DNA of 64,000 nucleotides from an uncultured Alphaproteobacteria bacterium (GTDB lineage: Bacteria; Pseudomonadota; Alphaproteobacteria; HIMB59; GCA-002718135): the NCBI GenBank assembly GCA_902621305.1, contig CACNLM010000002.1, forward strand, positions 681 through 64,680, written 5' to 3'. Positions 1-64,000 of the stretch are shown one piece after another. How positions within the stretch are numbered: position 1 is the stretch's first letter; each line of letters begins with the position of its first letter. Position numbers and translations under genes: made by a program. The notes under the pieces are model-generated. The model searched no databases, was not told the origin of the DNA, and saw nothing but the letters and a program-made list of their open reading frames with translations.

Positions 1-353
1 TCACAATTAGAACGAGATCCGTTAACTTTTACTTTAGAAATAAATTTTAAGAATGACCAATAATTGTTTGTTCTTTTAGAATTCTGTAAATCTATGATTA
101 GATCATATTTATTTTGATTAATTTTTAATATAACTTTTAGTGAGTCTATTATTCCTTTTCTATTATCTTTAAAAATCGAATTAAAATAATTTGAATTTCT
201 TAAAAAATTTACGTATTTTTCTTCAGTGAGTAAGTCAATAGTGGCATTACTAAAAAATTGCTTAATTGATGCCATGGCAAGTATAGAAAATGCAATATCA
301 CCAAGTGATCCATGCTTTACAACTAGTATTTTGTTAAATTGATTGCTGTTCAT
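1..353 (-). CDS. Glycosyltransferase family 9 (LPS heptosyltransferase-like), 5' part; runs off the window start
   Basis: Not in the ORF track; read manually from ATG at 353: MNSNQFNKILVVKHGSLGDIAFSILAMASIKQFFSNATIDLLT...YDLIIDLQNSKRT. ILV..GSLGD and YDLIIDLQ are GT9 motifs. Overlaps the 3' end of the upstream GT4 gene. Confidence 0.85.
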   Translation of the reverse strand, partial: MNSNQFNKILVVKHGSLGDIAFSILAMASIKQFFSNATIDLLTEEKYVNFLRNSNYFNSIFKDNRKGIIDSLKVILKINQNKYDLIIDLQNSKRTNNYWSFLKFISKVKVNGSRSNC

Positions 354-1461
354 ATAAGTCTACGTAACTTTTTACCATTTGGTATTTTGAAAATGTTTTT
401 GATATGAAGTCTTTACTATCTAAAGAAATATTAGAAAATTTTTCTTTATCTAATTTAATAATATTTTGAAGTTTTATGTCTATTTCATCATATTGATGAG
501 GATTTACTTTATAGATATCGTCTAATTTATCAAGTTGATCTTTGACACCGCCATAGTTAAAAGCGAGTACCTTTTTTTTCATTATTAATGCTTCACTTAT
601 AGTTCTTCCAAAACCTTCAGCTTGTAAAGGAAAAGAGGTAATAATTGATGATAGATAATATAAAATTTTCAAATCATCTCTATGTAGATTACCTATAATC
701 TTACATTTATGACTAAGGTTAAAACTTTGAATTTTATTTTGTAGTTTTTCTGTATAAGATTGATTTTTTGTATCACCTGCAAAATAAAGTAAAAAATTAT
801 CATTTTCTATCTTATTAAATATATCTAAAAACTCACTTTGACCTTTCCAATTTGTTAGCCTTGCTGGATATAAAATAATATTTTTTGAGGTATCAATTTG
901 ATACTTACTTATAATATTATCTATTTGAGAATCTAAAATTGGTTTTTCAAAATATTTAACATCAACTCCTCTATTGATTACTTTAATTTTATTTGAATCC
1001 AAATTGTATTTTTTACTAATTTCATTTTTTACATAATTTGAAATCGCAACAATCTGATCAACTTTGGATAATTGCTTATTATAGATTTTTTTAAAATAAG
1101 AATTACCACTATACACATTATGAAATGTAGATATTGTTTTGAAGTTTCTTTTTTTTATAAAAATTAAAATCCATGCTGGTGCTCTTGATCGTACATGAAC
1201 AATATTAATATTCTGATTAATAATTAATTTTTTTAATTGATTAGCAATTAATGGATAAATAAAAAAATTTTTTGAGTTAATTGGTAATTGAAAATGATCA
1301 GTATAATTTTTATCAATTTCCTTAATTAAACGACCTCCATTTGAAATAATATTATTTTTTAAATTTAATTCAGATAAATAATTTGCGACTTCAATAGTAC
1401 CTCTTTCGACACCACCAGAGTCTAAAGAGGGAAGAATTTGAGCGACATTAAATGATGACAT
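334..1461 (-). CDS. Glycosyltransferase family 4 (LPS core biosynthesis-type)
   Basis: QILPSLDSGGVERGT, HVRSRAPAW, ARLTNWKGQ and EGFGRTISEA motifs of GT-B fold GT4 enzymes. Confidence 0.88.
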   Translation of the reverse strand: MSSFNVAQILPSLDSGGVERGTIEVANYLSELNLKNNIISNGGRLIKEIDKNYTDHFQLPINSKNFFIYPLIANQLKKLIINQNINIVHVRSRAPAWILIFIKKRNFKTISTFHNVYSGNSYFKKIYNKQLSKVDQIVAISNYVKNEISKKYNLDSNKIKVINRGVDVKYFEKPILDSQIDNIISKYQIDTSKNIILYPARLTNWKGQSEFLDIFNKIENDNFLLYFAGDTKNQSYTEKLQNKIQSFNLSHKCKIIGNLHRDDLKILYYLSSIITSFPLQAEGFGRTISEALIMKKKVLAFNYGGVKDQLDKLDDIYKVNPHQYDEIDIKLQNIIKLDKEKFSNISLDSKDFISKTFSKYQMVKSYVDLYEQQSI

Positions 1462-1491
1462 TTTATTAAAATATAAGTATTTGTATCAAAG

Positions 1492-2223
1492 ATGCCTTAC
1501 TTTATTAATAAGAAAAAAGAAAGAATTCGCTATAAATCTATAAAAGGTAAGGGGCCTGGCATCATCTTTATCCATGGCCTTAACTCAGATATGAGTGGTC
1601 AAAAAGCTTTGTCTATAGAAAGATTTGCTCGAAAAAACAAATTGCGGTTTATCCGTTTTGAATGCCGTGGTCATGGTAAATCTGATGGAAAATTTGAAGA
1701 TTTTACAATTTCAGATTGGAAGAAAGACTTAATTGATATCATTGATAATATTGGAAAGGGACCACAAATACTGGTTGGTAGCAGTATGGGTGGATGGTTA
1801 ATGTTTTTAGCTGCCAAAGCAAGACCAAAAAGAATTGTTGGATTAATTGGCCTGGCGGCAGCACCTGATTATATCGATGGGTTTTATAAAAAACTGCCTT
1901 TAAAGAAAAAAAAAGAAATGAAGAAAAATGGAATTATTAGATATTCCTCATATGGGTTTAGTTATCTTATCAAAAAAAAATATATTATTGACGGTAGAAA
2001 GAATAAAATTTTAAATAAAGAATTCAAATGGAATAAGCCTTTAATTTTAATACAAGGCCTAAAAGATAATGTTGTCAATCCAGATGTTCCAGAAAAAATA
2101 GTAAAAAAATTTAAAGGGAATCAAATTCAAATTAAATTATTAAAAAATGGCGATCATCGATTATCTCATCCATTTGATTTAAAAATAATAAATGATTCTA
2201 TTCAATCAATAATAAAAAACTAA
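1492..2223 (+). CDS. Alpha/beta hydrolase (esterase-like)
   Basis: IHGLNSDM, GHGKSDG, nucleophile elbow GSSMGG, catalytic His in GDHRLS. Confidence 0.88.
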   Translation: MPYFINKKKERIRYKSIKGKGPGIIFIHGLNSDMSGQKALSIERFARKNKLRFIRFECRGHGKSDGKFEDFTISDWKKDLIDIIDNIGKGPQILVGSSMGGWLMFLAAKARPKRIVGLIGLAAAPDYIDGFYKKLPLKKKKEMKKNGIIRYSSYGFSYLIKKKYIIDGRKNKILNKEFKWNKPLILIQGLKDNVVNPDVPEKIVKKFKGNQIQIKLLKNGDHRLSHPFDLKIINDSIQSIIKN

Positions 2224-5200
2224 GCAGATTTTTCTTCTTGAATTAATACAGGTTGATCAAATTTATTGATCATTTCTTTTGGTAAAATCTGCCAAAAGAG
2301 TAATTTTTCATTATCCCAATTTTCGAGAAGATTTTTTGCATATCGTGAATTTGTTTCTTTAATATGTTCTTCAATTTTTTGGTATAAAATTTTCTCCCAG
2401 TAACCTGTCATTTGTTGTTGATAGAAAATATCTTCAAGATTTATACGAAGTGGCAATGTTCCCTCTTTATCATAAACAAAGGCCATACCTCCTGTCATTC
2501 CAGCACCAAAATTATTTCCTACTTCGCCAAGAATAACTGCACTTCCACCTGTCATGTATTCACATCCATTATCACCACATCCTTCAATAACAGCATGTGC
2601 ACCAGAGTTTCTAACAGCAAATCTATCACCAGCAGTTCCGGCTGCAAAAAGTTTACCTCGTGTCGCTCCATATAGGACAGTATTCCCAATGATAACATTT
2701 TTGTTTGTTTTTAGTTGTGAAGATGAGCTTGGTTGAATAACAATTTTACCGCCAGATAATCCTTTTGCAACATAATCATTTGCATCACCATAAACCCTAA
2801 GTGTTGTTCCTTGTACGCTCCATGCTCCAAAAGATTGACCAGCAGAACCATGGAAATTAACAGTAAAGAAATCTTCTGGAAGAAAACTCATTCCCTTTGT
2901 AGTAGTAATTTCTGATGCAAGTCTTGTACCAATAGCTCTATCAGTATTTTTTATATTATAGTTTAGTTCAATTTTTTGATCTGTTTCAAAGAAAGACTTA
3001 GCATCTTCTATGATTTTAATATCGAGACTATCGCTAACTTTATTAATTGTATTTTTCTTTATATCAAATTCTCCAACTGATGAATCAATAGTTTGAATAA
3101 TTGGATTTAAATCTAAATCATCTAGATCAGAACTTCCTCTACTGACTTGATATAAAAGATCAGATCTTCCAACTACATCATCAAGAGAAGAAAAGCCTAA
3201 TGATCCTAAAATTTCCCTTACTTCATCAGCAATAAAACTAAAGAGATTAATTACTTTTTCTGGTGTGCCAGTAAATTTTTCTCTAAGTTTTTCATCCTGT
3301 GAGCAAACTCCAACGGGGCAAGTATTTGAATGACATTGTCTAACCATGATACACCCCATAGCAACTAAACTTGCTGTCCCAATTCCATATTCTTCTGCCC
3401 CAAGCATAGCCGCAATAACTATATCTTTTCCAGTTTTCAAACCTCCATCAGTTCTAAGAACAACTTTATCCCTTAAGTTATTTAGAGATAGAACTTGATG
3501 TACTTCACTTAATCCGAGTTCCCATGGAAGTCCTGCATACTTAATGCTTGTTTGTGGACTTGCTCCAGTGCCACCATTGTGACCAGAAATAAGTATCGTA
3601 TCAGCTTTTGCTTTTGCAACACCAGCTGCGACTGTCCCAATCCCTGACTGAGCAACTAACTTAACACATACTTTAGCTTTTGGATTTATTTGTTTCAAAT
3701 CGTAAATAAGCTGAGCTAAATCTTCGATAGAATAAATATCATGATGAGGAGGAGGACTAATAAGCGTCACACCTTCAGTTGAATGTCTTAGTTTAGCAAT
3801 TAATTCTGTAACTTTTCCTCCTGGCAATTGTCCACCCTCACCAGGTTTTGCACCTTGTGCAACTTTAATTTCAATTTCTTCACAATTATTTAAATACTCA
3901 GCGGTTACACCAAATCGTCCACTTGCAATTTGTTTAATTTTTGATGATGCATTATCTCCATTTGGCTTGGGTTTAAATCTAATTGGATCTTCACCGCCTT
4001 CACCTGAATCTGATTTAGCTCCTATCCTATTCATTGCTACAGAAAGAGTTTCATGCGCTTCAGGGCTTAAGGCTCCAAGTGATATACCTGGTGCAACAAG
4101 TCTTTTTCTAATTTCTTGAGAAGGTTCTACTGTATTTGAGTTATTGTTATCATTATTCTTTTTGAAGTCTAAAAGATCACGAATATTTATAGGATCCATG
4201 TCATCAATCATCGAAGAATATTTCTTAAATAAAGAATAATTATTAGAAGTTACTGCAGTTTGAAGCATGTGAATTGATCTTGCTTCAAAAGCATGTTTTT
4301 CACCGCCAAATCTATAGCGGTAGTTTCCTCCAATCGGCAGCGTAATAACACTTTCTTCATAAGCGTTATCATGAGCTAATCTTGATCTTCTTTCAATACC
4401 ACTGATTCCAATACCAGATATTTTAGAGCTCATAGAAGGGAAATATTTATTCATTAAATTTCTACTAAGGCCAATCGCTTCAAAATTACAACCACCTCGA
4501 TATGAATTAATCACTGATATTCCCATCTTACTCATAGTCTTAAGCAAACCATTATTTATCGAATTAATGAATCTTTCTACACATTCTTCGTATGAGAGAT
4601 TTTTAAATAATCCTTTTTTATGTCTTTCCGCTATAGCTTGTTGTGCCATATAAGCATTCACACTTGTTGCTCCTACTCCGATAAGCACAGCAAAATATTG
4701 TACATCTAAACATTCTGCAGATTGAACATTTAAGGAGATAAAAGTTCGAAGATTTTGTTTAATTAAATGATGATGAACAGAACTTGTAACTAATATCATA
4801 GGAAGAGCTATTCTTGTTTTAGACATTTCTTTGTCACTTAAAATTATATGAACATACCCTTCTCTAACAGCATGTTCTGCTTCTCGGTTTATTCTTGAAA
4901 TTTCTGTCTCAAAATTATTTTCAGGATTTGTTTTATCCATTGTAGTGTCAATGATCTTGACAGTATCTTTCATATATTTACGCATTGATTTGAATTGCTC
5001 AATTGAAAGAACAGGGGAGTTCAATTGTAAATGATCGCATTGATCCTCATCTTCATCAAGGATATTACTTAAGTTTCCAATTCTAGTTCGAAGACTCATT
5101 ACAACTCTTTCTCTTAATGAATCAATTGGTGGATTAGTAACTTGACTAAAATTTTGTCTAAAAAAGTGATGGAGTCCTCTATATTTATTGGATAGCACAG

Positions 5201-6737
5201 CTAGAGGAGTGTCATCTCCCATCGATCCCGTTGCTTCTTTTTTTTCTGCAATCATTGGATGAAGTATTAATTCGATGTCTTCCACTGACCAAGCAAAGCA
5301 TGCCATTCTTTTTCGTAGATCTCCAGAGTCTAAATCTCTAAATTCCTCATCAACAGATTGAACAAGTTTATCAATATACGTAATTTTTTTAGTCCAATCA
5401 CCAAATGGTTTAGTTTCTGCCAAATACTTTTTTATTTCATGATCTTTAAAAAATTTTTTCTCTTTAAAGTTGACTGCTATTAATTGACCTGGTCCTACCC
5501 TACCTCTTTCTACTATTTCATTTTCTCTAATATCAACCATTCCAGTTTCAGAACCAGCAATAAGAAGATTTTTTGTTAGTGTATATCTTAAGGGTCTAAG
5601 ACCATTTCTATCCATTCCAGCAATAGCCCAATCACTGTAAGCACCACATATCGCTGCTGGACCATCCCATGGCTCCATTACAGCTCCACCATAAGCATAT
5701 AAATCTTTTATTTTTTTTGGAAAATCTCTTCTATGAGACCAAGCCTCTGGAATTGTTATGATTTTAGCCATAGGTAGAGAGCGATTAGCTTTGACTAGTA
5801 ATTCTATCGTTGAATCTAATGCAGCAGAGTCAGACGCTTTAGCATCAATTATGGGTTTTAAATCATCTACATTATTGCCAAAATTGTAATGTTCCATTCT
5901 TGGCTCATGAGCAGCCATCCAATTTTTATTACCTTTAAGTGTATTTATTTCACCATTATGCGCAATCACTCTAAAAGGCTGAGCTAAAGACCATGTAGGA
6001 AAAGTATTAGTTGAATAACGCTGGTGATAAACCGCATATCTAGAAATAAAGTTCTCATTTTGTATATCTGGATAAAAATTGGAAAGCTGTTCTGCTAAAA
6101 ACATACCTTTATAAACAATAGACTGACACGATAGTGAGCAAATATAAAAGTCAGAAATATTTTGATTTCTAATTTCTTTTTCTATTCTTTTTCTAATTAT
6201 ATAAAGTTTATTATCAAATTGCTTTTCATCTTCTAGTTCTTCATTACAAATTAGTATTTGTTCTATTTCAGGTCTTGTTGCTTTTGCTTTATCACCAATA
6301 ATGGATGAATTAATTGGAACGTGTCTCCAACCATAAATTTTCAAACCTTCTTTAATTATTTCAGATTCAACAATTGTACGAGCATTTTCTTGAGCTGCAA
6401 AATCTGTACGTGGTAAAAAAATCATGCCAACCCCGAAAGGGAAATCATTTGGAGTGTGACCAGTTCTTTCTATTTGTTGAGTAAAAAAATTCTTTGGTAT
6501 GGATAACTGTATTCCTGCACCATCACCTGTTTTACCATCAGCATCAACTGCTCCTCGGTGATACAAAACTCTTAAAGCTTGAACTCCTAACTCAACTATT
6601 TCTCTTGTCTCAGATCCATCTAAAGATGCTATTAATCCAACACCACATGATGAATGTTCATCTTGTTCATCATAAACATGATTTTCCTCTAAGAATTTTT
6701 TATCCTTTTTATACTTTTCAATAAAGTTATTAAGCAT
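2220..6737 (-). CDS. gltB: Glutamate synthase large subunit
   Basis: 1505 aa; N-terminal SCGVG (Ntn Cys), HQRYSTNTFP, KVAQGAKPGEGGQLPG, CIMVRQCHSNTCPVG [3Fe-4S] motif, GCEYMTGG. Confidence 0.98.
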   Translation of the reverse strand: MLNNFIEKYKKDKKFLEENHVYDEQDEHSSCGVGLIASLDGSETREIVELGVQALRVLYHRGAVDADGKTGDGAGIQLSIPKNFFTQQIERTGHTPNDFPFGVGMIFLPRTDFAAQENARTIVESEIIKEGLKIYGWRHVPINSSIIGDKAKATRPEIEQILICNEELEDEKQFDNKLYIIRKRIEKEIRNQNISDFYICSLSCQSIVYKGMFLAEQLSNFYPDIQNENFISRYAVYHQRYSTNTFPTWSLAQPFRVIAHNGEINTLKGNKNWMAAHEPRMEHYNFGNNVDDLKPIIDAKASDSAALDSTIELLVKANRSLPMAKIITIPEAWSHRRDFPKKIKDLYAYGGAVMEPWDGPAAICGAYSDWAIAGMDRNGLRPLRYTLTKNLLIAGSETGMVDIRENEIVERGRVGPGQLIAVNFKEKKFFKDHEIKKYLAETKPFGDWTKKITYIDKLVQSVDEEFRDLDSGDLRKRMACFAWSVEDIELILHPMIAEKKEATGSMGDDTPLAVLSNKYRGLHHFFRQNFSQVTNPPIDSLRERVVMSLRTRIGNLSNILDEDEDQCDHLQLNSPVLSIEQFKSMRKYMKDTVKIIDTTMDKTNPENNFETEISRINREAEHAVREGYVHIILSDKEMSKTRIALPMILVTSSVHHHLIKQNLRTFISLNVQSAECLDVQYFAVLIGVGATSVNAYMAQQAIAERHKKGLFKNLSYEECVERFINSINNGLLKTMSKMGISVINSYRGGCNFEAIGLSRNLMNKYFPSMSSKISGIGISGIERRSRLAHDNAYEESVITLPIGGNYRYRFGGEKHAFEARSIHMLQTAVTSNNYSLFKKYSSMIDDMDPINIRDLLDFKKNNDNNNSNTVEPSQEIRKRLVAPGISLGALSPEAHETLSVAMNRIGAKSDSGEGGEDPIRFKPKPNGDNASSKIKQIASGRFGVTAEYLNNCEEIEIKVAQGAKPGEGGQLPGGKVTELIAKLRHSTEGVTLISPPPHHDIYSIEDLAQLIYDLKQINPKAKVCVKLVAQSGIGTVAAGVAKAKADTILISGHNGGTGASPQTSIKYAGLPWELGLSEVHQVLSLNNLRDKVVLRTDGGLKTGKDIVIAAMLGAEEYGIGTASLVAMGCIMVRQCHSNTCPVGVCSQDEKLREKFTGTPEKVINLFSFIADEVREILGSLGFSSLDDVVGRSDLLYQVSRGSSDLDDLDLNPIIQTIDSSVGEFDIKKNTINKVSDSLDIKIIEDAKSFFETDQKIELNYNIKNTDRAIGTRLASEITTTKGMSFLPEDFFTVNFHGSAGQSFGAWSVQGTTLRVYGDANDYVAKGLSGGKIVIQPSSSSQLKTNKNVIIGNTVLYGATRGKLFAAGTAGDRFAVRNSGAHAVIEGCGDNGCEYMTGGSAVILGEVGNNFGAGMTGGMAFVYDKEGTLPLRINLEDIFYQQQMTGYWEKILYQKIEEHIKETNSRYAKNLLENWDNEKLLFWQILPKEMINKFDQPVLIQEEKSA

Positions 6738-8175
6738 TTACTGCTTTCTTATTAATATTATTTTGATCATAAAAATTGTTTTCTAAATATTCATTAATAT
6801 TTCTTGCTGCATCACGACCATCTTTGATTCCCCACACAACTAAACTTGCACCACGAACAATGTCTCCAGCAGCAAATACTCCATCAATTGATGTCATCAT
6901 ATTTTTATAATTAATTTTTAGTGTACCCCATCTTGTAACTGTCAGATCATTATTATCAAAAAGCTTAGGTAAATTTTCAGGTTCAAAACCCAAAGCTTCT
7001 ATAACTAAATCAACATCTAGGTCTTTTTCTGTACCTTCTTTTGGCTCTGGCTTCCTTCTACCTGACTCATCTGGTTCTCCAAGTTGCATTAAAACAGTTC
7101 TGACATTTTTCAGTGATCCGTTTCCCAAATATTCAGTTGGTAAAGTCAACCATTGAAAATCAACACCCTCTTCTATTGCATTTTGAACTTCTCTCTGCGA
7201 ACCAGGCATGTTTGTCTTATCACGTCTGTAAAGACACTTAACAGATTTTGCTCCTTGTCTTACAGCTGTTCTAACACAATCCATTGCTGTATCACCACCA
7301 CCAATGACAACTACATTTTTTCCATTGGCGTTTAATCTTCCATTTGTGAAATCTTCAACTTTATCTTTTAAACCAGTCTTGTTACTAGCTATTAGGAAAT
7401 CCAAAGCTGGCACAACATTGTTAAAATTAGATGTATTTAGATTGATTTCTCTAAATTTGTAAACTCCGGTTGCTATAAGAACTGCATCATGCTTAATTTT
7501 AATATCTTCAAAGGTGATGTCTTTACCAATATCGCAGTTTAACTTAAACTTAATTCCACTTTTTTTAAGTCGATTTGTTCTTCTTATGACGATATCTTTT
7601 TCTAGTTTAAAATTTGGGATACCATAAATTAAAAGACCTCCTGGTCTATCGTAGCGATCATATATTGTAACTTGAAATCCTTTTTTACGAAGTTCTTCTG
7701 CTGCAGCTAATCCAGCAGGACCAGAACCGATAATTCCAACACTTTGATTTCTTTCTTCAACTGGTTCTATATTTTTAACCCAACCTTCTTCCCATGCTTT
7801 ATCCGTAATATATTTTTCTATCGATCCAATAGTAACAGTACCGTGGCCAGATTGTTCAATTACACAGTTACCTTCACACAAACGATCTTGTGGACATATA
7901 CGACCACAAATTTCAGGCATATTATTTGTAGAGCTGGAAATTTCAAATGCCTCTTGCATTCTATCCTCAGCAGTAAGTTTTAACCAATCTGGAATATTAT
8001 TGTGTAAAGGACAATGAACTTGGCAGAAAGGAACACCGCATTGAGAACATCTAGAAGCTTGTTCCTCTGCCTTTTGTGAGGCATATTTAGCATAAATTTC
8101 ATCAAATGATTTTACCCTTTCTTTGGCAGAAATTTTACTAGGATTTTCCTTGTTTATTTTTGTAAATTTTAGCAT
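6730..8175 (-). CDS. gltD: Glutamate synthase small subunit (NAD(P)H)
   Basis: RCSQCGVPFCQVHCP, CGRICPQDRLCEGNC, GSGPAG, GGGDTAMDC, GDIVRGASLVVW; overlaps the gltB start. Confidence 0.97.
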   Translation of the reverse strand: MLKFTKINKENPSKISAKERVKSFDEIYAKYASQKAEEQASRCSQCGVPFCQVHCPLHNNIPDWLKLTAEDRMQEAFEISSSTNNMPEICGRICPQDRLCEGNCVIEQSGHGTVTIGSIEKYITDKAWEEGWVKNIEPVEERNQSVGIIGSGPAGLAAAEELRKKGFQVTIYDRYDRPGGLLIYGIPNFKLEKDIVIRRTNRLKKSGIKFKLNCDIGKDITFEDIKIKHDAVLIATGVYKFREINLNTSNFNNVVPALDFLIASNKTGLKDKVEDFTNGRLNANGKNVVVIGGGDTAMDCVRTAVRQGAKSVKCLYRRDKTNMPGSQREVQNAIEEGVDFQWLTLPTEYLGNGSLKNVRTVLMQLGEPDESGRRKPEPKEGTEKDLDVDLVIEALGFEPENLPKLFDNNDLTVTRWGTLKINYKNMMTSIDGVFAAGDIVRGASLVVWGIKDGRDAARNINEYLENNFYDQNNINKKAVNA

Positions 8176-8258
8176 TTAGTTATCATTTGTTTACTATTTT
8201 ATTTAGATCGAACCAAATACACATTCAAGATAAAAAAGGAAACAATAATTTTGTAATA

Positions 8259-8279
8259 TTAGTACCACTAATGTACTAA
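8259..8279. promoter_or_regulatory. Inverted-repeat operator candidate upstream of gltD (TTAGTAC-N7-GTACTAA; contains T-N11-A)
   Basis: Perfect 7-bp dyad in the 118-bp intergenic region, about 30 bp upstream of a possible -35 (TTGAAT on - strand, 8223-8228). Confidence 0.4.
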
Positions 8280-8293
8280 AAATTAGAAAATCC

Positions 8294-9199
8294 TTAATTT
8301 ACAACAATATTTTTAATTATTTGTAGTGTGTCCTGTGGATTAATATTAAGATTTTGAAACGATTTATCGACATTTAAGATAAGATTATCCTTTTCAAATA
8401 ATTTCAATTGTTCAGAAGTAAGAGGCGAAATTGGAGTTTTTTCAGCAATATTTATAATAGGTCTCATAAATGTCATAGGAACAGGAACTAAAACTCGACT
8501 TTTCTTTAAGAAATTAGAAATATAATTAAAAAATTCTTTATAAGAATAGATCCTAGGGCCGGCAAGTTCGTATATATTTTTACCTTTAATCTTAGAATTA
8601 ATTATTTCATCAACAGCTAGAGATACATCATCAATAAATACTGGTTGGAATTTTGTGGAACCATCTCCAAAAAGTGGGACAAAAAATGAAGCTTTAAATA
8701 TTGGCAAAAGTCTTTTCATGAAGATATCGCCACCACCTATAATAACACCAGGCCTAATAATAATTACATTTGCTAGTTGTTTAAAAGCTTCCTTTTCAGA
8801 TTTATGTACTGCAATACTTCTTTTCGAATTTTTATCAATATCTACGCCGAGACCAGAAAAAAGAATGAATTGTTTTAATTCCTTACTAGATTTTAAGATT
8901 CTAATAAGTCTCTGATTAAACTTATATATTATATTATTGAAATCACCTTTCTTTTGATCGTATGTAGTTTTCAAGTTAATGCATACATCAGCATTATTTA
9001 AAACAGATTTAAGCCTTTTGTCTTCTAATGAAGAATAACGGAAGGGAATTACCTGTCCTGTTACGCCTAAAAGTCGGATTTTAGCTTCTTGTACAGATCT
9101 TTGATATGGAACAATGATTTTATGGCCATTTTTAGTAAGACGTCTTATTAAATGTTTACCTACAAAACCTGCACCTCCAAAAATTACTATTGATTTCAT
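8294..9199 (-). CDS. NAD-dependent epimerase/dehydratase, complex I NDUFA9 family
   Basis: GGAGFVG Rossmann motif, IIRPGVIIG, FGDGSTKFQPVFIDDV, YELAGP; usual position beside gltD in alphaproteobacteria. Confidence 0.85.
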   Translation of the reverse strand: MKSIVIFGGAGFVGKHLIRRLTKNGHKIIVPYQRSVQEAKIRLLGVTGQVIPFRYSSLEDKRLKSVLNNADVCINLKTTYDQKKGDFNNIIYKFNQRLIRILKSSKELKQFILFSGLGVDIDKNSKRSIAVHKSEKEAFKQLANVIIIRPGVIIGGGDIFMKRLLPIFKASFFVPLFGDGSTKFQPVFIDDVSLAVDEIINSKIKGKNIYELAGPRIYSYKEFFNYISNFLKKSRVLVPVPMTFMRPIINIAEKTPISPLTSEQLKLFEKDNLILNVDKSFQNLNINPQDTLQIIKNIVVN

Positions 9200-9261
9200 G
9201 ACCTTTAATTAAATAAGTGATATAGAGAAAAAATATAAATTATACAGGCAATAAAATCAAA

Positions 9262-9870
9262 ATGAAGATAAATTTCTATAGAGGAGATCTGCCAGGAAGT
9301 TTTAAAGCTTCTAATATTATTGCATTAGATAGCGAAACTATGGGATTAAATCCTAAAAGAGATAAATTATGTTTAGTCCAAATTTCTAATGGTGATGAAG
9401 TATGTCATCTAATAAAAATTGACTTATCTACTAAAAAACCTCTAAATTTAATTAAAATACTTAAAAATAATAAAATTCAAAAAATTTTTCATTATGCTAG
9501 GTTTGATGTGGCTGTATTCAAACACAACTTCAAAATTAATATTAAAAATATTTACTGTACTAAAATTGCATCAAAGTTAGTTAGAACATATACTGATAAA
9601 CATGGATACAAAGATCTTTGCAGTGAATTATTAGGAAAATCAATTTCAAAAACAGAACAATCTTCTGATTGGGGTGGAGAATTAAGTAAGGAACAACAGA
9701 CCTATGCTGCTAACGATGTTTTATATTTACATAAAATCAAAGATAAACTTGATTTAATGTTATTAAGAGAAAAAAGAAGTAAATTAGCAAAAGCTTGTTT
9801 TGATTTTATTCAATACAGAACAGATTTAGATATTAATGGTTGGTCAGAGCATGATATATTTAAACATTAA
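9262..9870 (+). CDS. rnd: Ribonuclease D-like 3'-5' exonuclease
   Basis: DSETMGL, KIFHYARFD, CTKIASKL, QSSDWG, YAANDV (DEDDy exonuclease). Confidence 0.9.
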   Translation: MKINFYRGDLPGSFKASNIIALDSETMGLNPKRDKLCLVQISNGDEVCHLIKIDLSTKKPLNLIKILKNNKIQKIFHYARFDVAVFKHNFKINIKNIYCTKIASKLVRTYTDKHGYKDLCSELLGKSISKTEQSSDWGGELSKEQQTYAANDVLYLHKIKDKLDLMLLREKRSKLAKACFDFIQYRTDLDINGWSEHDIFKH

Positions 9871-10829
9871 TGAAAAATAATAAAAAAATAATTAATAGTG
9901 CAAATAGAACATTAGCACGAGAACTAAGTAGTATAAAAAATTTAAAATCTACATTTAATTTAAGTTTTTGTAAGGCAGTTAATTTAATTTATAATACTAA
10001 AGGAAAAGTTGTAATTACTGGTGTTGGAAAAAGTGCACACATAGGTAATAAGATGTCAGCAACTTTTACTTCAACAGGTACACCGTCATATTTTGTGCAT
10101 GCAACTGAAGCAAGTCACGGTGATTTAGGAAGCATAAAAAAAGATGATTGTGTAATCGCAATCTCTAATTCAGGTGAAACATCTGAACTTAAAAATATTA
10201 TTCAATTTACTAAAAGATTTAATATTAAACTAATAAGTATAACCAGTAATTCTAAAAGTATATTACATAAAAATGCTACCATAGGTATTTTATATAAAAA
10301 ACCAATTGAGGCTTGTCCCTTAAATTTAGCGCCTACTAGTTCTACTTCTATGTCTATGATTATTGGAGATTCTATTGCTATAGCATTATTGGAATTAAGA
10401 GGTTTTAAAAAAACTGAGTTTAAAAAACTGCATCCCGGTGGAAACCTTGGAAGGGATTTAAAAAACTTGAGTGATATAATGCATGTAAATACAAAATTAC
10501 CATTAGCAAATTTTAATGATAAAATGTCAAAAGCTTTGATAACTATGACAAAGAAAAGTTTTGGTTGTGTCGGTGTAATCAATAAAAAAAATCAGATTGT
10601 TGGTATAATTACAGATGGAGATTTGAGAAGAAAATTAAATTCAAAATTTTTTGATAAAAAAGCTGAAGATGTTATGACAAAAAACCCAACTTTAGCCAGT
10701 AAAGATATGTTAGTAGGAGAAGCAATAAATTTGATGAATACAAAAAAAATTACAAGTTTATTTATATGTGATAAAAAAAAACCTATAGGAATTGTGCATA
10801 TTCATGATTTGTTAAGATTGACGAGTTAG
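9870..10829 (+). CDS. kdsD: Arabinose-5-phosphate isomerase KdsD/KpsF (SIS + CBS domains)
   Basis: TGVGKSAHIG, EASHGDLG, SNSGET, LAPTSS, HPGG, ITDGDLRR. Confidence 0.95.
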   Translation: MKNNKKIINSANRTLARELSSIKNLKSTFNLSFCKAVNLIYNTKGKVVITGVGKSAHIGNKMSATFTSTGTPSYFVHATEASHGDLGSIKKDDCVIAISNSGETSELKNIIQFTKRFNIKLISITSNSKSILHKNATIGILYKKPIEACPLNLAPTSSTSMSMIIGDSIAIALLELRGFKKTEFKKLHPGGNLGRDLKNLSDIMHVNTKLPLANFNDKMSKALITMTKKSFGCVGVINKKNQIVGIITDGDLRRKLNSKFFDKKAEDVMTKNPTLASKDMLVGEAINLMNTKKITSLFICDKKKPIGIVHIHDLLRLTS

Positions 10830-10922
10830 TTTGAATTTTTTTTTGTATATAAACAGAAGATTAATAATTTTTTTTCATTAATTCTAATATTATTATTTAT
10901 AGGCGTAATTCTAAACAAGCAA

Positions 10923-11282
10923 TTGAATTTTAATAACATAGAAGTTACAGAAGATTATGGAAAACAATCCTCTAAAGCAGATATTTATGAGCCAAAATTT
11001 GCAATAAATAATAATACAAAAAAAATATATGTAACTGCAAAAGAAGGTAATTTTTTGAATAAGGATGAAATTCTTTTAAATGAAAATGTACGATTTGAAT
11101 CAAATGATTTCAGTATTGAAACTGAGAACGTAATATTTGATAGAAATAAACAAACTGCAAAAAGTAAAACCAGATCTTTATTTAAATCAAAAAATACAAC
11201 AATTTCTTCAAATGGCTTTAATATATATGATAACGGAAATAAAATTACTTTTTATGGTAATTCAATAATTATTTTAAAATGA
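10923..11282 (+). CDS. lptC: LPS export protein LptC (periplasmic part; true start probably near 10831, see findings)
   Basis: Lies between kdsD and lptA/lptB; beta-rich sequence; in-frame upstream hydrophobic stretch FFSLILILLFIGVIL that lacks a canonical start. Confidence 0.7.
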   Translation: MNFNNIEVTEDYGKQSSKADIYEPKFAINNNTKKIYVTAKEGNFLNKDEILLNENVRFESNDFSIETENVIFDRNKQTAKSKTRSLFKSKNTTISSNGFNIYDNGNKITFYGNSIIILK

Positions 11283-12040
11283 AATTTTTAATAAAATTAA
11301 TAATTTTATTTTTATTTACGACAAACTTAATTTCAAGAGAAATAGGTGAGACTGAAATTACTACAGAAGATGGAATTGAAGTCTATCAAGATCAAAAATA
11401 TTATTTATTAAAAAAAAATGTAAAAATTGATTCTGATAATTTTAATTTAAATGCAGATAATGTAAAAATAATTTTTGATAAAAATTTATATGACATAATA
11501 GAATTAGATGCGTCCGGTAATGTAGTATTTGATTCATCAGTTTATAATGTTAGAGGAAGTGGTGAATTCTTAAACTTTAAAATTAAGTTTGAGGAATTGA
11601 CAATAACTGGTTTTAAATCTGAACTATTTACTGATGATTTTGAAATGTATTCTGATGGATCAATTAAAATAGGAAATATAAATGGAAATTTCATTATAAA
11701 AGGTGCAAATTCATCATTGGTAAATGAAAGTATATTTATAAAAGCAGAATTTATAGATGGTTTTTTTGATACAATTGATGGGCAAAAACAAATATCATCA
11801 CTTATTGTAGAAGATAAACATATATCTTATGTTAAAAATACTAGCTCTGAAATGTATGCGAAAAAAATTAATTTCGATAACTCATCTTCGCTGATAGAAC
11901 TTAAAGAAAATGTTACGATTATTAGGGGTGGAGAAAAAATAACAGGAGATTATGGGACACTTGATACTAAAAATAATTCATATAAAATAAAATCAGATGC
12001 AAAGACTAAGGTAAAGGCAATAATTCAAAATAATGAGTAA
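11279..12040 (+). CDS. lptA: LptA/OstA-family LPS transport periplasmic protein
   Basis: Signal-peptide-like N-terminus, repeated beta-jellyroll-like segments (ASGNVVF, LKENVTIIRGGEKITGD), overlaps lptB. Confidence 0.75.
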   Translation: MKFLIKLIILFLFTTNLISREIGETEITTEDGIEVYQDQKYYLLKKNVKIDSDNFNLNADNVKIIFDKNLYDIIELDASGNVVFDSSVYNVRGSGEFLNFKIKFEELTITGFKSELFTDDFEMYSDGSIKIGNINGNFIIKGANSSLVNESIFIKAEFIDGFFDTIDGQKQISSLIVEDKHISYVKNTSSEMYAKKINFDNSSSLIELKENVTIIRGGEKITGDYGTLDTKNNSYKIKSDAKTKVKAIIQNNE

Positions 12041-12776
12041 ATTTAAAATTTTAGATGATGGACTGTTTATAAATAAAATTTCAAAAACTTATGGAAATAA
12101 AAAAGTAGTTAGAGATGTATCTATTTCTATAAAAAGAAATGAGATAGTTGGTTTATTAGGTCCAAATGGTGCTGGAAAAACCACATCATTCTATATTATT
12201 GTTGGGCTTGTAAAGCCTGATACAGGATCTATTGTCCTAGATAAGCTTGATGTATCAAACTTACCAATATATCTTAGAGGAAAGCTTGGAATTAGCTATC
12301 TACCACAAGAAGCGTCAATTTTTAGAGGAATGAATGTTGAAGATAATTTGCTATCAATTATCGAAATTAAAGAAAAAGATAAAAATAAACAGGATATAAT
12401 TTTACAAAATCTTTTGAACGAATTTGATATAAATCATGTTAGAAAATCAAAATCTGTAGTTTTATCAGGTGGAGAAAGAAGAAGGTTAGAAATCGCCAGA
12501 ACACTTGCAACAAATCCAAAATATTTGTTACTCGATGAGCCATTAACAGGTATTGATCCAGTTTCAATTGAAGAAATAAAAATTATTATTAAAAAATTGA
12601 AAGAAAAAAATATTGGCATTTTAATTACTGATCATAATGTAAGAGAAACTTTGAAAATAGTAGATAAAGTTTATATTGTAAATGAAGGAGCTATATATTA
12701 CGAGGGTGATCCTTTGTCGGCTGTAAATGATGAAAAAATAAAAAAATTCTATTTGGGATCAAATTTCCAACTTTAA
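12033..12776 (+). CDS. lptB: LPS export ABC transporter ATP-binding protein
   Basis: GPNGAGKTT, YLPQEASIFR, LSGGERRRLEIAR, ILITDHNVRETL, FYLG. Confidence 0.96.
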   Translation: MSKFKILDDGLFINKISKTYGNKKVVRDVSISIKRNEIVGLLGPNGAGKTTSFYIIVGLVKPDTGSIVLDKLDVSNLPIYLRGKLGISYLPQEASIFRGMNVEDNLLSIIEIKEKDKNKQDIILQNLLNEFDINHVRKSKSVVLSGGERRRLEIARTLATNPKYLLLDEPLTGIDPVSIEEIKIIIKKLKEKNIGILITDHNVRETLKIVDKVYIVNEGAIYYEGDPLSAVNDEKIKKFYLGSNFQL

Positions 12777-12777
12777 A

Positions 12778-14076
12778 ATGATAAGTAACCCTATAAATCA
12801 AGGGATTAATGGAAGTCCTAATATACCTGGTGATAAATCAATATCTCACAGATCTATAATAATTCCATCAATATCAAATGGAATTTGTGAAATAGATAAT
12901 ATTCTCAAATCCGAAGATGTGAACCATACTCTAGATGCATTTAAAAATATGGGAGTGAAAATTGTTGAAGATAAAAGTAAAATAATTATTTTTGGAAATG
13001 GTTTAAATTCATTAAAAAAACCAATAAATAATATCTATTTAGGTAATTCTGGGACAAGTGCAAGATTGTTAACGGGTCTTTTGTCATCACAAAATTTTCA
13101 GACAGTTTTAACAGGCGATGAGTCTCTACAAAAGAGACCAATGGGAAGAATAGCTAATCCATTAATTGAAATGAATGCAAAAGTTGAAACAAATGATGGT
13201 ACTTTACCAATTAAAATCAATCCTAGTAGATTAAACCCGGGTAATATAGATTTAAAAATTCCATCAGCACAAATCAAATCTGGATTATTATTGGCAGGTT
13301 TAAATATTGATGGTGAAACTAAAATAGTAGAAAACAAAATAACAAGAGATCATACAGAAATAATGTTAGAAGCATTTGGTGCAGAAATTGAAGTTAACAA
13401 CTTAAGTAATAAAAAGTTAATAAAGATTACTGGTAAAAAAGAATTAGTTTCTAAAAATATACTTGTACCCAATGATCTTTCAAGTAGCGCTTTTTTTATA
13501 ATTTGTGCACTAATAAATAATAATTCTCATATTATATTAAAAAATATAAATAATAACCCAACAAGAAATGGATTAATTTTGGCACTAAAAAAAATGGGCG
13601 CTAAAATTTCTATATTGAATGAAAGGTTAAATAACAAAGAGATTATTTGTGACATTGAGGTATTTAGTTCAGAATTAAGAGGCTGTGAATTAGGTTCAGA
13701 TATTGCTGATTTGATGATAGATGAATATCCAATACTCGCAATTGCAGCTTCATTTGCTAATTCGCCTAGTGTTTTTCGAGGACTTAAGGAATTGAAAATT
13801 AAAGAAAGTGATAGATTAAACTTAATATTAGTAAACTTACAAAATTGTGGGATTAGTTGCAAGGTGGTTGGTGATGATCTTTTTATTTATCCATCATCTA
13901 ATTATGAAATAAAAAATAATGTTATTAGAACTGATTATGATCATAGAATTGCAATGGCATTTTGTATTATGGGAACCAAATTAGGACCATTAGAAATAAA
14001 AGACTCAGAATCTATTGATACTAGCTTTCCGACATTTAAAAAAGAGTTAAATAGTTTAGGTGGAAATATTTCTTGA
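12778..14076 (+). CDS. aroA: 3-phosphoshikimate 1-carboxyvinyltransferase (EPSP synthase)
   Basis: PGDKSISHR, GNSGT, SAQIKS, RDHTE, KESDR, DHRIAM. Confidence 0.97.
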   Translation: MISNPINQGINGSPNIPGDKSISHRSIIIPSISNGICEIDNILKSEDVNHTLDAFKNMGVKIVEDKSKIIIFGNGLNSLKKPINNIYLGNSGTSARLLTGLLSSQNFQTVLTGDESLQKRPMGRIANPLIEMNAKVETNDGTLPIKINPSRLNPGNIDLKIPSAQIKSGLLLAGLNIDGETKIVENKITRDHTEIMLEAFGAEIEVNNLSNKKLIKITGKKELVSKNILVPNDLSSSAFFIICALINNNSHIILKNINNNPTRNGLILALKKMGAKISILNERLNNKEIICDIEVFSSELRGCELGSDIADLMIDEYPILAIAASFANSPSVFRGLKELKIKESDRLNLILVNLQNCGISCKVVGDDLFIYPSSNYEIKNNVIRTDYDHRIAMAFCIMGTKLGPLEIKDSESIDTSFPTFKKELNSLGGNIS

Positions 14077-14708
14077 AAAACTTTATAGTTACTATTGATG
14101 GTCCAGCAGCTTCAGGTAAAGAAAAAATATCGAGGTATATTAGTAAAAAATGGAAACTAAAACATTTAGACTCAGGAACTTTATATAGAAGAATCGCTCT
14201 AATTTTCTTAAATGAAAATATAGACATAAATGACATTAAGCAAATTAAAAAAAAAATATCTAAAATAAAAAAAATTTCTTATCGAAAAAGTAAAAAAATA
14301 AGAACTCAAGAAATTAGTAAGCTTGCTTCTAAAATAGCGGTGCACAATTGCGTTAGAAATTTTGTTAATCAATTACAATATGATTTTGTAGAAAAAAATA
14401 AAAAAAACACTGGATTTGTTATTGATGGTAGAGATATAGGATCAGTTGTTTTCAAAAATGCTAATTTAAAACTATATATTGATGTAAATGCAGATATTAG
14501 GGCAAAAAGAAGATATAAACAGTTGATTGATAGTTCTGAAAAGTCTATATACCGAAAAATTTTGAAGGATATAAAGTTGAGAGATAAAAAAGATAAAATG
14601 AGAAAAAATTCTCCATTAGTGATTCCAGCTAATTCCTATATAATTGATAATAATGATTCATTTATAAAGACTATTAAACAGATAAATAAGATATTTAATA
14701 ATATATAA
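14073..14708 (+). CDS. cmk: Cytidylate kinase
   Basis: IDGPAASGK, LDSGTLYR, DGRDIGSVVF, RAKRR; aroA-cmk-rpsA synteny; TTG start. Confidence 0.93.
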   Translation: MKNFIVTIDGPAASGKEKISRYISKKWKLKHLDSGTLYRRIALIFLNENIDINDIKQIKKKISKIKKISYRKSKKIRTQEISKLASKIAVHNCVRNFVNQLQYDFVEKNKKNTGFVIDGRDIGSVVFKNANLKLYIDVNADIRAKRRYKQLIDSSEKSIYRKILKDIKLRDKKDKMRKNSPLVIPANSYIIDNNDSFIKTIKQINKIFNNI

Positions 14709-14709
14709 T

Positions 14710-16410
14710 ATGAATCAACAAACAAATAACAAAATATCAAACACAGAATACGATACATTGATATCACAATCATTAAAAAATTCTTCTGCTAAAGAAAAAA
14801 CTATTACATCAGGAAAAGTAATATCTATCGAGAATGATATTGTTACAATTGACGTAGGATTAAAAAGTGAAGGTAGAATTCCTCTAAGTGAATTTTCAAG
14901 ACCAGGTCAAATATCTGAAATCCAAGTAGGTGATGAAACAGAAGTATTCATTGAAAACGTTGACAGTAAAAATGGTGAAACACTGCTATCTAGAGAAAAA
15001 GCAGTTAAACAAAAAGCTTGGCACAACCTACAATTAAGTTTTAATGAAAATAAAATTGTTACTGGAACCCCATTTAATAGAGTCAAGGGTGGAATGAGTG
15101 TTGACCTAGATGGTGTTGTGGCATTCTTGCCAGGCAGTCAAATAGAAACTAGACAAATTATTAAAGACACTAAAGAGCTTTTAAATAAACCTTTAGAATT
15201 GATGATACTAAAAATGGATAAATTTAGAGGCAACATTGTTGTTTCAAGAAAAGCAATAACAGAAAATGAACTTAAAGAACAAAGATCAGAACTTTTAAAA
15301 AATATAAAGGAAGGATCTGTTATAGAAGGTAAAGTAAAAAATATTACAGATTATGGCGCATTTATAGATTTGGGAGGTATAGATGGCTTAGTTCATGTTA
15401 CTGACATTTCTTGGACAAAAATTAATAACCCATCTGAAGTATTAGAATTAAATTCTTCAATAAAGGTAAAAGTTTTAAAATTTGATGAAGAGTTGGCTAG
15501 GTTAAGCTTAGGAATTAAACAATTAAAAGAAAATCCTTGGGATAGAGTTAAAGAAGTTATTAAAATTAACGAAAAGACTTTGGCGAAAGTAATTTCAATG
15601 AACGATAATAATGTTCATTTAGTTATCAATGATAATTATGATGGTGTAATTGCATCTAACGAATTAAGTTGGCTAAAAAAACCACCACACCCTTCAAAAA
15701 TTGTTAATATTAATGATAAAATTGAAATACTTATTTTAGAAATAGATGAGGATAAAAAAAGAATTAATTGTAGCCTTAAACAATTAAAAGAAAACCCATG
15801 GAAAAGACTTACAGAAAAATTTAATATTAATGATACCTTTGAAACAGAAATTGTAAACATAGTCGATTTTGGAATATTTGTTAAAGTACTTGATGAGATA
15901 GATGGTATGGTACACATATCAGATTTAAGTTGGGATGAGAAAGAATGTGAAAATATTATTAAAAGTCTTAAAAAAGGTGAAAAAATTGAAGTAAAAATAT
16001 TAGATATTAATGCTGATAAAGAAAGAATAAGCTTAGGTATTAAACACTTAAAAAATGATCCAGTACAAGAATATATTGGAATTAATCCATTAAAATCAAA
16101 AGTTACCGGAAAAATAATTGAGATTGATGAAAAAGGTCTCAAAGTTGAACTGGATAAAGAAAAACAAATATTTGGTTTTATCAAGAAATCCAATCTATCA
16201 ATTGATAAGAATGAAAATAAAACTGAACGTTTTGCATTAGAAGAAAATATTGACTCAGTTATTACCTCTGTCGATAATAAGACGCGAACTTTGAATTTAT
16301 CTATAAAAGAACTTGAAATTCAAGATGAAAAAGAAGCTCTATCTAAATATGGCTCTAGCGCGTCAGGGGCATCATTAGGAGATATATTAGGTTCTGTTTT
16401 AAAAAAATAG
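14710..16410 (+). CDS. rpsA: 30S ribosomal protein S1
   Basis: DVGLKSEG, AFLPGSQ, YGAFIDLGGIDGLVHVTDISW; six S1 repeats. Confidence 0.97.
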   Translation: MNQQTNNKISNTEYDTLISQSLKNSSAKEKTITSGKVISIENDIVTIDVGLKSEGRIPLSEFSRPGQISEIQVGDETEVFIENVDSKNGETLLSREKAVKQKAWHNLQLSFNENKIVTGTPFNRVKGGMSVDLDGVVAFLPGSQIETRQIIKDTKELLNKPLELMILKMDKFRGNIVVSRKAITENELKEQRSELLKNIKEGSVIEGKVKNITDYGAFIDLGGIDGLVHVTDISWTKINNPSEVLELNSSIKVKVLKFDEELARLSLGIKQLKENPWDRVKEVIKINEKTLAKVISMNDNNVHLVINDNYDGVIASNELSWLKKPPHPSKIVNINDKIEILILEIDEDKKRINCSLKQLKENPWKRLTEKFNINDTFETEIVNIVDFGIFVKVLDEIDGMVHISDLSWDEKECENIIKSLKKGEKIEVKILDINADKERISLGIKHLKNDPVQEYIGINPLKSKVTGKIIEIDEKGLKVELDKEKQIFGFIKKSNLSIDKNENKTERFALEENIDSVITSVDNKTRTLNLSIKELEIQDEKEALSKYGSSASGASLGDILGSVLKK

Positions 16411-16415
16411 AATTA

Positions 16416-16712
16416 ATGCTTAGATCTGAAATCCTACAAAAATTACATAAAAAACATAAAAATCTAAGCGAAGAGGATATAGAACTACTTTTTAATATTT
16501 TTATAAAGAAAATATCATCTTCATTAAAAAAAGGAAAAAATATTGAGATTAGGGGATTTGGTACTTTTAGTAGAAAAATAAATAAAGAAAAAGTTGTAAG
16601 AAATCCAAAAACTAATGAAAGATTATTGAAAAAGCAGAGCTATAAGTTACATTTCAAAATTGGAAAAATCTTACACAATAAAATAAATACTTCTGAAAAA
16701 AATGTCGTCTAA
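16416..16712 (+). CDS. ihfB: Integration host factor beta / HU-family DNA-binding protein
   Basis: IEIRGFGTF, RNPKT, FKIGK; follows rpsA. Confidence 0.85.
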   Translation: MLRSEILQKLHKKHKNLSEEDIELLFNIFIKKISSSLKKGKNIEIRGFGTFSRKINKEKVVRNPKTNERLLKKQSYKLHFKIGKILHNKINTSEKNVV

Positions 16713-17385
16713 AAAAATTATTGTTGCATTAGATGGAAATAATTTAAATAAAATTTTAAAGTTGACCAAGAAACTTAAGGATGAAGCTTTTGCTTTTAAA
16801 ATCGGTTATGAGTTTTTTTTTAATTTTGGTCTATTAGGCTACAAGAAAATTTATTCTGTAAGTCCTAAAATATTTTTAGACTTAAAACTACATGATATAC
16901 CTAATACAGTTAAAAATGGTCATATTGCTATAAACAAATTAAAACCAATATTTTCAACTATTCATATTTCGGGTGGAGATGAAATGATGAAATCTGTAAA
17001 TATAAGTAAGGCATTTACCAAGGTTTTAGGTGTATCAATATTGACCAGTCTAGATGTTGAACAAACAAAGAAATATTACAATAAAAAAAATATATCTTTA
17101 TTAGTAAAAAAATTTGCAAATTATGCAAAAAAAAATGGGTTGGATGGCATTGTATGTAGTCCGCGTGAAATAAAATTTATTAGAGAGGAAGTTGGAAAAG
17201 ATTTCATAATCGTAACACCTGGTATTAGAATTGATGATAAAATAAAAAGTGATGATCAAAAAAGAATAGAGACTCCAAAAAAAGCAATTGATTTAGGAGC
17301 AAATTTTCTAGTGATAGGAAGACCAATAACTGAGTCAAATGATCCATTAAAAGTTTTAAAAAAAATTAATAAAGCGTTATCTTAA
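16702..17385 (+). CDS. pyrF: Orotidine-5'-phosphate decarboxylase
   Basis: IIVALD, FLDLKLHDIPNTV, VTPGIR, DDQKR, VIGRPI. Confidence 0.96.
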   Translation: MSSKKIIVALDGNNLNKILKLTKKLKDEAFAFKIGYEFFFNFGLLGYKKIYSVSPKIFLDLKLHDIPNTVKNGHIAINKLKPIFSTIHISGGDEMMKSVNISKAFTKVLGVSILTSLDVEQTKKYYNKKNISLLVKKFANYAKKNGLDGIVCSPREIKFIREEVGKDFIIVTPGIRIDDKIKSDDQKRIETPKKAIDLGANFLVIGRPITESNDPLKVLKKINKALS

Positions 17386-18015
17386 ATGATTATTAAAATT
17401 TGTGGAATACAAAATAAAGATACACTTTTTTGCTGCGAAAAAAACAAAGTAAATTTTTTTGGTATGATTTTTTATAAACAAAGCCCAAGAAATATATCAT
17501 TTGAAAATGCAACTATATTACAAAAAATATCTGAAGACTTAAACATTAATGGTGTAGGTGTTTTTGTTAATAAGGATATTGATGAATTGAAAGAAATTAT
17601 AAATAATTTAAAATTAAAATTTATACAATTACATGGCACAGAAGATGAACATTACATTAAAACTATAAAAAAAATGGATGTAAAAATAATCAAATCGGTT
17701 TCAATAAGTAATAAAGATGACCTAAAAAAAATAGATAAATACAAAAGTGTTGATTATTTTTTGTTTGATTACAAACCTTTAAAAGGTGATTTACCTGGGG
17801 GAAATTCTAAGAGTTTTGATTGGAATATATTAAAGAATCTAGAAACCAAAAAACAATGGTTTTTGTCTGGAGGTATTAATACAAATAATATCAAGCAAAT
17901 AATTGATGATATAAATCCATTTGGAGTAGATTTATCATCTGGTGTTGAAAAAGAGCTTGGCATTAAAGATAATCACATTATAAATAATTTTATTGGAAAA
18001 TTAAAAAATGCTTAA
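17386..18015 (+). CDS. trpF: Phosphoribosylanthranilate isomerase
   Basis: [40 protein letters not shown]. Confidence 0.95.
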
Positions 18016-19216
18016 GAATACATATAAAAGTTATCCAAATGAAAAAGGATATTTTGGTCAATTTGGTGGAAGATATGTTTCAGAAACTTTAATGCCTTTA
18101 ATCCTTGAAGTAGAAAAGGAATATGAAAAAATAAAAAATGATAAAAATTTTATTAGTGAATTTAATCATTATTTAAAAACATATGTTGGCAGACCAAGTC
18201 CTCTTTTCTTTGCAGAAAGAATTAGTAATGAACTTGGTGGTCCAAAAATTTATTTCAAAAGAGATGAATTAAACCACACAGGTGCTCATAAAATTAATAA
18301 TTGCATGGGTCAAATCTTACTAGCAAAAAAAATGGGTAAGACAAGGATTATAGCAGAAACAGGAGCAGGGCAACATGGTGTTGCTACAGCAACAGTGTGT
18401 GCTTTATTTGGGTTACCTTGTGTAGTTTATATGGGAGAAAAAGATATTGAAAGACAATCTCCAAATGTTTTTAGAATGAAATTACTTGGTGCAGAAATAC
18501 GGTCAGTTTCAACTGGATCAAAATCACTTAAAGACGCTATGAATGAAGCATTAAGAGATTGGGTTACAAATGTTAATGATACTTTTTATATTATTGGTAC
18601 AGCTGCAGGACCTCATCCATATCCCGCAATGGTTAGAGATTTTCAGTCAGTAATTGGTAAGGAAGTTCGTAAACAACTTGAAGAACTGGAGGGAAGGCCT
18701 CCGGATTTATTAATGGCATGCATTGGTGGTGGTTCAAATGCTTTAGGGCTGTTTCATGAATTTTTAGATGATTCAAATGTTGAAATGATCGCTGTTGAAG
18801 CAGCAGGGCATGGTATAAAAACTGATAAGCATGCAGCTAGTTTAACTGGTGGAAAACCAGGTGTATTACATGGTAATAAAACCTATTTGTTACAATCAAA
18901 CACGGGACAGATTCAAGAAGCACATTCTATCTCTGCAGGATTAGATTATCCAGGAATTGGTCCTGAACATTCATTTTTATTTGAAGAAAAAAGGGTAACA
19001 TACATGTCAGCAACAGATAAAGAAGCTCTAGAAGCTTTTCAATATTGTTGCAAATTAGAAGGTATAATTCCAGCTTTGGAGCCTGCTCATGCTTTAGCTG
19101 TATTAAAGAAAATAGCAAAAAACTATAGTAAAGATAAAATTATTGTTATGAATATGTGTGGCCGAGGGGATAAAGATATTTTTACAATAGCTGATGAATT
19201 AAATATAAAAATTTAA
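18008..19216 (+). CDS. trpB: Tryptophan synthase beta chain
   Basis: [40 protein letters not shown]. Confidence 0.98.
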
Positions 19217-20011
19217 ATGACTAATTTAATTAGTCAGGCATTTAAAAATAATGAAAAAAAACTAGTAACATTTGTTACTGGAGGTGACCCTGATGTTGAA
19301 ACAAGTTTAAAAATTATTAAGACAATTATTGATAATGGGGCTGATATTATAGAAATTGGAATGCCCTTTTCTGATCCAATGGCTGATGGTCCAACAATTC
19401 AATTATCAAGCAATAGAGCTATAAGTAATGGAATTGATTTAGAGAATATTTTCTTTTTAGCCTCCGAAGCAAAGAAAACAAAAAATGATCTCCCTATTAT
19501 TTTAATGGGTTACTATAATTTGATTCTATATTTTGGAATTAAGAAGTTTGTGAAAAAATGCAAAGAAAATGGAGTTGATGGTTTAATTATTGTAGATCTA
19601 CAACCAGAAGAAGATGTAGATTTGATAAATGAGCTAAAAAAAAATGAGATTGATTTAATTAGATTAATTACTCCTACAACTAACGAAGAAAGGCTTAAGT
19701 TAATATTAAATAATGCTAGTGGTTTTTTATATTATGTGAGTGTTATGGGAATTACTGGACAAAAATCTGCTGATCTTAATGATCTTGAAAAATCAGTGAC
19801 TTTTATCAAAAAACACACAAATTTACCAGTTGTACCTGGATTTGGAATTAAAAACGCAACTGATGTAAAAAATATATGCAAAATAGCTGATGGTGCAGTT
19901 GTTGGCTCAAGTATAATTAAAATTATAGAACAAAACTTAAATAATAAAGATAAAATGTTGTCAGAAATTAATAAATTTTCAAAAGATTTGAAAAATGGAA
20001 CAAGAGTATGA
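19217..20011 (+). CDS. trpA: Tryptophan synthase alpha chain
   Basis: GDP, EIGMPFSDPMADGPTIQ, GFLYYVSVMGITG, GFGI. Confidence 0.97.
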   Translation: MTNLISQAFKNNEKKLVTFVTGGDPDVETSLKIIKTIIDNGADIIEIGMPFSDPMADGPTIQLSSNRAISNGIDLENIFFLASEAKKTKNDLPIILMGYYNLILYFGIKKFVKKCKENGVDGLIIVDLQPEEDVDLINELKKNEIDLIRLITPTTNEERLKLILNNASGFLYYVSVMGITGQKSADLNDLEKSVTFIKKHTNLPVVPGFGIKNATDVKNICKIADGAVVGSSIIKIIEQNLNNKDKMLSEINKFSKDLKNGTRV

Positions 20012-20850
20012 ATTGGTTAACTAATTTCGTAAAACCTAAACTATCCTCTCTTGTAAAAAGGAGAAGTGTTCCAGAAAAATTATGGAATAATTGTGTATCA
20101 TGTGGAAATATGATTCATCATAAGGATTTAAAAGAAAATTTATACGTTTGCGTTAATTGTAATTATCATTTTAGAATGTCTGCGGAAGATAGGATAAAAT
20201 TATTTTTTGAAGAGGGAAATTATAGTGAAATTAGCCCTGACAAAATATCTGATGATCCACTAAAATTCACAGATAAAAAAAAATATAAAGATAGACTGAA
20301 AGAATATAGAAAAAGAACAAATAGAGATGATGCTTTCATACTTATTAAAGGGAAGATTAGAGATAAAGAAATTATTTCTGGACTAATGAATTTCGAATTC
20401 ATGGGTGGATCTATGGGTAGAGCAGTTGGTGGAGAAATAGTTAAAGGTGCTAAATTGGCTATAGAAAATAAATTACCTTATGTGATTGTTACCTCATCTG
20501 GTGGAGCAAGAATGCAGGAAGGTATTGTAAGCTTGATGCAAATGCCTAGAACAATTGCTGCTGTTGACTTGTTAAATGAAAATAGTATACCTTACATTGT
20601 AGTTCTAACCGAACCTACTACTGGTGGAGTGACCGCTTCTTTTGCAATGTTAGGTGATATAACAATAGCAGAACAAGGTGCTACGATAGGTTTTGCAGGT
20701 AAAAGAGTTATACAAGACACCATCAGAGAAGAATTACCTGTAGATTTTCAAAAAGCTGAATATCTAAAAGAACATGGAATGGTAGATATTGTCTCTCATA
20801 GAAAAGACCTTAAAGAAACTTTGTATAAAGTATTAGATCATATAAGTTAA
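20008..20850 (+). CDS. accD: Acetyl-CoA carboxylase carboxyltransferase beta subunit
   Basis: C4 zinc finger (CVSC...CVNC), FMGGSMG, SGGARMQEG, PTTGGVTASFAMLGD, GFAGKRVI. Confidence 0.97.
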   Translation: MNWLTNFVKPKLSSLVKRRSVPEKLWNNCVSCGNMIHHKDLKENLYVCVNCNYHFRMSAEDRIKLFFEEGNYSEISPDKISDDPLKFTDKKKYKDRLKEYRKRTNRDDAFILIKGKIRDKEIISGLMNFEFMGGSMGRAVGGEIVKGAKLAIENKLPYVIVTSSGGARMQEGIVSLMQMPRTIAAVDLLNENSIPYIVVLTEPTTGGVTASFAMLGDITIAEQGATIGFAGKRVIQDTIREELPVDFQKAEYLKEHGMVDIVSHRKDLKETLYKVLDHIS

Positions 20851-20853
20851 TCA

Positions 20854-22113
20854 GTGAAATCTAAAACAGAAAAGTTATTAGATGAACTGGTCAAACTTCA
20901 TCCCAAATATATTGATCTTTCATTAGATAGATTAAAATTATTATTAAAAAAATTAGGTAATCCCCAAGATCATCTACCAAAAACTATTCATATTGCAGGC
21001 ACAAATGGAAAAGGGTCTGTTCAAAGTTTCATAAGAAATATTTTATTGAAGAATGGGTATAAATGTGATGCATATATCTCGCCACATTTATCTAGGTTTA
21101 ATGAAAGAATAATTCTAAATAATAAAGAAGTAAGTACAAAAAAGCTTTACGAAACTCTAAAATTTGTAAAAACAGTAAATAATAATAAACCAATAACATT
21201 TTTTGAAATAACAACAGCAGCAGCATTCATATTGTTTAAACAATCAAAATCTGACTTTCTTATTTTAGAGACAGGGTTAGGAGGTAGATTAGATGCAACT
21301 AACATAATACCAAAAAAGATTTGTAGTATATTAACACCAATTAGTTTTGATCATGAAGAATTTCTAGGAAAAACACTTAAGAAAATTGCTAATGAAAAAT
21401 TGGGTATAGTGAAGAATTGTGAGTTTGTGTTAATTGGTAAACAAAAAAAAGAGTTAAAAGTTCACATTCAAAAAAAATTAAATAAATTTAAAAATAAATA
21501 TTTTTATGGAAAAGAATTTCGAGTCACAAAATCATTAAAAAATAAGTTTGAAATGAAAATCGATGGAAAAAAATATCTCTATACTCAACCTTCATTGAAC
21601 GGAAAACATCAGGAGGAAAATGCATCAATATCTATTTATTTTGCAAAAATTATGAAAAATATGGGTTATAACTTTAATAAAAAAGAAATTAATGTAGCAA
21701 TAAAAAAAAATGTATGGCCAGGAAGATTGGAAATTATAAATTATAAAAATAAAAAAATAATTCTTGATGGATCGCATAATATTGATGGAGCTGATAAACT
21801 AAATGAATTTTTAAAAACTAGAAAAATAAAACCTATTGTCTTGTTTGGAATGTTGAATAATAAGAAAGCAAGTTTATTTTTAAACAAAATACAAGAAAGT
21901 GTATCTAAAGTTTTAGCTATAAAAATTCCAGATGAAAAAAATTCATTTGAAACTAAACAAATAAATGAGATTTGTAATCTGCAATCTATTAAATGTGAGC
22001 AAATAAATAATATAAATGATGCTTTAAAATATTTTAGATCTAATCAACAAAAAATATATTTAATTACAGGTTCTTTATATTTGATAGGAAAAATTAGAGA
22101 AAAACTATTGTAA
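20854..22113 (+). CDS. folC: Folylpolyglutamate synthase/dihydrofolate synthase
   Basis: HIAGTNGKGS, SPHL, ETGLGGRLDATN, WPGRLE, LDGSHN, TGSLYLIG. Confidence 0.96.
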   Translation: MKSKTEKLLDELVKLHPKYIDLSLDRLKLLLKKLGNPQDHLPKTIHIAGTNGKGSVQSFIRNILLKNGYKCDAYISPHLSRFNERIILNNKEVSTKKLYETLKFVKTVNNNKPITFFEITTAAAFILFKQSKSDFLILETGLGGRLDATNIIPKKICSILTPISFDHEEFLGKTLKKIANEKLGIVKNCEFVLIGKQKKELKVHIQKKLNKFKNKYFYGKEFRVTKSLKNKFEMKIDGKKYLYTQPSLNGKHQEENASISIYFAKIMKNMGYNFNKKEINVAIKKNVWPGRLEIINYKNKKIILDGSHNIDGADKLNEFLKTRKIKPIVLFGMLNNKKASLFLNKIQESVSKVLAIKIPDEKNSFETKQINEICNLQSIKCEQINNINDALKYFRSNQQKIYLITGSLYLIGKIREKLL

Positions 22114-22428
22114 ATTGGATTGTATCCAGGTTTCTAATGCTGTTTTAGGAAGACTACCAACCCTAGTATCCATTAACTCACCATTTTTAAAAATCATTAT
22201 TGTAGGAATTCCCCTAATACCGTATTTTTGTGGTGTCATAGGGTTCTCATCAATGTTCATTTTATATATTTTAACTTTATCTTTGTTCTCTATAGCAATT
22301 TCTTCTAAAATTGGGTCAAGTACTTTACATGGGCCGCACCATTCTGCACCGAAATCAACTACCACTGGCATGTCATTAGTAGAAATATCTTTGTCAAAAG
22401 TTTGATCGTTTGTTTTTAGAGTAGACAT
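22105..22428 (-). CDS. trxA: Thioredoxin
   Basis: WCGPCK active site, GIRGIPT. Confidence 0.96.
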   Translation of the reverse strand: MSTLKTNDQTFDKDISTNDMPVVVDFGAEWCGPCKVLDPILEEIAIENKDKVKIYKMNIDENPMTPQKYGIRGIPTIMIFKNGELMDTRVGSLPKTALETWIQSNLQ

Positions 22429-22474
22429 AATTAATATGTAAGAAATATTTGTCTATTATCAAGCTAAATTAAAT

Positions 22475-23155
22475 CTAATTTTCTAAAATAGATTGTTTAT
22501 CCCCAATATGTCTAATTTTAGATGGGATTACATAACCTTTGATTTGATTGTTTTTTATTAATTTTGTCCAAATTTCATTCATCGGGAATATTTTTTTTCT
22601 TTTATTAAAGATATTTTTAGATACAATTTGAAGTCCGGAATAATACAATTTCTCATTTTTATTTTTCCAATTTGTGACTACATTTCTTTTTAAATAAAAG
22701 TCTCCATTTTCATTTTTTAAACCTAAAAAATTAATATCTTTAGATAACAACATTTTGCAGTGAGAAACATCTTGATAATTAGAAAGAAAATATTTGATAT
22801 GTGATTTATTTTTTTTAGTCCAAAAAATATCAGAATTAACAACACATATTTTTTTTCTATTTGTATAATTGAAAATATTTTTTACTCCTCCACCTGTACC
22901 AAGTATTTTTTTTTCATAGATAGTCTGAATGGGATATTTTTTAAAATTTTTGTCCAAATACTTTTTAATTTTTATATGTAAATAGTGTGTATTTATTAAG
23001 ATTTCATCGCATCCAATAGTAGTAAAGAAATCAATTGTGTTCTTTAATAATATTTTTTTTTTATATTTTAATAGAGGTTTTGGAGTACTGTGTGTCAAAT
23101 TCAGCATTCTTGATCCAAAACCTGCACATAATATCATTAATGTAAAATTCTTCAT
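22475..23155 (-). CDS. Nucleotidyltransferase, MurU-like (MurNAc-1-P uridylyltransferase family)
   Basis: MILCAGFGSRM...TPKPLL, INTHYL, LGTGGG, NSD; tsaE-amgK-murU synteny. Confidence 0.8.
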   Translation of the reverse strand: MKNFTLMILCAGFGSRMLNLTHSTPKPLLKYKKKILLKNTIDFFTTIGCDEILINTHYLHIKIKKYLDKNFKKYPIQTIYEKKILGTGGGVKNIFNYTNRKKICVVNSDIFWTKKNKSHIKYFLSNYQDVSHCKMLLSKDINFLGLKNENGDFYLKRNVVTNWKNKNEKLYYSGLQIVSKNIFNKRKKIFPMNEIWTKLIKNNQIKGYVIPSKIRHIGDKQSILEN

Positions 23156-23158
23156 AAA

Positions 23159-24076
23159 TTATAAATACTTTTCATAAATTGATCTTAGTTGATAATTTTT
23201 AATATTATTCAATGTTGCTATTGTTCTAGATTTGGTTATTTTTAAATAGTCTATATATTGATTATCATTATTTATACTAAGTAATTTTCTCCATCTACCA
23301 AGTAATCGAGTCTGTCGAGCTAAACTTAAAACATGATATTGTTCCCGAAAAGTATTGAGATTTTCAATAGTTGACGTGTTATCATAGAAATATTTAATTA
23401 ATTTATCATTGTAATCTCTTGTAAAATTAATTCTTGGATTTTCTAATAATGATAGTAGGTCCCATCCTATAAATCCCAAAAAAGCACTTTGAAAATCAAT
23501 AATTCCACATTGTAAATGTGATTCATGATTTTCTAAAAATAATAAATTAACAAATTCAAAATCTTTGTGAACAAAATTCTTCATATTATAATTTTGGGAA
23601 TAAAACATGCTTTTCCATAATTCATAAAATTTTGAAGTTGGAAAATTTGAAATTTTGTTTTTAGAAATATAATAAGTAACAAATTCTTTAAGTTCAATTT
23701 TTAAATCTTCAAAGGTGTATTCTTTTAAATTTGCTAAATTATTTAAATGTGATTCATTTTGAATAACAATTATATTGTCTACAGCTAGTTTTAAAAGTTT
23801 ATAAAGATTATCTTTATTGTGTATTTTATTAAATCTATTTTTTCCGAAATCTTGCATATAAATTTTATATTGCTTTCGATTAACTTCATATATCTTAGGG
23901 ATTGATATATTAATCTTTAGTAATATTGCATAAACATTTAGGAAATTTTTAAACTCTTGTTTATCTCTAGAAAAGTCAATTATTATTTTGGTACTCTCTT
24001 TTTCTGTAATTCTATAAATTAATTTATTAGATAATCCATCCTCAATTTTTTCTAAATCATTATGATCAGAATTCAT
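23159..24076 (-). CDS. Aminoglycoside-phosphotransferase family kinase, AmgK-like
   Basis: QDFG, VHKDFEFVNLL (HxD), IIDFQSA, WDLLSLL; lies between tsaE and the nucleotidyltransferase. Confidence 0.78.
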   Translation of the reverse strand: MNSDHNDLEKIEDGLSNKLIYRITEKESTKIIIDFSRDKQEFKNFLNVYAILLKINISIPKIYEVNRKQYKIYMQDFGKNRFNKIHNKDNLYKLLKLAVDNIIVIQNESHLNNLANLKEYTFEDLKIELKEFVTYYISKNKISNFPTSKFYELWKSMFYSQNYNMKNFVHKDFEFVNLLFLENHESHLQCGIIDFQSAFLGFIGWDLLSLLENPRINFTRDYNDKLIKYFYDNTSTIENLNTFREQYHVLSLARQTRLLGRWRKLLSINNDNQYIDYLKITKSRTIATLNNIKNYQLRSIYEKYL

Positions 24077-24527
24077 TCGACTTTTGTTTAAAATTAATAT
24101 TAATTTTTCTTTTAGTTTCTGAAATCATATCTAAATTTATTAAATAATGATTTTTGTTTAATGGTAAACTAATTAACATTTCAGGCCATTCTATAAATGT
24201 AATATTGTTATTTAAATTTTCAAAGAAATCTAATTCCTCTAATTCCTTTAGGTTGTTGACTCTATAAAAATCATAGTGATAGATTTGTGATGAATTTAAT
24301 TCATAGGTTATCAAAATAGGGAATGTTGGACTAATAATAGAAGACGGTTTTGGTAAATTGTTTAATTCAAAAAGATTATTAATTAATAATCTTACGAATG
24401 TTGTTTTACCAGCACCTAGCTCACCTTGAAATAAGTAAATATCTCCAACAGATATGTCTTTACATAAATTAGTAGAGAGTTTTTCAAGTTCACGAAGATC
24501 TAAAATTTGATTACTTAATTTTTGCAA
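24066..24527 (-). CDS. tsaE: tRNA t6A biosynthesis ATPase TsaE
   Basis: GELGAGKTT, SPTF, HYDFYR, IEWPE. Confidence 0.95.
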   Translation of the reverse strand: MQKLSNQILDLRELEKLSTNLCKDISVGDIYLFQGELGAGKTTFVRLLINNLFELNNLPKPSSIISPTFPILITYELNSSQIYHYDFYRVNNLKELEELDFFENLNNNITFIEWPEMLISLPLNKNHYLINLDMISETKRKININFKQKSNEF

Positions 24528-24533
24528 ATTTTA

Positions 24534-25703
24534 CTATGCAATACCTTTTAGAGCTTCCACTAAATCAGTATTTTCCCAAGTAAAATGTCCCTTGTCACTT
24601 GGTTCTCTACCAAAATGACCATAAGCAGAAGTTGGAACATAAATTGAATTTGTAAGTTTTAAATGTTCTCTTATTCCTCTTGGGCTTAGATCAAATAAAT
24701 CTTGCACAGATTTTTCAATTTTCTGTTCATCAACTTTATTTGTTCCATTAGTATTAACATATACTGATAAAGGTTTTGATACTCCTATTGCATAAGATAA
24801 CTGTATAGTACACTCATCAGCTAGGTCGGCTGCAACAACATTTTTTGCTAAATATCTAGCTGCATATGCTGCAGATCTATCAACTTTAGATGGGTCCTTT
24901 CCTGAAAAAGCGCCTCCACCATGGGGCGCTGCACCACCATAAGTATCAACTATTATTTTACGGCCAGTTAAACCAGAGTCGCCATCAGGTCCTCCAATTA
25001 CAAAATTTCCTGTGGGATTTACATAGAATTCTTCATCTTTAAGATCTTCTAATAATTCATTAGGTATACACTCATACACATAAGGTTTAACAATTTCTTT
25101 TACGTCTTCAGGAGATAAACCTTCTTTATGTTGTGAAGAAATTACTAAAGATGTAACTTTGGTTGGTTTTCCGTTTTCATAAAGCATTGTAACTTGGCTT
25201 TTTGAATCAGGTTCTAGACCAGATGCAGATCCATCTTTACGGGCTTGTGCCATTTTATATAATATTTGATGAGAATAATGTATCGGTGCTGGCATTAATG
25301 ATTCAGTGTCTTTACAAGCAAAACCAAACATGATTCCTTGATCGCCTGCGCCCTCATCTTTATTACTACCAGAATCAACACCCATAGCAATATCAGCTGA
25401 CTGCTCATGAAGAAAACTTTCAATATCACAGTTCTGCCAATGAAAACCATCTTGTTCATAACCGATATCTTTAATACAATCCCTAACTTGAGATATAATC
25501 TGATCTTTAGAAACTGATGGTCCTCTTACTTCTCCAGCTAAAACTACTTTATTGGTAGTAGTCAAAGTCTCACAAGCTACGCGTGTTTGTGGGTCACCAG
25601 ATGATAAATAAGTATCAACAACCATATCTGAAATTCTATCACAAACTTTATCTGGATGGCCTTCAGAAACTGATTCACTTGTAAATAAATAAGATCTTTT
25701 CAT
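24534..25703 (-). CDS. metK: S-adenosylmethionine synthetase
   Basis: [49 protein letters not shown]. Confidence 0.98.
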
Positions 25704-25711
25704 ATTAACTC

Positions 25712-27013
<1,302 letters not shown>

Positions 27014-27024
27014 TTATGATTATT

Positions 27025-28734
27025 TTAACTTTTTAATGGTAATTTAATCAGAAAACAAGCACCTCTAAAGTCTAATTTGTCACTTTCTGTTAATTCAATT
27101 GAACCATTGAATGAATTGATTATCTCGTAGGATATAGATAAGCCAAGACCTGAGTGCTTGTCCCGATCATCTATTCTATCAGTGTAAAATCTATCAAAAA
27201 TTTTATTTTTTTCTTTCAAATCTATGCCTTTTCCTTGATCATAAATTTTGATTTCAACACAATTTTCATTTTTTTTATTTGATGTAATTAAAATATTTGA
27301 ATTATTTTTGGCAATTGAAATACTATTATCTATTAAATTTAGTATTACCTGCAAAAATTTATCTTTGTTAAGAAGTACTAAATTTTTATTATTATCAGAT
27401 TGAAGTAAAATTTTAATATTTTTCTTATTAGTTGATTTTTCACTAAAATTTTCTTTTAGAAATTTGTTTACATTAGTTAGTTCAAAATTTTCTATTTCAA
27501 TTTCTGCAATAGTTTTTGAAAAATGAGAAATGTCGGAGATCAATCTATTCATTCTATCGATATCTTTATTAAAATTATTTATTACTTTGGTTCTGTTTTC
27601 ATTAGTTATGTTTTTGTTAGTTAATAATTCAAACGTAGATTTTATTGCTGTTAGTGGATTTTTTAGTTCATGTGCAACATCAGAGCTAAATTTTTCTAAT
27701 TGATTGATTTGTGATTTCAATTCTTTTGACATAAGTTGTATTTGGTTAGATAAAATACCGATTTCATCAGATCTTAGAGGGTATATTAATTTTTTCTTAT
27801 TTGTTTTATCTCTCTCAAGGACAGTGATTTTAGTTATTTGTCTTAATGGTGATATCAAACCTCTCAAAAAAATAAATGATAATAAAATTGTAACTAAAAT
27901 AAATAATAGAAAAAAATTAAAAATGTTCAAAGATTGTCTAGCTAGTTCATCATTATTTAATAATAATTTATACTTTATTAGAACAACTCCATAGACGTTA
28001 TTATCTTGGATTATAGGTGATGTTAAAATTCTAGTTATATCATTATTTTCATCTTCGAAAGTTTTAACTAGTTTCTGCTTTTCTTTAATAGTGTCTATAA
28101 TCAAAATAATTTCATGTACATTTTTGTCTAAATTTTTAGTAAATTTATTTTTAAGAAAATAATTATTAATAAAATTAAAATTATTAATATATATTTTTTC
28201 AAATAAATTTGAGAAATCAGCTAAATTTTCACGCGTTTCAGATAAATCTATTTCCTCAACATCTGTGCTCAGAAATAAATTTGATGAATCTGCAATTTTA
28301 ATCCAATTTTCATTATAAATAATGGTGTTAAAATCTTTATCACCAAAGTTTTGAAATATAAATTGTTCAGTTGTAAACTTTTCTAACTCAGGTTCTGACA
28401 ATTCTATAGGATTAATATTATCTGCCAAGTCACAACTCTCTTTGTATGCTTCAATATCTTGAAGATATCTGCAACGATAATCATACTGAAAAATTGGCAC
28501 TCTTAATATTGAAGTGTTTTCTAAATATTTTGTTATATTTGATAAATTTAATCTTATTGATTGATCCCTATTATCTATGAATTTATTATTTTGAATTAAG
28601 TTGAAATTGAAATAAGATAAAAATACTAAACCTAAAAACACAATAATTAAGTTAATTATAATGAGTTGAAATGTTAGATTATAACTTGATAAGGTAAATA
28701 ATCTCTTAATCACGCCAAGAATATCCAGAGCCAT
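27025..28734 (-). CDS. chvG: Sensor histidine kinase, ChvG/ExoS family
   Basis: Two TM helices, HAMP (DEIGIL), DVAHELKNPL, NLIDNS, DQGKG, IFDRFYTDR, SGLGL; downstream of a ChvI-like regulator. Confidence 0.8.
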   Translation of the reverse strand: MALDILGVIKRLFTLSSYNLTFQLIIINLIIVFLGLVFLSYFNFNLIQNNKFIDNRDQSIRLNLSNITKYLENTSILRVPIFQYDYRCRYLQDIEAYKESCDLADNINPIELSEPELEKFTTEQFIFQNFGDKDFNTIIYNENWIKIADSSNLFLSTDVEEIDLSETRENLADFSNLFEKIYINNFNFINNYFLKNKFTKNLDKNVHEIILIIDTIKEKQKLVKTFEDENNDITRILTSPIIQDNNVYGVVLIKYKLLLNNDELARQSLNIFNFFLLFILVTILLSFIFLRGLISPLRQITKITVLERDKTNKKKLIYPLRSDEIGILSNQIQLMSKELKSQINQLEKFSSDVAHELKNPLTAIKSTFELLTNKNITNENRTKVINNFNKDIDRMNRLISDISHFSKTIAEIEIENFELTNVNKFLKENFSEKSTNKKNIKILLQSDNNKNLVLLNKDKFLQVILNLIDNSISIAKNNSNILITSNKKNENCVEIKIYDQGKGIDLKEKNKIFDRFYTDRIDDRDKHSGLGLSISYEIINSFNGSIELTESDKLDFRGACFLIKLPLKS

Positions 28735-29419
28735 ATCTTGTTCTTATTTGATCAAAAGAATTATCATAAGATCTGAATTTTTTTCTTAATCTCTTTATAT
28801 GGCTATCAATAGTCCTGTCATCAACATATATTGAATCACCATACATTGCGTCCATTAATTGATTTCTATCTTTTACTACCCCAGGATACTGAGCAAGAGA
28901 CTTAATTAAATTAAACTCTGCAACCGTAAGTTCAATTTCTATACCTTTCCAAAAACATAATTGTTTATCTTCATCTAGTATCAAATCACCCTTAATAAAA
29001 TTTTGTTTTTTAATATTATTATCTTTTTGTTCTTTATTTCTATTGTTATGAATTCTTAGTACTGTTCTTATGCGCTCATTTAATAATTTTTGTGAAAAAG
29101 GTTTTTTTATATAATCTGAAGCTCCCATTCTTAATCCAATTATCTCATCTTGTTCATGATCTTTTGACGTTAAAAAGATAATCGGAAGATCTTTTAGATT
29201 TTCAATCTTGCTCGAACGTACTTTTGCAAGAAGTTCATTTCCATCCATTTTTGGCATCTTAACATCAAACAGTCCCAAATCATAAGATTTGCTTTCAAGA
29301 GCCTCTAAGGCTTCAACTCCATTAAGAAATGTATCTACTGTAAATCCCTCACTTTGCAGAGAAAGAGATACTGATGTGAGAATCGACTGCTCGTCATCAA
29401 CTAATGCTATCTTCGGCAT
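28706..29419 (-). CDS. chvI: OmpR-family response regulator, ChvI
   Basis: IALVDD..ILTSVS, DVKMPKMDG, FLTSKD, KPFSQKLL, YVDDRTIDSHIKRLRKKF. Confidence 0.9.
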   Translation of the reverse strand: MPKIALVDDEQSILTSVSLSLQSEGFTVDTFLNGVEALEALESKSYDLGLFDVKMPKMDGNELLAKVRSSKIENLKDLPIIFLTSKDHEQDEIIGLRMGASDYIKKPFSQKLLNERIRTVLRIHNNRNKEQKDNNIKKQNFIKGDLILDEDKQLCFWKGIEIELTVAEFNLIKSLAQYPGVVKDRNQLMDAMYGDSIYVDDRTIDSHIKRLRKKFRSYDNSFDQIRTRYGSGYSWRD

Positions 29420-29561
29420 ACTGCTTTTTATTAATAATTTATGGCAGATTTAAGTTCAAAGAAAAAATGACTCAGTTAACAAAATGTGACTTAAGTTGAT
29501 AAGTAAATGTAAATATTTCAATAACTTGTTTGCCTCATAAAAATATGGATTAAGTAAGAGA

Positions 29562-29589
29562 TTGACATGATAAAAAAAATATTTATGTT
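29562..29589 (+). promoter_or_regulatory. Sigma70-type promoter for nrdA (TTGACA-N16-TATGTT)
   Basis: Perfect TTGACA at 29562-29567; -10-like TATGTT at 29584-29589. Confidence 0.55.
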
Positions 29590-29601
29590 CTTATTTTGTT
29601 C
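29587..29601 (+). promoter_or_regulatory. Alphaproteobacterial LexA (SOS) box GTTC-N7-GTTC
   Basis: GTTC TTATTTT GTTC is an exact match to the alpha-class LexA direct repeat and overlaps the predicted -10 of the nrdA promoter. Confidence 0.7.
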
Positions 29602-29613
29602 TTATTGCGATAT

Positions 29614-29660
29614 TGAGCAAATGTTGTATTGTCCCTTTTCGGCGGCACTACATATTGTGT
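29614..29660 (+). promoter_or_regulatory. Tandem NrdR boxes upstream of nrdA
   Basis: Strong box GCACTACATATTGTGT (29645-29660) fits acaCwAtATaTwGtg; degenerate box TGAGCAAATGTTGTAT starts 31 bp upstream (29614-29629), the typical tandem spacing. Confidence 0.75.
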
Positions 29661-29698
29661 TTTTCGACAATAATTTTTTAAAAATGGATAGAATTTAA

Positions 29699-32452
29699 AT
29701 GGCAGACAATCTACAGGTATCAGTAAAAATCTCAGAAGAAAAAAGTGTAAATATTTTAACATTAAGTGTCGTGCGTCGTGACGGAGCTATTACTCCTTTC
29801 AAATCTGATAAAATTTCAAACGCTATAAAAAAAGCATTCTTGGCACAAACAAAAATTAGAAATGATAAAAATAAGGAAAAAGAACAACAAGATGGAATTC
29901 ATAAAACTGTTGAAGCTTTAACGCATAAAGTTGTCTCGGCTCTAACAAGAAGGATTGCTGACGGTGATATGATTCACATTGAGGATATACAAGATCAAGT
30001 GGAGTTAGCACTTATGAGAGATGAGCATCATAAAGTTGCTAGAGCGTATGTTTTGTATAGAGAACAAAGAGCGGCTTCAAGATATCACACTAAAAAACTA
30101 AAAGAACAAGTTGGAGAAAAAGCTTCTTCAATGATGGTAACTAAAAGAGATGGAAGTAAAGAGCCAATTTCACTGGATAAAATAACTAATAGAGTCTCTG
30201 TTCTATCTACTGGCTTAAACATTGATCCAATTGTCGTTGTTCAAAAAGCCGTTCCAGGCTTGTATAGTGATATTAGTTCCGTTGAAATTGATACTTATCT
30301 TGCTGAAACTGCTGCCGCTTTAACAGTTGAGCATCCTGATTATTCTTATCTTGCAGCAAGAATAAAAGTAAACTCACTTCATAAAGAAACTCCGGGTTTC
30401 ATCATAGCAACAAAAAATTTATACGATGATGGATTGTTAAGAGAAGATTATTACAAAAAGGTCATGGAGAATGCAGATTTAATTGAGTCAGTAATTGACT
30501 ATGACAAAGATTATACTTTTGATTATTTTGCTCTTACAACTCTAATAAGAGCATATTTATTAAAGTTCGATAATAAAACAATTGAAAGACCTCAAGACCT
30601 TTGGATGAGAGTAACTCTAACAGTTACCGGTAATGAGTTTAATTTAGATAAAATAAAAGAAACTTATAAAAGCTTATCAACCGGTATGTATACACATGCT
30701 ACTCCAACATTGTTTAATAGTGGATTAAAAATGCAGCAATTATCTTCATGCTTTTTAATAGGAATGGAAGATGACTCCATTGAAGGTATTTTTAATACTA
30801 TAAAAGATTGTGCCCTAATTTCTAAAACAGCTGGTGGTATTGGCATGCATGCTCATAATATTAGAGCTAGTGGAAGTAGAATAAAATCAACAAACGGCAA
30901 ATCTAATGGCCTTATTCCATTTTTGAAAATATTTAATGAGACTGCTAAATCAGTTGATCAAGGTGGCGGTAAAAGGAAAGGTTCTTTTGCAGTTTACTTA
31001 GAACCTTGGCATGCTGACGTTGAGAAATTTCTAGAACTTAGAAAAAATACAGGTGCCGAAGAATTTAGAGCAAGAGATTTGTTTTACGCTTTATGGATAC
31101 CAGATTTATTCATGAAGAGAGTAGAAAATGATGAAGAGTGGACACTTATGAGTGAGCATGAATGTCCAGGTCTTTCAGATGTTTATGGTGACGAGTTTGA
31201 AAAACTTTATACAAAGTATGAAAATGAAATGAAGCATTTAGAAAAAATTAAAGCAAGAGATTTAATGTCTAAAATTATAGAAGCACAAATAGAAACAGGA
31301 CAACCTTATATGCTTTATAAAGACTCAATTAATAATAAGTCAAATCAAAAAAATATTGGTGTCATTAAATCTTCAAACCTTTGTGCAGAAATAGTAGAAT
31401 ATTCTGATAAGAACGAGACATCTGTATGTAACTTAGCTTCCATAGCGTTGCCAAAATTTGTAAAAAAATCAAATAAAAAATTAATATATGACTATGACGC
31501 CCTATACGAAACTGCAAAATTGGCTACAAAAAACTTAGATGAAGTAATTGATATTAATTTCTATCCAACTGATAAAACGGAAAGGTCTAATAATAAACAT
31601 AGGCCAATAGGTTTAGGAATACAGGGACTTGCAGATGTCTACTTTAAGATGGGAATAGCCTATGAATCTGAAGAAGCTAAAGAAATAAATAAATTAATTT
31701 TTGAGACAATTTATTTTGGAGCTTTAGAAGCTTCATGTGAGTTAGCAAAAGAAAAAGGAGCCTACGAAACATTTAATAATTCACCTATTTCGGAAGGTAA
31801 GTTTCAATTTGATCTGTGGAATGTTAATCCTTCTTCAAAGTGGGATTGGGATAAGCTTAGAACTAAAATTAAGAAGCACGGCGTAAGAAACTCTTTAACC
31901 ACAGCTTGCATGCCAACTGCGTCAACAGGTATTATATTAGGTAATACTGAAACATTCCAAATACAAACCTCTAATATATATAAAAGACAAACACTCTCAG
32001 GTGAATTCCTACTCGTAAATAGATATTTAGTGAATGAACTTTCTCAAAGAGGGTTGTGGAATAAAGAAATGAGAGACAAAATAATTTTAGAAAATGGATC
32101 GGTTGAAAACATAAATGAAATTCCAACTGAATTAAAAGAAGTTTATAAAACAGTTTGGGAAGTATCACAAAAAACTGTAATTGATATGTCAGCAGATAGA
32201 GCACCATTTATTGATCAAACTCAATCTATGAATCTTTGGCTTTCAACACCTACATTTGGAAAAGTTAATTCAATGCATATGTATGCATGGAAAAAAGGTC
32301 TTAAAACAGGAATGTATTATCTAAGAAGTAGATCAGCTGTTGATGCTGTAAAAGTTACAGTTTCATCAGAAAAAGCAGCTAAAGATGCTTATTTAAATAC
32401 TACTATCAATCAAAACAATGAACCAGAAGATTGCGAAACTTGTAGTGCATAA
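29699..32452 (+). CDS. nrdA: Class I ribonucleoside-diphosphate reductase alpha subunit with two N-terminal ATP-cones
   Basis: ATPTLFNSG, SSCFL, SSNLCAEI, VCNLAS, TGMYYLRS, C-terminal CETCSA; cones begin at VVRRDG and VTKRDG. Confidence 0.97.
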   Translation: MADNLQVSVKISEEKSVNILTLSVVRRDGAITPFKSDKISNAIKKAFLAQTKIRNDKNKEKEQQDGIHKTVEALTHKVVSALTRRIADGDMIHIEDIQDQVELALMRDEHHKVARAYVLYREQRAASRYHTKKLKEQVGEKASSMMVTKRDGSKEPISLDKITNRVSVLSTGLNIDPIVVVQKAVPGLYSDISSVEIDTYLAETAAALTVEHPDYSYLAARIKVNSLHKETPGFIIATKNLYDDGLLREDYYKKVMENADLIESVIDYDKDYTFDYFALTTLIRAYLLKFDNKTIERPQDLWMRVTLTVTGNEFNLDKIKETYKSLSTGMYTHATPTLFNSGLKMQQLSSCFLIGMEDDSIEGIFNTIKDCALISKTAGGIGMHAHNIRASGSRIKSTNGKSNGLIPFLKIFNETAKSVDQGGGKRKGSFAVYLEPWHADVEKFLELRKNTGAEEFRARDLFYALWIPDLFMKRVENDEEWTLMSEHECPGLSDVYGDEFEKLYTKYENEMKHLEKIKARDLMSKIIEAQIETGQPYMLYKDSINNKSNQKNIGVIKSSNLCAEIVEYSDKNETSVCNLASIALPKFVKKSNKKLIYDYDALYETAKLATKNLDEVIDINFYPTDKTERSNNKHRPIGLGIQGLADVYFKMGIAYESEEAKEINKLIFETIYFGALEASCELAKEKGAYETFNNSPISEGKFQFDLWNVNPSSKWDWDKLRTKIKKHGVRNSLTTACMPTASTGIILGNTETFQIQTSNIYKRQTLSGEFLLVNRYLVNELSQRGLWNKEMRDKIILENGSVENINEIPTELKEVYKTVWEVSQKTVIDMSADRAPFIDQTQSMNLWLSTPTFGKVNSMHMYAWKKGLKTGMYYLRSRSAVDAVKVTVSSEKAAKDAYLNTTINQNNEPEDCETCSA

Positions 32453-32467
32453 AAAAGGAGTAATAGA

Positions 32468-33457
32468 ATGATATCAAAAGGTGTTAAATCAATATTTCCA
32501 ATAAAAAACCAAGAAATTTGGGATAGATATAAACAACATATTCAAGCTTTTTGGACAACAGAAGAAGTATCATTACAAGACGATTTAAGAGATCTTGAAA
32601 CCTTAAATGATGGTGAAAAGCACTTTATAAAACATGTACTTGCTTATTTTGCTAACTCTGAGGCAATGATTAATGAAAACTTAGCAAGCAGATTCTACAA
32701 AGAAATACTAATACCTGAAGCAAGATGCTTTATCTCAATGCAGATGTTGAATGAATCAATTCATGCTGAAATGTACGGACTTCAAATAGAAGCTTATGTA
32801 AAAGATGCGAAAGAAAAAGATATGCTTTTTGATGCAATTCAAAATGTACCATGCATTAACCATAAAGCACAATGGGTATCAAAATGGCTTAATGGTAGTC
32901 AAAATCTCCTAACCAGATTAATAGGTTTTGGATTAGTTGAAGGTTTGTTTTTTGCAGGCTCTTTCTGTGCAATATATTATTTTAGAAAAAGAGGACTATT
33001 ACCAGGTTTAGCCTTATCTAACGATTGGATTGCAAGAGACGAAGGAATGCACTTTAGCTTCTCATCCTTAATGTTTAGGACTTTAAGAGACAAGTTTAAT
33101 AATAAAACATTAACTGATGCAGATATTAGTGATTTATCTTTGATTCCTTCAGACGTGCCACAATCACAGTTTGAAGAAATTGTTAGAGAAGCAGTAGCTT
33201 TTGAAAAAGAATTTGTAAAAGACGCACTGCCAGTAGATTTAATTGGTATGAACGCTGATTTAATGTGTCAATATATAGAAGCTGTCGCTGACAGAATTGC
33301 TGATCTATTTGAATTTGACAGAGTATTTAAAACAGAGAATCCTTTTGATTTTATGAGAGCTTTGGATGTTCAAAACGTTACAAACTTTTTTGAAAAAAGA
33401 GTATCGGAGTATCAAAGACCTACAGATAGAGCTTTAAGTTTTGATGAAGCATTTTAA
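32468..33457 (+). CDS. nrdB: Class I ribonucleoside-diphosphate reductase beta subunit
   Basis: FWTTEE, NESIHAEMY, VEGLFFAGSF, RDEGMH, NFFEKRVSEY; AGGAG RBS upstream. Confidence 0.96.
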   Translation: MISKGVKSIFPIKNQEIWDRYKQHIQAFWTTEEVSLQDDLRDLETLNDGEKHFIKHVLAYFANSEAMINENLASRFYKEILIPEARCFISMQMLNESIHAEMYGLQIEAYVKDAKEKDMLFDAIQNVPCINHKAQWVSKWLNGSQNLLTRLIGFGLVEGLFFAGSFCAIYYFRKRGLLPGLALSNDWIARDEGMHFSFSSLMFRTLRDKFNNKTLTDADISDLSLIPSDVPQSQFEEIVREAVAFEKEFVKDALPVDLIGMNADLMCQYIEAVADRIADLFEFDRVFKTENPFDFMRALDVQNVTNFFEKRVSEYQRPTDRALSFDEAF

Positions 33458-33696
33458 TGGAAGCAGAGATATACTCTAAAACTAATTGTGGATATTGTGA
33501 TAGAGCTAAACTACGTTTAGCTAAATATAATCCCAAGATTTATATGCTTGGTACAGACTATACGAGAGAAGATTTTTTTGAAAAATTTCCGAACGCTAAA
33601 ACCTTTCCTCAAATAATTTTAAATGGTGATAAAATTGGAGGGTATCATGAACTTGAAAAATGGTTTGAAATGAATACCTTTGATGAAGAATTCTAA
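33457..33696 (+). CDS. Glutaredoxin (likely RNR electron donor)
   Basis: CGYC active site, TFPQI, IGGY; TAATG overlap with nrdB. Confidence 0.92.
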   Translation: MEAEIYSKTNCGYCDRAKLRLAKYNPKIYMLGTDYTREDFFEKFPNAKTFPQIILNGDKIGGYHELEKWFEMNTFDEEF

Positions 33697-33821
33697 ATAA
33701 CCTTTTTTTTTCCTTTTCTTGTGTAAGCTTTTTTATTTCTAACAATTCTTTGTTTATACTTAGGCAGTTTTAAATCTTGAGCATAGGGGTTTCTTTTCTT
33801 AATTTTTTTTTTAATTTCCAT
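33693..33821 (-). CDS. Small basic protein (42 aa), ArfA-like alternative ribosome-rescue factor candidate
   Basis: Manual translation, below the ORF-track cutoff: MEIKKKIKKRNPYAQDLKLPKYKQRIVRNKKAYTRKGKKKVI*. Fills the polA-grx gap and starts 10 bp after the polA stop. Confidence 0.7.
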   Translation of the reverse strand: MEIKKKIKKRNPYAQDLKLPKYKQRIVRNKKAYTRKGKKKVI

Positions 33822-33831
33822 AAACTATGGT

Positions 33832-36573
33832 CTAATGTGCCTGTCCCCAATCATCACCAGCACCAAAATCAACAGTGAGTGGAACTGAAAAATCTTTATA
33901 TTTTAAATGTACTGACTCCATAATCGTTTTTACATTACTTACTAAATTATCATAATTTTTACTTTCGACTTCAAAAATTAATTCATCATGTACTTGTAAA
34001 AGCATTTCAGCCTCAATATTTTTAAGTTTTATTTCCTTATGAATTTCAATCATGGCTAACTTAATAATGTCTGCTGCACTACCTTGTATTGGAGCATTAA
34101 TAGCTTGTCTTTCTGCAAAACCTCTAACAGCAAAATTTTTATCGGCAATTCCCTTGATATTAATTTTTCTTTTAAAAATTGTTTCTACATATTGATTTGT
34201 TTTTGCAAAATCAATTTGATGGTCCATATATTTTTTAATTTTTGGATATTTAATAAAATATTCATTTATATAATCTTTTGCTTCTGTATTGGAAATATCA
34301 AGTTGTTTAGCTAAGCCGTATGGGCTGATTCCATATAGAATACCAAAATTAATTGCTTTTGCTTTTCTTCTATAATCATCGTTTATTTGACTATCGCTTA
34401 AATTAAATATTTCTTTAGCAGTTGATGCATGAATATCTTCATTGTTTTTAAAAGCTTTAATGAAATTTTTATCACTAGAAATTTCTGCAGCTAATCTAAG
34501 CTCTATTTGAGAGTAATCAAAACTGACTAATTTTTTCCCTTTTCCACTAATAAAGGCTGTTCTTATTTTTTTTCCATTTTCAGTTCTAATTGGAATATTT
34601 TGAAGATTTGGATCTGTAGAACTTAATCGACCTGTTAAAGTATTAGCCAAACCAAATGATGTATGAACTCTACTTTTACCATCTGTTAATCTAAATAAAG
34701 CATCTGTATAAGTTGATTTAAGTTTTGTTAATTCTCTCCAATCAAGAACGAGTTGTGCAATTTCAAATCCATCTGAGGCTAAATTATTTAAAGTTGAAGA
34801 ATCAGTAGAATATGTGCCTGATTTTGTTTTTTTACCACCAGGTATTTTAAGATTAACAAATAATATTTCTCCTAATTGTTTAGGTGAACCAATATTGAAC
34901 TCTTCTTTTGAAAGTTTATAAATATTCTTTTCAAGTTTTTTACTTTCATTTTCAAATTCATTACTTAGATTTGTTAAAAAATTTTTATTTACCTCGATAC
35001 CATTTGCTTCAATTGAAGATAATACCTCTACAAGAGGCAAATCGATGTTTTGATAAACAAAATTAGCCTTTTCTTTGATTAAACGAGGATAAAGATTTTG
35101 AAAAAGCCTGAATGTTAATAGAGAATCTTCGGCAGCATAATTAATTGCATTATCAATAGTTACTTTATCAAAAGTAATTTCATTTTTTCCTGTACCAACA
35201 ACTTCTTTATATTTAATTGTTGTGTGATTTAGATGATTAAATGAAAGATCATCTAAATTATGCTTATAAATACCATTATCAATTGAGTAGGAAATTAACA
35301 TTGTATCTGCAATTGAATTAAAAATTACTCCATACTTATTTAAAATTCTAATATCATATTTTATGTTTTGACCAATTTTTAAGATTGATTCATTTTTACA
35401 AATCTTATTAATATGATTAATTACATAATTTTCCTTTAACTGATTATCAATTTTTTTTGACCCATCTGAAGTTGTATGGTTTATAGGAATATAGTAAGAA
35501 ATGTTTTCACTATAACATATTGATATACCAACTAATTTTGCTTTTTCTATATTGAGTGAGTTAGTTTCAGTATCAATAGCACATATACCTTTTGTTTCTA
35601 TTTCACTTAAAATCTTTTCAAAGTTTTTCTTTGAATTAATTAATTGGTATTTTGGTTTTATTTCTTTTTTCTGAATAATATTATCATCATGATTAGATAT
35701 AAAAAGATTTGATTTTAGTCTTTCAGATGTTGATCTAAAACCTTGTTCTTTTAGAAATTTAAAGATGTTATTATTTTCTTTTTTTAATTCATTATATGTT
35801 TTTATTTTCTCAATACCCTCAGGTATTTTTACATCATTTTTTAGTGTTACAAGTTCTAAACTTAATCTGATATCCTTTTCTGCATCTGTTAAAATATTTC
35901 TTCTTTTTTCTTGTTTAATTTGATTGATATTTTTTAGTAAACCTTCAATATTATCAAATTCATTTATTAGCTGAGATGCTGTCTTAGGTCCAATACCAGG
36001 AGCGCCTGGAATATTATCTACTTTATCTCCTGTTAACGCTTGGATAAAAATAACCTTATCTGGTTGTACTCCAAACTTTTCTTCAACATCTTTAATTTCT
36101 ATTTTTTTATTTTTCATTGGATCAAGCATTGTTACATGTTTACTAACAAGCTGCATTAAATCTTTATCTGAGGATACTATGATAGTTTCAATTTTATCTT
36201 TTTCTGCTAAACTTACATAAGTAGCTATTAAATCATCAGCTTCAAATCCCTCTATTTCTAATTGTGGTATATTAAAACTCTTTACACACTCCCTAATTAG
36301 AGGAAATTGCGGTATTAAATCATCAGGAGCTTCTCCTCTGTTAGCTTTGTATTCTGGATAGATTTGATTTCTGAAATTTTCCCTTGCAGCATCAAAAATA
36401 ACTATCATTTTATCATCACTATAATCTTCTATCAGCTTAACAAGCATATTGGTAAAACCAAAAACAGCGTTGATTGGAGTACCATCTGCGCGATTCATAG
36501 GTGGTAATCCATAATAAGCCCTAAATATATAGGCAGAACCATCAACTAATATTAATCTACTCTTTGTATTCAT
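33832..36573 (-). CDS. polA: DNA polymerase I
   Basis: LVDGSAYIFRAY 5'-3' exonuclease, IDTET 3'-5' exonuclease, TGRLSSTDPNLQNIP, DYSQIELR, QVHDEL. Confidence 0.98.
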   Translation of the reverse strand: MNTKSRLILVDGSAYIFRAYYGLPPMNRADGTPINAVFGFTNMLVKLIEDYSDDKMIVIFDAARENFRNQIYPEYKANRGEAPDDLIPQFPLIRECVKSFNIPQLEIEGFEADDLIATYVSLAEKDKIETIIVSSDKDLMQLVSKHVTMLDPMKNKKIEIKDVEEKFGVQPDKVIFIQALTGDKVDNIPGAPGIGPKTASQLINEFDNIEGLLKNINQIKQEKRRNILTDAEKDIRLSLELVTLKNDVKIPEGIEKIKTYNELKKENNNIFKFLKEQGFRSTSERLKSNLFISNHDDNIIQKKEIKPKYQLINSKKNFEKILSEIETKGICAIDTETNSLNIEKAKLVGISICYSENISYYIPINHTTSDGSKKIDNQLKENYVINHINKICKNESILKIGQNIKYDIRILNKYGVIFNSIADTMLISYSIDNGIYKHNLDDLSFNHLNHTTIKYKEVVGTGKNEITFDKVTIDNAINYAAEDSLLTFRLFQNLYPRLIKEKANFVYQNIDLPLVEVLSSIEANGIEVNKNFLTNLSNEFENESKKLEKNIYKLSKEEFNIGSPKQLGEILFVNLKIPGGKKTKSGTYSTDSSTLNNLASDGFEIAQLVLDWRELTKLKSTYTDALFRLTDGKSRVHTSFGLANTLTGRLSSTDPNLQNIPIRTENGKKIRTAFISGKGKKLVSFDYSQIELRLAAEISSDKNFIKAFKNNEDIHASTAKEIFNLSDSQINDDYRRKAKAINFGILYGISPYGLAKQLDISNTEAKDYINEYFIKYPKIKKYMDHQIDFAKTNQYVETIFKRKINIKGIADKNFAVRGFAERQAINAPIQGSAADIIKLAMIEIHKEIKLKNIEAEMLLQVHDELIFEVESKNYDNLVSNVKTIMESVHLKYKDFSVPLTVDFGAGDDWGQAH

Positions 36574-36604
36574 TGCAAATTTAAATATATAAGATTTTAA
36601 ATAA

Positions 36605-37543
36605 ATGTCAGATTATAATTATTCAATTGAAGCTAAAAATGTAAATAAAATTTTTTATAGAAAATTAAAACAAGTTAATGCTCTTATTGATTTTAGTATC
36701 AAAATAAAAAAAGGTACTATTCATGGATTATTAGGTCCAAATGGTGCAGGCAAATCAACTTTTATAAATATTCTTGGCGGTTTGGTTAAAAAAAACTCAG
36801 GTAATGTAAATATTTGTGGAATAAATATAGATAAAAATATCAAGTTAAGTAAATTTAAAATAGGTATTGTTCCGCAAGAATTAAATATTGATCCTTTCTT
36901 TACTCCAGCTGAATTGTTAGAACTTCAAGCAGGCTTATATGGCGTTCCAAAGAGTAAAAGGAAGACTGAAGAAATTCTTGAAAATTTAAAATTAACTGAT
37001 CAAAGAAATGCCTATGCTAGAACTTTATCAGGAGGAATGCGACGAAGATTGCTTATTGGGAAAGCTTTAGTCCATGATCCAGAAATTATAATTTTAGATG
37101 AGCCAACTGCAGGTGTTGATATCGATATAAGAACCTCAGTTTGGAATTATATAAAAAAAATAAGTAAAGAAGGAAAAACAATTTGTTTAACAACACATTA
37201 CTTGGAAGAAGCTGAGAATCTCTGTGATAATATTTCTATAATTAATTATGGAAAAAAAATAATTGAAGGATCAAAGAAAGAACTTTTAAATATTATTTCA
37301 ACTAAATCTGTTTCCTTTGTGTTAGATGATAACAAAAAAATACCTGAAGAATTAAAACCCTATAAGCCGTATATTAGTCATAATGTATTAAAGCTTAGTT
37401 ATGATAAAAATAAAACTAACTTAAAAAATATTATTGATATTTTAGATAATAATCAAATAAATTTTAAAGAAATAAATACTTTTGAAGGTGATTTAGAAGA
37501 TGTATTTCTAAAGGTAGTAAGTAAAAATGTTAGTTCAGGTTAA
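36605..37543 (+). CDS. ABC-2-type transporter ATP-binding protein (YadG-like)
   Basis: GPNGAGKST, VPQE, LSGGMRRR, ILDEPTAGVD, TTHYLEEAE, C-terminal LEDVFL. Confidence 0.9.
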   Translation: MSDYNYSIEAKNVNKIFYRKLKQVNALIDFSIKIKKGTIHGLLGPNGAGKSTFINILGGLVKKNSGNVNICGINIDKNIKLSKFKIGIVPQELNIDPFFTPAELLELQAGLYGVPKSKRKTEEILENLKLTDQRNAYARTLSGGMRRRLLIGKALVHDPEIIILDEPTAGVDIDIRTSVWNYIKKISKEGKTICLTTHYLEEAENLCDNISIINYGKKIIEGSKKELLNIISTKSVSFVLDDNKKIPEELKPYKPYISHNVLKLSYDKNKTNLKNIIDILDNNQINFKEINTFEGDLEDVFLKVVSKNVSSG

Positions 37544-38855
37544 GAATATATTTATTTTTCTAATTTTGTTAATTCCGCTTTTTCTTATTACTGGTCCTGC
37601 TTTACCAGATATTATTGTTTCACTAAGTGTTCTATTTGGTATTTCTTATCTATTTTATTTAAAAAAGTACAAAGAAATAAATAAAATAAGTTTTTTTAAA
37701 ATTTCAATATTATTATGGTTTAGTTTGATATTTATTAGTCTATTTTCATATAATAAAATAAACTCTTTCCAAGATTCAATAATATTTTTAAGATTTTTAT
37801 TAATACCAATTTTAATGTATTTTATTTTTTTTAAGAGTGAAAAAATTATATACTTTGCACTGATATTAATTGTGGCTCTTGTAATTTTTGTATGCATCGA
37901 TACTTTTTATCAGTTTTTGAATTACACATCTAAAAACGGATTTGGTAATGATTTGTTTGGTTTTAAATCAAACTGGTATGGAAGGTTAACAGGTCCTTTT
38001 GGGGATGAATTAATACCTGGATCATACATTTCCAAATTTGGTTTATTGGGATATGTATTACTTATTTTGAATAAAAAAATCAGAACTAAGTCATTCCTTC
38101 ATGTTTTTTATCTATCCTCAATTCTTTTAGTTAGTTTTGTAACAGGTGAAAGAATGGCTTTTGCAACATTTTTAATGAGCCTGTTATTTTTATTTATTTT
38201 TTTAGCTGAATTCAGAAAGTCAATTTTTCTATCAATATTATTTGGAGTACTAGCTATTTTCATAACCTTTAAAACTCATCCATTTTACAACGATTATAAA
38301 ATAATTGAATCAACACAATTTCATCAAGGATTAAAGATAGAAAAATTTTTTAAATGTAATAATGGATCTGATGAAAGTTGTACAAAAATAATTGAATTAC
38401 AACCCAGTTTTGTAGAGGTTATTAAAAATTTTAAAACTTCTGCCTATGGTGAAATTTATTCATTATCACTAAAAATGTTTTTAGATAATCCCATTACAGG
38501 TATTGGAATAAATAATTTTAAATATTTGTGTACCACAAACAATGAATACACTAATATAATGGCTAATTATAGTTGTGCCTCTCATCCTCATAACATATAT
38601 ATTCAGTGGCTAACAGAAGGTGGTTTAATAGTATTTATTATATTTATTGTTTATCTGTACTTTCTTATAAATTTTATAATTAAAGATGTGGGCGATAAGA
38701 ATTATAAAATAATTGCACTAGCTGTAATTTTGATAATGTTTTGGCCAGTTATGTCAACGGGTAGTTTAATTAAAAATTGGTACGGGGTTACAACTTTTTT
38801 TATATTAGGAATGTGTATGTGCTTGAGCAAAATTAAAAATAAAGACTATACTTAG
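37527..38855 (+). CDS. O-antigen ligase/Wzy-like polytopic membrane protein
   Basis: Multiple TM helices, RLTGPF, TGER, NPITGIGINNF, HPHNIYIQWLTEGG (WaaL-type His motif). Confidence 0.85.
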   Translation: MLVQVKNIFIFLILLIPLFLITGPALPDIIVSLSVLFGISYLFYLKKYKEINKISFFKISILLWFSLIFISLFSYNKINSFQDSIIFLRFLLIPILMYFIFFKSEKIIYFALILIVALVIFVCIDTFYQFLNYTSKNGFGNDLFGFKSNWYGRLTGPFGDELIPGSYISKFGLLGYVLLILNKKIRTKSFLHVFYLSSILLVSFVTGERMAFATFLMSLLFLFIFLAEFRKSIFLSILFGVLAIFITFKTHPFYNDYKIIESTQFHQGLKIEKFFKCNNGSDESCTKIIELQPSFVEVIKNFKTSAYGEIYSLSLKMFLDNPITGIGINNFKYLCTTNNEYTNIMANYSCASHPHNIYIQWLTEGGLIVFIIFIVYLYFLINFIIKDVGDKNYKIIALAVILIMFWPVMSTGSLIKNWYGVTTFFILGMCMCLSKIKNKDYT

Positions 38856-39864
38856 TATTCGAAAAATACTTTTTTGAATTTCGAGCAACTAATAAGCCTA
38901 ACAAAAAGAAAAGGAGTACAGCTAGCGTTGTGCCATTGCCTTTACCAAATAATGAACCTAAAAAAATAAATAAGAAAATTATAGTAGATGAAATAATTTT
39001 AAAATGAATTCCTATTACTGAACCAAATATAAAGAAAAAAATTATAAATAATGTATTTCCAATACCCATACCAAAATGAGAACCTACAAAAGCCATATAT
39101 ATTGAAGAATATATTATGGATAGATTTGTAGAAGCTGAATTATCAAAAAATCTCACTTTTATAAGATAATAAAATGACTTTAATCCATCTATCCAAGTAA
39201 TTTTTTTTCCTTGTGCTTTTGATCTAAAAAAATATGAAACACCAAATTCATAAATAAAAAAATTATTTCTTACAATCTGAGAAGCTAAATCAATTTCTAT
39301 ACCAAAATCATTGATACTTAATTTAATTTTATCAATAACACTTCTATGCAGAATTTTAAGACCACAATGAACATCACTTAATGATTGTGAAAAGAAAATA
39401 TTAAAAATTAGAGAATTAAATTTACCAACTAAGTTATTAAAAAAATAATTATTTTTTTTTAATTTACCTGAAAGATATCTGCTGCCAAAAATACATTTAA
39501 TATCATTATTACTAATAATCATTTCAAACATCTCTTTAGCGTCTTTAGTATCTAATTCTAAATCAGCATCTTGTAATAAGATGTAATCTCCATCTGAGTT
39601 TTTTATTCCTGATTGTAAAGCTTTTCCTTTTCCAGAATTAATATCTAATTTTATTAATTTAAATGCAAATTTATAGTTCTGTTTATCTTTTAAATTTTTT
39701 AATATTTCTGATGATCCATCATTTGATCCATCATCAACGAATATTATCTCTATATTATTTTGATTAAAGTGTTCTTTTAGTTGTTCAAATAATCTTAAGA
39801 GAAAATTTTTTTCATTATAAACGGGAATTATAATTGATAAGATATTGTTACTCTTTTGGGGCAT
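38833..39864 (-). CDS. Glycosyltransferase family 2 (DPM-synthase-like) with C-terminal membrane domain
   Basis: SIIIPVYNE, VDDGSNDGS, NSGKGKA, QDADLE, GSRYL, GKKITWIDG, then hydrophobic helices. Confidence 0.88.
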   Translation of the reverse strand: MPQKSNNILSIIIPVYNEKNFLLRLFEQLKEHFNQNNIEIIFVDDGSNDGSSEILKNLKDKQNYKFAFKLIKLDINSGKGKALQSGIKNSDGDYILLQDADLELDTKDAKEMFEMIISNNDIKCIFGSRYLSGKLKKNNYFFNNLVGKFNSLIFNIFFSQSLSDVHCGLKILHRSVIDKIKLSINDFGIEIDLASQIVRNNFFIYEFGVSYFFRSKAQGKKITWIDGLKSFYYLIKVRFFDNSASTNLSIIYSSIYMAFVGSHFGMGIGNTLFIIFFFIFGSVIGIHFKIISSTIIFLFIFLGSLFGKGNGTTLAVLLFFLLGLLVARNSKKYFSNTKYSLYF

Positions 39865-40375
39865 GCTTATTCAGTATTCTTTGCAATGTTCGTCTGTGCA
39901 TTCTAAGTCTTCGTGCAGTTTCTGAAACATTTCTATTACACTGTATAAACACTCTTTGAATATGTTCCCATCTAATTCTATCAGCAGTCATAGGATTTTC
40001 AGGTGGTGGAGGTAATATTTCTTTAGAATTAGTTAAGGCATCATAAATTTGATCAATTTCTGCTGGTTTTGGTAAATAGTCTATAGCTCCAGATTTGATT
40101 GCAGCTACTGCTGTTGCAATGTTTCCATAGCCAGTGAGTAGCAGAGATTTTGTTTTAGGGCTTATTTTTTGGATTTCTTTAACTAATTCTAAACCTGATC
40201 CATCCTCAAGTCTCATATCAACTATGGCGTAATCAAAAAAATACTCATTAACCTTATCAATAGAGCCTTTAAAACTAGGGGATGAGTCTACATCAAACCC
40301 TTTTTTTTCCATTGATCTTGTCAATCTTTCTCTGAATGGCAAATCATCATCTACAATAAGAAGCCTCATGTTCAT
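39848..40375 (-). CDS. regA: Redox response regulator RegA/PrrA/ActR
   Basis: LTGYGNIATAVAAIK, PPPENPM.ADRIRWEHIQRV, NVSETARRLRMHRRTLQRIL. Confidence 0.95.
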   Translation of the reverse strand: MNMRLLIVDDDLPFRERLTRSMEKKGFDVDSSPSFKGSIDKVNEYFFDYAIVDMRLEDGSGLELVKEIQKISPKTKSLLLTGYGNIATAVAAIKSGAIDYLPKPAEIDQIYDALTNSKEILPPPPENPMTADRIRWEHIQRVFIQCNRNVSETARRLRMHRRTLQRILNKHAPKE

Positions 40376-41601
40376 ATATTTAAGATAGAGTTATCAAACT
40401 TTATTTCAACAACAGCATTGTTAACTTTTGAGTTATATAATTTTAAATTACCCCCCATATTTTCTATCAAATTTTTAGAAATGAATATTCCTAAACCCAT
40501 TCCTTGATTATTTTTGGAAATATATGGCTCTCCGAGTCTATCAATTATATCTTTGGAGAAACCAGGACCATCATCACTAACAACAATTTTTAAATTTTTT
40601 TTATAATAACATAAATTAACTGTAACTGTGCTATATGAATAAAATACTGCATTCTGAATAATATTTCCAAGAGAGTACATTATTTCATCTTTGAATATGA
40701 TTTCAGGTTCATCTTTGTTAGATTCAATTATAAGATTTAGTTTTTTACTTTTATTAAATTTGTCAAAATTAATTTTAATTAAATCTGTTAATTTTACTTT
40801 TTCAAGAAATTTATCTTTAAGTTTAAGTGGATTTTTTGAAAATTTTTGAAGAATTTCTTTACATCGTTCAGCCTGAGATTTCAATAGTGCAATGTCCTTA
40901 GAAATATCTTTATCAGCAATAAGTTTTTTTTCTTTCAATAAATCATTAATAATTAAAAATATTGTGTTTAGTGGTGTGCCTAACTCATGTGCTGCTGCCG
41001 CACTTAATGAACCAACTTCAGTTATTTTTTTTTGATTTAATATTTGAAGTTTAGATACTGAAAGAGCATTAGATATTTTTCTTGATGAACTTGCAAAAAG
41101 ATATGCATATATTGCTATAAAAATTACAGTTATAATTAAAGATGTGACCAAACCAAAACTATAAATTTCTGGTAAAATGAATTCTGTGCCCAGATCAAGT
41201 GGTAAATAATAAAAATTTAATAATATAATAATAATTATAGAAGTTAATGATAAGATGACAGTCATAAGAGCGGGTAGATAACTCGCAGAAGTTATTACAG
41301 GAGCCAAAATTAATATAGAAAAAGGATTAATTATACCTCCTGTTAAAAACAATAAAAAACCTAGTTGCAAAGTATCAAAAACTAAAAAAGAAAATGCTTT
41401 TATATTAGATATAGTTTTATTTTTTCTTTCTTCATAGTAAGAATAAAAGTTTACAAATACAGATAGTAGAATGATTATTAATGTTTCGTAAAGAGGTATT
41501 TTGATTTGGATTAAATAGTATACGAAAAATACTGCAATAAATTGACCAGATATTGCTATCCATCTTATTTTAATAAGATTACCTAATAGTATTGTATTCA
41601 T
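40372..41601 (-). CDS. regB: Redox sensor histidine kinase RegB/PrrB/ActS
   Basis: IRWIAISGQ, quinone-binding TGGIINPF, AAAAHELGTPL, redox-Cys QAERCKEIL, DDGPGF, GMGLG. Confidence 0.93.
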   Translation of the reverse strand: MNTILLGNLIKIRWIAISGQFIAVFFVYYLIQIKIPLYETLIIILLSVFVNFYSYYEERKNKTISNIKAFSFLVFDTLQLGFLLFLTGGIINPFSILILAPVITSASYLPALMTVILSLTSIIIIILLNFYYLPLDLGTEFILPEIYSFGLVTSLIITVIFIAIYAYLFASSSRKISNALSVSKLQILNQKKITEVGSLSAAAAHELGTPLNTIFLIINDLLKEKKLIADKDISKDIALLKSQAERCKEILQKFSKNPLKLKDKFLEKVKLTDLIKINFDKFNKSKKLNLIIESNKDEPEIIFKDEIMYSLGNIIQNAVFYSYSTVTVNLCYYKKNLKIVVSDDGPGFSKDIIDRLGEPYISKNNQGMGLGIFISKNLIENMGGNLKLYNSKVNNAVVEIKFDNSILNI

Positions 41602-41607
41602 TAAGAA

Positions 41608-45152
<3,545 letters not shown>

Positions 45153-45155
45153 ATT

Positions 45156-46271
45156 CTAAACTCTCATAGGCATTAGAACATAAACAAGATCAACATTTGA
45201 ATTTTCTTGCGCAGTAATAGGTGAAGTATTATTTTTCAAATTAATTGTAATTTCTTCGTCTTCCAAGTTATTGACAATATCCATAATATATTTTGAATTA
45301 AAACCTATTTCTATTTCATCGCCATCATAATTTATATTTAAATCCTCTGAGGCAGTACTATTTTCATTATTTATAGTATTTAGGTTGAGTACATTCTTTA
45401 ATAGTTTAAATTTAATTACTGGAGATTTTTCATTTGCTATAGTACTTACCCTATCAACAGCAGATAATAATTTGTGTCTATTAATTTTTAAAATATTTGA
45501 GTTCTCACTTGGAATTACTCGCTTGTAATCAGGGAAACTTCCATCAATTAATTTTGATATAAATATTATGTTACCTATATCGAACACTATCTTGTTTGAA
45601 CTAATTGAGATTTTGATGTCTTCATTCAATTCTGATAATAATTTTGATAGTTCATATATTGTTTTTTTTGGAACAATTACTCCAGAAATTTCATTTATTT
45701 TATTATCTATTTCATGACTAAATTTTGCTAAACGATGACCATCTGTTCCTACTAATGTAACAATATTTTTATTTTCTTCATTGTTTACATTAAAATATAA
45801 TCCATTTAAAAAATATCTTGTTTCTTCATTAGATATAGCAAATTTTGTTTTTTCTATTAATTTAAATAAAATCTTTGCATTTAATTTCATTTCATTGCCT
45901 TGATTTTCTTGATCAATTATTGGATAATCTTCTTTTGGTAAACAAGCTAAGGAAAATCTGGAACCTTTTGCGCGTAAAGTTAATAATTTTCCACTATTAG
46001 ATATAATTTCAATTTCATTATTATCCTCAACTTTCCTAACTATATCATATAATATTTGTGCATTTATTGTTGTAGCACCTTCTTCTAAAACAGTGCATTC
46101 AATATTTTCAATTATTGAAATATCCATATCTGTTGATGATAAAATTAATTGATCATTTTTAGCTTCAATAAGAATATTTGATAAAATTGGTAGTGAGTTT
46201 TTTTTATCAACAATACCTTGAAGATGAGAAAGAGATTTAAAAAAATTAGAACGTATTATTTTAAATTTCAT
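45156..46271 (-). CDS. dnaN: DNA polymerase III beta sliding clamp
   Basis: PILSNILI, EETRYFLNG, TDGHRL, LIDGSFPDY, VLMPMRV. Confidence 0.98.
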   Translation of the reverse strand: MKFKIIRSNFFKSLSHLQGIVDKKNSLPILSNILIEAKNDQLILSSTDMDISIIENIECTVLEEGATTINAQILYDIVRKVEDNNEIEIISNSGKLLTLRAKGSRFSLACLPKEDYPIIDQENQGNEMKLNAKILFKLIEKTKFAISNEETRYFLNGLYFNVNNEENKNIVTLVGTDGHRLAKFSHEIDNKINEISGVIVPKKTIYELSKLLSELNEDIKISISSNKIVFDIGNIIFISKLIDGSFPDYKRVIPSENSNILKINRHKLLSAVDRVSTIANEKSPVIKFKLLKNVLNLNTINNENSTASEDLNINYDGDEIEIGFNSKYIMDIVNNLEDEEITINLKNNTSPITAQENSNVDLVYVLMPMRV

Positions 46272-46294
46272 ATCTTAGCATATGATAAAAATGT

Positions 46295-47689
46295 CTAAGA
46301 ATCTATTAATCTTTTCAATAATTCTAGATCTTCATTAAAGTTAACATCAGACAATTTAAGTTCTTCAATTTTTTTGACTGCGTGCATAACCGTAGTATGG
46401 TCTCTTCCACCAAATTTCCTACCAATCTCGGGTAAAGATCTAGAAGTAATTGATTTTGCTAAATACATTGCAATTTGCCTTGGTCTTGCAACCGAACGAG
46501 ATCGTCTTGGTGAATGCATATCAGTTATTCTTATATTAAAATGTTCAGCAACTTTTTTTTGTATTTCTTCAATTGTAATTTTTTTGTTTGAAGATTTTAA
46601 TAAATCCTGAAGTACCAATTGAGCTGTTTCAACAGTTATGGAAGTACCAACTAAAGTTGCATGTGCAACTAATCTATTTAGTGCACCTTCCATTTCTCTA
46701 ACATTTGAAATAATTCTATGTGAAAGAAATTCCAAAACTTTGGGTGGTATTTCTACACCTCTTTTCTGTGCTTTTTCTATTAATATTCCAAGTCTTAATT
46801 CATACGTTGTTGGGTGAATATCTGCGACTAGTCCACATCCCAATCTAGATTTTAATCTCTCCTGGACTCCATCAAGATCAGTTGGGGTTTTATCTGCCGA
46901 AATAACTATTTGTTTGTTTTGTTCAATCAAGGCATTAAAAGTATGAAAGAATTCTTCTTGAGTATTATCTTTCCCACTAATAAATTGCACATCATCAATC
47001 ATTAGTACATCTATTGATCTAAATTGTTCTTTAAATGCTGAAGTATCTTTATATCTCAATGCTCTAACAAATTGGTACATGAATTTCTCTGCTGAAAGAT
47101 AGATCACTTTTCTTTCAGGTTGCTGTTCTTTAATTTTCCATCCTATTGCATGCATTAAGTGTGTTTTTCCTAAACCAACACCTCCGCACAAAAAGAGTGG
47201 ATTGAAAGTAATTTTATCTGCTTCAGAAACTCTCTGTGAGGCTGCAAATGCAAGTTCATTGGGTTTTCCAACTACAAAATTTTCAAAAGTGAATCTAGGA
47301 TCAAGCGGTGCACCAAATTCATTTGGGTATGTTGAAGATTGGTTGGATCTTAAGTCCATTGTGGACTTCCAGTGATTATCACTGCTTTTGATAGTTCTTG
47401 TAGTACCAGGTACTATTCTGCCACCAGTTGGTTTTACTACGAACTTTATTGTATCTATTTTTTCAATAAGATTTTTTGCCTCAATTTTGATTTTGTCGGC
47501 ATAATTATTGACTATCCAATCTCTTAAAAACTTAGTAGGGACTGAAAAAGTGATGGTCGTATCAACAAGATTTACGTAACTTACATGTTTCAACCAATTA
47601 TTGAAAGCTGAGTCACCTACATTTTTTTTAAGACTTTTTTTAAAAGATAACCATTTACTTTCGTCAAAAACAGTAGATGAATTATCCAT
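46295..47689 (-). CDS. dnaA: Chromosomal replication initiator DnaA
   Basis: FENFVVG, NPLFLCGGVGLGKTHL, TQEEFFHTFN, IGRKFGGRDHTTVMHA. Confidence 0.98.
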   Translation of the reverse strand: MDNSSTVFDESKWLSFKKSLKKNVGDSAFNNWLKHVSYVNLVDTTITFSVPTKFLRDWIVNNYADKIKIEAKNLIEKIDTIKFVVKPTGGRIVPGTTRTIKSSDNHWKSTMDLRSNQSSTYPNEFGAPLDPRFTFENFVVGKPNELAFAASQRVSEADKITFNPLFLCGGVGLGKTHLMHAIGWKIKEQQPERKVIYLSAEKFMYQFVRALRYKDTSAFKEQFRSIDVLMIDDVQFISGKDNTQEEFFHTFNALIEQNKQIVISADKTPTDLDGVQERLKSRLGCGLVADIHPTTYELRLGILIEKAQKRGVEIPPKVLEFLSHRIISNVREMEGALNRLVAHATLVGTSITVETAQLVLQDLLKSSNKKITIEEIQKKVAEHFNIRITDMHSPRRSRSVARPRQIAMYLAKSITSRSLPEIGRKFGGRDHTTVMHAVKKIEELKLSDVNFNEDLELLKRLIDS

Positions 47690-47835
47690 TTTCCCCCAAC
47701 ATGACGATTTTATAACTTAATAAGTTTTACGCAAAAAATCTAAAGTCGTAAAATTTAATCACCAAATTAATTTACTTAATCAACACTCTTTAAGTATTTT
47801 TAGCAAGAAGAAAAGTGAAAAAAATAAAAAAAAAA

Positions 47836-48096
47836 TTATTTTTTTGAAATTTGTTTTGATAAAGAGGATAACTTTCTGGATATGTATTCTTTTTTGAAAA
47901 TACCTTTTTTTGCTGCTCTAGCCATTATTGAGTTGACATTACTAAAGGATTTTTGAATTTCTTCCTCATTTTTTGCTTCCAGAGAAGTATTAAATTTATT
48001 TAGAGCGTTTCTAAACTTAGATAAGTATTGAGAATTAACAGTATTTCTAGTTTTGTTCTGTCTCGATCTTTTTTTAGCAGAAACGTGATTGGCCAT
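47836..48096 (-). CDS. rpsT: 30S ribosomal protein S20
   Basis: MANHVSAKKR.RQ, KKGIF, SRKLSSL; upstream of dnaA. Confidence 0.95.
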   Translation of the reverse strand: MANHVSAKKRSRQNKTRNTVNSQYLSKFRNALNKFNTSLEAKNEEEIQKSFSNVNSIMARAAKKGIFKKEYISRKLSSLSKQISKK

Positions 48097-48148
48097 ATTG
48101 GTGCTATAAATTTAAAATAAATTAAGTCAATTATTATTTATTAAAGAA

Positions 48149-48967
48149 TTACTTATTATTTTGAATTTTTGGGCAATAAAAAGTAGATCTTCCGTACTGA
48201 ACAATCTTTTTGACCTTGTCATCACCTATTTTTTTTCCTTCTTTATTATAAACTTTAAAATTAGACTGAAAATTCCCTAATGTTCCGTCAGTAGACCTAT
48301 AATCACGTATACTTGAACCCCCATATTTAATTGCCTTCGTTAAAATTTTTTTTGTAGACTTAATTAGTTTCATAATGAGACTAATTTTTAAATTCTTACC
48401 TAAAGTAAGTGGTGAAATTTTAGCATCAAATAATATTTCAGAAGCATAAATGTTTCCTATCCCAGCGATTAATTTTTGATTAAGTAAAATCTGCTTAATA
48501 GGTACCTCAGATTTGGAAATTTTTTTAAATATGATTTGTGCGGTAAGATTTGGGCTCAGAGCATCTGTGCCCAAGGTCATAATATACTTTTGTTTTTGAA
48601 GTTCATTTGTTTTTACTAAGTCAATAAATCCAAATTTCCTTGGATCATGATAAATTAGTAACTTTTTACTTATAAAGTATAGTATAAAGTGATCATGTTT
48701 TATTCTTTTGTAGTTATTATCGACAGTTTTTAATCTTCCTGACATTCCTAGATGTATTACTAGAGAATAATCTGAATCTAAATCTATGATAATGAACTTT
48801 GCTACGCGTCTTAGGTTGGATATCTTGGAGTTACGTAGTATATTAACTATATTATTAGGAATTTTAAAACGAAGTTTTGATGTATGAATTTTGACATTAG
48901 ATATTTTTTGATTCAATATTACACTAAGTCCCTTAACTGTAGTTTCAACTTCAGGTAACTCTGGCAT
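48149..48967 (-). CDS. mutM: Formamidopyrimidine-DNA glycosylase (Fpg), zincless-finger variant
   Basis: MPELPEVET, HLGMSG, DPRKFG, LLNQKLIAGIGNIYASE, GRSTFYCP. Confidence 0.95.
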   Translation of the reverse strand: MPELPEVETTVKGLSVILNQKISNVKIHTSKLRFKIPNNIVNILRNSKISNLRRVAKFIIIDLDSDYSLVIHLGMSGRLKTVDNNYKRIKHDHFILYFISKKLLIYHDPRKFGFIDLVKTNELQKQKYIMTLGTDALSPNLTAQIIFKKISKSEVPIKQILLNQKLIAGIGNIYASEILFDAKISPLTLGKNLKISLIMKLIKSTKKILTKAIKYGGSSIRDYRSTDGTLGNFQSNFKVYNKEGKKIGDDKVKKIVQYGRSTFYCPKIQNNK

Positions 48968-48968
48968 A

Positions 48969-49700
48969 ATGAAAAAAGATTATAATTTTGGTTATACAAA
49001 AGTAAATTCAAAACAAAAGACTAAACTTGTTCAAAATGTATTTTCAAGTGTAGCTTCAAGCTACGATGTAATGAATGACTTAATGAGCTTAGGAATGCAT
49101 AGATTATGGAAGAAAAGATTTGTAGAGATAATGGACATAAAAAAAAATGAGATTATCTTGGATGTTGGCTCGGGTTCTGGTGATATTGCTAGCGAAATCA
49201 TAAAAAAAAATTTATCTACCAATCTTTATCTTTTAGACCTAAATAAAGAAATGTTATTTGAAGGAAAAAAAAGATTAAAAAAAGAAAAAAACATAAAATA
49301 TTTTATTGGTAATGCTGAAAAGTTAAATTTTGAAAATAATTTTTTTGATAAATATACTATTTCATTTTGCCTGAGAAATGTGACTAAATATTTATTATCT
49401 ATAAAAGAAGCTTACAGAGTTCTCAAACCTGGTGGTAAATATTGTTGTTTAGAATTTAGTACACCTAAATCATCTTTAATATCAAGTTCATATAAAATTT
49501 ATAAATCTAAAATTTTACCTCTTTTAGGAGATTTAATTGCTAAAGATAAAAATGCTTATAAGTATTTAAGTGAAAGTATTGATTTATTTCCATCACAAGA
49601 AGAGCTTAGCAAAAATCTACGTGATTGTGGGTTTACGAAAGTTGAGACTATTAATCTATTTAATGGAATTGTAGCAATACATACTGGTTATAAACTATAA
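48969..49700 (+). CDS. ubiE: Ubiquinone/menaquinone biosynthesis C-methyltransferase
   Basis: VFSSVASSYDVMNDLMSLGMHRLWK, LDVGSGSGD, RVLKPGG, YLSESI. Confidence 0.95.
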   Translation: MKKDYNFGYTKVNSKQKTKLVQNVFSSVASSYDVMNDLMSLGMHRLWKKRFVEIMDIKKNEIILDVGSGSGDIASEIIKKNLSTNLYLLDLNKEMLFEGKKRLKKEKNIKYFIGNAEKLNFENNFFDKYTISFCLRNVTKYLLSIKEAYRVLKPGGKYCCLEFSTPKSSLISSSYKIYKSKILPLLGDLIAKDKNAYKYLSESIDLFPSQEELSKNLRDCGFTKVETINLFNGIVAIHTGYKL

Positions 49701-50869
49701 TGAATAAAATTTTATTAATAATAACTGGTTCTATAGCCGCGTCTAGATGTAAAGAAATTATAACTTTACTTAAAAATAAAGAAGTTAATATTAGCTGCAT
49801 AATAAGTAATGAAGCCAAAAAATATGTAAAAATATTAGATATAAAAAAATTACTTAAAGACAGGATATTCACTGATGAAGATGAGAAAAATAATAAGATG
49901 CTTCATATTAATTTATCAAGAGATAATGATATAATTGTTGTGTGTCCAGCTACAGCCAATTCTATAGCAAAGTTTGCTAATGGATATGGAGATAATTTAG
50001 CTTCTAATACATTGCTTGCTTCAAATAAAAAAATTTTGTTTGTCCCCGCAATGAATAGCTTTATGTGGCATAATAAAATTAATCAAAAAAATGTGAAACT
50101 ATTAAAAGATAGTGGTCATGAGTTTATTGGACCAAAAGTTGGAAATCTAAAATGTGGAGAAATTGGTTTAGGTAGAATTGATAACTCAAAAAATATAGTA
50201 AATGGAATTTTAAGCAGATTAGAAAATATCAATTTATTAAAAGATAAAAAATGCCTTGTAACTGCAGGACCAACAATTGAAATGATTGATCCAGTGAGGT
50301 TTATTTCAAATAAATCTTCTGGAAAACAAGGCTATGAGATTGCTTCACAACTTGTTTTATATGGTGCGGATGTAACCTTGATTTCTGGACCAACAAAATT
50401 AGATCCACCCCCAAATTTGAAATTTATTCAAATAAAATCAGCAAAAGAAATGTATCAAAAAATTAAAAAAATTTCTAAAATTGATATAGGAATTTTTACA
50501 GCTGCAGTATCCGATTTCAAGAATAAAAATATCTATAAATCCAAAATTAAAAAAAATAAAAAATTAAATATTAGTCTTTATAAAAATATTGATATTTTAG
50601 AAAAAATTGGGAAAAGTAAAACTCAAAGGCCTAAATTTTTAGTAGGTTTTGCAGCTGAGACTGGGAGCATTAATAATGCCAAAAAAAAATTAGTAGATAA
50701 ACAATGTGATATGATGGTTTACAATAAAATCGATAGTAAAAACAAAGTTTTTGACTCTGATTATAATCGAATATCGATAATTACAAAAAACCAGATAAAA
50801 AAGTTTAAGAAAATGACAAAGGTAAATTGTGCAAAGCAAATTATAAAACAAATCTATAATACTATATAG
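49700..50869 (+). CDS. coaBC: Phosphopantothenoylcysteine decarboxylase/synthetase
   Basis: GSIAA, PATAN, PAMN, CGEIGLGR, TAGPT.E.IDPVRFISNKSSGKQG, AAVSD, VGFAAET. Confidence 0.96.
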   Translation: MNKILLIITGSIAASRCKEIITLLKNKEVNISCIISNEAKKYVKILDIKKLLKDRIFTDEDEKNNKMLHINLSRDNDIIVVCPATANSIAKFANGYGDNLASNTLLASNKKILFVPAMNSFMWHNKINQKNVKLLKDSGHEFIGPKVGNLKCGEIGLGRIDNSKNIVNGILSRLENINLLKDKKCLVTAGPTIEMIDPVRFISNKSSGKQGYEIASQLVLYGADVTLISGPTKLDPPPNLKFIQIKSAKEMYQKIKKISKIDIGIFTAAVSDFKNKNIYKSKIKKNKKLNISLYKNIDILEKIGKSKTQRPKFLVGFAAETGSINNAKKKLVDKQCDMMVYNKIDSKNKVFDSDYNRISIITKNQIKKFKKMTKVNCAKQIIKQIYNTI

Positions 50870-50873
50870 AGTT

Positions 50874-51626
50874 ATGAATAATTACTCTGAGGAAGAATAT
50901 AAAATTTTCAGCAGGTTATTTATTTTGAAAGAATTTTCAGAAGTAAATCTAAAAAAATTATCTAATATAAAAATTGGTATTGTGGGTATGGGAGGTATAG
51001 GATGTCCATTAAGTCAATATTTAGTGAACTCTGGAATAAAAGAATTGCTAATAGTAGATGGAGACATTGTTGAAAAAAGTAATCTTAATAGACAAATTTT
51101 GTATAATTTAAATGATATTGGAAAAAAAAAGGTTAATGTGGCAAAAGACAAACTAAAATTAATCAATACTGAATGTAAAATTAATACAATTGATGAAAAT
51201 ATTAATTCTTTAAATTTAAATTATTTAGAAAAATGTTCTATAATTGTTGATGCAACTGATGATTGGTACAGTTCCAAATTATTAAATGAATATTGTCTTA
51301 AGAACTCAATCAACTTTTTATATTCCTCTGCATTAAGACACGATTTACAAATAATTCTTTTCAATAATTCAAATAAAAATAATCATTTATGTTTAAATTG
51401 TATATTTCCTAACAAAGATGATGTTGATCTTCCTAGGTGTAGTGTAGTTGGTATTTCAGGTATTTCTGCAGGGTTAGCCGGTTTGATTGCTGCTCAAAAA
51501 ATAATTAATTTTTATTTAAATTTAAAGGATGAAACTAATATAATGACAATTTCTGATGGAAAAAAATTAAGCATTGATAATATTGTTATTAAAAGTAAAC
51601 ATGATTGTTACTTAAAATCAGTTTAA
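50874..51626 (+). CDS. ThiF/MoeB/HesA-family adenylyltransferase
   Basis: VGMGGIG, D.VEKSNLNRQ, IVDATD, CLNC, PRC. Confidence 0.88.
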   Translation: MNNYSEEEYKIFSRLFILKEFSEVNLKKLSNIKIGIVGMGGIGCPLSQYLVNSGIKELLIVDGDIVEKSNLNRQILYNLNDIGKKKVNVAKDKLKLINTECKINTIDENINSLNLNYLEKCSIIVDATDDWYSSKLLNEYCLKNSINFLYSSALRHDLQIILFNNSNKNNHLCLNCIFPNKDDVDLPRCSVVGISGISAGLAGLIAAQKIINFYLNLKDETNIMTISDGKKLSIDNIVIKSKHDCYLKSV

Positions 51627-51665
51627 GTTAATTGATAAATACATAAAAAAAGTTTAATTAAAATT

Positions 51666-52172
51666 ATGAAACAAAATTCATTTACCTATGATCAACTAAT
51701 TGATTGTGCAAAAGGTGTCCTTTTCGGAAAAGGGAATGCTCAACTTCCAATGCCTCCTATGTTAATGTTTGATAGAATTACTTCAATAAATGAGACTGGT
51801 GGAGAATTTTCTAAAGGTGAGGTTATTGCAGAGTTAGATATTAATGAAGACTTGTGGTTTTTTGAATGTCATTTTAAAGATGATCCCGTAATGCCAGGTT
51901 GTTTAGGTTTGGATGCTATGTGGCAATTACTTGGTTTTTATTTAGGATGGCTTGGCCAACCAGGAAAAGGTAGAGCTTTAGGAGTTGGTGAAGTTAAGTT
52001 TACCGGTCAGGTATTACAAAAAGTCAAAAAAGTAACTTACCATATATCTCTTAAAAGACTTATACTAAGAAAATTAATTTTAGGGGTTGGAGATGGTGTT
52101 TTAAAAGCTGACGGCGAAACAATTTATGAAGCTAAAGATATGAAAGTCGGTTTATTTTCACCTGAGAAATAA
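51666..52172 (+). CDS. fabA: 3-hydroxydecanoyl-ACP dehydratase/isomerase
   Basis: [48 protein letters not shown]. Confidence 0.97.
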
Positions 52173-52175
52173 GTA

Positions 52176-53393
52176 ATGAATAGAGTAGTAGTAACAGGTT
52201 TAGGCATAGTATCATGTATTGGTAATAATCAATCGGATGTTATAGACAGTCTTAAAAATTTGAAATCTGGTATAACAAGTGCAGAAGAGTATCAGGAGTT
52301 TTCTTTTAGAAGTCTTGTACACGGTAAACCAAATATAGATATTAGTAAGGAAATTGATAGAAGATTACTGAGGTTTATGGGTGATGGAGCTGCCTACAAC
52401 TATATTGCGATGAAAGATGCTATATCCGACTCTGGACTGGAGGATAGTGATATTTCAAATGAAATGACAGGTATAATTGTTGGTTCTGGTGGTCCATCTA
52501 CACAAAATTTATTTAAGTCTTCTGAAATTGGAAAGAGTTCAGGTTCAAAAAAAATTGGACCATTTATGGTACCAAGAGCAATGTCTAGTACAAATTCTGC
52601 AACTCTTGCGACTCCTTTTAAAATTAAAGGAGTTAACTATTCAATTACTTCAGCATGTTCTACAAGTTCACATTGTATTGGTAATGCGTACGAACTAATT
52701 CAGATGGGAAAACAAAATATTGTTTTTGCTGGAGGAGGTGAAGAGCTCCATTGGACTTTATCAATTTTATTTGATGCAATGGGAGCTTTGTCATCAAAAT
52801 ATAATTCTACTCCAAACAAATCCTCAAGGGCGTATGATGCAGATAGAGATGGTTTTGTAATTGCTGGAGGAGGGGGAACTTTAGTACTTGAAGAATTAGG
52901 GCACGCAAAAGCTAGAGGTGCTAAAATATATGGTGAAATAACAGGATATGGAGCAACCTCAGATGGATACGATATGGTACAACCTTCTGGAGAAGGTGCA
53001 GAAAGATGTATGAAGCAAGCACTAAAAGATATTAATGGTAAAATTGATTATATAAATACACATGGAACAAGTACTCCAATAGGAGATGTAAAAGAATTGG
53101 AAGCAATCAAAAATGTTTTTGGCTCCAATATTCCTAAAATGAGTTCAACAAAATCTTTGACTGGTCATTCTTTAGGAGCAACTGGTGTGCATGAAGCAAT
53201 TTATAGTTTATTGATGATGAAAAATAATTTTATTAGTGGTTCTGCTAATATTGAAAATCTCGATGATAATGCAAAAGATTGTAATATTCTTATAAAAACA
53301 GAAAATAACGTTGAAATTGAGCATGTTATGTCGAATAGTTTTGGTTTTGGTGGTACAAATGCAACATTAGTATTTTCAAAATATCATGCTTAG
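52176..53393 (+). CDS. fabB: Beta-ketoacyl-ACP synthase I
   Basis: [37 protein letters not shown]; fabA-fabB-fabI cluster. Confidence 0.95.
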
Positions 53394-54159
53394 AAATAAA
53401 AAAGGGTTAGTATTTGGAATTGCAAATAACCATTCAATTGCATGGGGTATAGCAAAACAACTAGCAGAAAATGGTGCTGAAATAGCTATTGGTTATCAAA
53501 ATGAAATGTTATTGAAGAGGGTGAAACCACTTTCTGAAGAAATTAATTCAAAAATATTAATAGAATGTGATTTTAATAATAATGACTCAATAAATAAATC
53601 TGTAGAAATCATTAAAAGAGAATGGGGCACACTGGATTTTATAATTCATGCTGTTGCATTTGCAGATAAGTCAGAGTTAAATGGTAGATATGTAGATACT
53701 ACAAAGGATAATTTTATTAATTGTTTGGAAATATCATGTTTTTCTTTAACTAGTCTTGCAAGAAATTTTGAACCTGTAATAAATGATGGGGGTAGTATTC
53801 TCACTCTTACTTTTTATGGGTCAAATAAAGTAATACCAAATTACAATTTAATGGGAGTTGCAAAAGCCGCTTTAGAAACAAGTGTAAAATACTTGAGTGT
53901 GGATTTAGGCATAAAAAATATTCGTGTTAATGCAATATCAGCAGGACCTATGAGAACAATTGCTGGTGCAGCAATAAATAATGCTAGAGAGGTGTTTAAA
54001 TTTACAGAAGAACATTCAGCATTGAAACGAAATGCAAAACTAGATGAAATTGGAAAATCTGCTTTATACTTTGTTAGTGATTTATCTTCTGCAGTTACTG
54101 GTGAAGTACATTATGTTGACTGTGGTTACAATATTATTGGAATGCCCAATAAATTCTAA
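53386..54159 (+). CDS. fabI: Enoyl-ACP reductase
   Basis: [34 protein letters not shown]. Confidence 0.96.
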
Positions 54160-54911
54160 AATTTTCCCAATAAATCTAAAGGATTATCAACAAAAATACT
54201 ATCGACACCTATGGAGAAAATATCTTTAGCTCTAGATAAATTTATATTTTTATCTGAATAAACAGTTATTGCCATATTGAATTGTTTAATTTTTTTTATA
54301 ATATCAGCCGTAACAAGATCTATATTTAATCCACAAATTTTTAAATCATGATTAATTGATATGCTAATCAAATCATCAATATTATATTCTTTAAAATCAT
54401 CTAATAAAAAACTACGTATAGATTGGGGGTAAAGTTTTGAAATTTCTAAAATAGAAATCATATCAAATGAGGAGAAAAAAATATCTATTTGATTAAAATT
54501 TTTTGTAATTTTATATATTTGATAAACATTTTCTTTTTCAAAATTTTTATTTGGTTTTAATTCGATATTTAAATTACCATCATTATTAGTACATAAACTA
54601 AGAATATCTTCTAACTTTGGAACAAAAATATTTGTATTTTCTTTATAAAAAAATTTTCCCGCATCAAGTTTTTTTATATTCTCATAATCATAATCAATTG
54701 CAAGCCCACTTCCATTTGTAGTTCTATCAAGTGTGTCATCATGTAATAAAATTGGAACTCTGTCTTTAGAAATCTTGACGTCTATCTCTACAAAATTTAA
54801 GCCTATTTCGAATGCCTTGGAAATAGATACTAAAGTGTTTTCTGGACACAGATCTTTTACACCTCTGTGCCCAATTAATTTAGGTAATTTAAGCGTTTTC
54901 TTCTGCGTCAA
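54156..54911 (-). CDS. Glycerophosphodiester phosphodiesterase (UgpQ/GlpQ family, cytoplasmic)
   Basis: [35 protein letters not shown]. Confidence 0.92.
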
Positions 54912-56982
54912 CTGCTTTCATAGAAAGTTTTATTTTTCCTCTCGAATCGATATCCAGTACTTTTACTTTAACAATATCTCCTTCACTAATAACATCTTCA
55001 ACTTTCTCTACTCTTTCATTTTTTAATTGACTAATATGAACTAGCCCATCTGTAGATCCCATGAAATTAACAAAAGCACCAAAGTCCATTATCTTTATAA
55101 CTTTACCATCATAAATTTTACCAATCTCTGGTTCTTCGACAATACCTTTGATCCATTCTAACGCATCATTTCCAGATTTTTGATCTACAGCTGCAATACT
55201 CACCAGACCTTCATCATTAATTTCAATTTTAGCTCCAGTTGTTTCAGATATTTCTCTAATAACTGCTCCTCCTTTACCAATAACTTCTCTAATTTTATCT
55301 TTATTTATTTGAAGATTAGTTATTGTTGGTGCGTATTGGGAAATTGATTGGTTAGGTTTATCAATTGCTTTAGCCATTTCACCTAGTATATGGAATCTTC
55401 CATCCTTTGCTTGTGCTAATGCTTCTTCCATAATTTCAGCTGTAATACTGGTTATTTTAATGTCCATTTGTAATGAAGTTATTCCCTCAGAAGTTCCAGC
55501 AACTTTAAAATCCATATCACCTAAGTGATCTTCATCACCTAAAATGTCTGATAATATTACATATTTATCATTCTCTTTAATTAAACCCATTGCAATACCT
55601 GCCACTGGTCTCTCTAAAGGTACTCCTGCGTCCATTAAAGACATAGAGGTACCACAAACAGTTGCCATTGAGCTAGAACCATTAGATTCTGTAATCTCAG
55701 ATACAACTCTGTAAGTATAAGGAAATTTTTCTTTAGAAGGTAACATTGGGTGAATCGCCCTCCATGCTAATTTTCCATGTCCAATTTCTCTTCTACTAGT
55801 TGATCCGATTCTACCTACCTCACCAACAGAGTAAGGTGGAAAATTGTAATGTAACATAAAATTCTCTGTGTATTCACCATCAATTGCATCAATTCTTTGC
55901 TCATCTTGTCCAGTTCCTAAAGTTGAAACTACAAGAGCTTGTGTTTCTCCTCTTGTAAATAATGCAGAACCGTGAGTTCTTTCTAAAACTCCAGTTTCGC
56001 ACACAATTGGACGAACTGTTTTCGTATCCCTTCCGTCAATTCTATTACCAGTATTAATTAATTCTCCTCTAACTATATCTTTTTCAACATTTTTTATTGC
56101 ATCTGAAACTAATACTGGTGAAAGTGTTTCACTTATAAATTTTTCAGAAATTTCGTTTCTTAATGAAGATAATTTTTCTGATCTCTTTTGTTTTTCAGTT
56201 ATTTTATATGCATCTAAAAACTCTTTGCCAAAGTCTTTGTCAATTTTAAATGGTAGACTTTTAATTTCTTCATCTTTTTCTTTAAGATCCCAAGGTTCTT
56301 TCGCAGCTTTTTTAGCTAAGGAGATTATTGCTTCAATCACTGTTTTATAACTTTCTTGACCAAGAACTACTGCATCTAGCATTTGTTTCTCTGAAAGCTC
56401 GTGAGCTTCAGACTCGATCATTAGTACACCTTCCTTAGTCCCTGCCAATACTAGTTCTAGTTTAGAATTTGATAATTGACTCTTACTTGGGTTAACAACA
56501 AATTCATCATCTATAAAACCGATCTTAATTGCTCCAAGAGGGCCTAAAAATGGCAAGCCAGATAGAGTTAATGCTGCACTTGCTGCTATCATCGCTACAA
56601 CATCTGAGTCATTTTCCTGATCATGTGACATTACAGTACAAGTAACTTGGGTCTCATTTTTAAAATCTTTATGAAATAGAGGTCTAACTGGCCTATCAAT
56701 TAATCGAGAAACTAATGTTTCTTTTTCAGTTGGTCTAGCCTCTCTTTTAAAAAAACCACCAGGTATTTTTCCTACAGAATAATATTTTTCTTGGTAATTA
56801 ACTGTTAAGGGGAAAAAATCCATATCTGGATTTGCTTCTTTTGCAGCTACTACATTACACATAACTGTCGTACCGCCATAAGTAGCTATAACTGTAGAGT
56901 CAGCTTGTCTTGCTATTTTTCCTGTTTCTAATTTAAGTTTTCTTCCTGCCCATTCAATTTCTATATTTTTCACGTCAAACAT
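54889..56982 (-). CDS. pnp: Polyribonucleotide nucleotidyltransferase (PNPase)
   Basis: [47 protein letters not shown]; KH and S1 domains. Confidence 0.98.
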
Positions 56983-57004
56983 AATTTTTATTTATCCTCT
57001 TTTT

Positions 57005-57274
57005 TTAACCTCTAATATTTAATTTTTTTATTAAATCTGAATATTCAGATTTATTTTTTTTAGATAAGTAGTTTAGTAATTTTTTTCTTTTATTAACTAA
57101 GGATACTAATCCTCTTTTTGAATGATTATCTTTATTATGAGTCTTAAAATGTTCAGTTAAATTTTTTATTCTTTCTGTTAAAACTGCTATCTGAACACTT
57201 GCTGATCCAGTATCTTTTTCATTTTTAGAAAATTCATTGATAAGATTTTTTTTATTTTCTTTAGTTATCGACAT
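57005..57274 (-). CDS. rpsO: 30S ribosomal protein S15
   Basis: [30 protein letters not shown]. Confidence 0.97.
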
Positions 57275-57282
57275 CAGTTCTC

Positions 57283-58188
57283 CTATATTAATATTTTATT
57301 TGGTTTAAACAAATTACCATCTAATTTGCCTATTGAGACAATGTCCCCATTCTTAAACAAAAAAATATTTTTTTTATCTAAGTTCATTGACGAAAAATTT
57401 ATAATTTGTTTTTCATCAATTTTAATAGATCTCCCGAAAGATAAGTTTTCAATATCTAATTTTTCTTCAATTTCATAAGCCAAGATGTCGTCCAGCATAG
57501 AAATTGTAGTAGAGATACAATTAATTTCTCCGTGCATTTGTCCTATTTTTAGTAGATCGTCCAGTAAAATCGAGTTTTTTTCAATGAATTTTCCTACTTT
57601 TGATCTTTTCAATGAAGAAATGTGGCCATATGTTTTAAGATCTATAGCTAAATCACGAGCTAGACTTCTGACATAAAAGCCCTGCCCGCATAAAATTTTA
57701 AATGATGTTTTTTTTATACTATGGTCAGTAATATACAAATCTTGGATAAAAACTTTTTTTGGTTGAATCGTAAATTCTTTATGTTCTCTAAATAATTTGT
57801 AAGCTCTTTTACCATTAATTTTAACTGCCGAAACTTTTGGAGGTATCTGATTTATATAACCAATATAATTAATAATTTTTTTTTCTATTTCTTTTCTTTT
57901 GGGAATGTAATTAGATTCAAATAAAATTTTACCATCAGCATCATCTGTTGTTGTTTGAGTTCCCCAAGTTACTGTAAATTCATATTCTTTATTTATTTTA
58001 CTAATATATGGAATTAGTTTTGTTGCTTTTCCTATAGCAATTGGTAACACACCTTCTGCCATAGGGTCTAAAGTTCCCGCGTGACCAATTTTATTAATTG
58101 AAAATTTTTTTTTAATAATATTAATGGCTTTAAAAGATGTAATATTTTTGGGTTTATATAAATTTATCCAACCTTGTTTTGAAATCAT
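57283..58188 (-). CDS. truB: tRNA pseudouridine(55) synthase
   Basis: [46 protein letters not shown]. Confidence 0.96.
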
Positions 58189-58553
58189 TTCTTAATATCT
58201 CTAAGGACATTTTTGTTTAATAATAGATTTTCAATTTTTTCTGCCTCATCAAAAGTGTCATCTAAATAAAAAGAGAGTCTTGGAGTGAATTTTGAATTAA
58301 TTTTTGCTTTTGCAAGAAACTTCTGAAAAATATATTTCCTATCTTGCAAAATATCTAAAATTTCTGATTTGTCTTTACCACCAAGAGGCATAAAATATAC
58401 GTTTGCAATTTTTAAATCCTTAGACATTCTAACTAACGATATAGTAATAGATGCAGAATTAATATTTTCGTCAAAAAAATCTTCTTTTAGCAAACAATCA
58501 CTTAATAATGATCTTATCAACTCACCAAATCTAATTTGCCTCTGCGTATCCAT
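58185..58553 (-). CDS. rbfA: Ribosome-binding factor A
   Basis: RQIRFGELIR, MSKDLKIANVY, TPRLSFYLD; infB-rbfA-truB synteny. Confidence 0.93.
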   Translation of the reverse strand: MDTQRQIRFGELIRSLLSDCLLKEDFFDENINSASITISLVRMSKDLKIANVYFMPLGGKDKSEILDILQDRKYIFQKFLAKAKINSKFTPRLSFYLDDTFDEAEKIENLLLNKNVLRDIKK

Positions 58554-58565
58554 TGTAAAAAAACA

Positions 58566-60806
58566 TTATAACTTTCTACTTGTAGTAACTTCTTCAAATG
58601 TTTCAATAATATCACCTACTTTTATGTCACTGTAATTATCTAGCATTACACCACATTCAAAACCTGACTTAACCTCAGATACTTCTTCCTTAAATCTTTT
58701 TAGACTACTAATTTGTCCTTTATGAATTACAATATTATCTCTTAAAATTCTAATCTGTGATTTTCTAGAAATAAAACCATCTTTAACCATGCAGCCTGCA
58801 ATATTTCCAACTTTTGAAATATTGAAAACTTCTCTAATCTCAACATTCCCTGTAATGTTTTCAGAAATATCAGGTTTTAATAGACCAGTTAAAAGATTTT
58901 TAACATCATCAATGAGTTCGTAAATAATTGAATAATATTTAATATCTACACCATCTCTTTTTGCTATGTCTCTTGCATGAGGTAATGCTCTAACGTTGAA
59001 ACCAACTATAAAGCCTTTTCCAGAACCAGCTAAAGTAACATCACTTTCAGTAATTGCACCTACACCTTTATAAATAACATTTACTTTTACTTCATCAGTT
59101 GAGAGTTTGGTTATTGAATTTTCAATTGCCTCAGCCGAGCCTTGTACATCAGTTTTAATTACGACTGGAAGACTTGTTGCTTCTCCTTTATTAATTTGAG
59201 CAAACATTTCTTCAACATTAGATTTTACAACTGTGTTTTTTTGAATTTGTAGTTTACTTGATCTAAATTCTGCAATTTTACGAGCTATACCCTCATTTTC
59301 AACAACAATAAAATCATCACCGGCTAATGGATTAGAATCAAAGCCTAGAACTTCGACTGGTACTGATGGTTCAGCTTGTTTTATATTTTTACCTTTGTCA
59401 TCAATTAAAGCTTTAACTTTTCCCCATTCAGAGCCTGACACAAAAATATCACTTACTTTTAATGTTCCTTTTTGCACAAGTACTGTTGCAACTGATCCTC
59501 TGCCTTTTTCAAGTTTTGATTCAATTACTGATCCTCGAGCCTTCCTTTCTGGATTAGCTTTGAGATTTAGAAGGTCTGCTTGTAAATGTATTGCTTCTTC
59601 TAATTTATCTAAATTTGTTCCTTTAATCGCTGATACTTCTATATCTAATACTTCTCCACTTAATTTTTCAACAATCACTTCATGACTAAGCAATTCATTT
59701 CTAACTTTATCAGGATCAGCACCTGGAAGATCAATTTTGTTTATTGCAACTATTATTGGCACTTCTGCAGATTTGGCGTGAGCAATCGACTCAATGGTCT
59801 GAGGTTTAATTCCATCATCTGCAGCTACAACAAGTATTATTATATCAGTAGTTTTTGAACCTCTTGATCTCATATTTGAAAAAGCAGCATGACCTGGTGT
59901 ATCAATAAATGTAATTTTTTTATTATTATTATTTATTTGATAAGCACCAATATGCTGTGTAATACCTCCTGCCTCACCAGAAACTACGTTACTTTTTCTA
60001 AACGCATCAAGTAAGGAAGTTTTTCCATGATCAACATGTCCCATTATTGTTACTACTGGAGCTCTTTTAATCAGACTATCTTCATGATCTTCAAAATCTT
60101 TAATATCATTTAAAACATCTTCATCTTTAACTACAGTTACTCTATGACCTAATTCTTCTGCAACTAGTTGAGCCGTATCAGACTCTAAAGATTGAGTAGC
60201 ATTTGCCATCACACCCATTTTCATTAGAACCTTAACTACGTCGGCAGTTTTTTCTGCCATTCTGTTTGCTAAATCTTGGACGGTAATAAAATCAGGAATA
60301 GAAATTTCTCTAGAAATTTTACTCTCATCTTCATCACTTGCTGATTTTAATCTTTCTTTTTCTCTAGCTCTTTTTATTTTTGCTAGACTTGGAAATTTAT
60401 CAAATTCTTGCTCTTCTTGTTCTAATATTTTTTTTGCATCTAATTTGCTAAAATCATCTTCAAGCGGTCTGAGTGTTGATTTTTTTTGTTGAGTTTTTTT
60501 ATCTACATTTTTTTTATTTTTATTTTCAAAATTTCTATTTTTATTTAGGGTAGTAAAATTTGGTTGTGGTGAAGAATTAATTCCTGGTCTAGGAGTTCTT
60601 AAGCTGGATGATCCTCTAAAATTCGATTGGGTGGTAGATGAGCTTTTCTGCTGATTATTTTTATTTTTAAAAACAATTTGAATTGTTTTTTTGTTCCCAC
60701 TATTTCTAGCTTTATCACCTGCTGGACCAAGATTTTTTCTTATTTGTAATCTACCTGATGAGGATAGTTTGAGTGGCTTTTTTTTATTACCTTTATCTTT
60801 ATCCAA
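58566..60806 (-). CDS. infB: Translation initiation factor IF-2
   Basis: RAPVVTIMGHVDHGKT, GGITQHIGAY, DTPGHAAF, NKID, GFECG; TTG start. Confidence 0.98.
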   Translation of the reverse strand: MDKDKGNKKKPLKLSSSGRLQIRKNLGPAGDKARNSGNKKTIQIVFKNKNNQQKSSSTTQSNFRGSSSLRTPRPGINSSPQPNFTTLNKNRNFENKNKKNVDKKTQQKKSTLRPLEDDFSKLDAKKILEQEEQEFDKFPSLAKIKRAREKERLKSASDEDESKISREISIPDFITVQDLANRMAEKTADVVKVLMKMGVMANATQSLESDTAQLVAEELGHRVTVVKDEDVLNDIKDFEDHEDSLIKRAPVVTIMGHVDHGKTSLLDAFRKSNVVSGEAGGITQHIGAYQINNNNKKITFIDTPGHAAFSNMRSRGSKTTDIIILVVAADDGIKPQTIESIAHAKSAEVPIIVAINKIDLPGADPDKVRNELLSHEVIVEKLSGEVLDIEVSAIKGTNLDKLEEAIHLQADLLNLKANPERKARGSVIESKLEKGRGSVATVLVQKGTLKVSDIFVSGSEWGKVKALIDDKGKNIKQAEPSVPVEVLGFDSNPLAGDDFIVVENEGIARKIAEFRSSKLQIQKNTVVKSNVEEMFAQINKGEATSLPVVIKTDVQGSAEAIENSITKLSTDEVKVNVIYKGVGAITESDVTLAGSGKGFIVGFNVRALPHARDIAKRDGVDIKYYSIIYELIDDVKNLLTGLLKPDISENITGNVEIREVFNISKVGNIAGCMVKDGFISRKSQIRILRDNIVIHKGQISSLKRFKEEVSEVKSGFECGVMLDNYSDIKVGDIIETFEEVTTSRKL

Positions 60807-60808
60807 TT

Positions 60809-62347
60809 TTAATCCTTATTCTGTTCTTCAGACCAGAAACCTCTTGCTTCCATTATCATATTATTAGCTATTTCCTCATCAAGGTCTAATTCTTTTAAAA
60901 TACCTTCTTCTTTATCTATAAGTTCAAATGTAGCTAAATCAGCAAAATCACTAACATTTAGAATACTTGATTTTGCAAGTATTGCGAGAATACTATTATT
61001 CATACCTTTCAAATTTTTAAGTTTTTCATCTTTAATATTTTCTTCTATAAGTTTTTTATCAGACTCCTCTTTATCTTTTATAAAACTTTTTGACCTTTGA
61101 ATTATTTCTTGTGCTAAGGTTGAATCAAAACCCTCTATTTTTTCTAAGTTTTCTAAAGTTTCAGAAGCTATAGATTCAACAGTTGTATAACCATCTGTAA
61201 CAAGTAACTGTGCTATAACATCTTCAACATCGAGAGTTTCTGCTAACAAAATACTTTTTTCTTTAAATTCTTGCTGTCTTCTCTCTGATTCTTCATCTTC
61301 AGTTAAGATATCTATTTCTAAGCTAGTTAAGTTAGAAGCAAGTTTTACATTTTGTCCTTTTCTTCCAATTGCCAAACTTAATTGATCATCGGGTATTACA
61401 ACCTCAACTTTATTTTTTTCTTCGTAAAGAAATATTTTACTTACCTCTGCCGGAGCAAGTGCATTTGCCAAGAAAGTAGCTTGATTATCAGACCATGTAA
61501 CAATATCTATTTTTTCTCCTTGTAGTTCATTTACAACAGCTTGTACTCTTGAACCTCTCATCCCAACACAAGCTCCTACTGGATCTATTGTTGAATCTTC
61601 AGTAAAAACACTAATCTTAGCTCTTGAACCAGGATCTCTCGCAACACTTTTTACAGTAATAACTCCTTCGTATATCTCAGGTACCTCTTGAAAAAATAGT
61701 TTAGATAAAAATTGAGGATGAGTTCTTGATAAAAAAACTTGATAACCTTTAACATCATTTTTTACTTCATATATGTATGCTCTTACTCTGTCTCCATTCT
61801 TAAATGTTTCCCTTGGAATAAGTTCTTCTCTTTTTATGATTGCTTCACTCTTACCTAAATCTATAATTAGATTTCCAAATTCAGTTCTTTTCACTATACC
61901 AATAGCTATTTCACCAACTTTATCTTTATATTCTTCATATTGATTAGATTTGTCAGCCTCTCTTACTTTTTGAATAATGACACCTTTTGCATTTTGTGCA
62001 GCAACTCTACCTAATTCTATAGGTGGTAGTTCTTTAATTAAGAATTCTCCTAAATTTATATCTGGATTTATTTTTTTTGCGTCTTCTAAAAGAATTTGTC
62101 TAGATTGAATTTCTTCTTCAATATTTTCAACTACTTCAAGGTATGAATTTAGCTTAATATCACCAGTAGCTCTATCTATAGAAATTCTTATATCAATTTC
62201 TTGTCCGTATTTAACTCTAGCAGCTTTTTCTAATGCTAGTTCCATTGCTGAAAAGACTGAGTCTTGATCAATGTTTTTTTCTTGCGCTACATTAGATGCA
62301 ACTTGAAGCATTTCTTCCCTAATTACATTGTATTTTTTTTTTGCCAT
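60809..62347 (-). CDS. nusA: Transcription termination/antitermination factor NusA
   Basis: GRVAAQ.AK, LSRTHP, ARDPGSRAK, DPVGACVGMRGSRV, SLAIGRKGQNV. Confidence 0.98.
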   Translation of the reverse strand: MAKKKYNVIREEMLQVASNVAQEKNIDQDSVFSAMELALEKAARVKYGQEIDIRISIDRATGDIKLNSYLEVVENIEEEIQSRQILLEDAKKINPDINLGEFLIKELPPIELGRVAAQNAKGVIIQKVREADKSNQYEEYKDKVGEIAIGIVKRTEFGNLIIDLGKSEAIIKREELIPRETFKNGDRVRAYIYEVKNDVKGYQVFLSRTHPQFLSKLFFQEVPEIYEGVITVKSVARDPGSRAKISVFTEDSTIDPVGACVGMRGSRVQAVVNELQGEKIDIVTWSDNQATFLANALAPAEVSKIFLYEEKNKVEVVIPDDQLSLAIGRKGQNVKLASNLTSLEIDILTEDEESERRQQEFKEKSILLAETLDVEDVIAQLLVTDGYTTVESIASETLENLEKIEGFDSTLAQEIIQRSKSFIKDKEESDKKLIEENIKDEKLKNLKGMNNSILAILAKSSILNVSDFADLATFELIDKEEGILKELDLDEEIANNMIMEARGFWSEEQNKD

Positions 62348-62353
62348 AATTAT

Positions 62354-62379
62354 AAAAAAAAGGTGGGATATCCCACCTT
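62354..62379 (-). terminator. Intrinsic terminator/attenuator in the nusA leader
   Basis: Perfect 20-bp palindrome AAGGTGGGATATCCCACCTT (62360-62379) running into a T8 tract on the - strand, ending 6 nt before the nusA ATG. Confidence 0.8.
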
Positions 62380-62419
62380 AATAATACTGCGTATATTAAT
62401 ATTTTACAAAATTTCAAGC

Positions 62420-63076
62420 TTATAATTTTCTCAAAATGAATAAAGATGGTTTTCTTTGAGAATTAATTGCTTTTTTATAATATTTTGTCTCAATATCGAA
62501 ATAATCTTTTATAAGTAAATTCATTTCAGATTGATTTACCCAGAGAAAATAGTCTTTGGATTTATAAATTGAATCTAAAATAAATCTTACATAAATTACT
62601 GAATCTGTAGCTATATGTATTTCACTATTCTCTTTTAGATTTTTATAAAGTTTTATCAAAAAATTACTAGTAACTAATCTTCGCTTTGCATGTCTATTTT
62701 TTGGCCACGGATCAGGGAAAAATATCCATACGAGATCAAAACATTCTCTATCTGTGCCTTGTAAAACATCATAAACGTTTCCATTATATAATCTAATATT
62801 TTTTATTTTATTCTTTTCAATATTTTTAAGTAAAGCTATATTTCCATCAATGTATTTTTCACAAGATATTACCACTTTATCTATAAACTTATTTGCAAGA
62901 AATATACTAGTTTCACCATAGCCAGTTCCAATATCTAAAATATAATTTATTTTCTCATCACAATTTTGAAACTGATATTCGCTAAGTGTTTGATGATATT
63001 TTTTTAAATCAATTTTTTTCTTGCTTCTTCCTCTTGTTCTTCCAAATAAACGATTGCTATAATTTTTATTAAGCAT
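62420..63076 (-). CDS. trmB: tRNA (guanine-N7)-methyltransferase
   Basis: LDIGTGYGE, FPDPWPKNRHAKRR, IATD, TKYYKKA. Confidence 0.94.
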   Translation of the reverse strand: MLNKNYSNRLFGRTRGRSKKKIDLKKYHQTLSEYQFQNCDEKINYILDIGTGYGETSIFLANKFIDKVVISCEKYIDGNIALLKNIEKNKIKNIRLYNGNVYDVLQGTDRECFDLVWIFFPDPWPKNRHAKRRLVTSNFLIKLYKNLKENSEIHIATDSVIYVRFILDSIYKSKDYFLWVNQSEMNLLIKDYFDIETKYYKKAINSQRKPSLFILRKL

Positions 63077-64000
63077 TTTTTTTAAAATAATAGAAAATAC
63101 TTAATATAAAAATAATAAAGAAATATATTTTAAATATTAAATGAAAATTAACAAAATTATGATTTTCTTTAAATAATAGTTTGTGTTTAAATTTCTCAGT
63201 TTTGTTAAATTGGGTTTTATTTAGTACAACACCATTATTGTCTATCACTGCAGATATTCCATTATTTGAAACACGAATAATTGGTTTATTAAACTCTGCG
63301 GCTCTGATTTTAGTAAGATAGAAATGTTGATAAGGACCGAGATAATCACCAAACCAAAAATCATTAGTAATATTGACAATGAAATTACCTTTGTAATTGA
63401 ATTTATTTATAAGTTTCCAGTAAAAAACAATTTCATAACAAATTATAGGAATAAAATTTACATTGTTAGATAAATTAATTATTCTTTTGACATTACCCTT
63501 TGAATAATTATTTGGACCAACAATACTTTCTAAAAAAGTCAGTGTATCTCTTAGTGGAAGAAATTCTCCAAAAGGAACAAGTATTTTTTTATCAAAATAA
63601 GTTACATTTAATGAACTAATATTTATCAAGCTATTATAGTATTGATTATTTTCGTATCTTGTAGCTCCAATAATTAATGTTTGATTTTCTTTTAAAAAAT
63701 CTTGTATTTTTTTTAATTCAAGATCATCTAAAAGGTAAGGATAATTATTTTCTCCAAAGATTAACAAATCTGCATTACTTTCATCAATATGTTTAATTAT
63801 TCTTTGAAGTTTTTTTTCAGCTGTTAAAAATTTATCATTATTTTTAAAATTTAATTGAAAAATTTCCAAATTAATTTTTTTAATATTTAAATTATTTTTT
63901 TCCAAATTAAAATTTGAGATCAATAAAAAAATTATTGGCAAAATAATAAATGCCGAAAAATATCTCAATTCTTTTTTAAAGTTTTTTTTAGTTAAAAAAA
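63069..64000 (-). CDS. lnt: Apolipoprotein N-acyltransferase, 3' part; frame stays open to the window end
   Basis: Nitrilase triad IFGEN / KKILVPFGEF / IICYE, NITNDFWFG, QH, RAAE, RVSNNGISA; no in-frame stop from 63968 to 64000. Confidence 0.92.
   Translation of the reverse strand, partial: FLTKKNFKKELRYFSAFIILPIIFLLISNFNLEKNNLNIKKINLEIFQLNFKNNDKFLTAEKKLQRIIKHIDESNADLLIFGENNYPYLLDDLELKKIQDFLKENQTLIIGATRYENNQYYNSLINISSLNVTYFDKKILVPFGEFLPLRDTLTFLESIVGPNNYSKGNVKRIINLSNNVNFIPIICYEIVFYWKLINKFNYKGNFIVNITNDFWFGDYLGPYQHFYLTKIRAAEFNKPIIRVSNNGISAVIDNNGVVLNKTQFNKTEKFKHKLLFKENHNFVNFHLIFKIYFFIIFILSIFYYFKKNA

Follow-up and report, generated by a model that had tools for sequence, protein, structure and literature searches.

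The nrdA-nrdB-glutaredoxin unit and its genome

Within the window, i.e., the whole 64,000-nucleotide stretch of DNA that was analysed, nrdA, nrdB and a glutaredoxin gene form a tight three-gene unit on the + strand. The nrdA gene (29699-32452, +) codes for a eukaryote-type catalytic alpha subunit of 917 aa, which contains the Pfam barrel domain (E 8e-216) and, as delimited by Pfam, two ATP-cone stretches ahead of a eukaryote-type body; among solved chains, human and yeast R1 come nearest to it (E 1e-280). It is followed by nrdB (32468-33457, +), an open reading frame for the 329-aa radical-generating beta subunit of a class I RNR, which matches the Pfam family Ribonuc_red_sm (PF00268) with E 9e-89 and 298 bits at a cut-off of 33.6 and which is called Glu-type below after the residue at its first metal ligand. 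The unit is closed by the glutaredoxin gene (33457-33696, +; 79 aa; Pfam Glutaredoxin, E 2e-07), whose ATG and the nrdB stop codon overlap by one base, and a Grx or Trx gene also stands after nrdB in Vibrio and Ichthyobacteriaceae. The NrdA proteins of Vibrio and Ichthyobacteriaceae members of the same clade have one cone and are 752 and 763 aa long, respectively; the NrdA open frames in HIMB59- and Hyphomicrobiales-labelled MAGs measure 924 and 926 aa.

The palindrome CACTACATATTGTG (29646-29659, +), located 40 nt upstream of nrdA, resembles the NrdR-box consensus and is a candidate NrdR site; the source genome contains an NrdR gene (TIGR00244, 169.6 bits, G000:C7:38011-38445). In the Vibrio upstream regions, too, a conserved element, ACACAAGATATAG, is located directly ahead of the start codon. 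A search for riboswitches and other Rfam elements around the operon returned none at E <= 0.1.

The source DNA is low-GC (~28% G+C) and comes from a SAR11-type alphaproteobacterium; the sources of close homologues of the nrdB product label them as Pelagibacteraceae or Alphaproteobacteria. In the source genome (G000; 1.45 Mb, 87% complete) nrdB is the only match to PF00268 and nrdA the only match to PF02867, which makes the pair the only detectable RNR of the organism. The Glu-type enzyme is the sole RNR in SAR11 and in the HIMB59-, Hyphomicrobiales- and Ichthyobacteriaceae-labelled MAGs. An earlier note on this DNA had pointed out that the operon lacks nrdI, and this absence extends to the entire 87%-complete genome, with 0 matches to PF07972. 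The same profile gives 0 matches in V. harveyi and in the Ichthyobacteriaceae, Hyphomicrobiales- and HIMB59-labelled MAGs, all of which carry the Glu-type enzyme, and also in G107, a genome that is without it.

Metal ligands, radical path and fold of the beta subunit

The nrdB product aligns to mouse R2 (1h0n) by phmmer with E 4.9e-91, without gaps at ligand 1: FANSEAMINENL falls on FAASDGIVNENL of the mouse protein, so that E65 (GAG, 32660-32662, +) comes to stand on the Asp that serves as ligand 1 in the Asp-type kin. The motif NESIHAEMY (32750-32776, +) aligns on MENIHSEMY of mouse R2 and provides the second-sphere residue N95, ligands 2 and 3, E96 (32753-32755, +) and H99 (32762-32764, +), and the radical-site tyrosine Y103 (32774-32776, +). 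The stretch from ligand 4 to ligand 6 (32939-33052, +) comprises E158 (32939-32941, +), the pair D191-E192 with E192 as ligand 5 (33041-33043, +), and H195 (33050-33052, +); the residues A163, D186, F196, S197 and S199, which are specific to the clade described below, surround these three ligands. Since all of these codons were read directly, the set of six ligands and the tyrosine listed in the earlier note can be taken as established, and its placement of a glutamate at the first ligand is upheld by the ungapped alignment to the mouse enzyme. The residues of the radical-transfer path, W29, Y103 and Y315, are all kept. The last of them, the C-terminal relay tyrosine (33410-33412, +; codon read), belongs to the motif SEYQR, which aligns with GEYQR of mouse R2, and is followed by an acidic tail, ...SFDEAF, which has pLDDT <50 in the AlphaFold2 (AF2) model, as expected for an alpha-binding peptide.

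The AF2 model of the nrdB product, built on a 57-row alignment, has a pLDDT of 89.2 and only its C-terminal tail is disordered. Helix B is unbroken in the model over residues 48-79, as in class Ia. In fold, it matches human RRM2, p53R2 and mouse R2 best (TM 0.91, rmsd 1.8 A), and Chlamydia R2c next (TM 0.77, 23% identity). The proposal that the protein is built on a eukaryote-type scaffold is supported in three ways, by the alignment to mouse R2, by the likeness of NrdA to human and yeast R1 and by the fold match to RRM2.

The helix that carries H195 is followed by a 19-residue insertion, KFNNKTLTDADISDLSLIP (residues 209-227; 33092-33148, +). It had been noticed earlier and is real: human R2 and the Vibrio protein P0272 have a gap opposite these residues, which are modelled by AF2 at pLDDT 96-98. 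The Ichthyobacterium protein P0276 has a stretch of equal length at this place, and the Asp-type protein P0133 has one of insertion length at the same site. We considered and rejected the insertion as a part of the Glu trait because the Vibrio copies have the glutamate without the insertion.

Distribution and origin of the glutamate

A HMMER search of 1.84 billion representatives of 50%-identity clusters gave 7628 matches. Among the best 150 of these 7628 representatives the ligand-1 column holds Asp in 147, a gap in one, which is a C-terminal fragment, and Glu in two, one of them a fragment of the same protein and the other a singleton, P0244. Among the close database homologues FANSEAMINENL is identical in 121 of 121. 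In the order to which the source organism belongs, 108 of 119 sampled genomes carry a match, 107 of these 108 with a copy at >=84% identity (three copies are cut by contig ends), and FANSEAMINENL is present in 50 of the 51 loci read; these 50 represent 48 genomes, with three entries for G000. The ligand-1 codon in the Glu loci of the order is GAG in 28 cases and GAA in 22. Glu codons are one transversion away from Asp codons, and the strict retention of Glu together with synonymous variation of its codon implies selection for the glutamate itself. The homologue and locus counts and the synonymous codons also dispose of chance or a sequencing error as the origin of the glutamate.

The one exception in the order is the genome G107, where a different RNR occupies the syntenic place. 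At this locus (L045, G107:C6, 950-3936) the same neighbours, a response regulator gene and polA, enclose genes for an alpha subunit of 650 aa, probably, from its length, without an ATP cone, and for a beta subunit of 347 aa, which among solved structures comes nearest to 9DWS, a beta subunit from Francisella hispaniensis (E 2e-95), with Asp at ligand 1; it looks as if the operon was replaced in place in this member of the same family. G107 also contains an Asp-type eukaryote-like NrdB at 48% identity (L044, G107:C18, 2950-3933; 24.7% G+C). An ORF with a thymidine kinase-like N-terminus is found near it, with no alpha subunit nearby, and this stretch could come from a virus or from contamination, which is rated at 3% for this genome.

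Outside the order, a search with P0244 found ten proteins with the Glu/Asn/Tyr combination among 120 rows counted, P0244 included, and these come from Vibrio harveyi, V. tapetis, Photobacterium damselae and Ichthyobacterium seriolicida, among others. The Vibrio and Ichthyobacterium proteins that were compared are 61% identical to the nrdB product. In a scan of one genome per species, 80 of 80 loci had Glu at ligand 1 and Asn before ligand 2, a count that is biased to the trait because two of the search patterns contained the clade's own motifs. Sixteen of the 80 loci belong to Vibrionaceae (Vibrio and Photobacterium) and code for proteins of 310 aa without the insertion, the one of V. harveyi being located on chromosome 2; one belongs to an Ichthyobacteriaceae MAG (328 aa, with an insertion); and the loci of alphaproteobacterial MAGs, which bear the labels Hyphomicrobiales, OCS116, HIMB59 and Pelagibacteraceae, code for proteins of 329 aa, also with an insertion. 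A trait confined to SAR11 is ruled out by the Vibrionaceae, Ichthyobacteriaceae and other alphaproteobacterial MAG members, and a Glu/Tyr pairing peculiar to the source organism is ruled out by the wider clade. Whether the change from Asp to Glu is clade-wide had been set beforehand as a check, and the answer is that the glutamate is found in the close homologues, in the loci of the order and in those of the wider clade alike. In the tree described below, the NrdB of a HIMB59-labelled MAG (L085, 3211-4197) falls inside the Pelagibacteraceae rows, beside Pelagibacteraceae CM1 (99), a placement that may be due to gene transfer, labelling or binning. Viral copies of the Glu type were not encountered in a sample of 80 IMG/VR relatives, all at <=50% identity: Asp is present in 73 of the 73 with a readable motif, and the other 7 gave no motif with the pattern used.

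The history of the substitution was examined in an IQ-TREE tree of 61 hand-picked rows, 18 of Glu type and 43 of Asp type, obtained by a quick search. All Glu rows lie on one side of a branch with an SH-aLRT value of 87, which becomes 91 without the long-branched P0244; the tree needs one D-to-E change, and the sister row is of Asp type (98). Such a topology agrees with one Asp-to-Glu change and a later transfer between phyla. It also supports the independent origin of the glutamate that the earlier note had proposed, as a single change inside an Asp-type NrdBe-like group, separate from classes Ic and Id. The substitution did not remain isolated: when 17 Glu-clade rows are compared with 43 Asp-type rows, clade substitutions are seen to flank every ligand. 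Thus, the Glu clade has M67 and I68 where the Asp-type rows have I and V, N95 in 17 of 17 rows as against I or M in 36 of 43, Q106 against L, A163 against S in 39 of 43, and S199 against A; G155, D186, F196 and S197 are further residues that differ from the Asp-type kin.

Relation to the described classes

Classes Ia and Ib are described as having Asp at ligand 1 together with the radical Tyr, class Ic as having Glu with Phe, and class Id as having Glu with Tyr (PMC6754362, PMC8463856, PMC6370689); in the account of PMC8463856 the Tyr/Glu pairing was what first singled out class Id. When the nrdB product is compared with these classes, E65 takes the place of the Asp of class Ia, with the tyrosine present. 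Class Ib does not apply, given that there is no NrdI and that the alpha subunit has ATP cones. The glutamate of class Ic is present, but Y103 is kept instead of Phe or Leu, and membership in class Ic is rejected for this reason. The pairing of class Id is found in E65 and Y103. The class is further characterized by a Trp at +7 from the Glu in all NrdBi and, in the characterised subgroup, by a Lys at +4, as reported in PMC6754362, whereas the nrdB product has L72 and N69 at these places; the earlier note had remarked on the missing Lys, to which the missing Trp can now be added. The Thr by which, as described in PMC8463856, the F. johnsoniae enzyme keeps its Tyr at a distance from the metal corresponds in position to I188, which is invariant across the Asp and Glu types, and class Id alphas are without ATP cones according to the same source, whereas NrdA has two cone stretches. 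No class Id chain matches the nrdB product at E <= 1e-3, in a search that finds these chains from another beta subunit. The absent Lys and Trp, the two-cone alpha subunit and the lack of a chain match lead us to reject membership in class Id as well. All six ligands are kept and NrdI is absent, which separates the protein from class Ie. In that class three carboxylate ligands are lost and a DOPA radical is formed in an NrdI-dependent manner. With the defining features of classes Ia to Ie compared one by one, the statement of the earlier note that the protein fits no described class cleanly finds support.

By its relatives the protein belongs to NrdBe, a group name that is given here by likeness, as opposed to RNRdb's own profiles: eukaryotic R2 is closest, and the partner NrdA is eukaryote-like. 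The pattern given for NrdBe in Table 4 of PMC6370689 is D-E-H-E-E-H with M, I or V before ligand 2, and the nrdB pattern, E-E-H-E-E-H with N95, departs from it. A literature search in the texts of papers found no description of a Glu/Tyr NrdBe clade or of its metal. Figure 9 of PMC8463856 colours the nodes of a sequence network by ligand motif and may already show Glu/Tyr NrdBe nodes, and a 2026 virioplankton preprint deals, in its portion considered here, with viral RNR classes and not with the Glu-type NrdBe clade.

Fur-box-like sites in Vibrionaceae

In V. harveyi, two NrdB genes and two alpha barrels make up a canonical pair, located on chromosome 1, and the Glu-type pair, located on chromosome 2. 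The region ahead of the Glu-type nrdA contains TGTAATGATAACCATTATC, a putative Fur site that agrees with the E. coli Fur-box consensus at 16 of 19 positions. It is the only match at <=3 mismatches in the 16.9-kb locus, where 0.01 would be expected, and the best Fur-box score upstream of the canonical nrdA of V. harveyi is 11/19. A Fur-box-like site with 14-16 of 19 matches is found ~80 nt before the nrdA start codon in 15 of 15 Vibrionaceae loci with upstream DNA, which are kin and not independent cases; as to background, 5 of 486 other 450-nt windows of the same loci reach 15/19. The invariant columns of an otherwise diverged intergenic alignment cluster on the Fur-like site and on the bases just 3' of it. 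A simple scan found no sigma-70 promoter over the Vibrio Fur-like site, and an overlap with the promoter is not claimed. Upstream of the SAR11 and Ichthyobacteriaceae operons no Fur-like site was found, the best score there, 13/19, being at background level.

Two further sets of sites were seen in these loci. V. tapetis and a Vibrio MAG have 18/19 Fur-box-like sites just downstream of the glutaredoxin gene (L065, 9306-9324; L068, 9338-9356), and the next gene after them is presumably also iron-regulated. Four Vibrio loci (L058-L061, ~5277-5321) have a second Fur-box-like site, with a score of 16/19, located 294-369 nt upstream of nrdA and nearer to a divergent upstream gene.

In E. coli the Mn-dependent NrdEF is repressed by Fur and serves as the iron-starvation enzyme. 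By analogy, the sites upstream of nrdA suggest that the Glu-type enzyme of Vibrionaceae is the one used when iron is scarce.

The metal of the Glu-type enzyme

Taken together, the sequence comparisons lead us to give about an even chance (roughly 0.5) to a Mn-containing cofactor in the Glu-type beta subunit. The metal is Mn/Fe in class Ic and Mn2 in class Id, and every natural beta subunit with Glu at ligand 1 that is covered as characterised in the texts of PMC8463856 and PMC6370689 uses Mn. This association of the glutamate with Mn is one reason for the proposal; the others are that the glutamate was fixed under selection, with a single origin and with second-shell residues changed in concert, that the Fur-box-like sites of Vibrionaceae mirror the regulation of the E. 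coli Mn enzyme, and that low-iron marine lineages have no RNR other than the Glu-type enzyme. The beta subunit is the working radical-generating subunit of the only RNR of the source organism, paired with the two-cone eukaryote-type NrdA and with the co-translated glutaredoxin. It represents a single-origin branch of NrdBe in which ligand 1 changed from Asp to Glu along with the appearance of M67, I68, N95, Q106, A163 and S199, the tyrosine and the full radical-transfer path having been kept while the site was remodelled. The remodelled site would bind Mn in at least site 1, as Mn/Fe or as Mn2, and would probably be activated by an oxidant without NrdI; Y103 may carry the radical or relay it, and the need for iron would be lower than that of a diferric class Ia enzyme.

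Alternatively, the chemistry may be that of an ordinary class Ia enzyme, a reading to which we assign a substantial probability, if somewhat short of one half. Here, a diferric cluster would oxidise Y103 to a stable tyrosyl radical, and the glutamate and its second-shell partners would do no more than adjust the affinity for the metal, the kinetics of assembly or the lifetime of the radical, for instance through tighter iron binding at low iron. The scaffold, the alpha subunit and the reductant partner are all of the eukaryotic class Ia type, the change from Asp to Glu is conservative, the intact tyrosine and relay residues are what a diferric-tyrosyl enzyme needs, and helix B is continuous in the model, as in class Ia. 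The D84E variant of E. coli R2 is reported to build a diiron site all the same and to retain reactivity with O2, which weakens the case for Mn. So does the lack of a recognisable Mn importer, since neither Nramp nor a binding protein of the ZnuA/SitA family was found in the 87%-complete source genome. A Fur site would be equally compatible with an iron enzyme of higher metal affinity that is switched on when iron falls; on the other hand, swapping one iron enzyme for another under Fur control would save little iron. The use of Mn by the characterised Glu enzymes argues against the diferric alternative as well, and with Asp in 147 of the best 150 clusters a neutral or mild change would not be expected to become fixed together with about ten flanking substitutions. 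With no such importer found, no route of Mn or Zn uptake is obvious in the source genome; a Fur-family gene is present.

A special case of Mn use would be a convergent enzyme of the strict class Id kind, in which Mn2(IV/III) generated with scavenged superoxide is itself the oxidant and Y103 is not oxidised. The Tyr/Glu pairing and the absence of NrdI speak for it. Nevertheless, we regard it as highly improbable considering the residues at +4 and +7, the invariant I188 in place of the Thr, the ATP cones of the alpha subunit, the failure of any class Id chain to match and the unbroken helix B of the model; moreover, a Mn2 cofactor would need a source of superoxide, and both NrdI and the class Id Lys are absent. 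Returning to the proposal of a Mn-containing site, it may be extended, quite tentatively, to a further independent cofactor type represented by the Glu-type NrdBe, with a site for Mn/Fe or Mn2 in a eukaryote-type scaffold, no NrdI and a retained tyrosine, which SAR11 would use as its sole RNR, and Vibrio and Photobacterium as theirs for iron starvation.

The investigation of this clade is of interest whichever metal it uses. The RNR cofactor subclasses Ia to Ie were each first recognised from a change in the Asp/Tyr pair, and the Glu-type clade combines the scaffold of the animal enzyme with a pairing that is otherwise known from class Id alone. SAR11 are the most abundant heterotrophic bacteria of the ocean. 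If Mn is used, SAR11 and several other oligotrophic marine lineages would rely on it for DNA synthesis instead of, or besides, Fe, which would bear on cellular iron quotas in iron-limited oceans, and Vibrio would have a new kind of iron-starvation RNR. If the cofactor is diferric, the clade would be a natural test of Glu at ligand 1 in the best-studied radical enzyme. Either outcome could be studied with the Vibrio copies, whose hosts can be cultured and are genetically tractable.

Comparison with known systems

The closest known relatives of the Glu-type beta subunit are the eukaryotic class Ia R2 proteins (mouse 1H0N/1XSM, human RRM2 3OLJ and p53R2 3HF1), to which it corresponds in fold, with 45% of the structurally aligned residues identical; it also agrees with them in five ligands out of six, in the Tyr, the Trp and the C-terminal Tyr, and in having an acidic tail. 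It differs from them in the Glu at ligand 1, in N95 in place of Met, Ile or Val, in Q106, A163 and S199, and in the 19-residue insertion, and its alpha subunit differs from eukaryotic R1 in an extra ATP cone. With class Id NrdBi (F. johnsoniae 6CWO/6CWP, L. blandensis 6SF4/5OLK and F. ignava) it has in common the all-Glu/His ligand set, the tyrosine and the absence of NrdI; however, it belongs to another lineage, is without the Lys at +4, the Trp at +7 and the Thr partner, and works with an alpha subunit that has ATP cones.

Class Ic R2c (Chlamydia trachomatis 1SYY, 4D8F and 4M1I) is similar in having Glu at ligand 1 and, as predicted here for the Glu-type enzyme, in self-assembly with O2 without an activase. 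The class Ic alpha subunit has more than one ATP cone, a likeness to the two-cone NrdA. The match of Chlamydia R2c to the nrdB product has only E 9e-30 and 23% identity, and the two proteins are distinguished by Tyr in place of Phe and by the residue before ligand 2, which is Asn here and Glu in class Ic, as described in PMC6370689.

With respect to its role, the Vibrionaceae Glu-type enzyme can be likened to the class Ib NrdHIEF of E. coli, being a second aerobic RNR that accompanies a canonical NrdAB and has a Fur-box-like site. The two are of unrelated subclasses, and the Glu-type system has no NrdI, a Grx instead of NrdH and an alpha subunit with an ATP cone; in SAR11, furthermore, it is the only RNR and is without a Fur-like site. 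Finally, the E. coli R2 D84E variant reproduces the Asp-to-Glu change at ligand 1 with the tyrosine present. That variant was made in the laboratory, by a single mutation in the NrdBg scaffold, whereas the glutamate of the Glu-type clade is natural and ancient and is accompanied by second-shell changes.

Follow-up and report, generated by a model that had tools for sequence, protein, structure and literature searches.

Within the window, the 64,000-nucleotide stretch of alphaproteobacterial DNA analyzed here, a 42-codon gene for a small basic protein lies between polA, encoding DNA polymerase I, and a convergent glutaredoxin gene, grx (Table 1). The predicted product resembles the ribosome rescue factor ArfA and lacks the GKG of the KGKGS motif. 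The polA product carries PF00476 (504.9 bits), both 5'-3' exonuclease domains and the 3'-5' exonuclease domain, and grx, which has 4 nt in common with the ArfA-like ORF at the stops (33693-33696), is a context marker outside the rescue system. No Shine-Dalgarno sequence is recognisable in the 10-nt spacer that precedes the ORF. An earlier sequence-only reading had placed a 42-residue, stop-terminated frame here, beginning 10 bp past the polA stop and overlapping the grx stop by 4 bp; the ORF listing contains the same ATG-to-TAG frame with the same translation, the TAG is in frame, and the coordinates agree.

Table 1. Features of the polA-grx locus and one example of a Pelagibacter mini-ArfA
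Feature	Position	Strand	Basis or remark
GKG-less ArfA-like small basic protein gene, 42 codons	33693..33821	-	ORF, conservation, synteny, dN/dS, homology
Start ATG of the ArfA-like ORF	33819-33821	-
Stop TAG of the ArfA-like ORF	33693-33695	-
polA (DNA polymerase I, 913 aa), upstream of the ArfA-like ORF	33832..36573	-	Pfam
grx (glutaredoxin, 79 aa), convergent with the ArfA-like ORF	33457..33696	+	PF00462, 31.6 bits
Spacer from polA stop to ORF start, 10 nt	33822..33831	-	sequence
A10 homopolymer run (Lys codons) inside the ORF	33803..33812	-	sequence; kept in most relatives
A9 homopolymer run, four codons before the ORF stop	33703..33711	-	sequence
Residues 1-10, Lys-rich N-terminal segment, variable between genera	33792..33821	-	alignments
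Residues 11-27, conserved core (N11, A14, L17, P20, Y22, R25, I26/V27)	33741..33791	-	alignments
Residues 28-42, basic C-terminal tail, putative mRNA-tunnel probe	33696..33740	-	3-residue gap, ArfA analogy
Example mini-ArfA, 41-aa ORF of Candidatus Pelagibacter sp. HIMB1483	L149:3001-3126

In two relatives (L010 and L011), the A9 run is shortened to A8 and A7, so that translation would continue in another frame, antisense to grx; database variants of the ORF are 66 and 74 aa long.

Conservation, selection and expression of the ORF

The gene order polA → ORF ← grx ← nrdB is found in 16/16 same-genus relatives, the polA/ORF/grx slot is also kept in 10 of 13 more distant loci, and the ORF occupies the same position in at least six other genera. 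The frame is intact at 15 of the 17 same-genus loci and at 12 of the 13 more distant ones. Estimated from 13 of the 17 sequences, with L010, L011, L015 and L017 excluded for indels or a differing N-terminus, dN/dS is 0.18 for the ORF frame and 0.43-2.35 for the remaining five. Synonymous divergence equals that of the neighbors (pS 0.229, compared with 0.238 for grx and 0.212 for polA), while the dN/dS ratio is about three times higher than theirs (grx 0.054, polA 0.063). The ArfA-like ORF is a real gene and is under purifying selection. Conservation beside polA, measured with dN/dS, was a check that the sequence-only reading had proposed, and the proposal came through it.

The gene is dispensable in some lineages. 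In three same-genus genomes (G020, G067 and G084), polA and grx abut and the ORF is absent, with no copy found elsewhere in these genomes by a profile search with alignment A4; 69 of the 71 sister-family genomes searched yielded no copy either. The absence of the gene from an otherwise intact locus in three members of the genus counts against an essential role.

Simple scans revealed no promoter-like site between polA and the ORF and no terminator-like site anywhere in 33300-34100, which, together with the 10-nt spacer, makes the co-expression with polA envisaged by the sequence-only reading plausible; the two genes are probably co-transcribed. E. coli arfA, a gene of 72 codons, has its message cut at a hairpin into non-stop form (PMC8012679), whereas the present ORF encodes 42 residues and ends in a stop codon. 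Its RNA is less structured than shuffled versions (z = +2.0) and forms no hairpin, and Rfam gave no match in 33400-34000. The signs of an origin in non-stop mRNA, as in E. coli arfA, were thus not found, given the TAG stop, the scans for terminator-like sites and the z value, and the combination of a stop codon with no hairpin makes E. coli-style tmRNA control unlikely. Stop codons likewise terminate the Pelagibacter mini-ArfAs that pass PF03889. Contigs from RNA libraries span the ORF in 4/4 runs, which is weak evidence of its expression: the contigs carry no strand information, DNA may have contributed to them, they overlap the transcript of the convergent grx, and they are uninformative about 3' ends.

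Homology to ArfA and comparison with known rescue systems

Profile comparisons were made with a genus-only alignment (A1), a genus alignment built without the bridging sequence P0087 (A2), 50 PF03889-positive mini-ArfAs (A3), a family-wide alignment (A6) and a viral sister alignment (A7), which includes the four viral ORFs passing the DUF7230 cut-off. The ORF matches no Pfam or NCBIfam model at E ≤ 10, and PF03889, the ArfA family model, finds nothing in its genome and only three chance-level matches of 13.5 bits in 149 genomes of the order. Among 35 aligned relatives, the PF03889 gathering threshold (25.5 bits) is reached by P0087 only (29.4 bits), which is GKG-bearing and represents a natural intermediate, with a near-identical stretch of 27 N-terminal residues and a canonical KGKGS tail. 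By hhalign, A2 matches A3 at 97.7 % (E 2.4e-12, score 53.3), a score attained by none of 200 column shuffles of A2 (mean 10.7, sd 2.9, maximum 22.0), and A6 matches A3 at 98.3 % (E 2.2e-14). The sole gap in the hhalign alignment with the PF03889-positive Pelagibacter mini-ArfAs is of three residues, located at the GKG of KGKGS.

Searches of PDB sequences lead to the same family. A3 matches the E. coli ArfA chains (E ~3e-6), the top six matches of A7 are ArfA (E 0.007-0.015), and A6, compared with all 177,635 PDB sequences, has six matches at E ≤ 10, all of them ArfA and in the same register. The genus-only A1 profile finds nothing at E ≤ 10, so that ArfA is reached only by the broader A6 and A7, and the link from the ORF to E. 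coli ArfA is transitive, with direct E-values of 0.14-0.38 for A6. Judged from these profiles, the ORF is very probably homologous to ArfA, with a three-residue deletion at GKG. The sequence-only reading had called it ArfA-like on the basis of an alignment to the E. coli protein; HMMER gives the same register and the same three-residue gap, and the profile-profile scores, unmatched by any shuffle, point the same way. Of the profile check that it had suggested, similarity to the ArfA family is recovered by hhalign, but a direct PF03889 match is not.

Residues 1-10 align with an E. coli ArfA segment that becomes ordered only once RF2 opens (Structure I shows residues 2-16 disordered; PMC5378476), and core residues 11-27 align with E. 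coli ArfA 14-30, comprising the end of the N-terminal minidomain and the A-site mid-region. N11, A14, L17, K30, R35 and K36 are the columns kept in all groups, Y22 and K31 vary hardly at all, and in the A6 HMMER alignment the kept columns map to E. coli N14, L20, F25, K33/K34, R41 and K42. P20 aligns with Pro23, Y22 with Phe25, and R25-I26 with Arg28-Val29; by alignment, the mid-region columns that contact the decoding center and RF2 (Pro23, Phe25 and their neighbors) are present in the ORF. In E. coli ArfA, for which roles of Pro23, Phe25 and His21-Glu30 have been described, Pro23 stacks on A1492/A1493 and Phe25 belongs to the RF2-binding patch (PMC5378476). Y22 is invariant among 30/30 family members, and P20 is the genus consensus, nearly invariant in A1 and A2 and substituted in a few members. 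Within the RF2-specificity patch of E. coli ArfA, only the Phe25 column is kept, Leu19 and Leu24 aligning with Asp16 and Lys21. The Ala18 column is occupied by Gln15 in the gap-free alignment, as the sequence-only reading had cautioned, but this may be a one-column offset, since the invariant A14 lies one column before it; L17 is also one column away from the patch, and a local register shift at A14/L17 is possible.

The tail contains 8 Lys/Arg in 15 residues and lacks GKG between K31 and A32; KGKGS itself occurs in 0/30 family members. As far as the HMMER alignment shows, the Lys/Arg count equals that of E. coli ArfA 31-48, the segment that occupies the mRNA tunnel (PMC5378476); the corresponding segment measures 15 residues in the ORF versus 18 in E. 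coli. Shortening E. coli ArfA before Asn47 abolishes activity (PMC5378476, citing Chadani 2011). According to PMC6299226, no tail residue is essential in E. coli ArfA; KGKGS is therefore not indispensable there.

Like ArfA (PF03889; E. coli entries 5MGP, 5MDV, 5U4I and 5H5U), the predicted protein is small and basic and has the same order of elements, N..A..L followed by P-x-aromatic-x-x-R-hydrophobic, KK and an aromatic-x-R-K tail, and RF2, the partner of ArfA, is encoded in its genome. It differs from ArfA in lacking the GKG of KGKGS, in falling below every PF03889 threshold and in leaving Leu19, Leu24 and Ala18 unmatched in the gap-free alignment. The mini-ArfAs of Pelagibacter (35-44 aa) share its length, its terminal stop codon and ~50-60 % of core residues, and their genomes likewise have only two RF-1-domain genes (4/4 examined). 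Unlike the ORF, they retain KPKKGKGSF, pass PF03889 narrowly (26.5-35 bits, against 25.5) and reside at another locus, with 0/80 loci adjoining polA, grx or nrdB. No such PF03889-passing protein turned up in the order to which the window belongs; many Pelagibacter genomes have one, so ArfA in SAR11-type Alphaproteobacteria is visible in databases. ArfA is said to be confined to Gammaproteobacteria, some Betaproteobacteria and a few Bacillus (PMC8012679, PMC11633108), and PMC11633108, a survey from 2024 that covered 15,259 genomes, reports it in 0/2,376 alphaproteobacterial ones.

Two further factors were set beside the ORF by their published descriptions only. ArfT of Francisella tularensis has ~40 residues, is encoded by a complete stop-terminated ORF, does not share arfA's mode of regulation and has a basic C-terminal segment resembling KGKGS; it differs in working with RF1 or RF2 and in being viewed by its authors as having evolved independently of ArfA (PMC6299226). 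BrfA of Bacillus subtilis is likewise a small RF2-dependent rescue factor, but is reported to be unrelated in sequence and is made from non-stop mRNA (PMC8012679).

The genome that carries the ORF encodes RF2 (TIGR00020, 453.9 bits), RF1 and SmpB, together with an alpha-type tmRNA (RF01849, 216 bits), which identifies the host as an alphaproteobacterium, in agreement with the sequence-only reading. Neither ArfB nor any other third RF-1-domain gene was found in this genome, and the same holds for 50/50 genomes of the order, each at least 85 % complete. Across 301 alphaproteobacterial genomes, a third RF-1-domain gene is present in 3/17 carriers of the ORF and 88/284 non-carriers (hand count; Fisher p = 0.29). 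The idea that the ORF complements the absence of ArfB, suggested by the first five carriers (4/5 without ArfB), was dropped once the full table was available. The Trp of the RF2 IGWG motif, which we infer to be equivalent to E. coli Trp319, is kept in 30/30 alphaproteobacterial sequences.

GKG-less relatives in bacteria and phages

The ORF is no isolated case, a point on which the sequence-only reading has to be amended: it belongs to a large GKG-less family shared with phages. GKG-less homologues form at least 838 clusters at E ≤ 1e-3, and the nearest kin of the ORF are other GKG-less small proteins, closer to it than ArfA proper. These proteins occur frequently on viral contigs and sporadically among other Alphaproteobacteria; viral-contig relatives account for 334 of 600 candidates, and 79 of the best 80 are GKG-less. 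Many viral members are longer and bear varied, often acidic, C-terminal extensions without counterpart in ArfA.

Two families labelled as of unknown function, DUF7230 (PF23876) in Pfam and phrog_20887 in PHROGs, cover the GKG-less family in part. DUF7230, of which the literature searched holds no mention, has no match at E ≤ 1 in the ORF or two other host versions, and 2/35 aligned relatives reach E 0.23. Among 23 viral ORFs, 18 match it at E ≤ 1 and four lie above the 27-bit cut-off. The ORF matches phrog_20887, a family with no curated cut-off, at E 4.2e-4 (21.2 bits, residues 8-37); in all, 12 of the 13 proteins scanned match this family, canonical mini-ArfAs among them. Comparison of A6 with A7 connects this group to the ORF without gaps (99.4 %, E 1.9e-21), with a common core motif and GKG absent in both. 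The host copy is a fixed chromosomal gene, unlike the members of DUF7230 and phrog_20887, which are mostly on viral contigs. The nearest clusters in the ESM Atlas are unnamed, and one carries 20 % DUF7230, an observation uninformative by itself.

In named phage genomes, tblastn with a canonical mini-ArfA (low-complexity filter on) gave no match, and the ORF gave weak matches in Roseobacter phage CRP-13 and Acinetobacter phage 133 (E 0.009-0.04); we discarded the CRP-13 match, which lies inside a 313-aa annotated protein and is probably compositional. A PHROG scan of the seven neighbors of one viral copy returned no matches. One protein of 70 aa, P0090, joins a canonical copy to a GKG-less one; this tandem was not recovered in a metagenome scan, in which the 80 loci kept were all single and canonical-type (79 GKG, 1 GRG). 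A pelagiphage ArfA has been annotated and is transcribed in infection (PMC12753301).

Proposed function and its alternatives

We regard the ORF as a divergent ArfA-type rescue factor that recruits a release factor, a reading to which we assign a probability of about 0.6; its translation, ribosome binding, release-factor partner and rescue activity we only infer from the comparisons above. It would be a minimal member of the ArfA superfamily, a complete, stop-terminated peptide of 42 residues probably made from the polA transcript. Once a ribosome had run to the 3' end of a truncated mRNA, the tail (28-42), rich in Lys and Arg, would enter the empty 30S mRNA tunnel, and the core (11-27, with P20, Y22 and R25) would settle in the vacant A site beside the decoding center, where it would dock and activate a class-I release factor, most likely RF2. 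The activated factor would then hydrolyse the peptidyl-tRNA without a stop codon, providing a backup to tmRNA-SmpB.

The partner could nonetheless follow another rule, with recruitment of RF1, or of either RF1 or RF2 as with Francisella ArfT, which is alike in size, stop codon and freedom from arfA-type control (PMC6299226). Replacement of Leu19 and Leu24, two of the three RF2-patch residues, is consistent with such a rule, as is the presence of both release factors in the genome; we consider it rather unlikely, given that the aromatic residue at the Phe25 column is invariant, that conservation is highest in the mid-region, which in E. coli pairs with RF2, and that the RF2 of the lineage retains the presumed Trp319 equivalent. 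A peptide that binds the mRNA tunnel and A site without triggering release, as a factor that modulates translation or one of the storage or hibernation type, perhaps phage-derived and retained by the host, is also an unlikely explanation. It would accord with the predominance of viral contigs among the nearest relatives, the extensions of the viral members, the function-unknown labels in Pfam and PHROGs and the dispensability of the gene. However, the conserved columns extend beyond the basic tail into the region of ArfA that contacts the A site and the release factor, purifying selection acts on the host copy, which has stayed at one core chromosomal position from genus to genus, and transcription of the pelagiphage ArfA in infection fits rescue as a useful phage function.

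Loss of function altogether appears much less probable. A dN/dS three times that of the neighbors, the frameshift variants L010 and L011 and the three same-genus genomes missing the gene might suggest that an ArfA-type or phage gene is decaying here, yet we find this improbable, as the frame is intact at most loci, near and distant, its position is constant across at least six other genera, the other frames have clearly higher dN/dS, and the invariant residues of the ORF coincide with functional columns of ArfA. That the frame is no gene at all, being a chance opening in the polA-grx spacer or a 3' UTR element, is scarcely credible: very short, Lys-rich and of low complexity, and without a Shine-Dalgarno sequence, it might pass for one, but selection is specific to its frame, homologous clusters are numerous, and neither the Rfam search nor the folding comparison indicates an RNA element.

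If the ArfA-type reading is extended to the relatives, the GKG-less proteins, comprising the ORF, its phage relatives, DUF7230 and phrog_20887 in at least 838 clusters, may form a distinct and widespread branch of release-factor-recruiting rescue factors, constitutive, stop-terminated and outside tmRNA control. They would serve as the sole trans-translation backup in streamlined marine Alphaproteobacteria and, in many phages, in ribosome turnover during message destruction. We advance this wider proposal tentatively, at less than even odds. Were it true, the field's account of Alphaproteobacteria as devoid of ArfA would be mistaken, and the mechanism would not be defined by KGKGS.

What is new here, as read from genome sequences, is that SAR11-type genomes carry tiny predicted ArfAs, and that a more divergent, motif-less ArfA-like form adjoins polA across a family and abounds in phages. 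Should ribosome rescue be the role of these peptides, ~35-40 residues, without KGKGS, would be enough to activate a release factor where no stop codon is present, DUF7230 and phrog_20887 would gain a testable role, and a backup to tmRNA would be identified for some of the most abundant marine bacteria.

The ORF and its place between polA and grx

The sequence-only reading had placed an unannotated ORF with an ArfA-like translation downstream of polA, and we read the same frame and translation from the DNA. The coordinates also agree with its start 10 nt past the polA stop and with the 4 nt that its stop shares with the grx stop. The polA product contains both 5'-3' exonuclease domains and the 3'-5' exonuclease domain (Pfam), and two ribonucleotide reductase subunit genes lie upstream of grx.

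Coordinates of the ORF and its flanking genes in the window
Feature	Position	Strand or orientation	Evidence
ORF, 42 codons, ATG to TAG	33693..33821	-	ORF reading of window DNA
polA (DNA polymerase I), 913 aa	33832..36573	-, upstream of the ORF	PF00476, 504.9 bits
Glutaredoxin gene (grx), 79 aa	33457..33696	convergent with the ORF	PF00462

A word-indexed search returned 89 protein clusters related to the ORF at 62-98 % identity, most of them exactly 42 residues long and from marine assemblies; NCBI labels one a hypothetical protein from a Pelagibacteraceae bacterium. In whole-genome searches, the protein was matched in 16 of 23 same-genus genomes and in none of 16 from the sister family of the same order, and all 16 matching relatives keep the order polA, ORF, grx, nrdB. 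Across 13 in-frame copies, a set without four loci that have indels or a different N-terminus (L010, L011, L015, L017), dN/dS is 0.18 for the ORF versus 0.43-2.35 for the remaining five frames of the same DNA. Since synonymous divergence equals that of the neighbors, whose dN/dS is 0.054 (grx) and 0.063 (polA C-terminus), the ORF is constrained, although more loosely than they are.

Among 149 genomes of the order, the ORF profile matched 59 of 77 in the window's family, a tally that includes one 18.5-bit match within a 530-aa frame regarded as noise (genome G051), and convincing copies occur in six other genera of this family. Two of 71 sister-family genomes matched; one match, within a 371-aa frame, was judged to be noise, and the other comes from a 6-kb contig in an assembly of 150 contigs and 4 % contamination. 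Distant copies occupy the polA-grx slot in 10 of the 13 cases fetched, where the polA C-terminus is only about 69-84 % identical. Within the genus, one divergent ArfA-like copy (locus L067, G112:C22) is found away from polA, within an open frame of 75 codons.

We inspected five genomes of the genus in which the profile had no match, and the locus was obtained in three of them (G020, G067, G084) and not in the other two. In these three, whose nrdB/grx DNA shares about 81 % identity with the window, the grx match directly adjoins the polA match, with an overlap or a gap of only a few bases and no ORF between. In G020, the one read at the sequence level (L424:1657-1900), polA and grx share 4 nt at their stop codons, just as the ORF and grx do in the window. 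These absences count against an indispensable role. In the sister family, a 187-codon opposite-strand gene lies between polA and grx (G024, L339:2388-3202), and we detected no ArfA-like ORF, no match to the ArfA family PF03889, and no third RF-1-domain gene in that family.

The ORF contains two homopolymers, A9 at 33703-33711 and A10 at 33803-33812. In the related loci L010 and L011, the A9 run is shortened to A8 or A7 and the frame continues for ~30 more codons antisense of grx, an extension also displayed by 66- and 74-residue database variants such as P0013 (40 member sequences). The shorter run may reflect sequencing error, real polymorphism, or slippage.

According to passages of a review (PMC8012679), cleavage or termination at a hairpin truncates the E. 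coli arfA message, and ArfA thus arises from non-stop mRNA under tmRNA repression. The ORF, in contrast, has a stop codon and no hairpin, as do the small ArfAs of Pelagibacter described below; its RNA folds worse than shuffles (z = +2.0; 199/200 shuffles at least as structured), and Rfam gave no match in the region. Simple scans detected neither a promoter-like site in the polA-ORF spacer nor any terminator-like site across 33300-34100. Constitutive expression together with polA is the more likely mode.

Homology to ArfA through canonical mini-ArfAs

The ORF has no match in Pfam or NCBIfam at E<=10, and PF03889 has none in its genome and only three 13.5-bit matches across the order, each within long frames. 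The first link to ArfA is P0087, a 43-residue metagenome protein whose first 27 residues are almost identical to those of the ORF and whose tail is the classical KGKGS; it scores 29.4 bits against PF03889, above the 25.5 cut-off. Used as a query, P0087 led to a large set of PF03889-positive proteins of 35-44 residues, here called mini-ArfAs, fifty of which form alignment A3. The genus alignment of the ORF built without P0087 (A2) matches A3 at 97.7 % (E 2.4e-12, score 53.3) with a single three-residue gap, at the GKG of KGKGS. Column shuffles of A2 scored 10.7 on average against A3 (n=200; sd 2.9, maximum 22.0), which excludes Lys-rich composition, a caveat of the sequence-only reading, as the source of the match.

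The family-wide alignment A6 (30 sequences) matches A3 at 98.3 % (E 2.2e-14), and A3 in turn matches the E. coli ArfA chains of the PDB at E about 3e-6. Searched against 177,635 PDB sequences, A6 gave six matches at E<=10, every one ArfA (E 0.14-0.38), in the register to E. coli ArfA that had been proposed earlier. As these direct E-values alone are non-significant, homology to E. coli ArfA rests on the chain via A3; at this level, profile comparison supports the ArfA-like reading. Another metagenome protein, P0090 (70 aa), looks like an in-frame fusion of a canonical mini-ArfA with a GKG-less copy, and the hybrids P0090 and P0087 could be tandem paralogues, recombinants with phage copies, or assembly chimeras. 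A weak match to profile positions 11-27 in P0206 (724 aa, ten tandem repeats) looks like a repeat artifact without relation to the family.

Scanning species-representative genomes with A3 yielded 460 relatives in 600 candidates, and the titles of the 80 retained loci (L149-L228) all name Pelagibacter, Pelagibacteraceae, or Pelagibacterales. These canonical mini-ArfAs are chromosomal in Pelagibacter, with 35-44 residues and a KGKGS tail, and none of the 80 has polA, grx, or nrdB beside it. In Candidatus Pelagibacter sp. HIMB1483 (L149:3001-3126), the 41-codon gene lies among ordinary chromosomal genes, its start overlapping the end of an upstream 192-codon ORF. Like these mini-ArfAs in general, its product clears the PF03889 cut-off by a narrow margin (26.5 bits), and the GKG-less forms are missed by this profile because most of the match comes from the KKGKGS stretch. 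In each of four Pelagibacter genomes examined, a single canonical copy accompanies just two RF-1-domain genes. Viral contigs carry canonical copies too (96 relatives in 591 candidates), GKG being kept in 76 of 80 matches of the loci retained (L068-L147). Passages of a pelagiphage paper describe a PF03889-positive ArfA, HTVC027P gp30, transcribed during infection (PMC12753301).

GKG-less relatives in viruses and other bacteria

Searching viral contigs with A6 revealed 334 relatives in 600 candidate stretches, and 79 of the best 80 loci lack GKG (L342-L421). Viral contigs with ArfA-like ORFs, GKG-less or canonical, span 4-166 kb; the loci fetched in the GKG-less scan have 29-51 % G+C and no host-like polA, grx, or nrdB, and many of their copies bear acidic or mixed C-terminal extensions. 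An alignment of 33 such viral ORFs (A7) matches A6 without gaps (99.4 %, E 1.9e-21) and A3 with the same gap at GKG (98.6 %), and its top six PDB matches are ArfA chains (E 0.007-0.015). DUF7230 (PF23876), of which we found no mention in the literature searched, was matched at E<=1 by 18 of 23 viral ORFs scanned, four of the 23 passing its 27-bit cut-off, and the window ORF matches phrog_20887 (function not assigned) at E 4.2e-4. The ORF is best filed as a GKG-less ArfA variant closest to the uncharacterised DUF7230/phrog_20887 proteins. Three of 160 viral loci checked (L379, L399, L419, all among the 80 from the search for GKG-less forms) encode a phage family-A DNA polymerase ~1.3 kb upstream of their ArfA-like ORF; it shares 28-29 % identity with the polA C-terminus. 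This layout faintly recalls that of the host and may be coincidental.

An exhaustive HMMER search of 1.84 billion representatives with A6 listed 838 proteins at E<=1e-3, of which 21 reach E<=1e-10; KG[KR]G is absent from all 147 newly listed top matches (median length 52 residues). In a class-wide sample, 17 of 301 alphaproteobacterial genomes have ArfA-like matches, among them GKG-less ORFs from genomes with 40-65 % G+C as well as the canonical copies of two 1.2-Mb genomes. GKG-less ORFs appear sporadically in unrelated alphaproteobacterial families (L429, L430, L433-L438).

Mapping on E. coli ArfA and the rescue machinery

In the HMMER alignment, ORF residue i corresponds to E. coli ArfA residue i+3 as far as K31, nothing in the ORF corresponds to E. 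coli residues 35-37 (GKG), and past the gap A32 corresponds to Ser38 and K39 to residue 45; if this register is extended, the peptide ends with I42 opposite about residue 48. In passages of PMC5378476, E. coli residues 21-30 lie in the A site (ORF K18-V27), with Pro23 (P20) stacking on A1492/A1493, and Ala18 (Gln15 in the gap-free alignment) in the N-terminal minidomain core. There, Leu19, Leu24, and Phe25 hold Trp319 in the switch loop of RF2 and confer RF2 specificity, of which the ORF keeps only the aromatic (Y22), while residues 31-48 (R28-I42, 15 residues) fill the mRNA tunnel and truncation beyond Asn47 inactivates. The alignments show N11, A14, L17, P20, Y22, R25, I26/V27, K30/K31, Y33, R35, and K36 kept in the ORF. 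Given this mapping, and since no single tail residue is essential, KGKGS included, in passages of PMC6299226, the peptide would work by the E. coli ArfA mechanism, provided that a tail three residues shorter can still sense an empty tunnel, and its partner may be RF2 alone. The Trp of the RF2 IGWG motif is kept in 30/30 alphaproteobacterial sequences aligned, and we infer that in this lineage it is the counterpart of E. coli Trp319.

The ORF's own assembly (87 % complete) encodes RF1, RF2 (TIGR00020, 453.9 bits), SmpB, and an alpha-type tmRNA. Its prfB (contig C11, L021:820-900) seems to use the programmed +1 frameshift customary for this gene: an AGGAGGG resembling a Shine-Dalgarno sequence precedes an in-frame TGA, and the RF2 body (304 codons) continues in the +1 frame. 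A third RF-1-domain gene, taken as ArfB, was found neither in this genome nor in any of the order's 50 genomes with a completeness of 85 % or more (46 with two such genes, 4 with one). This absence fits a need for another backup, as weak evidence: three or more RF-1-domain genes occur in only 91 of 301 alphaproteobacterial genomes (family-balanced sample, hand count; 89/299, with unchanged outcome, without G193 and G400, flagged unpublished), and in 3/17 carriers of an ArfA-like ORF versus 88/284 non-carriers (Fisher p = 0.29). A rescue function of the ORF is probable.

A Citromicrobium phage paper (PMC8953757) reportedly mentions ArfA. Our search for literature on ArfA ribosome rescue with Pelagibacter found only the pelagiphage paper (PMC12753301). 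Passages of the review confine ArfA to some of the Beta- and Gammaproteobacteria (PMC8012679), and those of PMC6514570 report a wider range for ArfT, not ArfA. In a 2024 survey based on nucleotide HMMs, 2,022 of 2,376 alphaproteobacterial genomes have arfB and none has arfA (PMC11633108); in contrast to that count, canonical mini-ArfAs are present in Pelagibacter.
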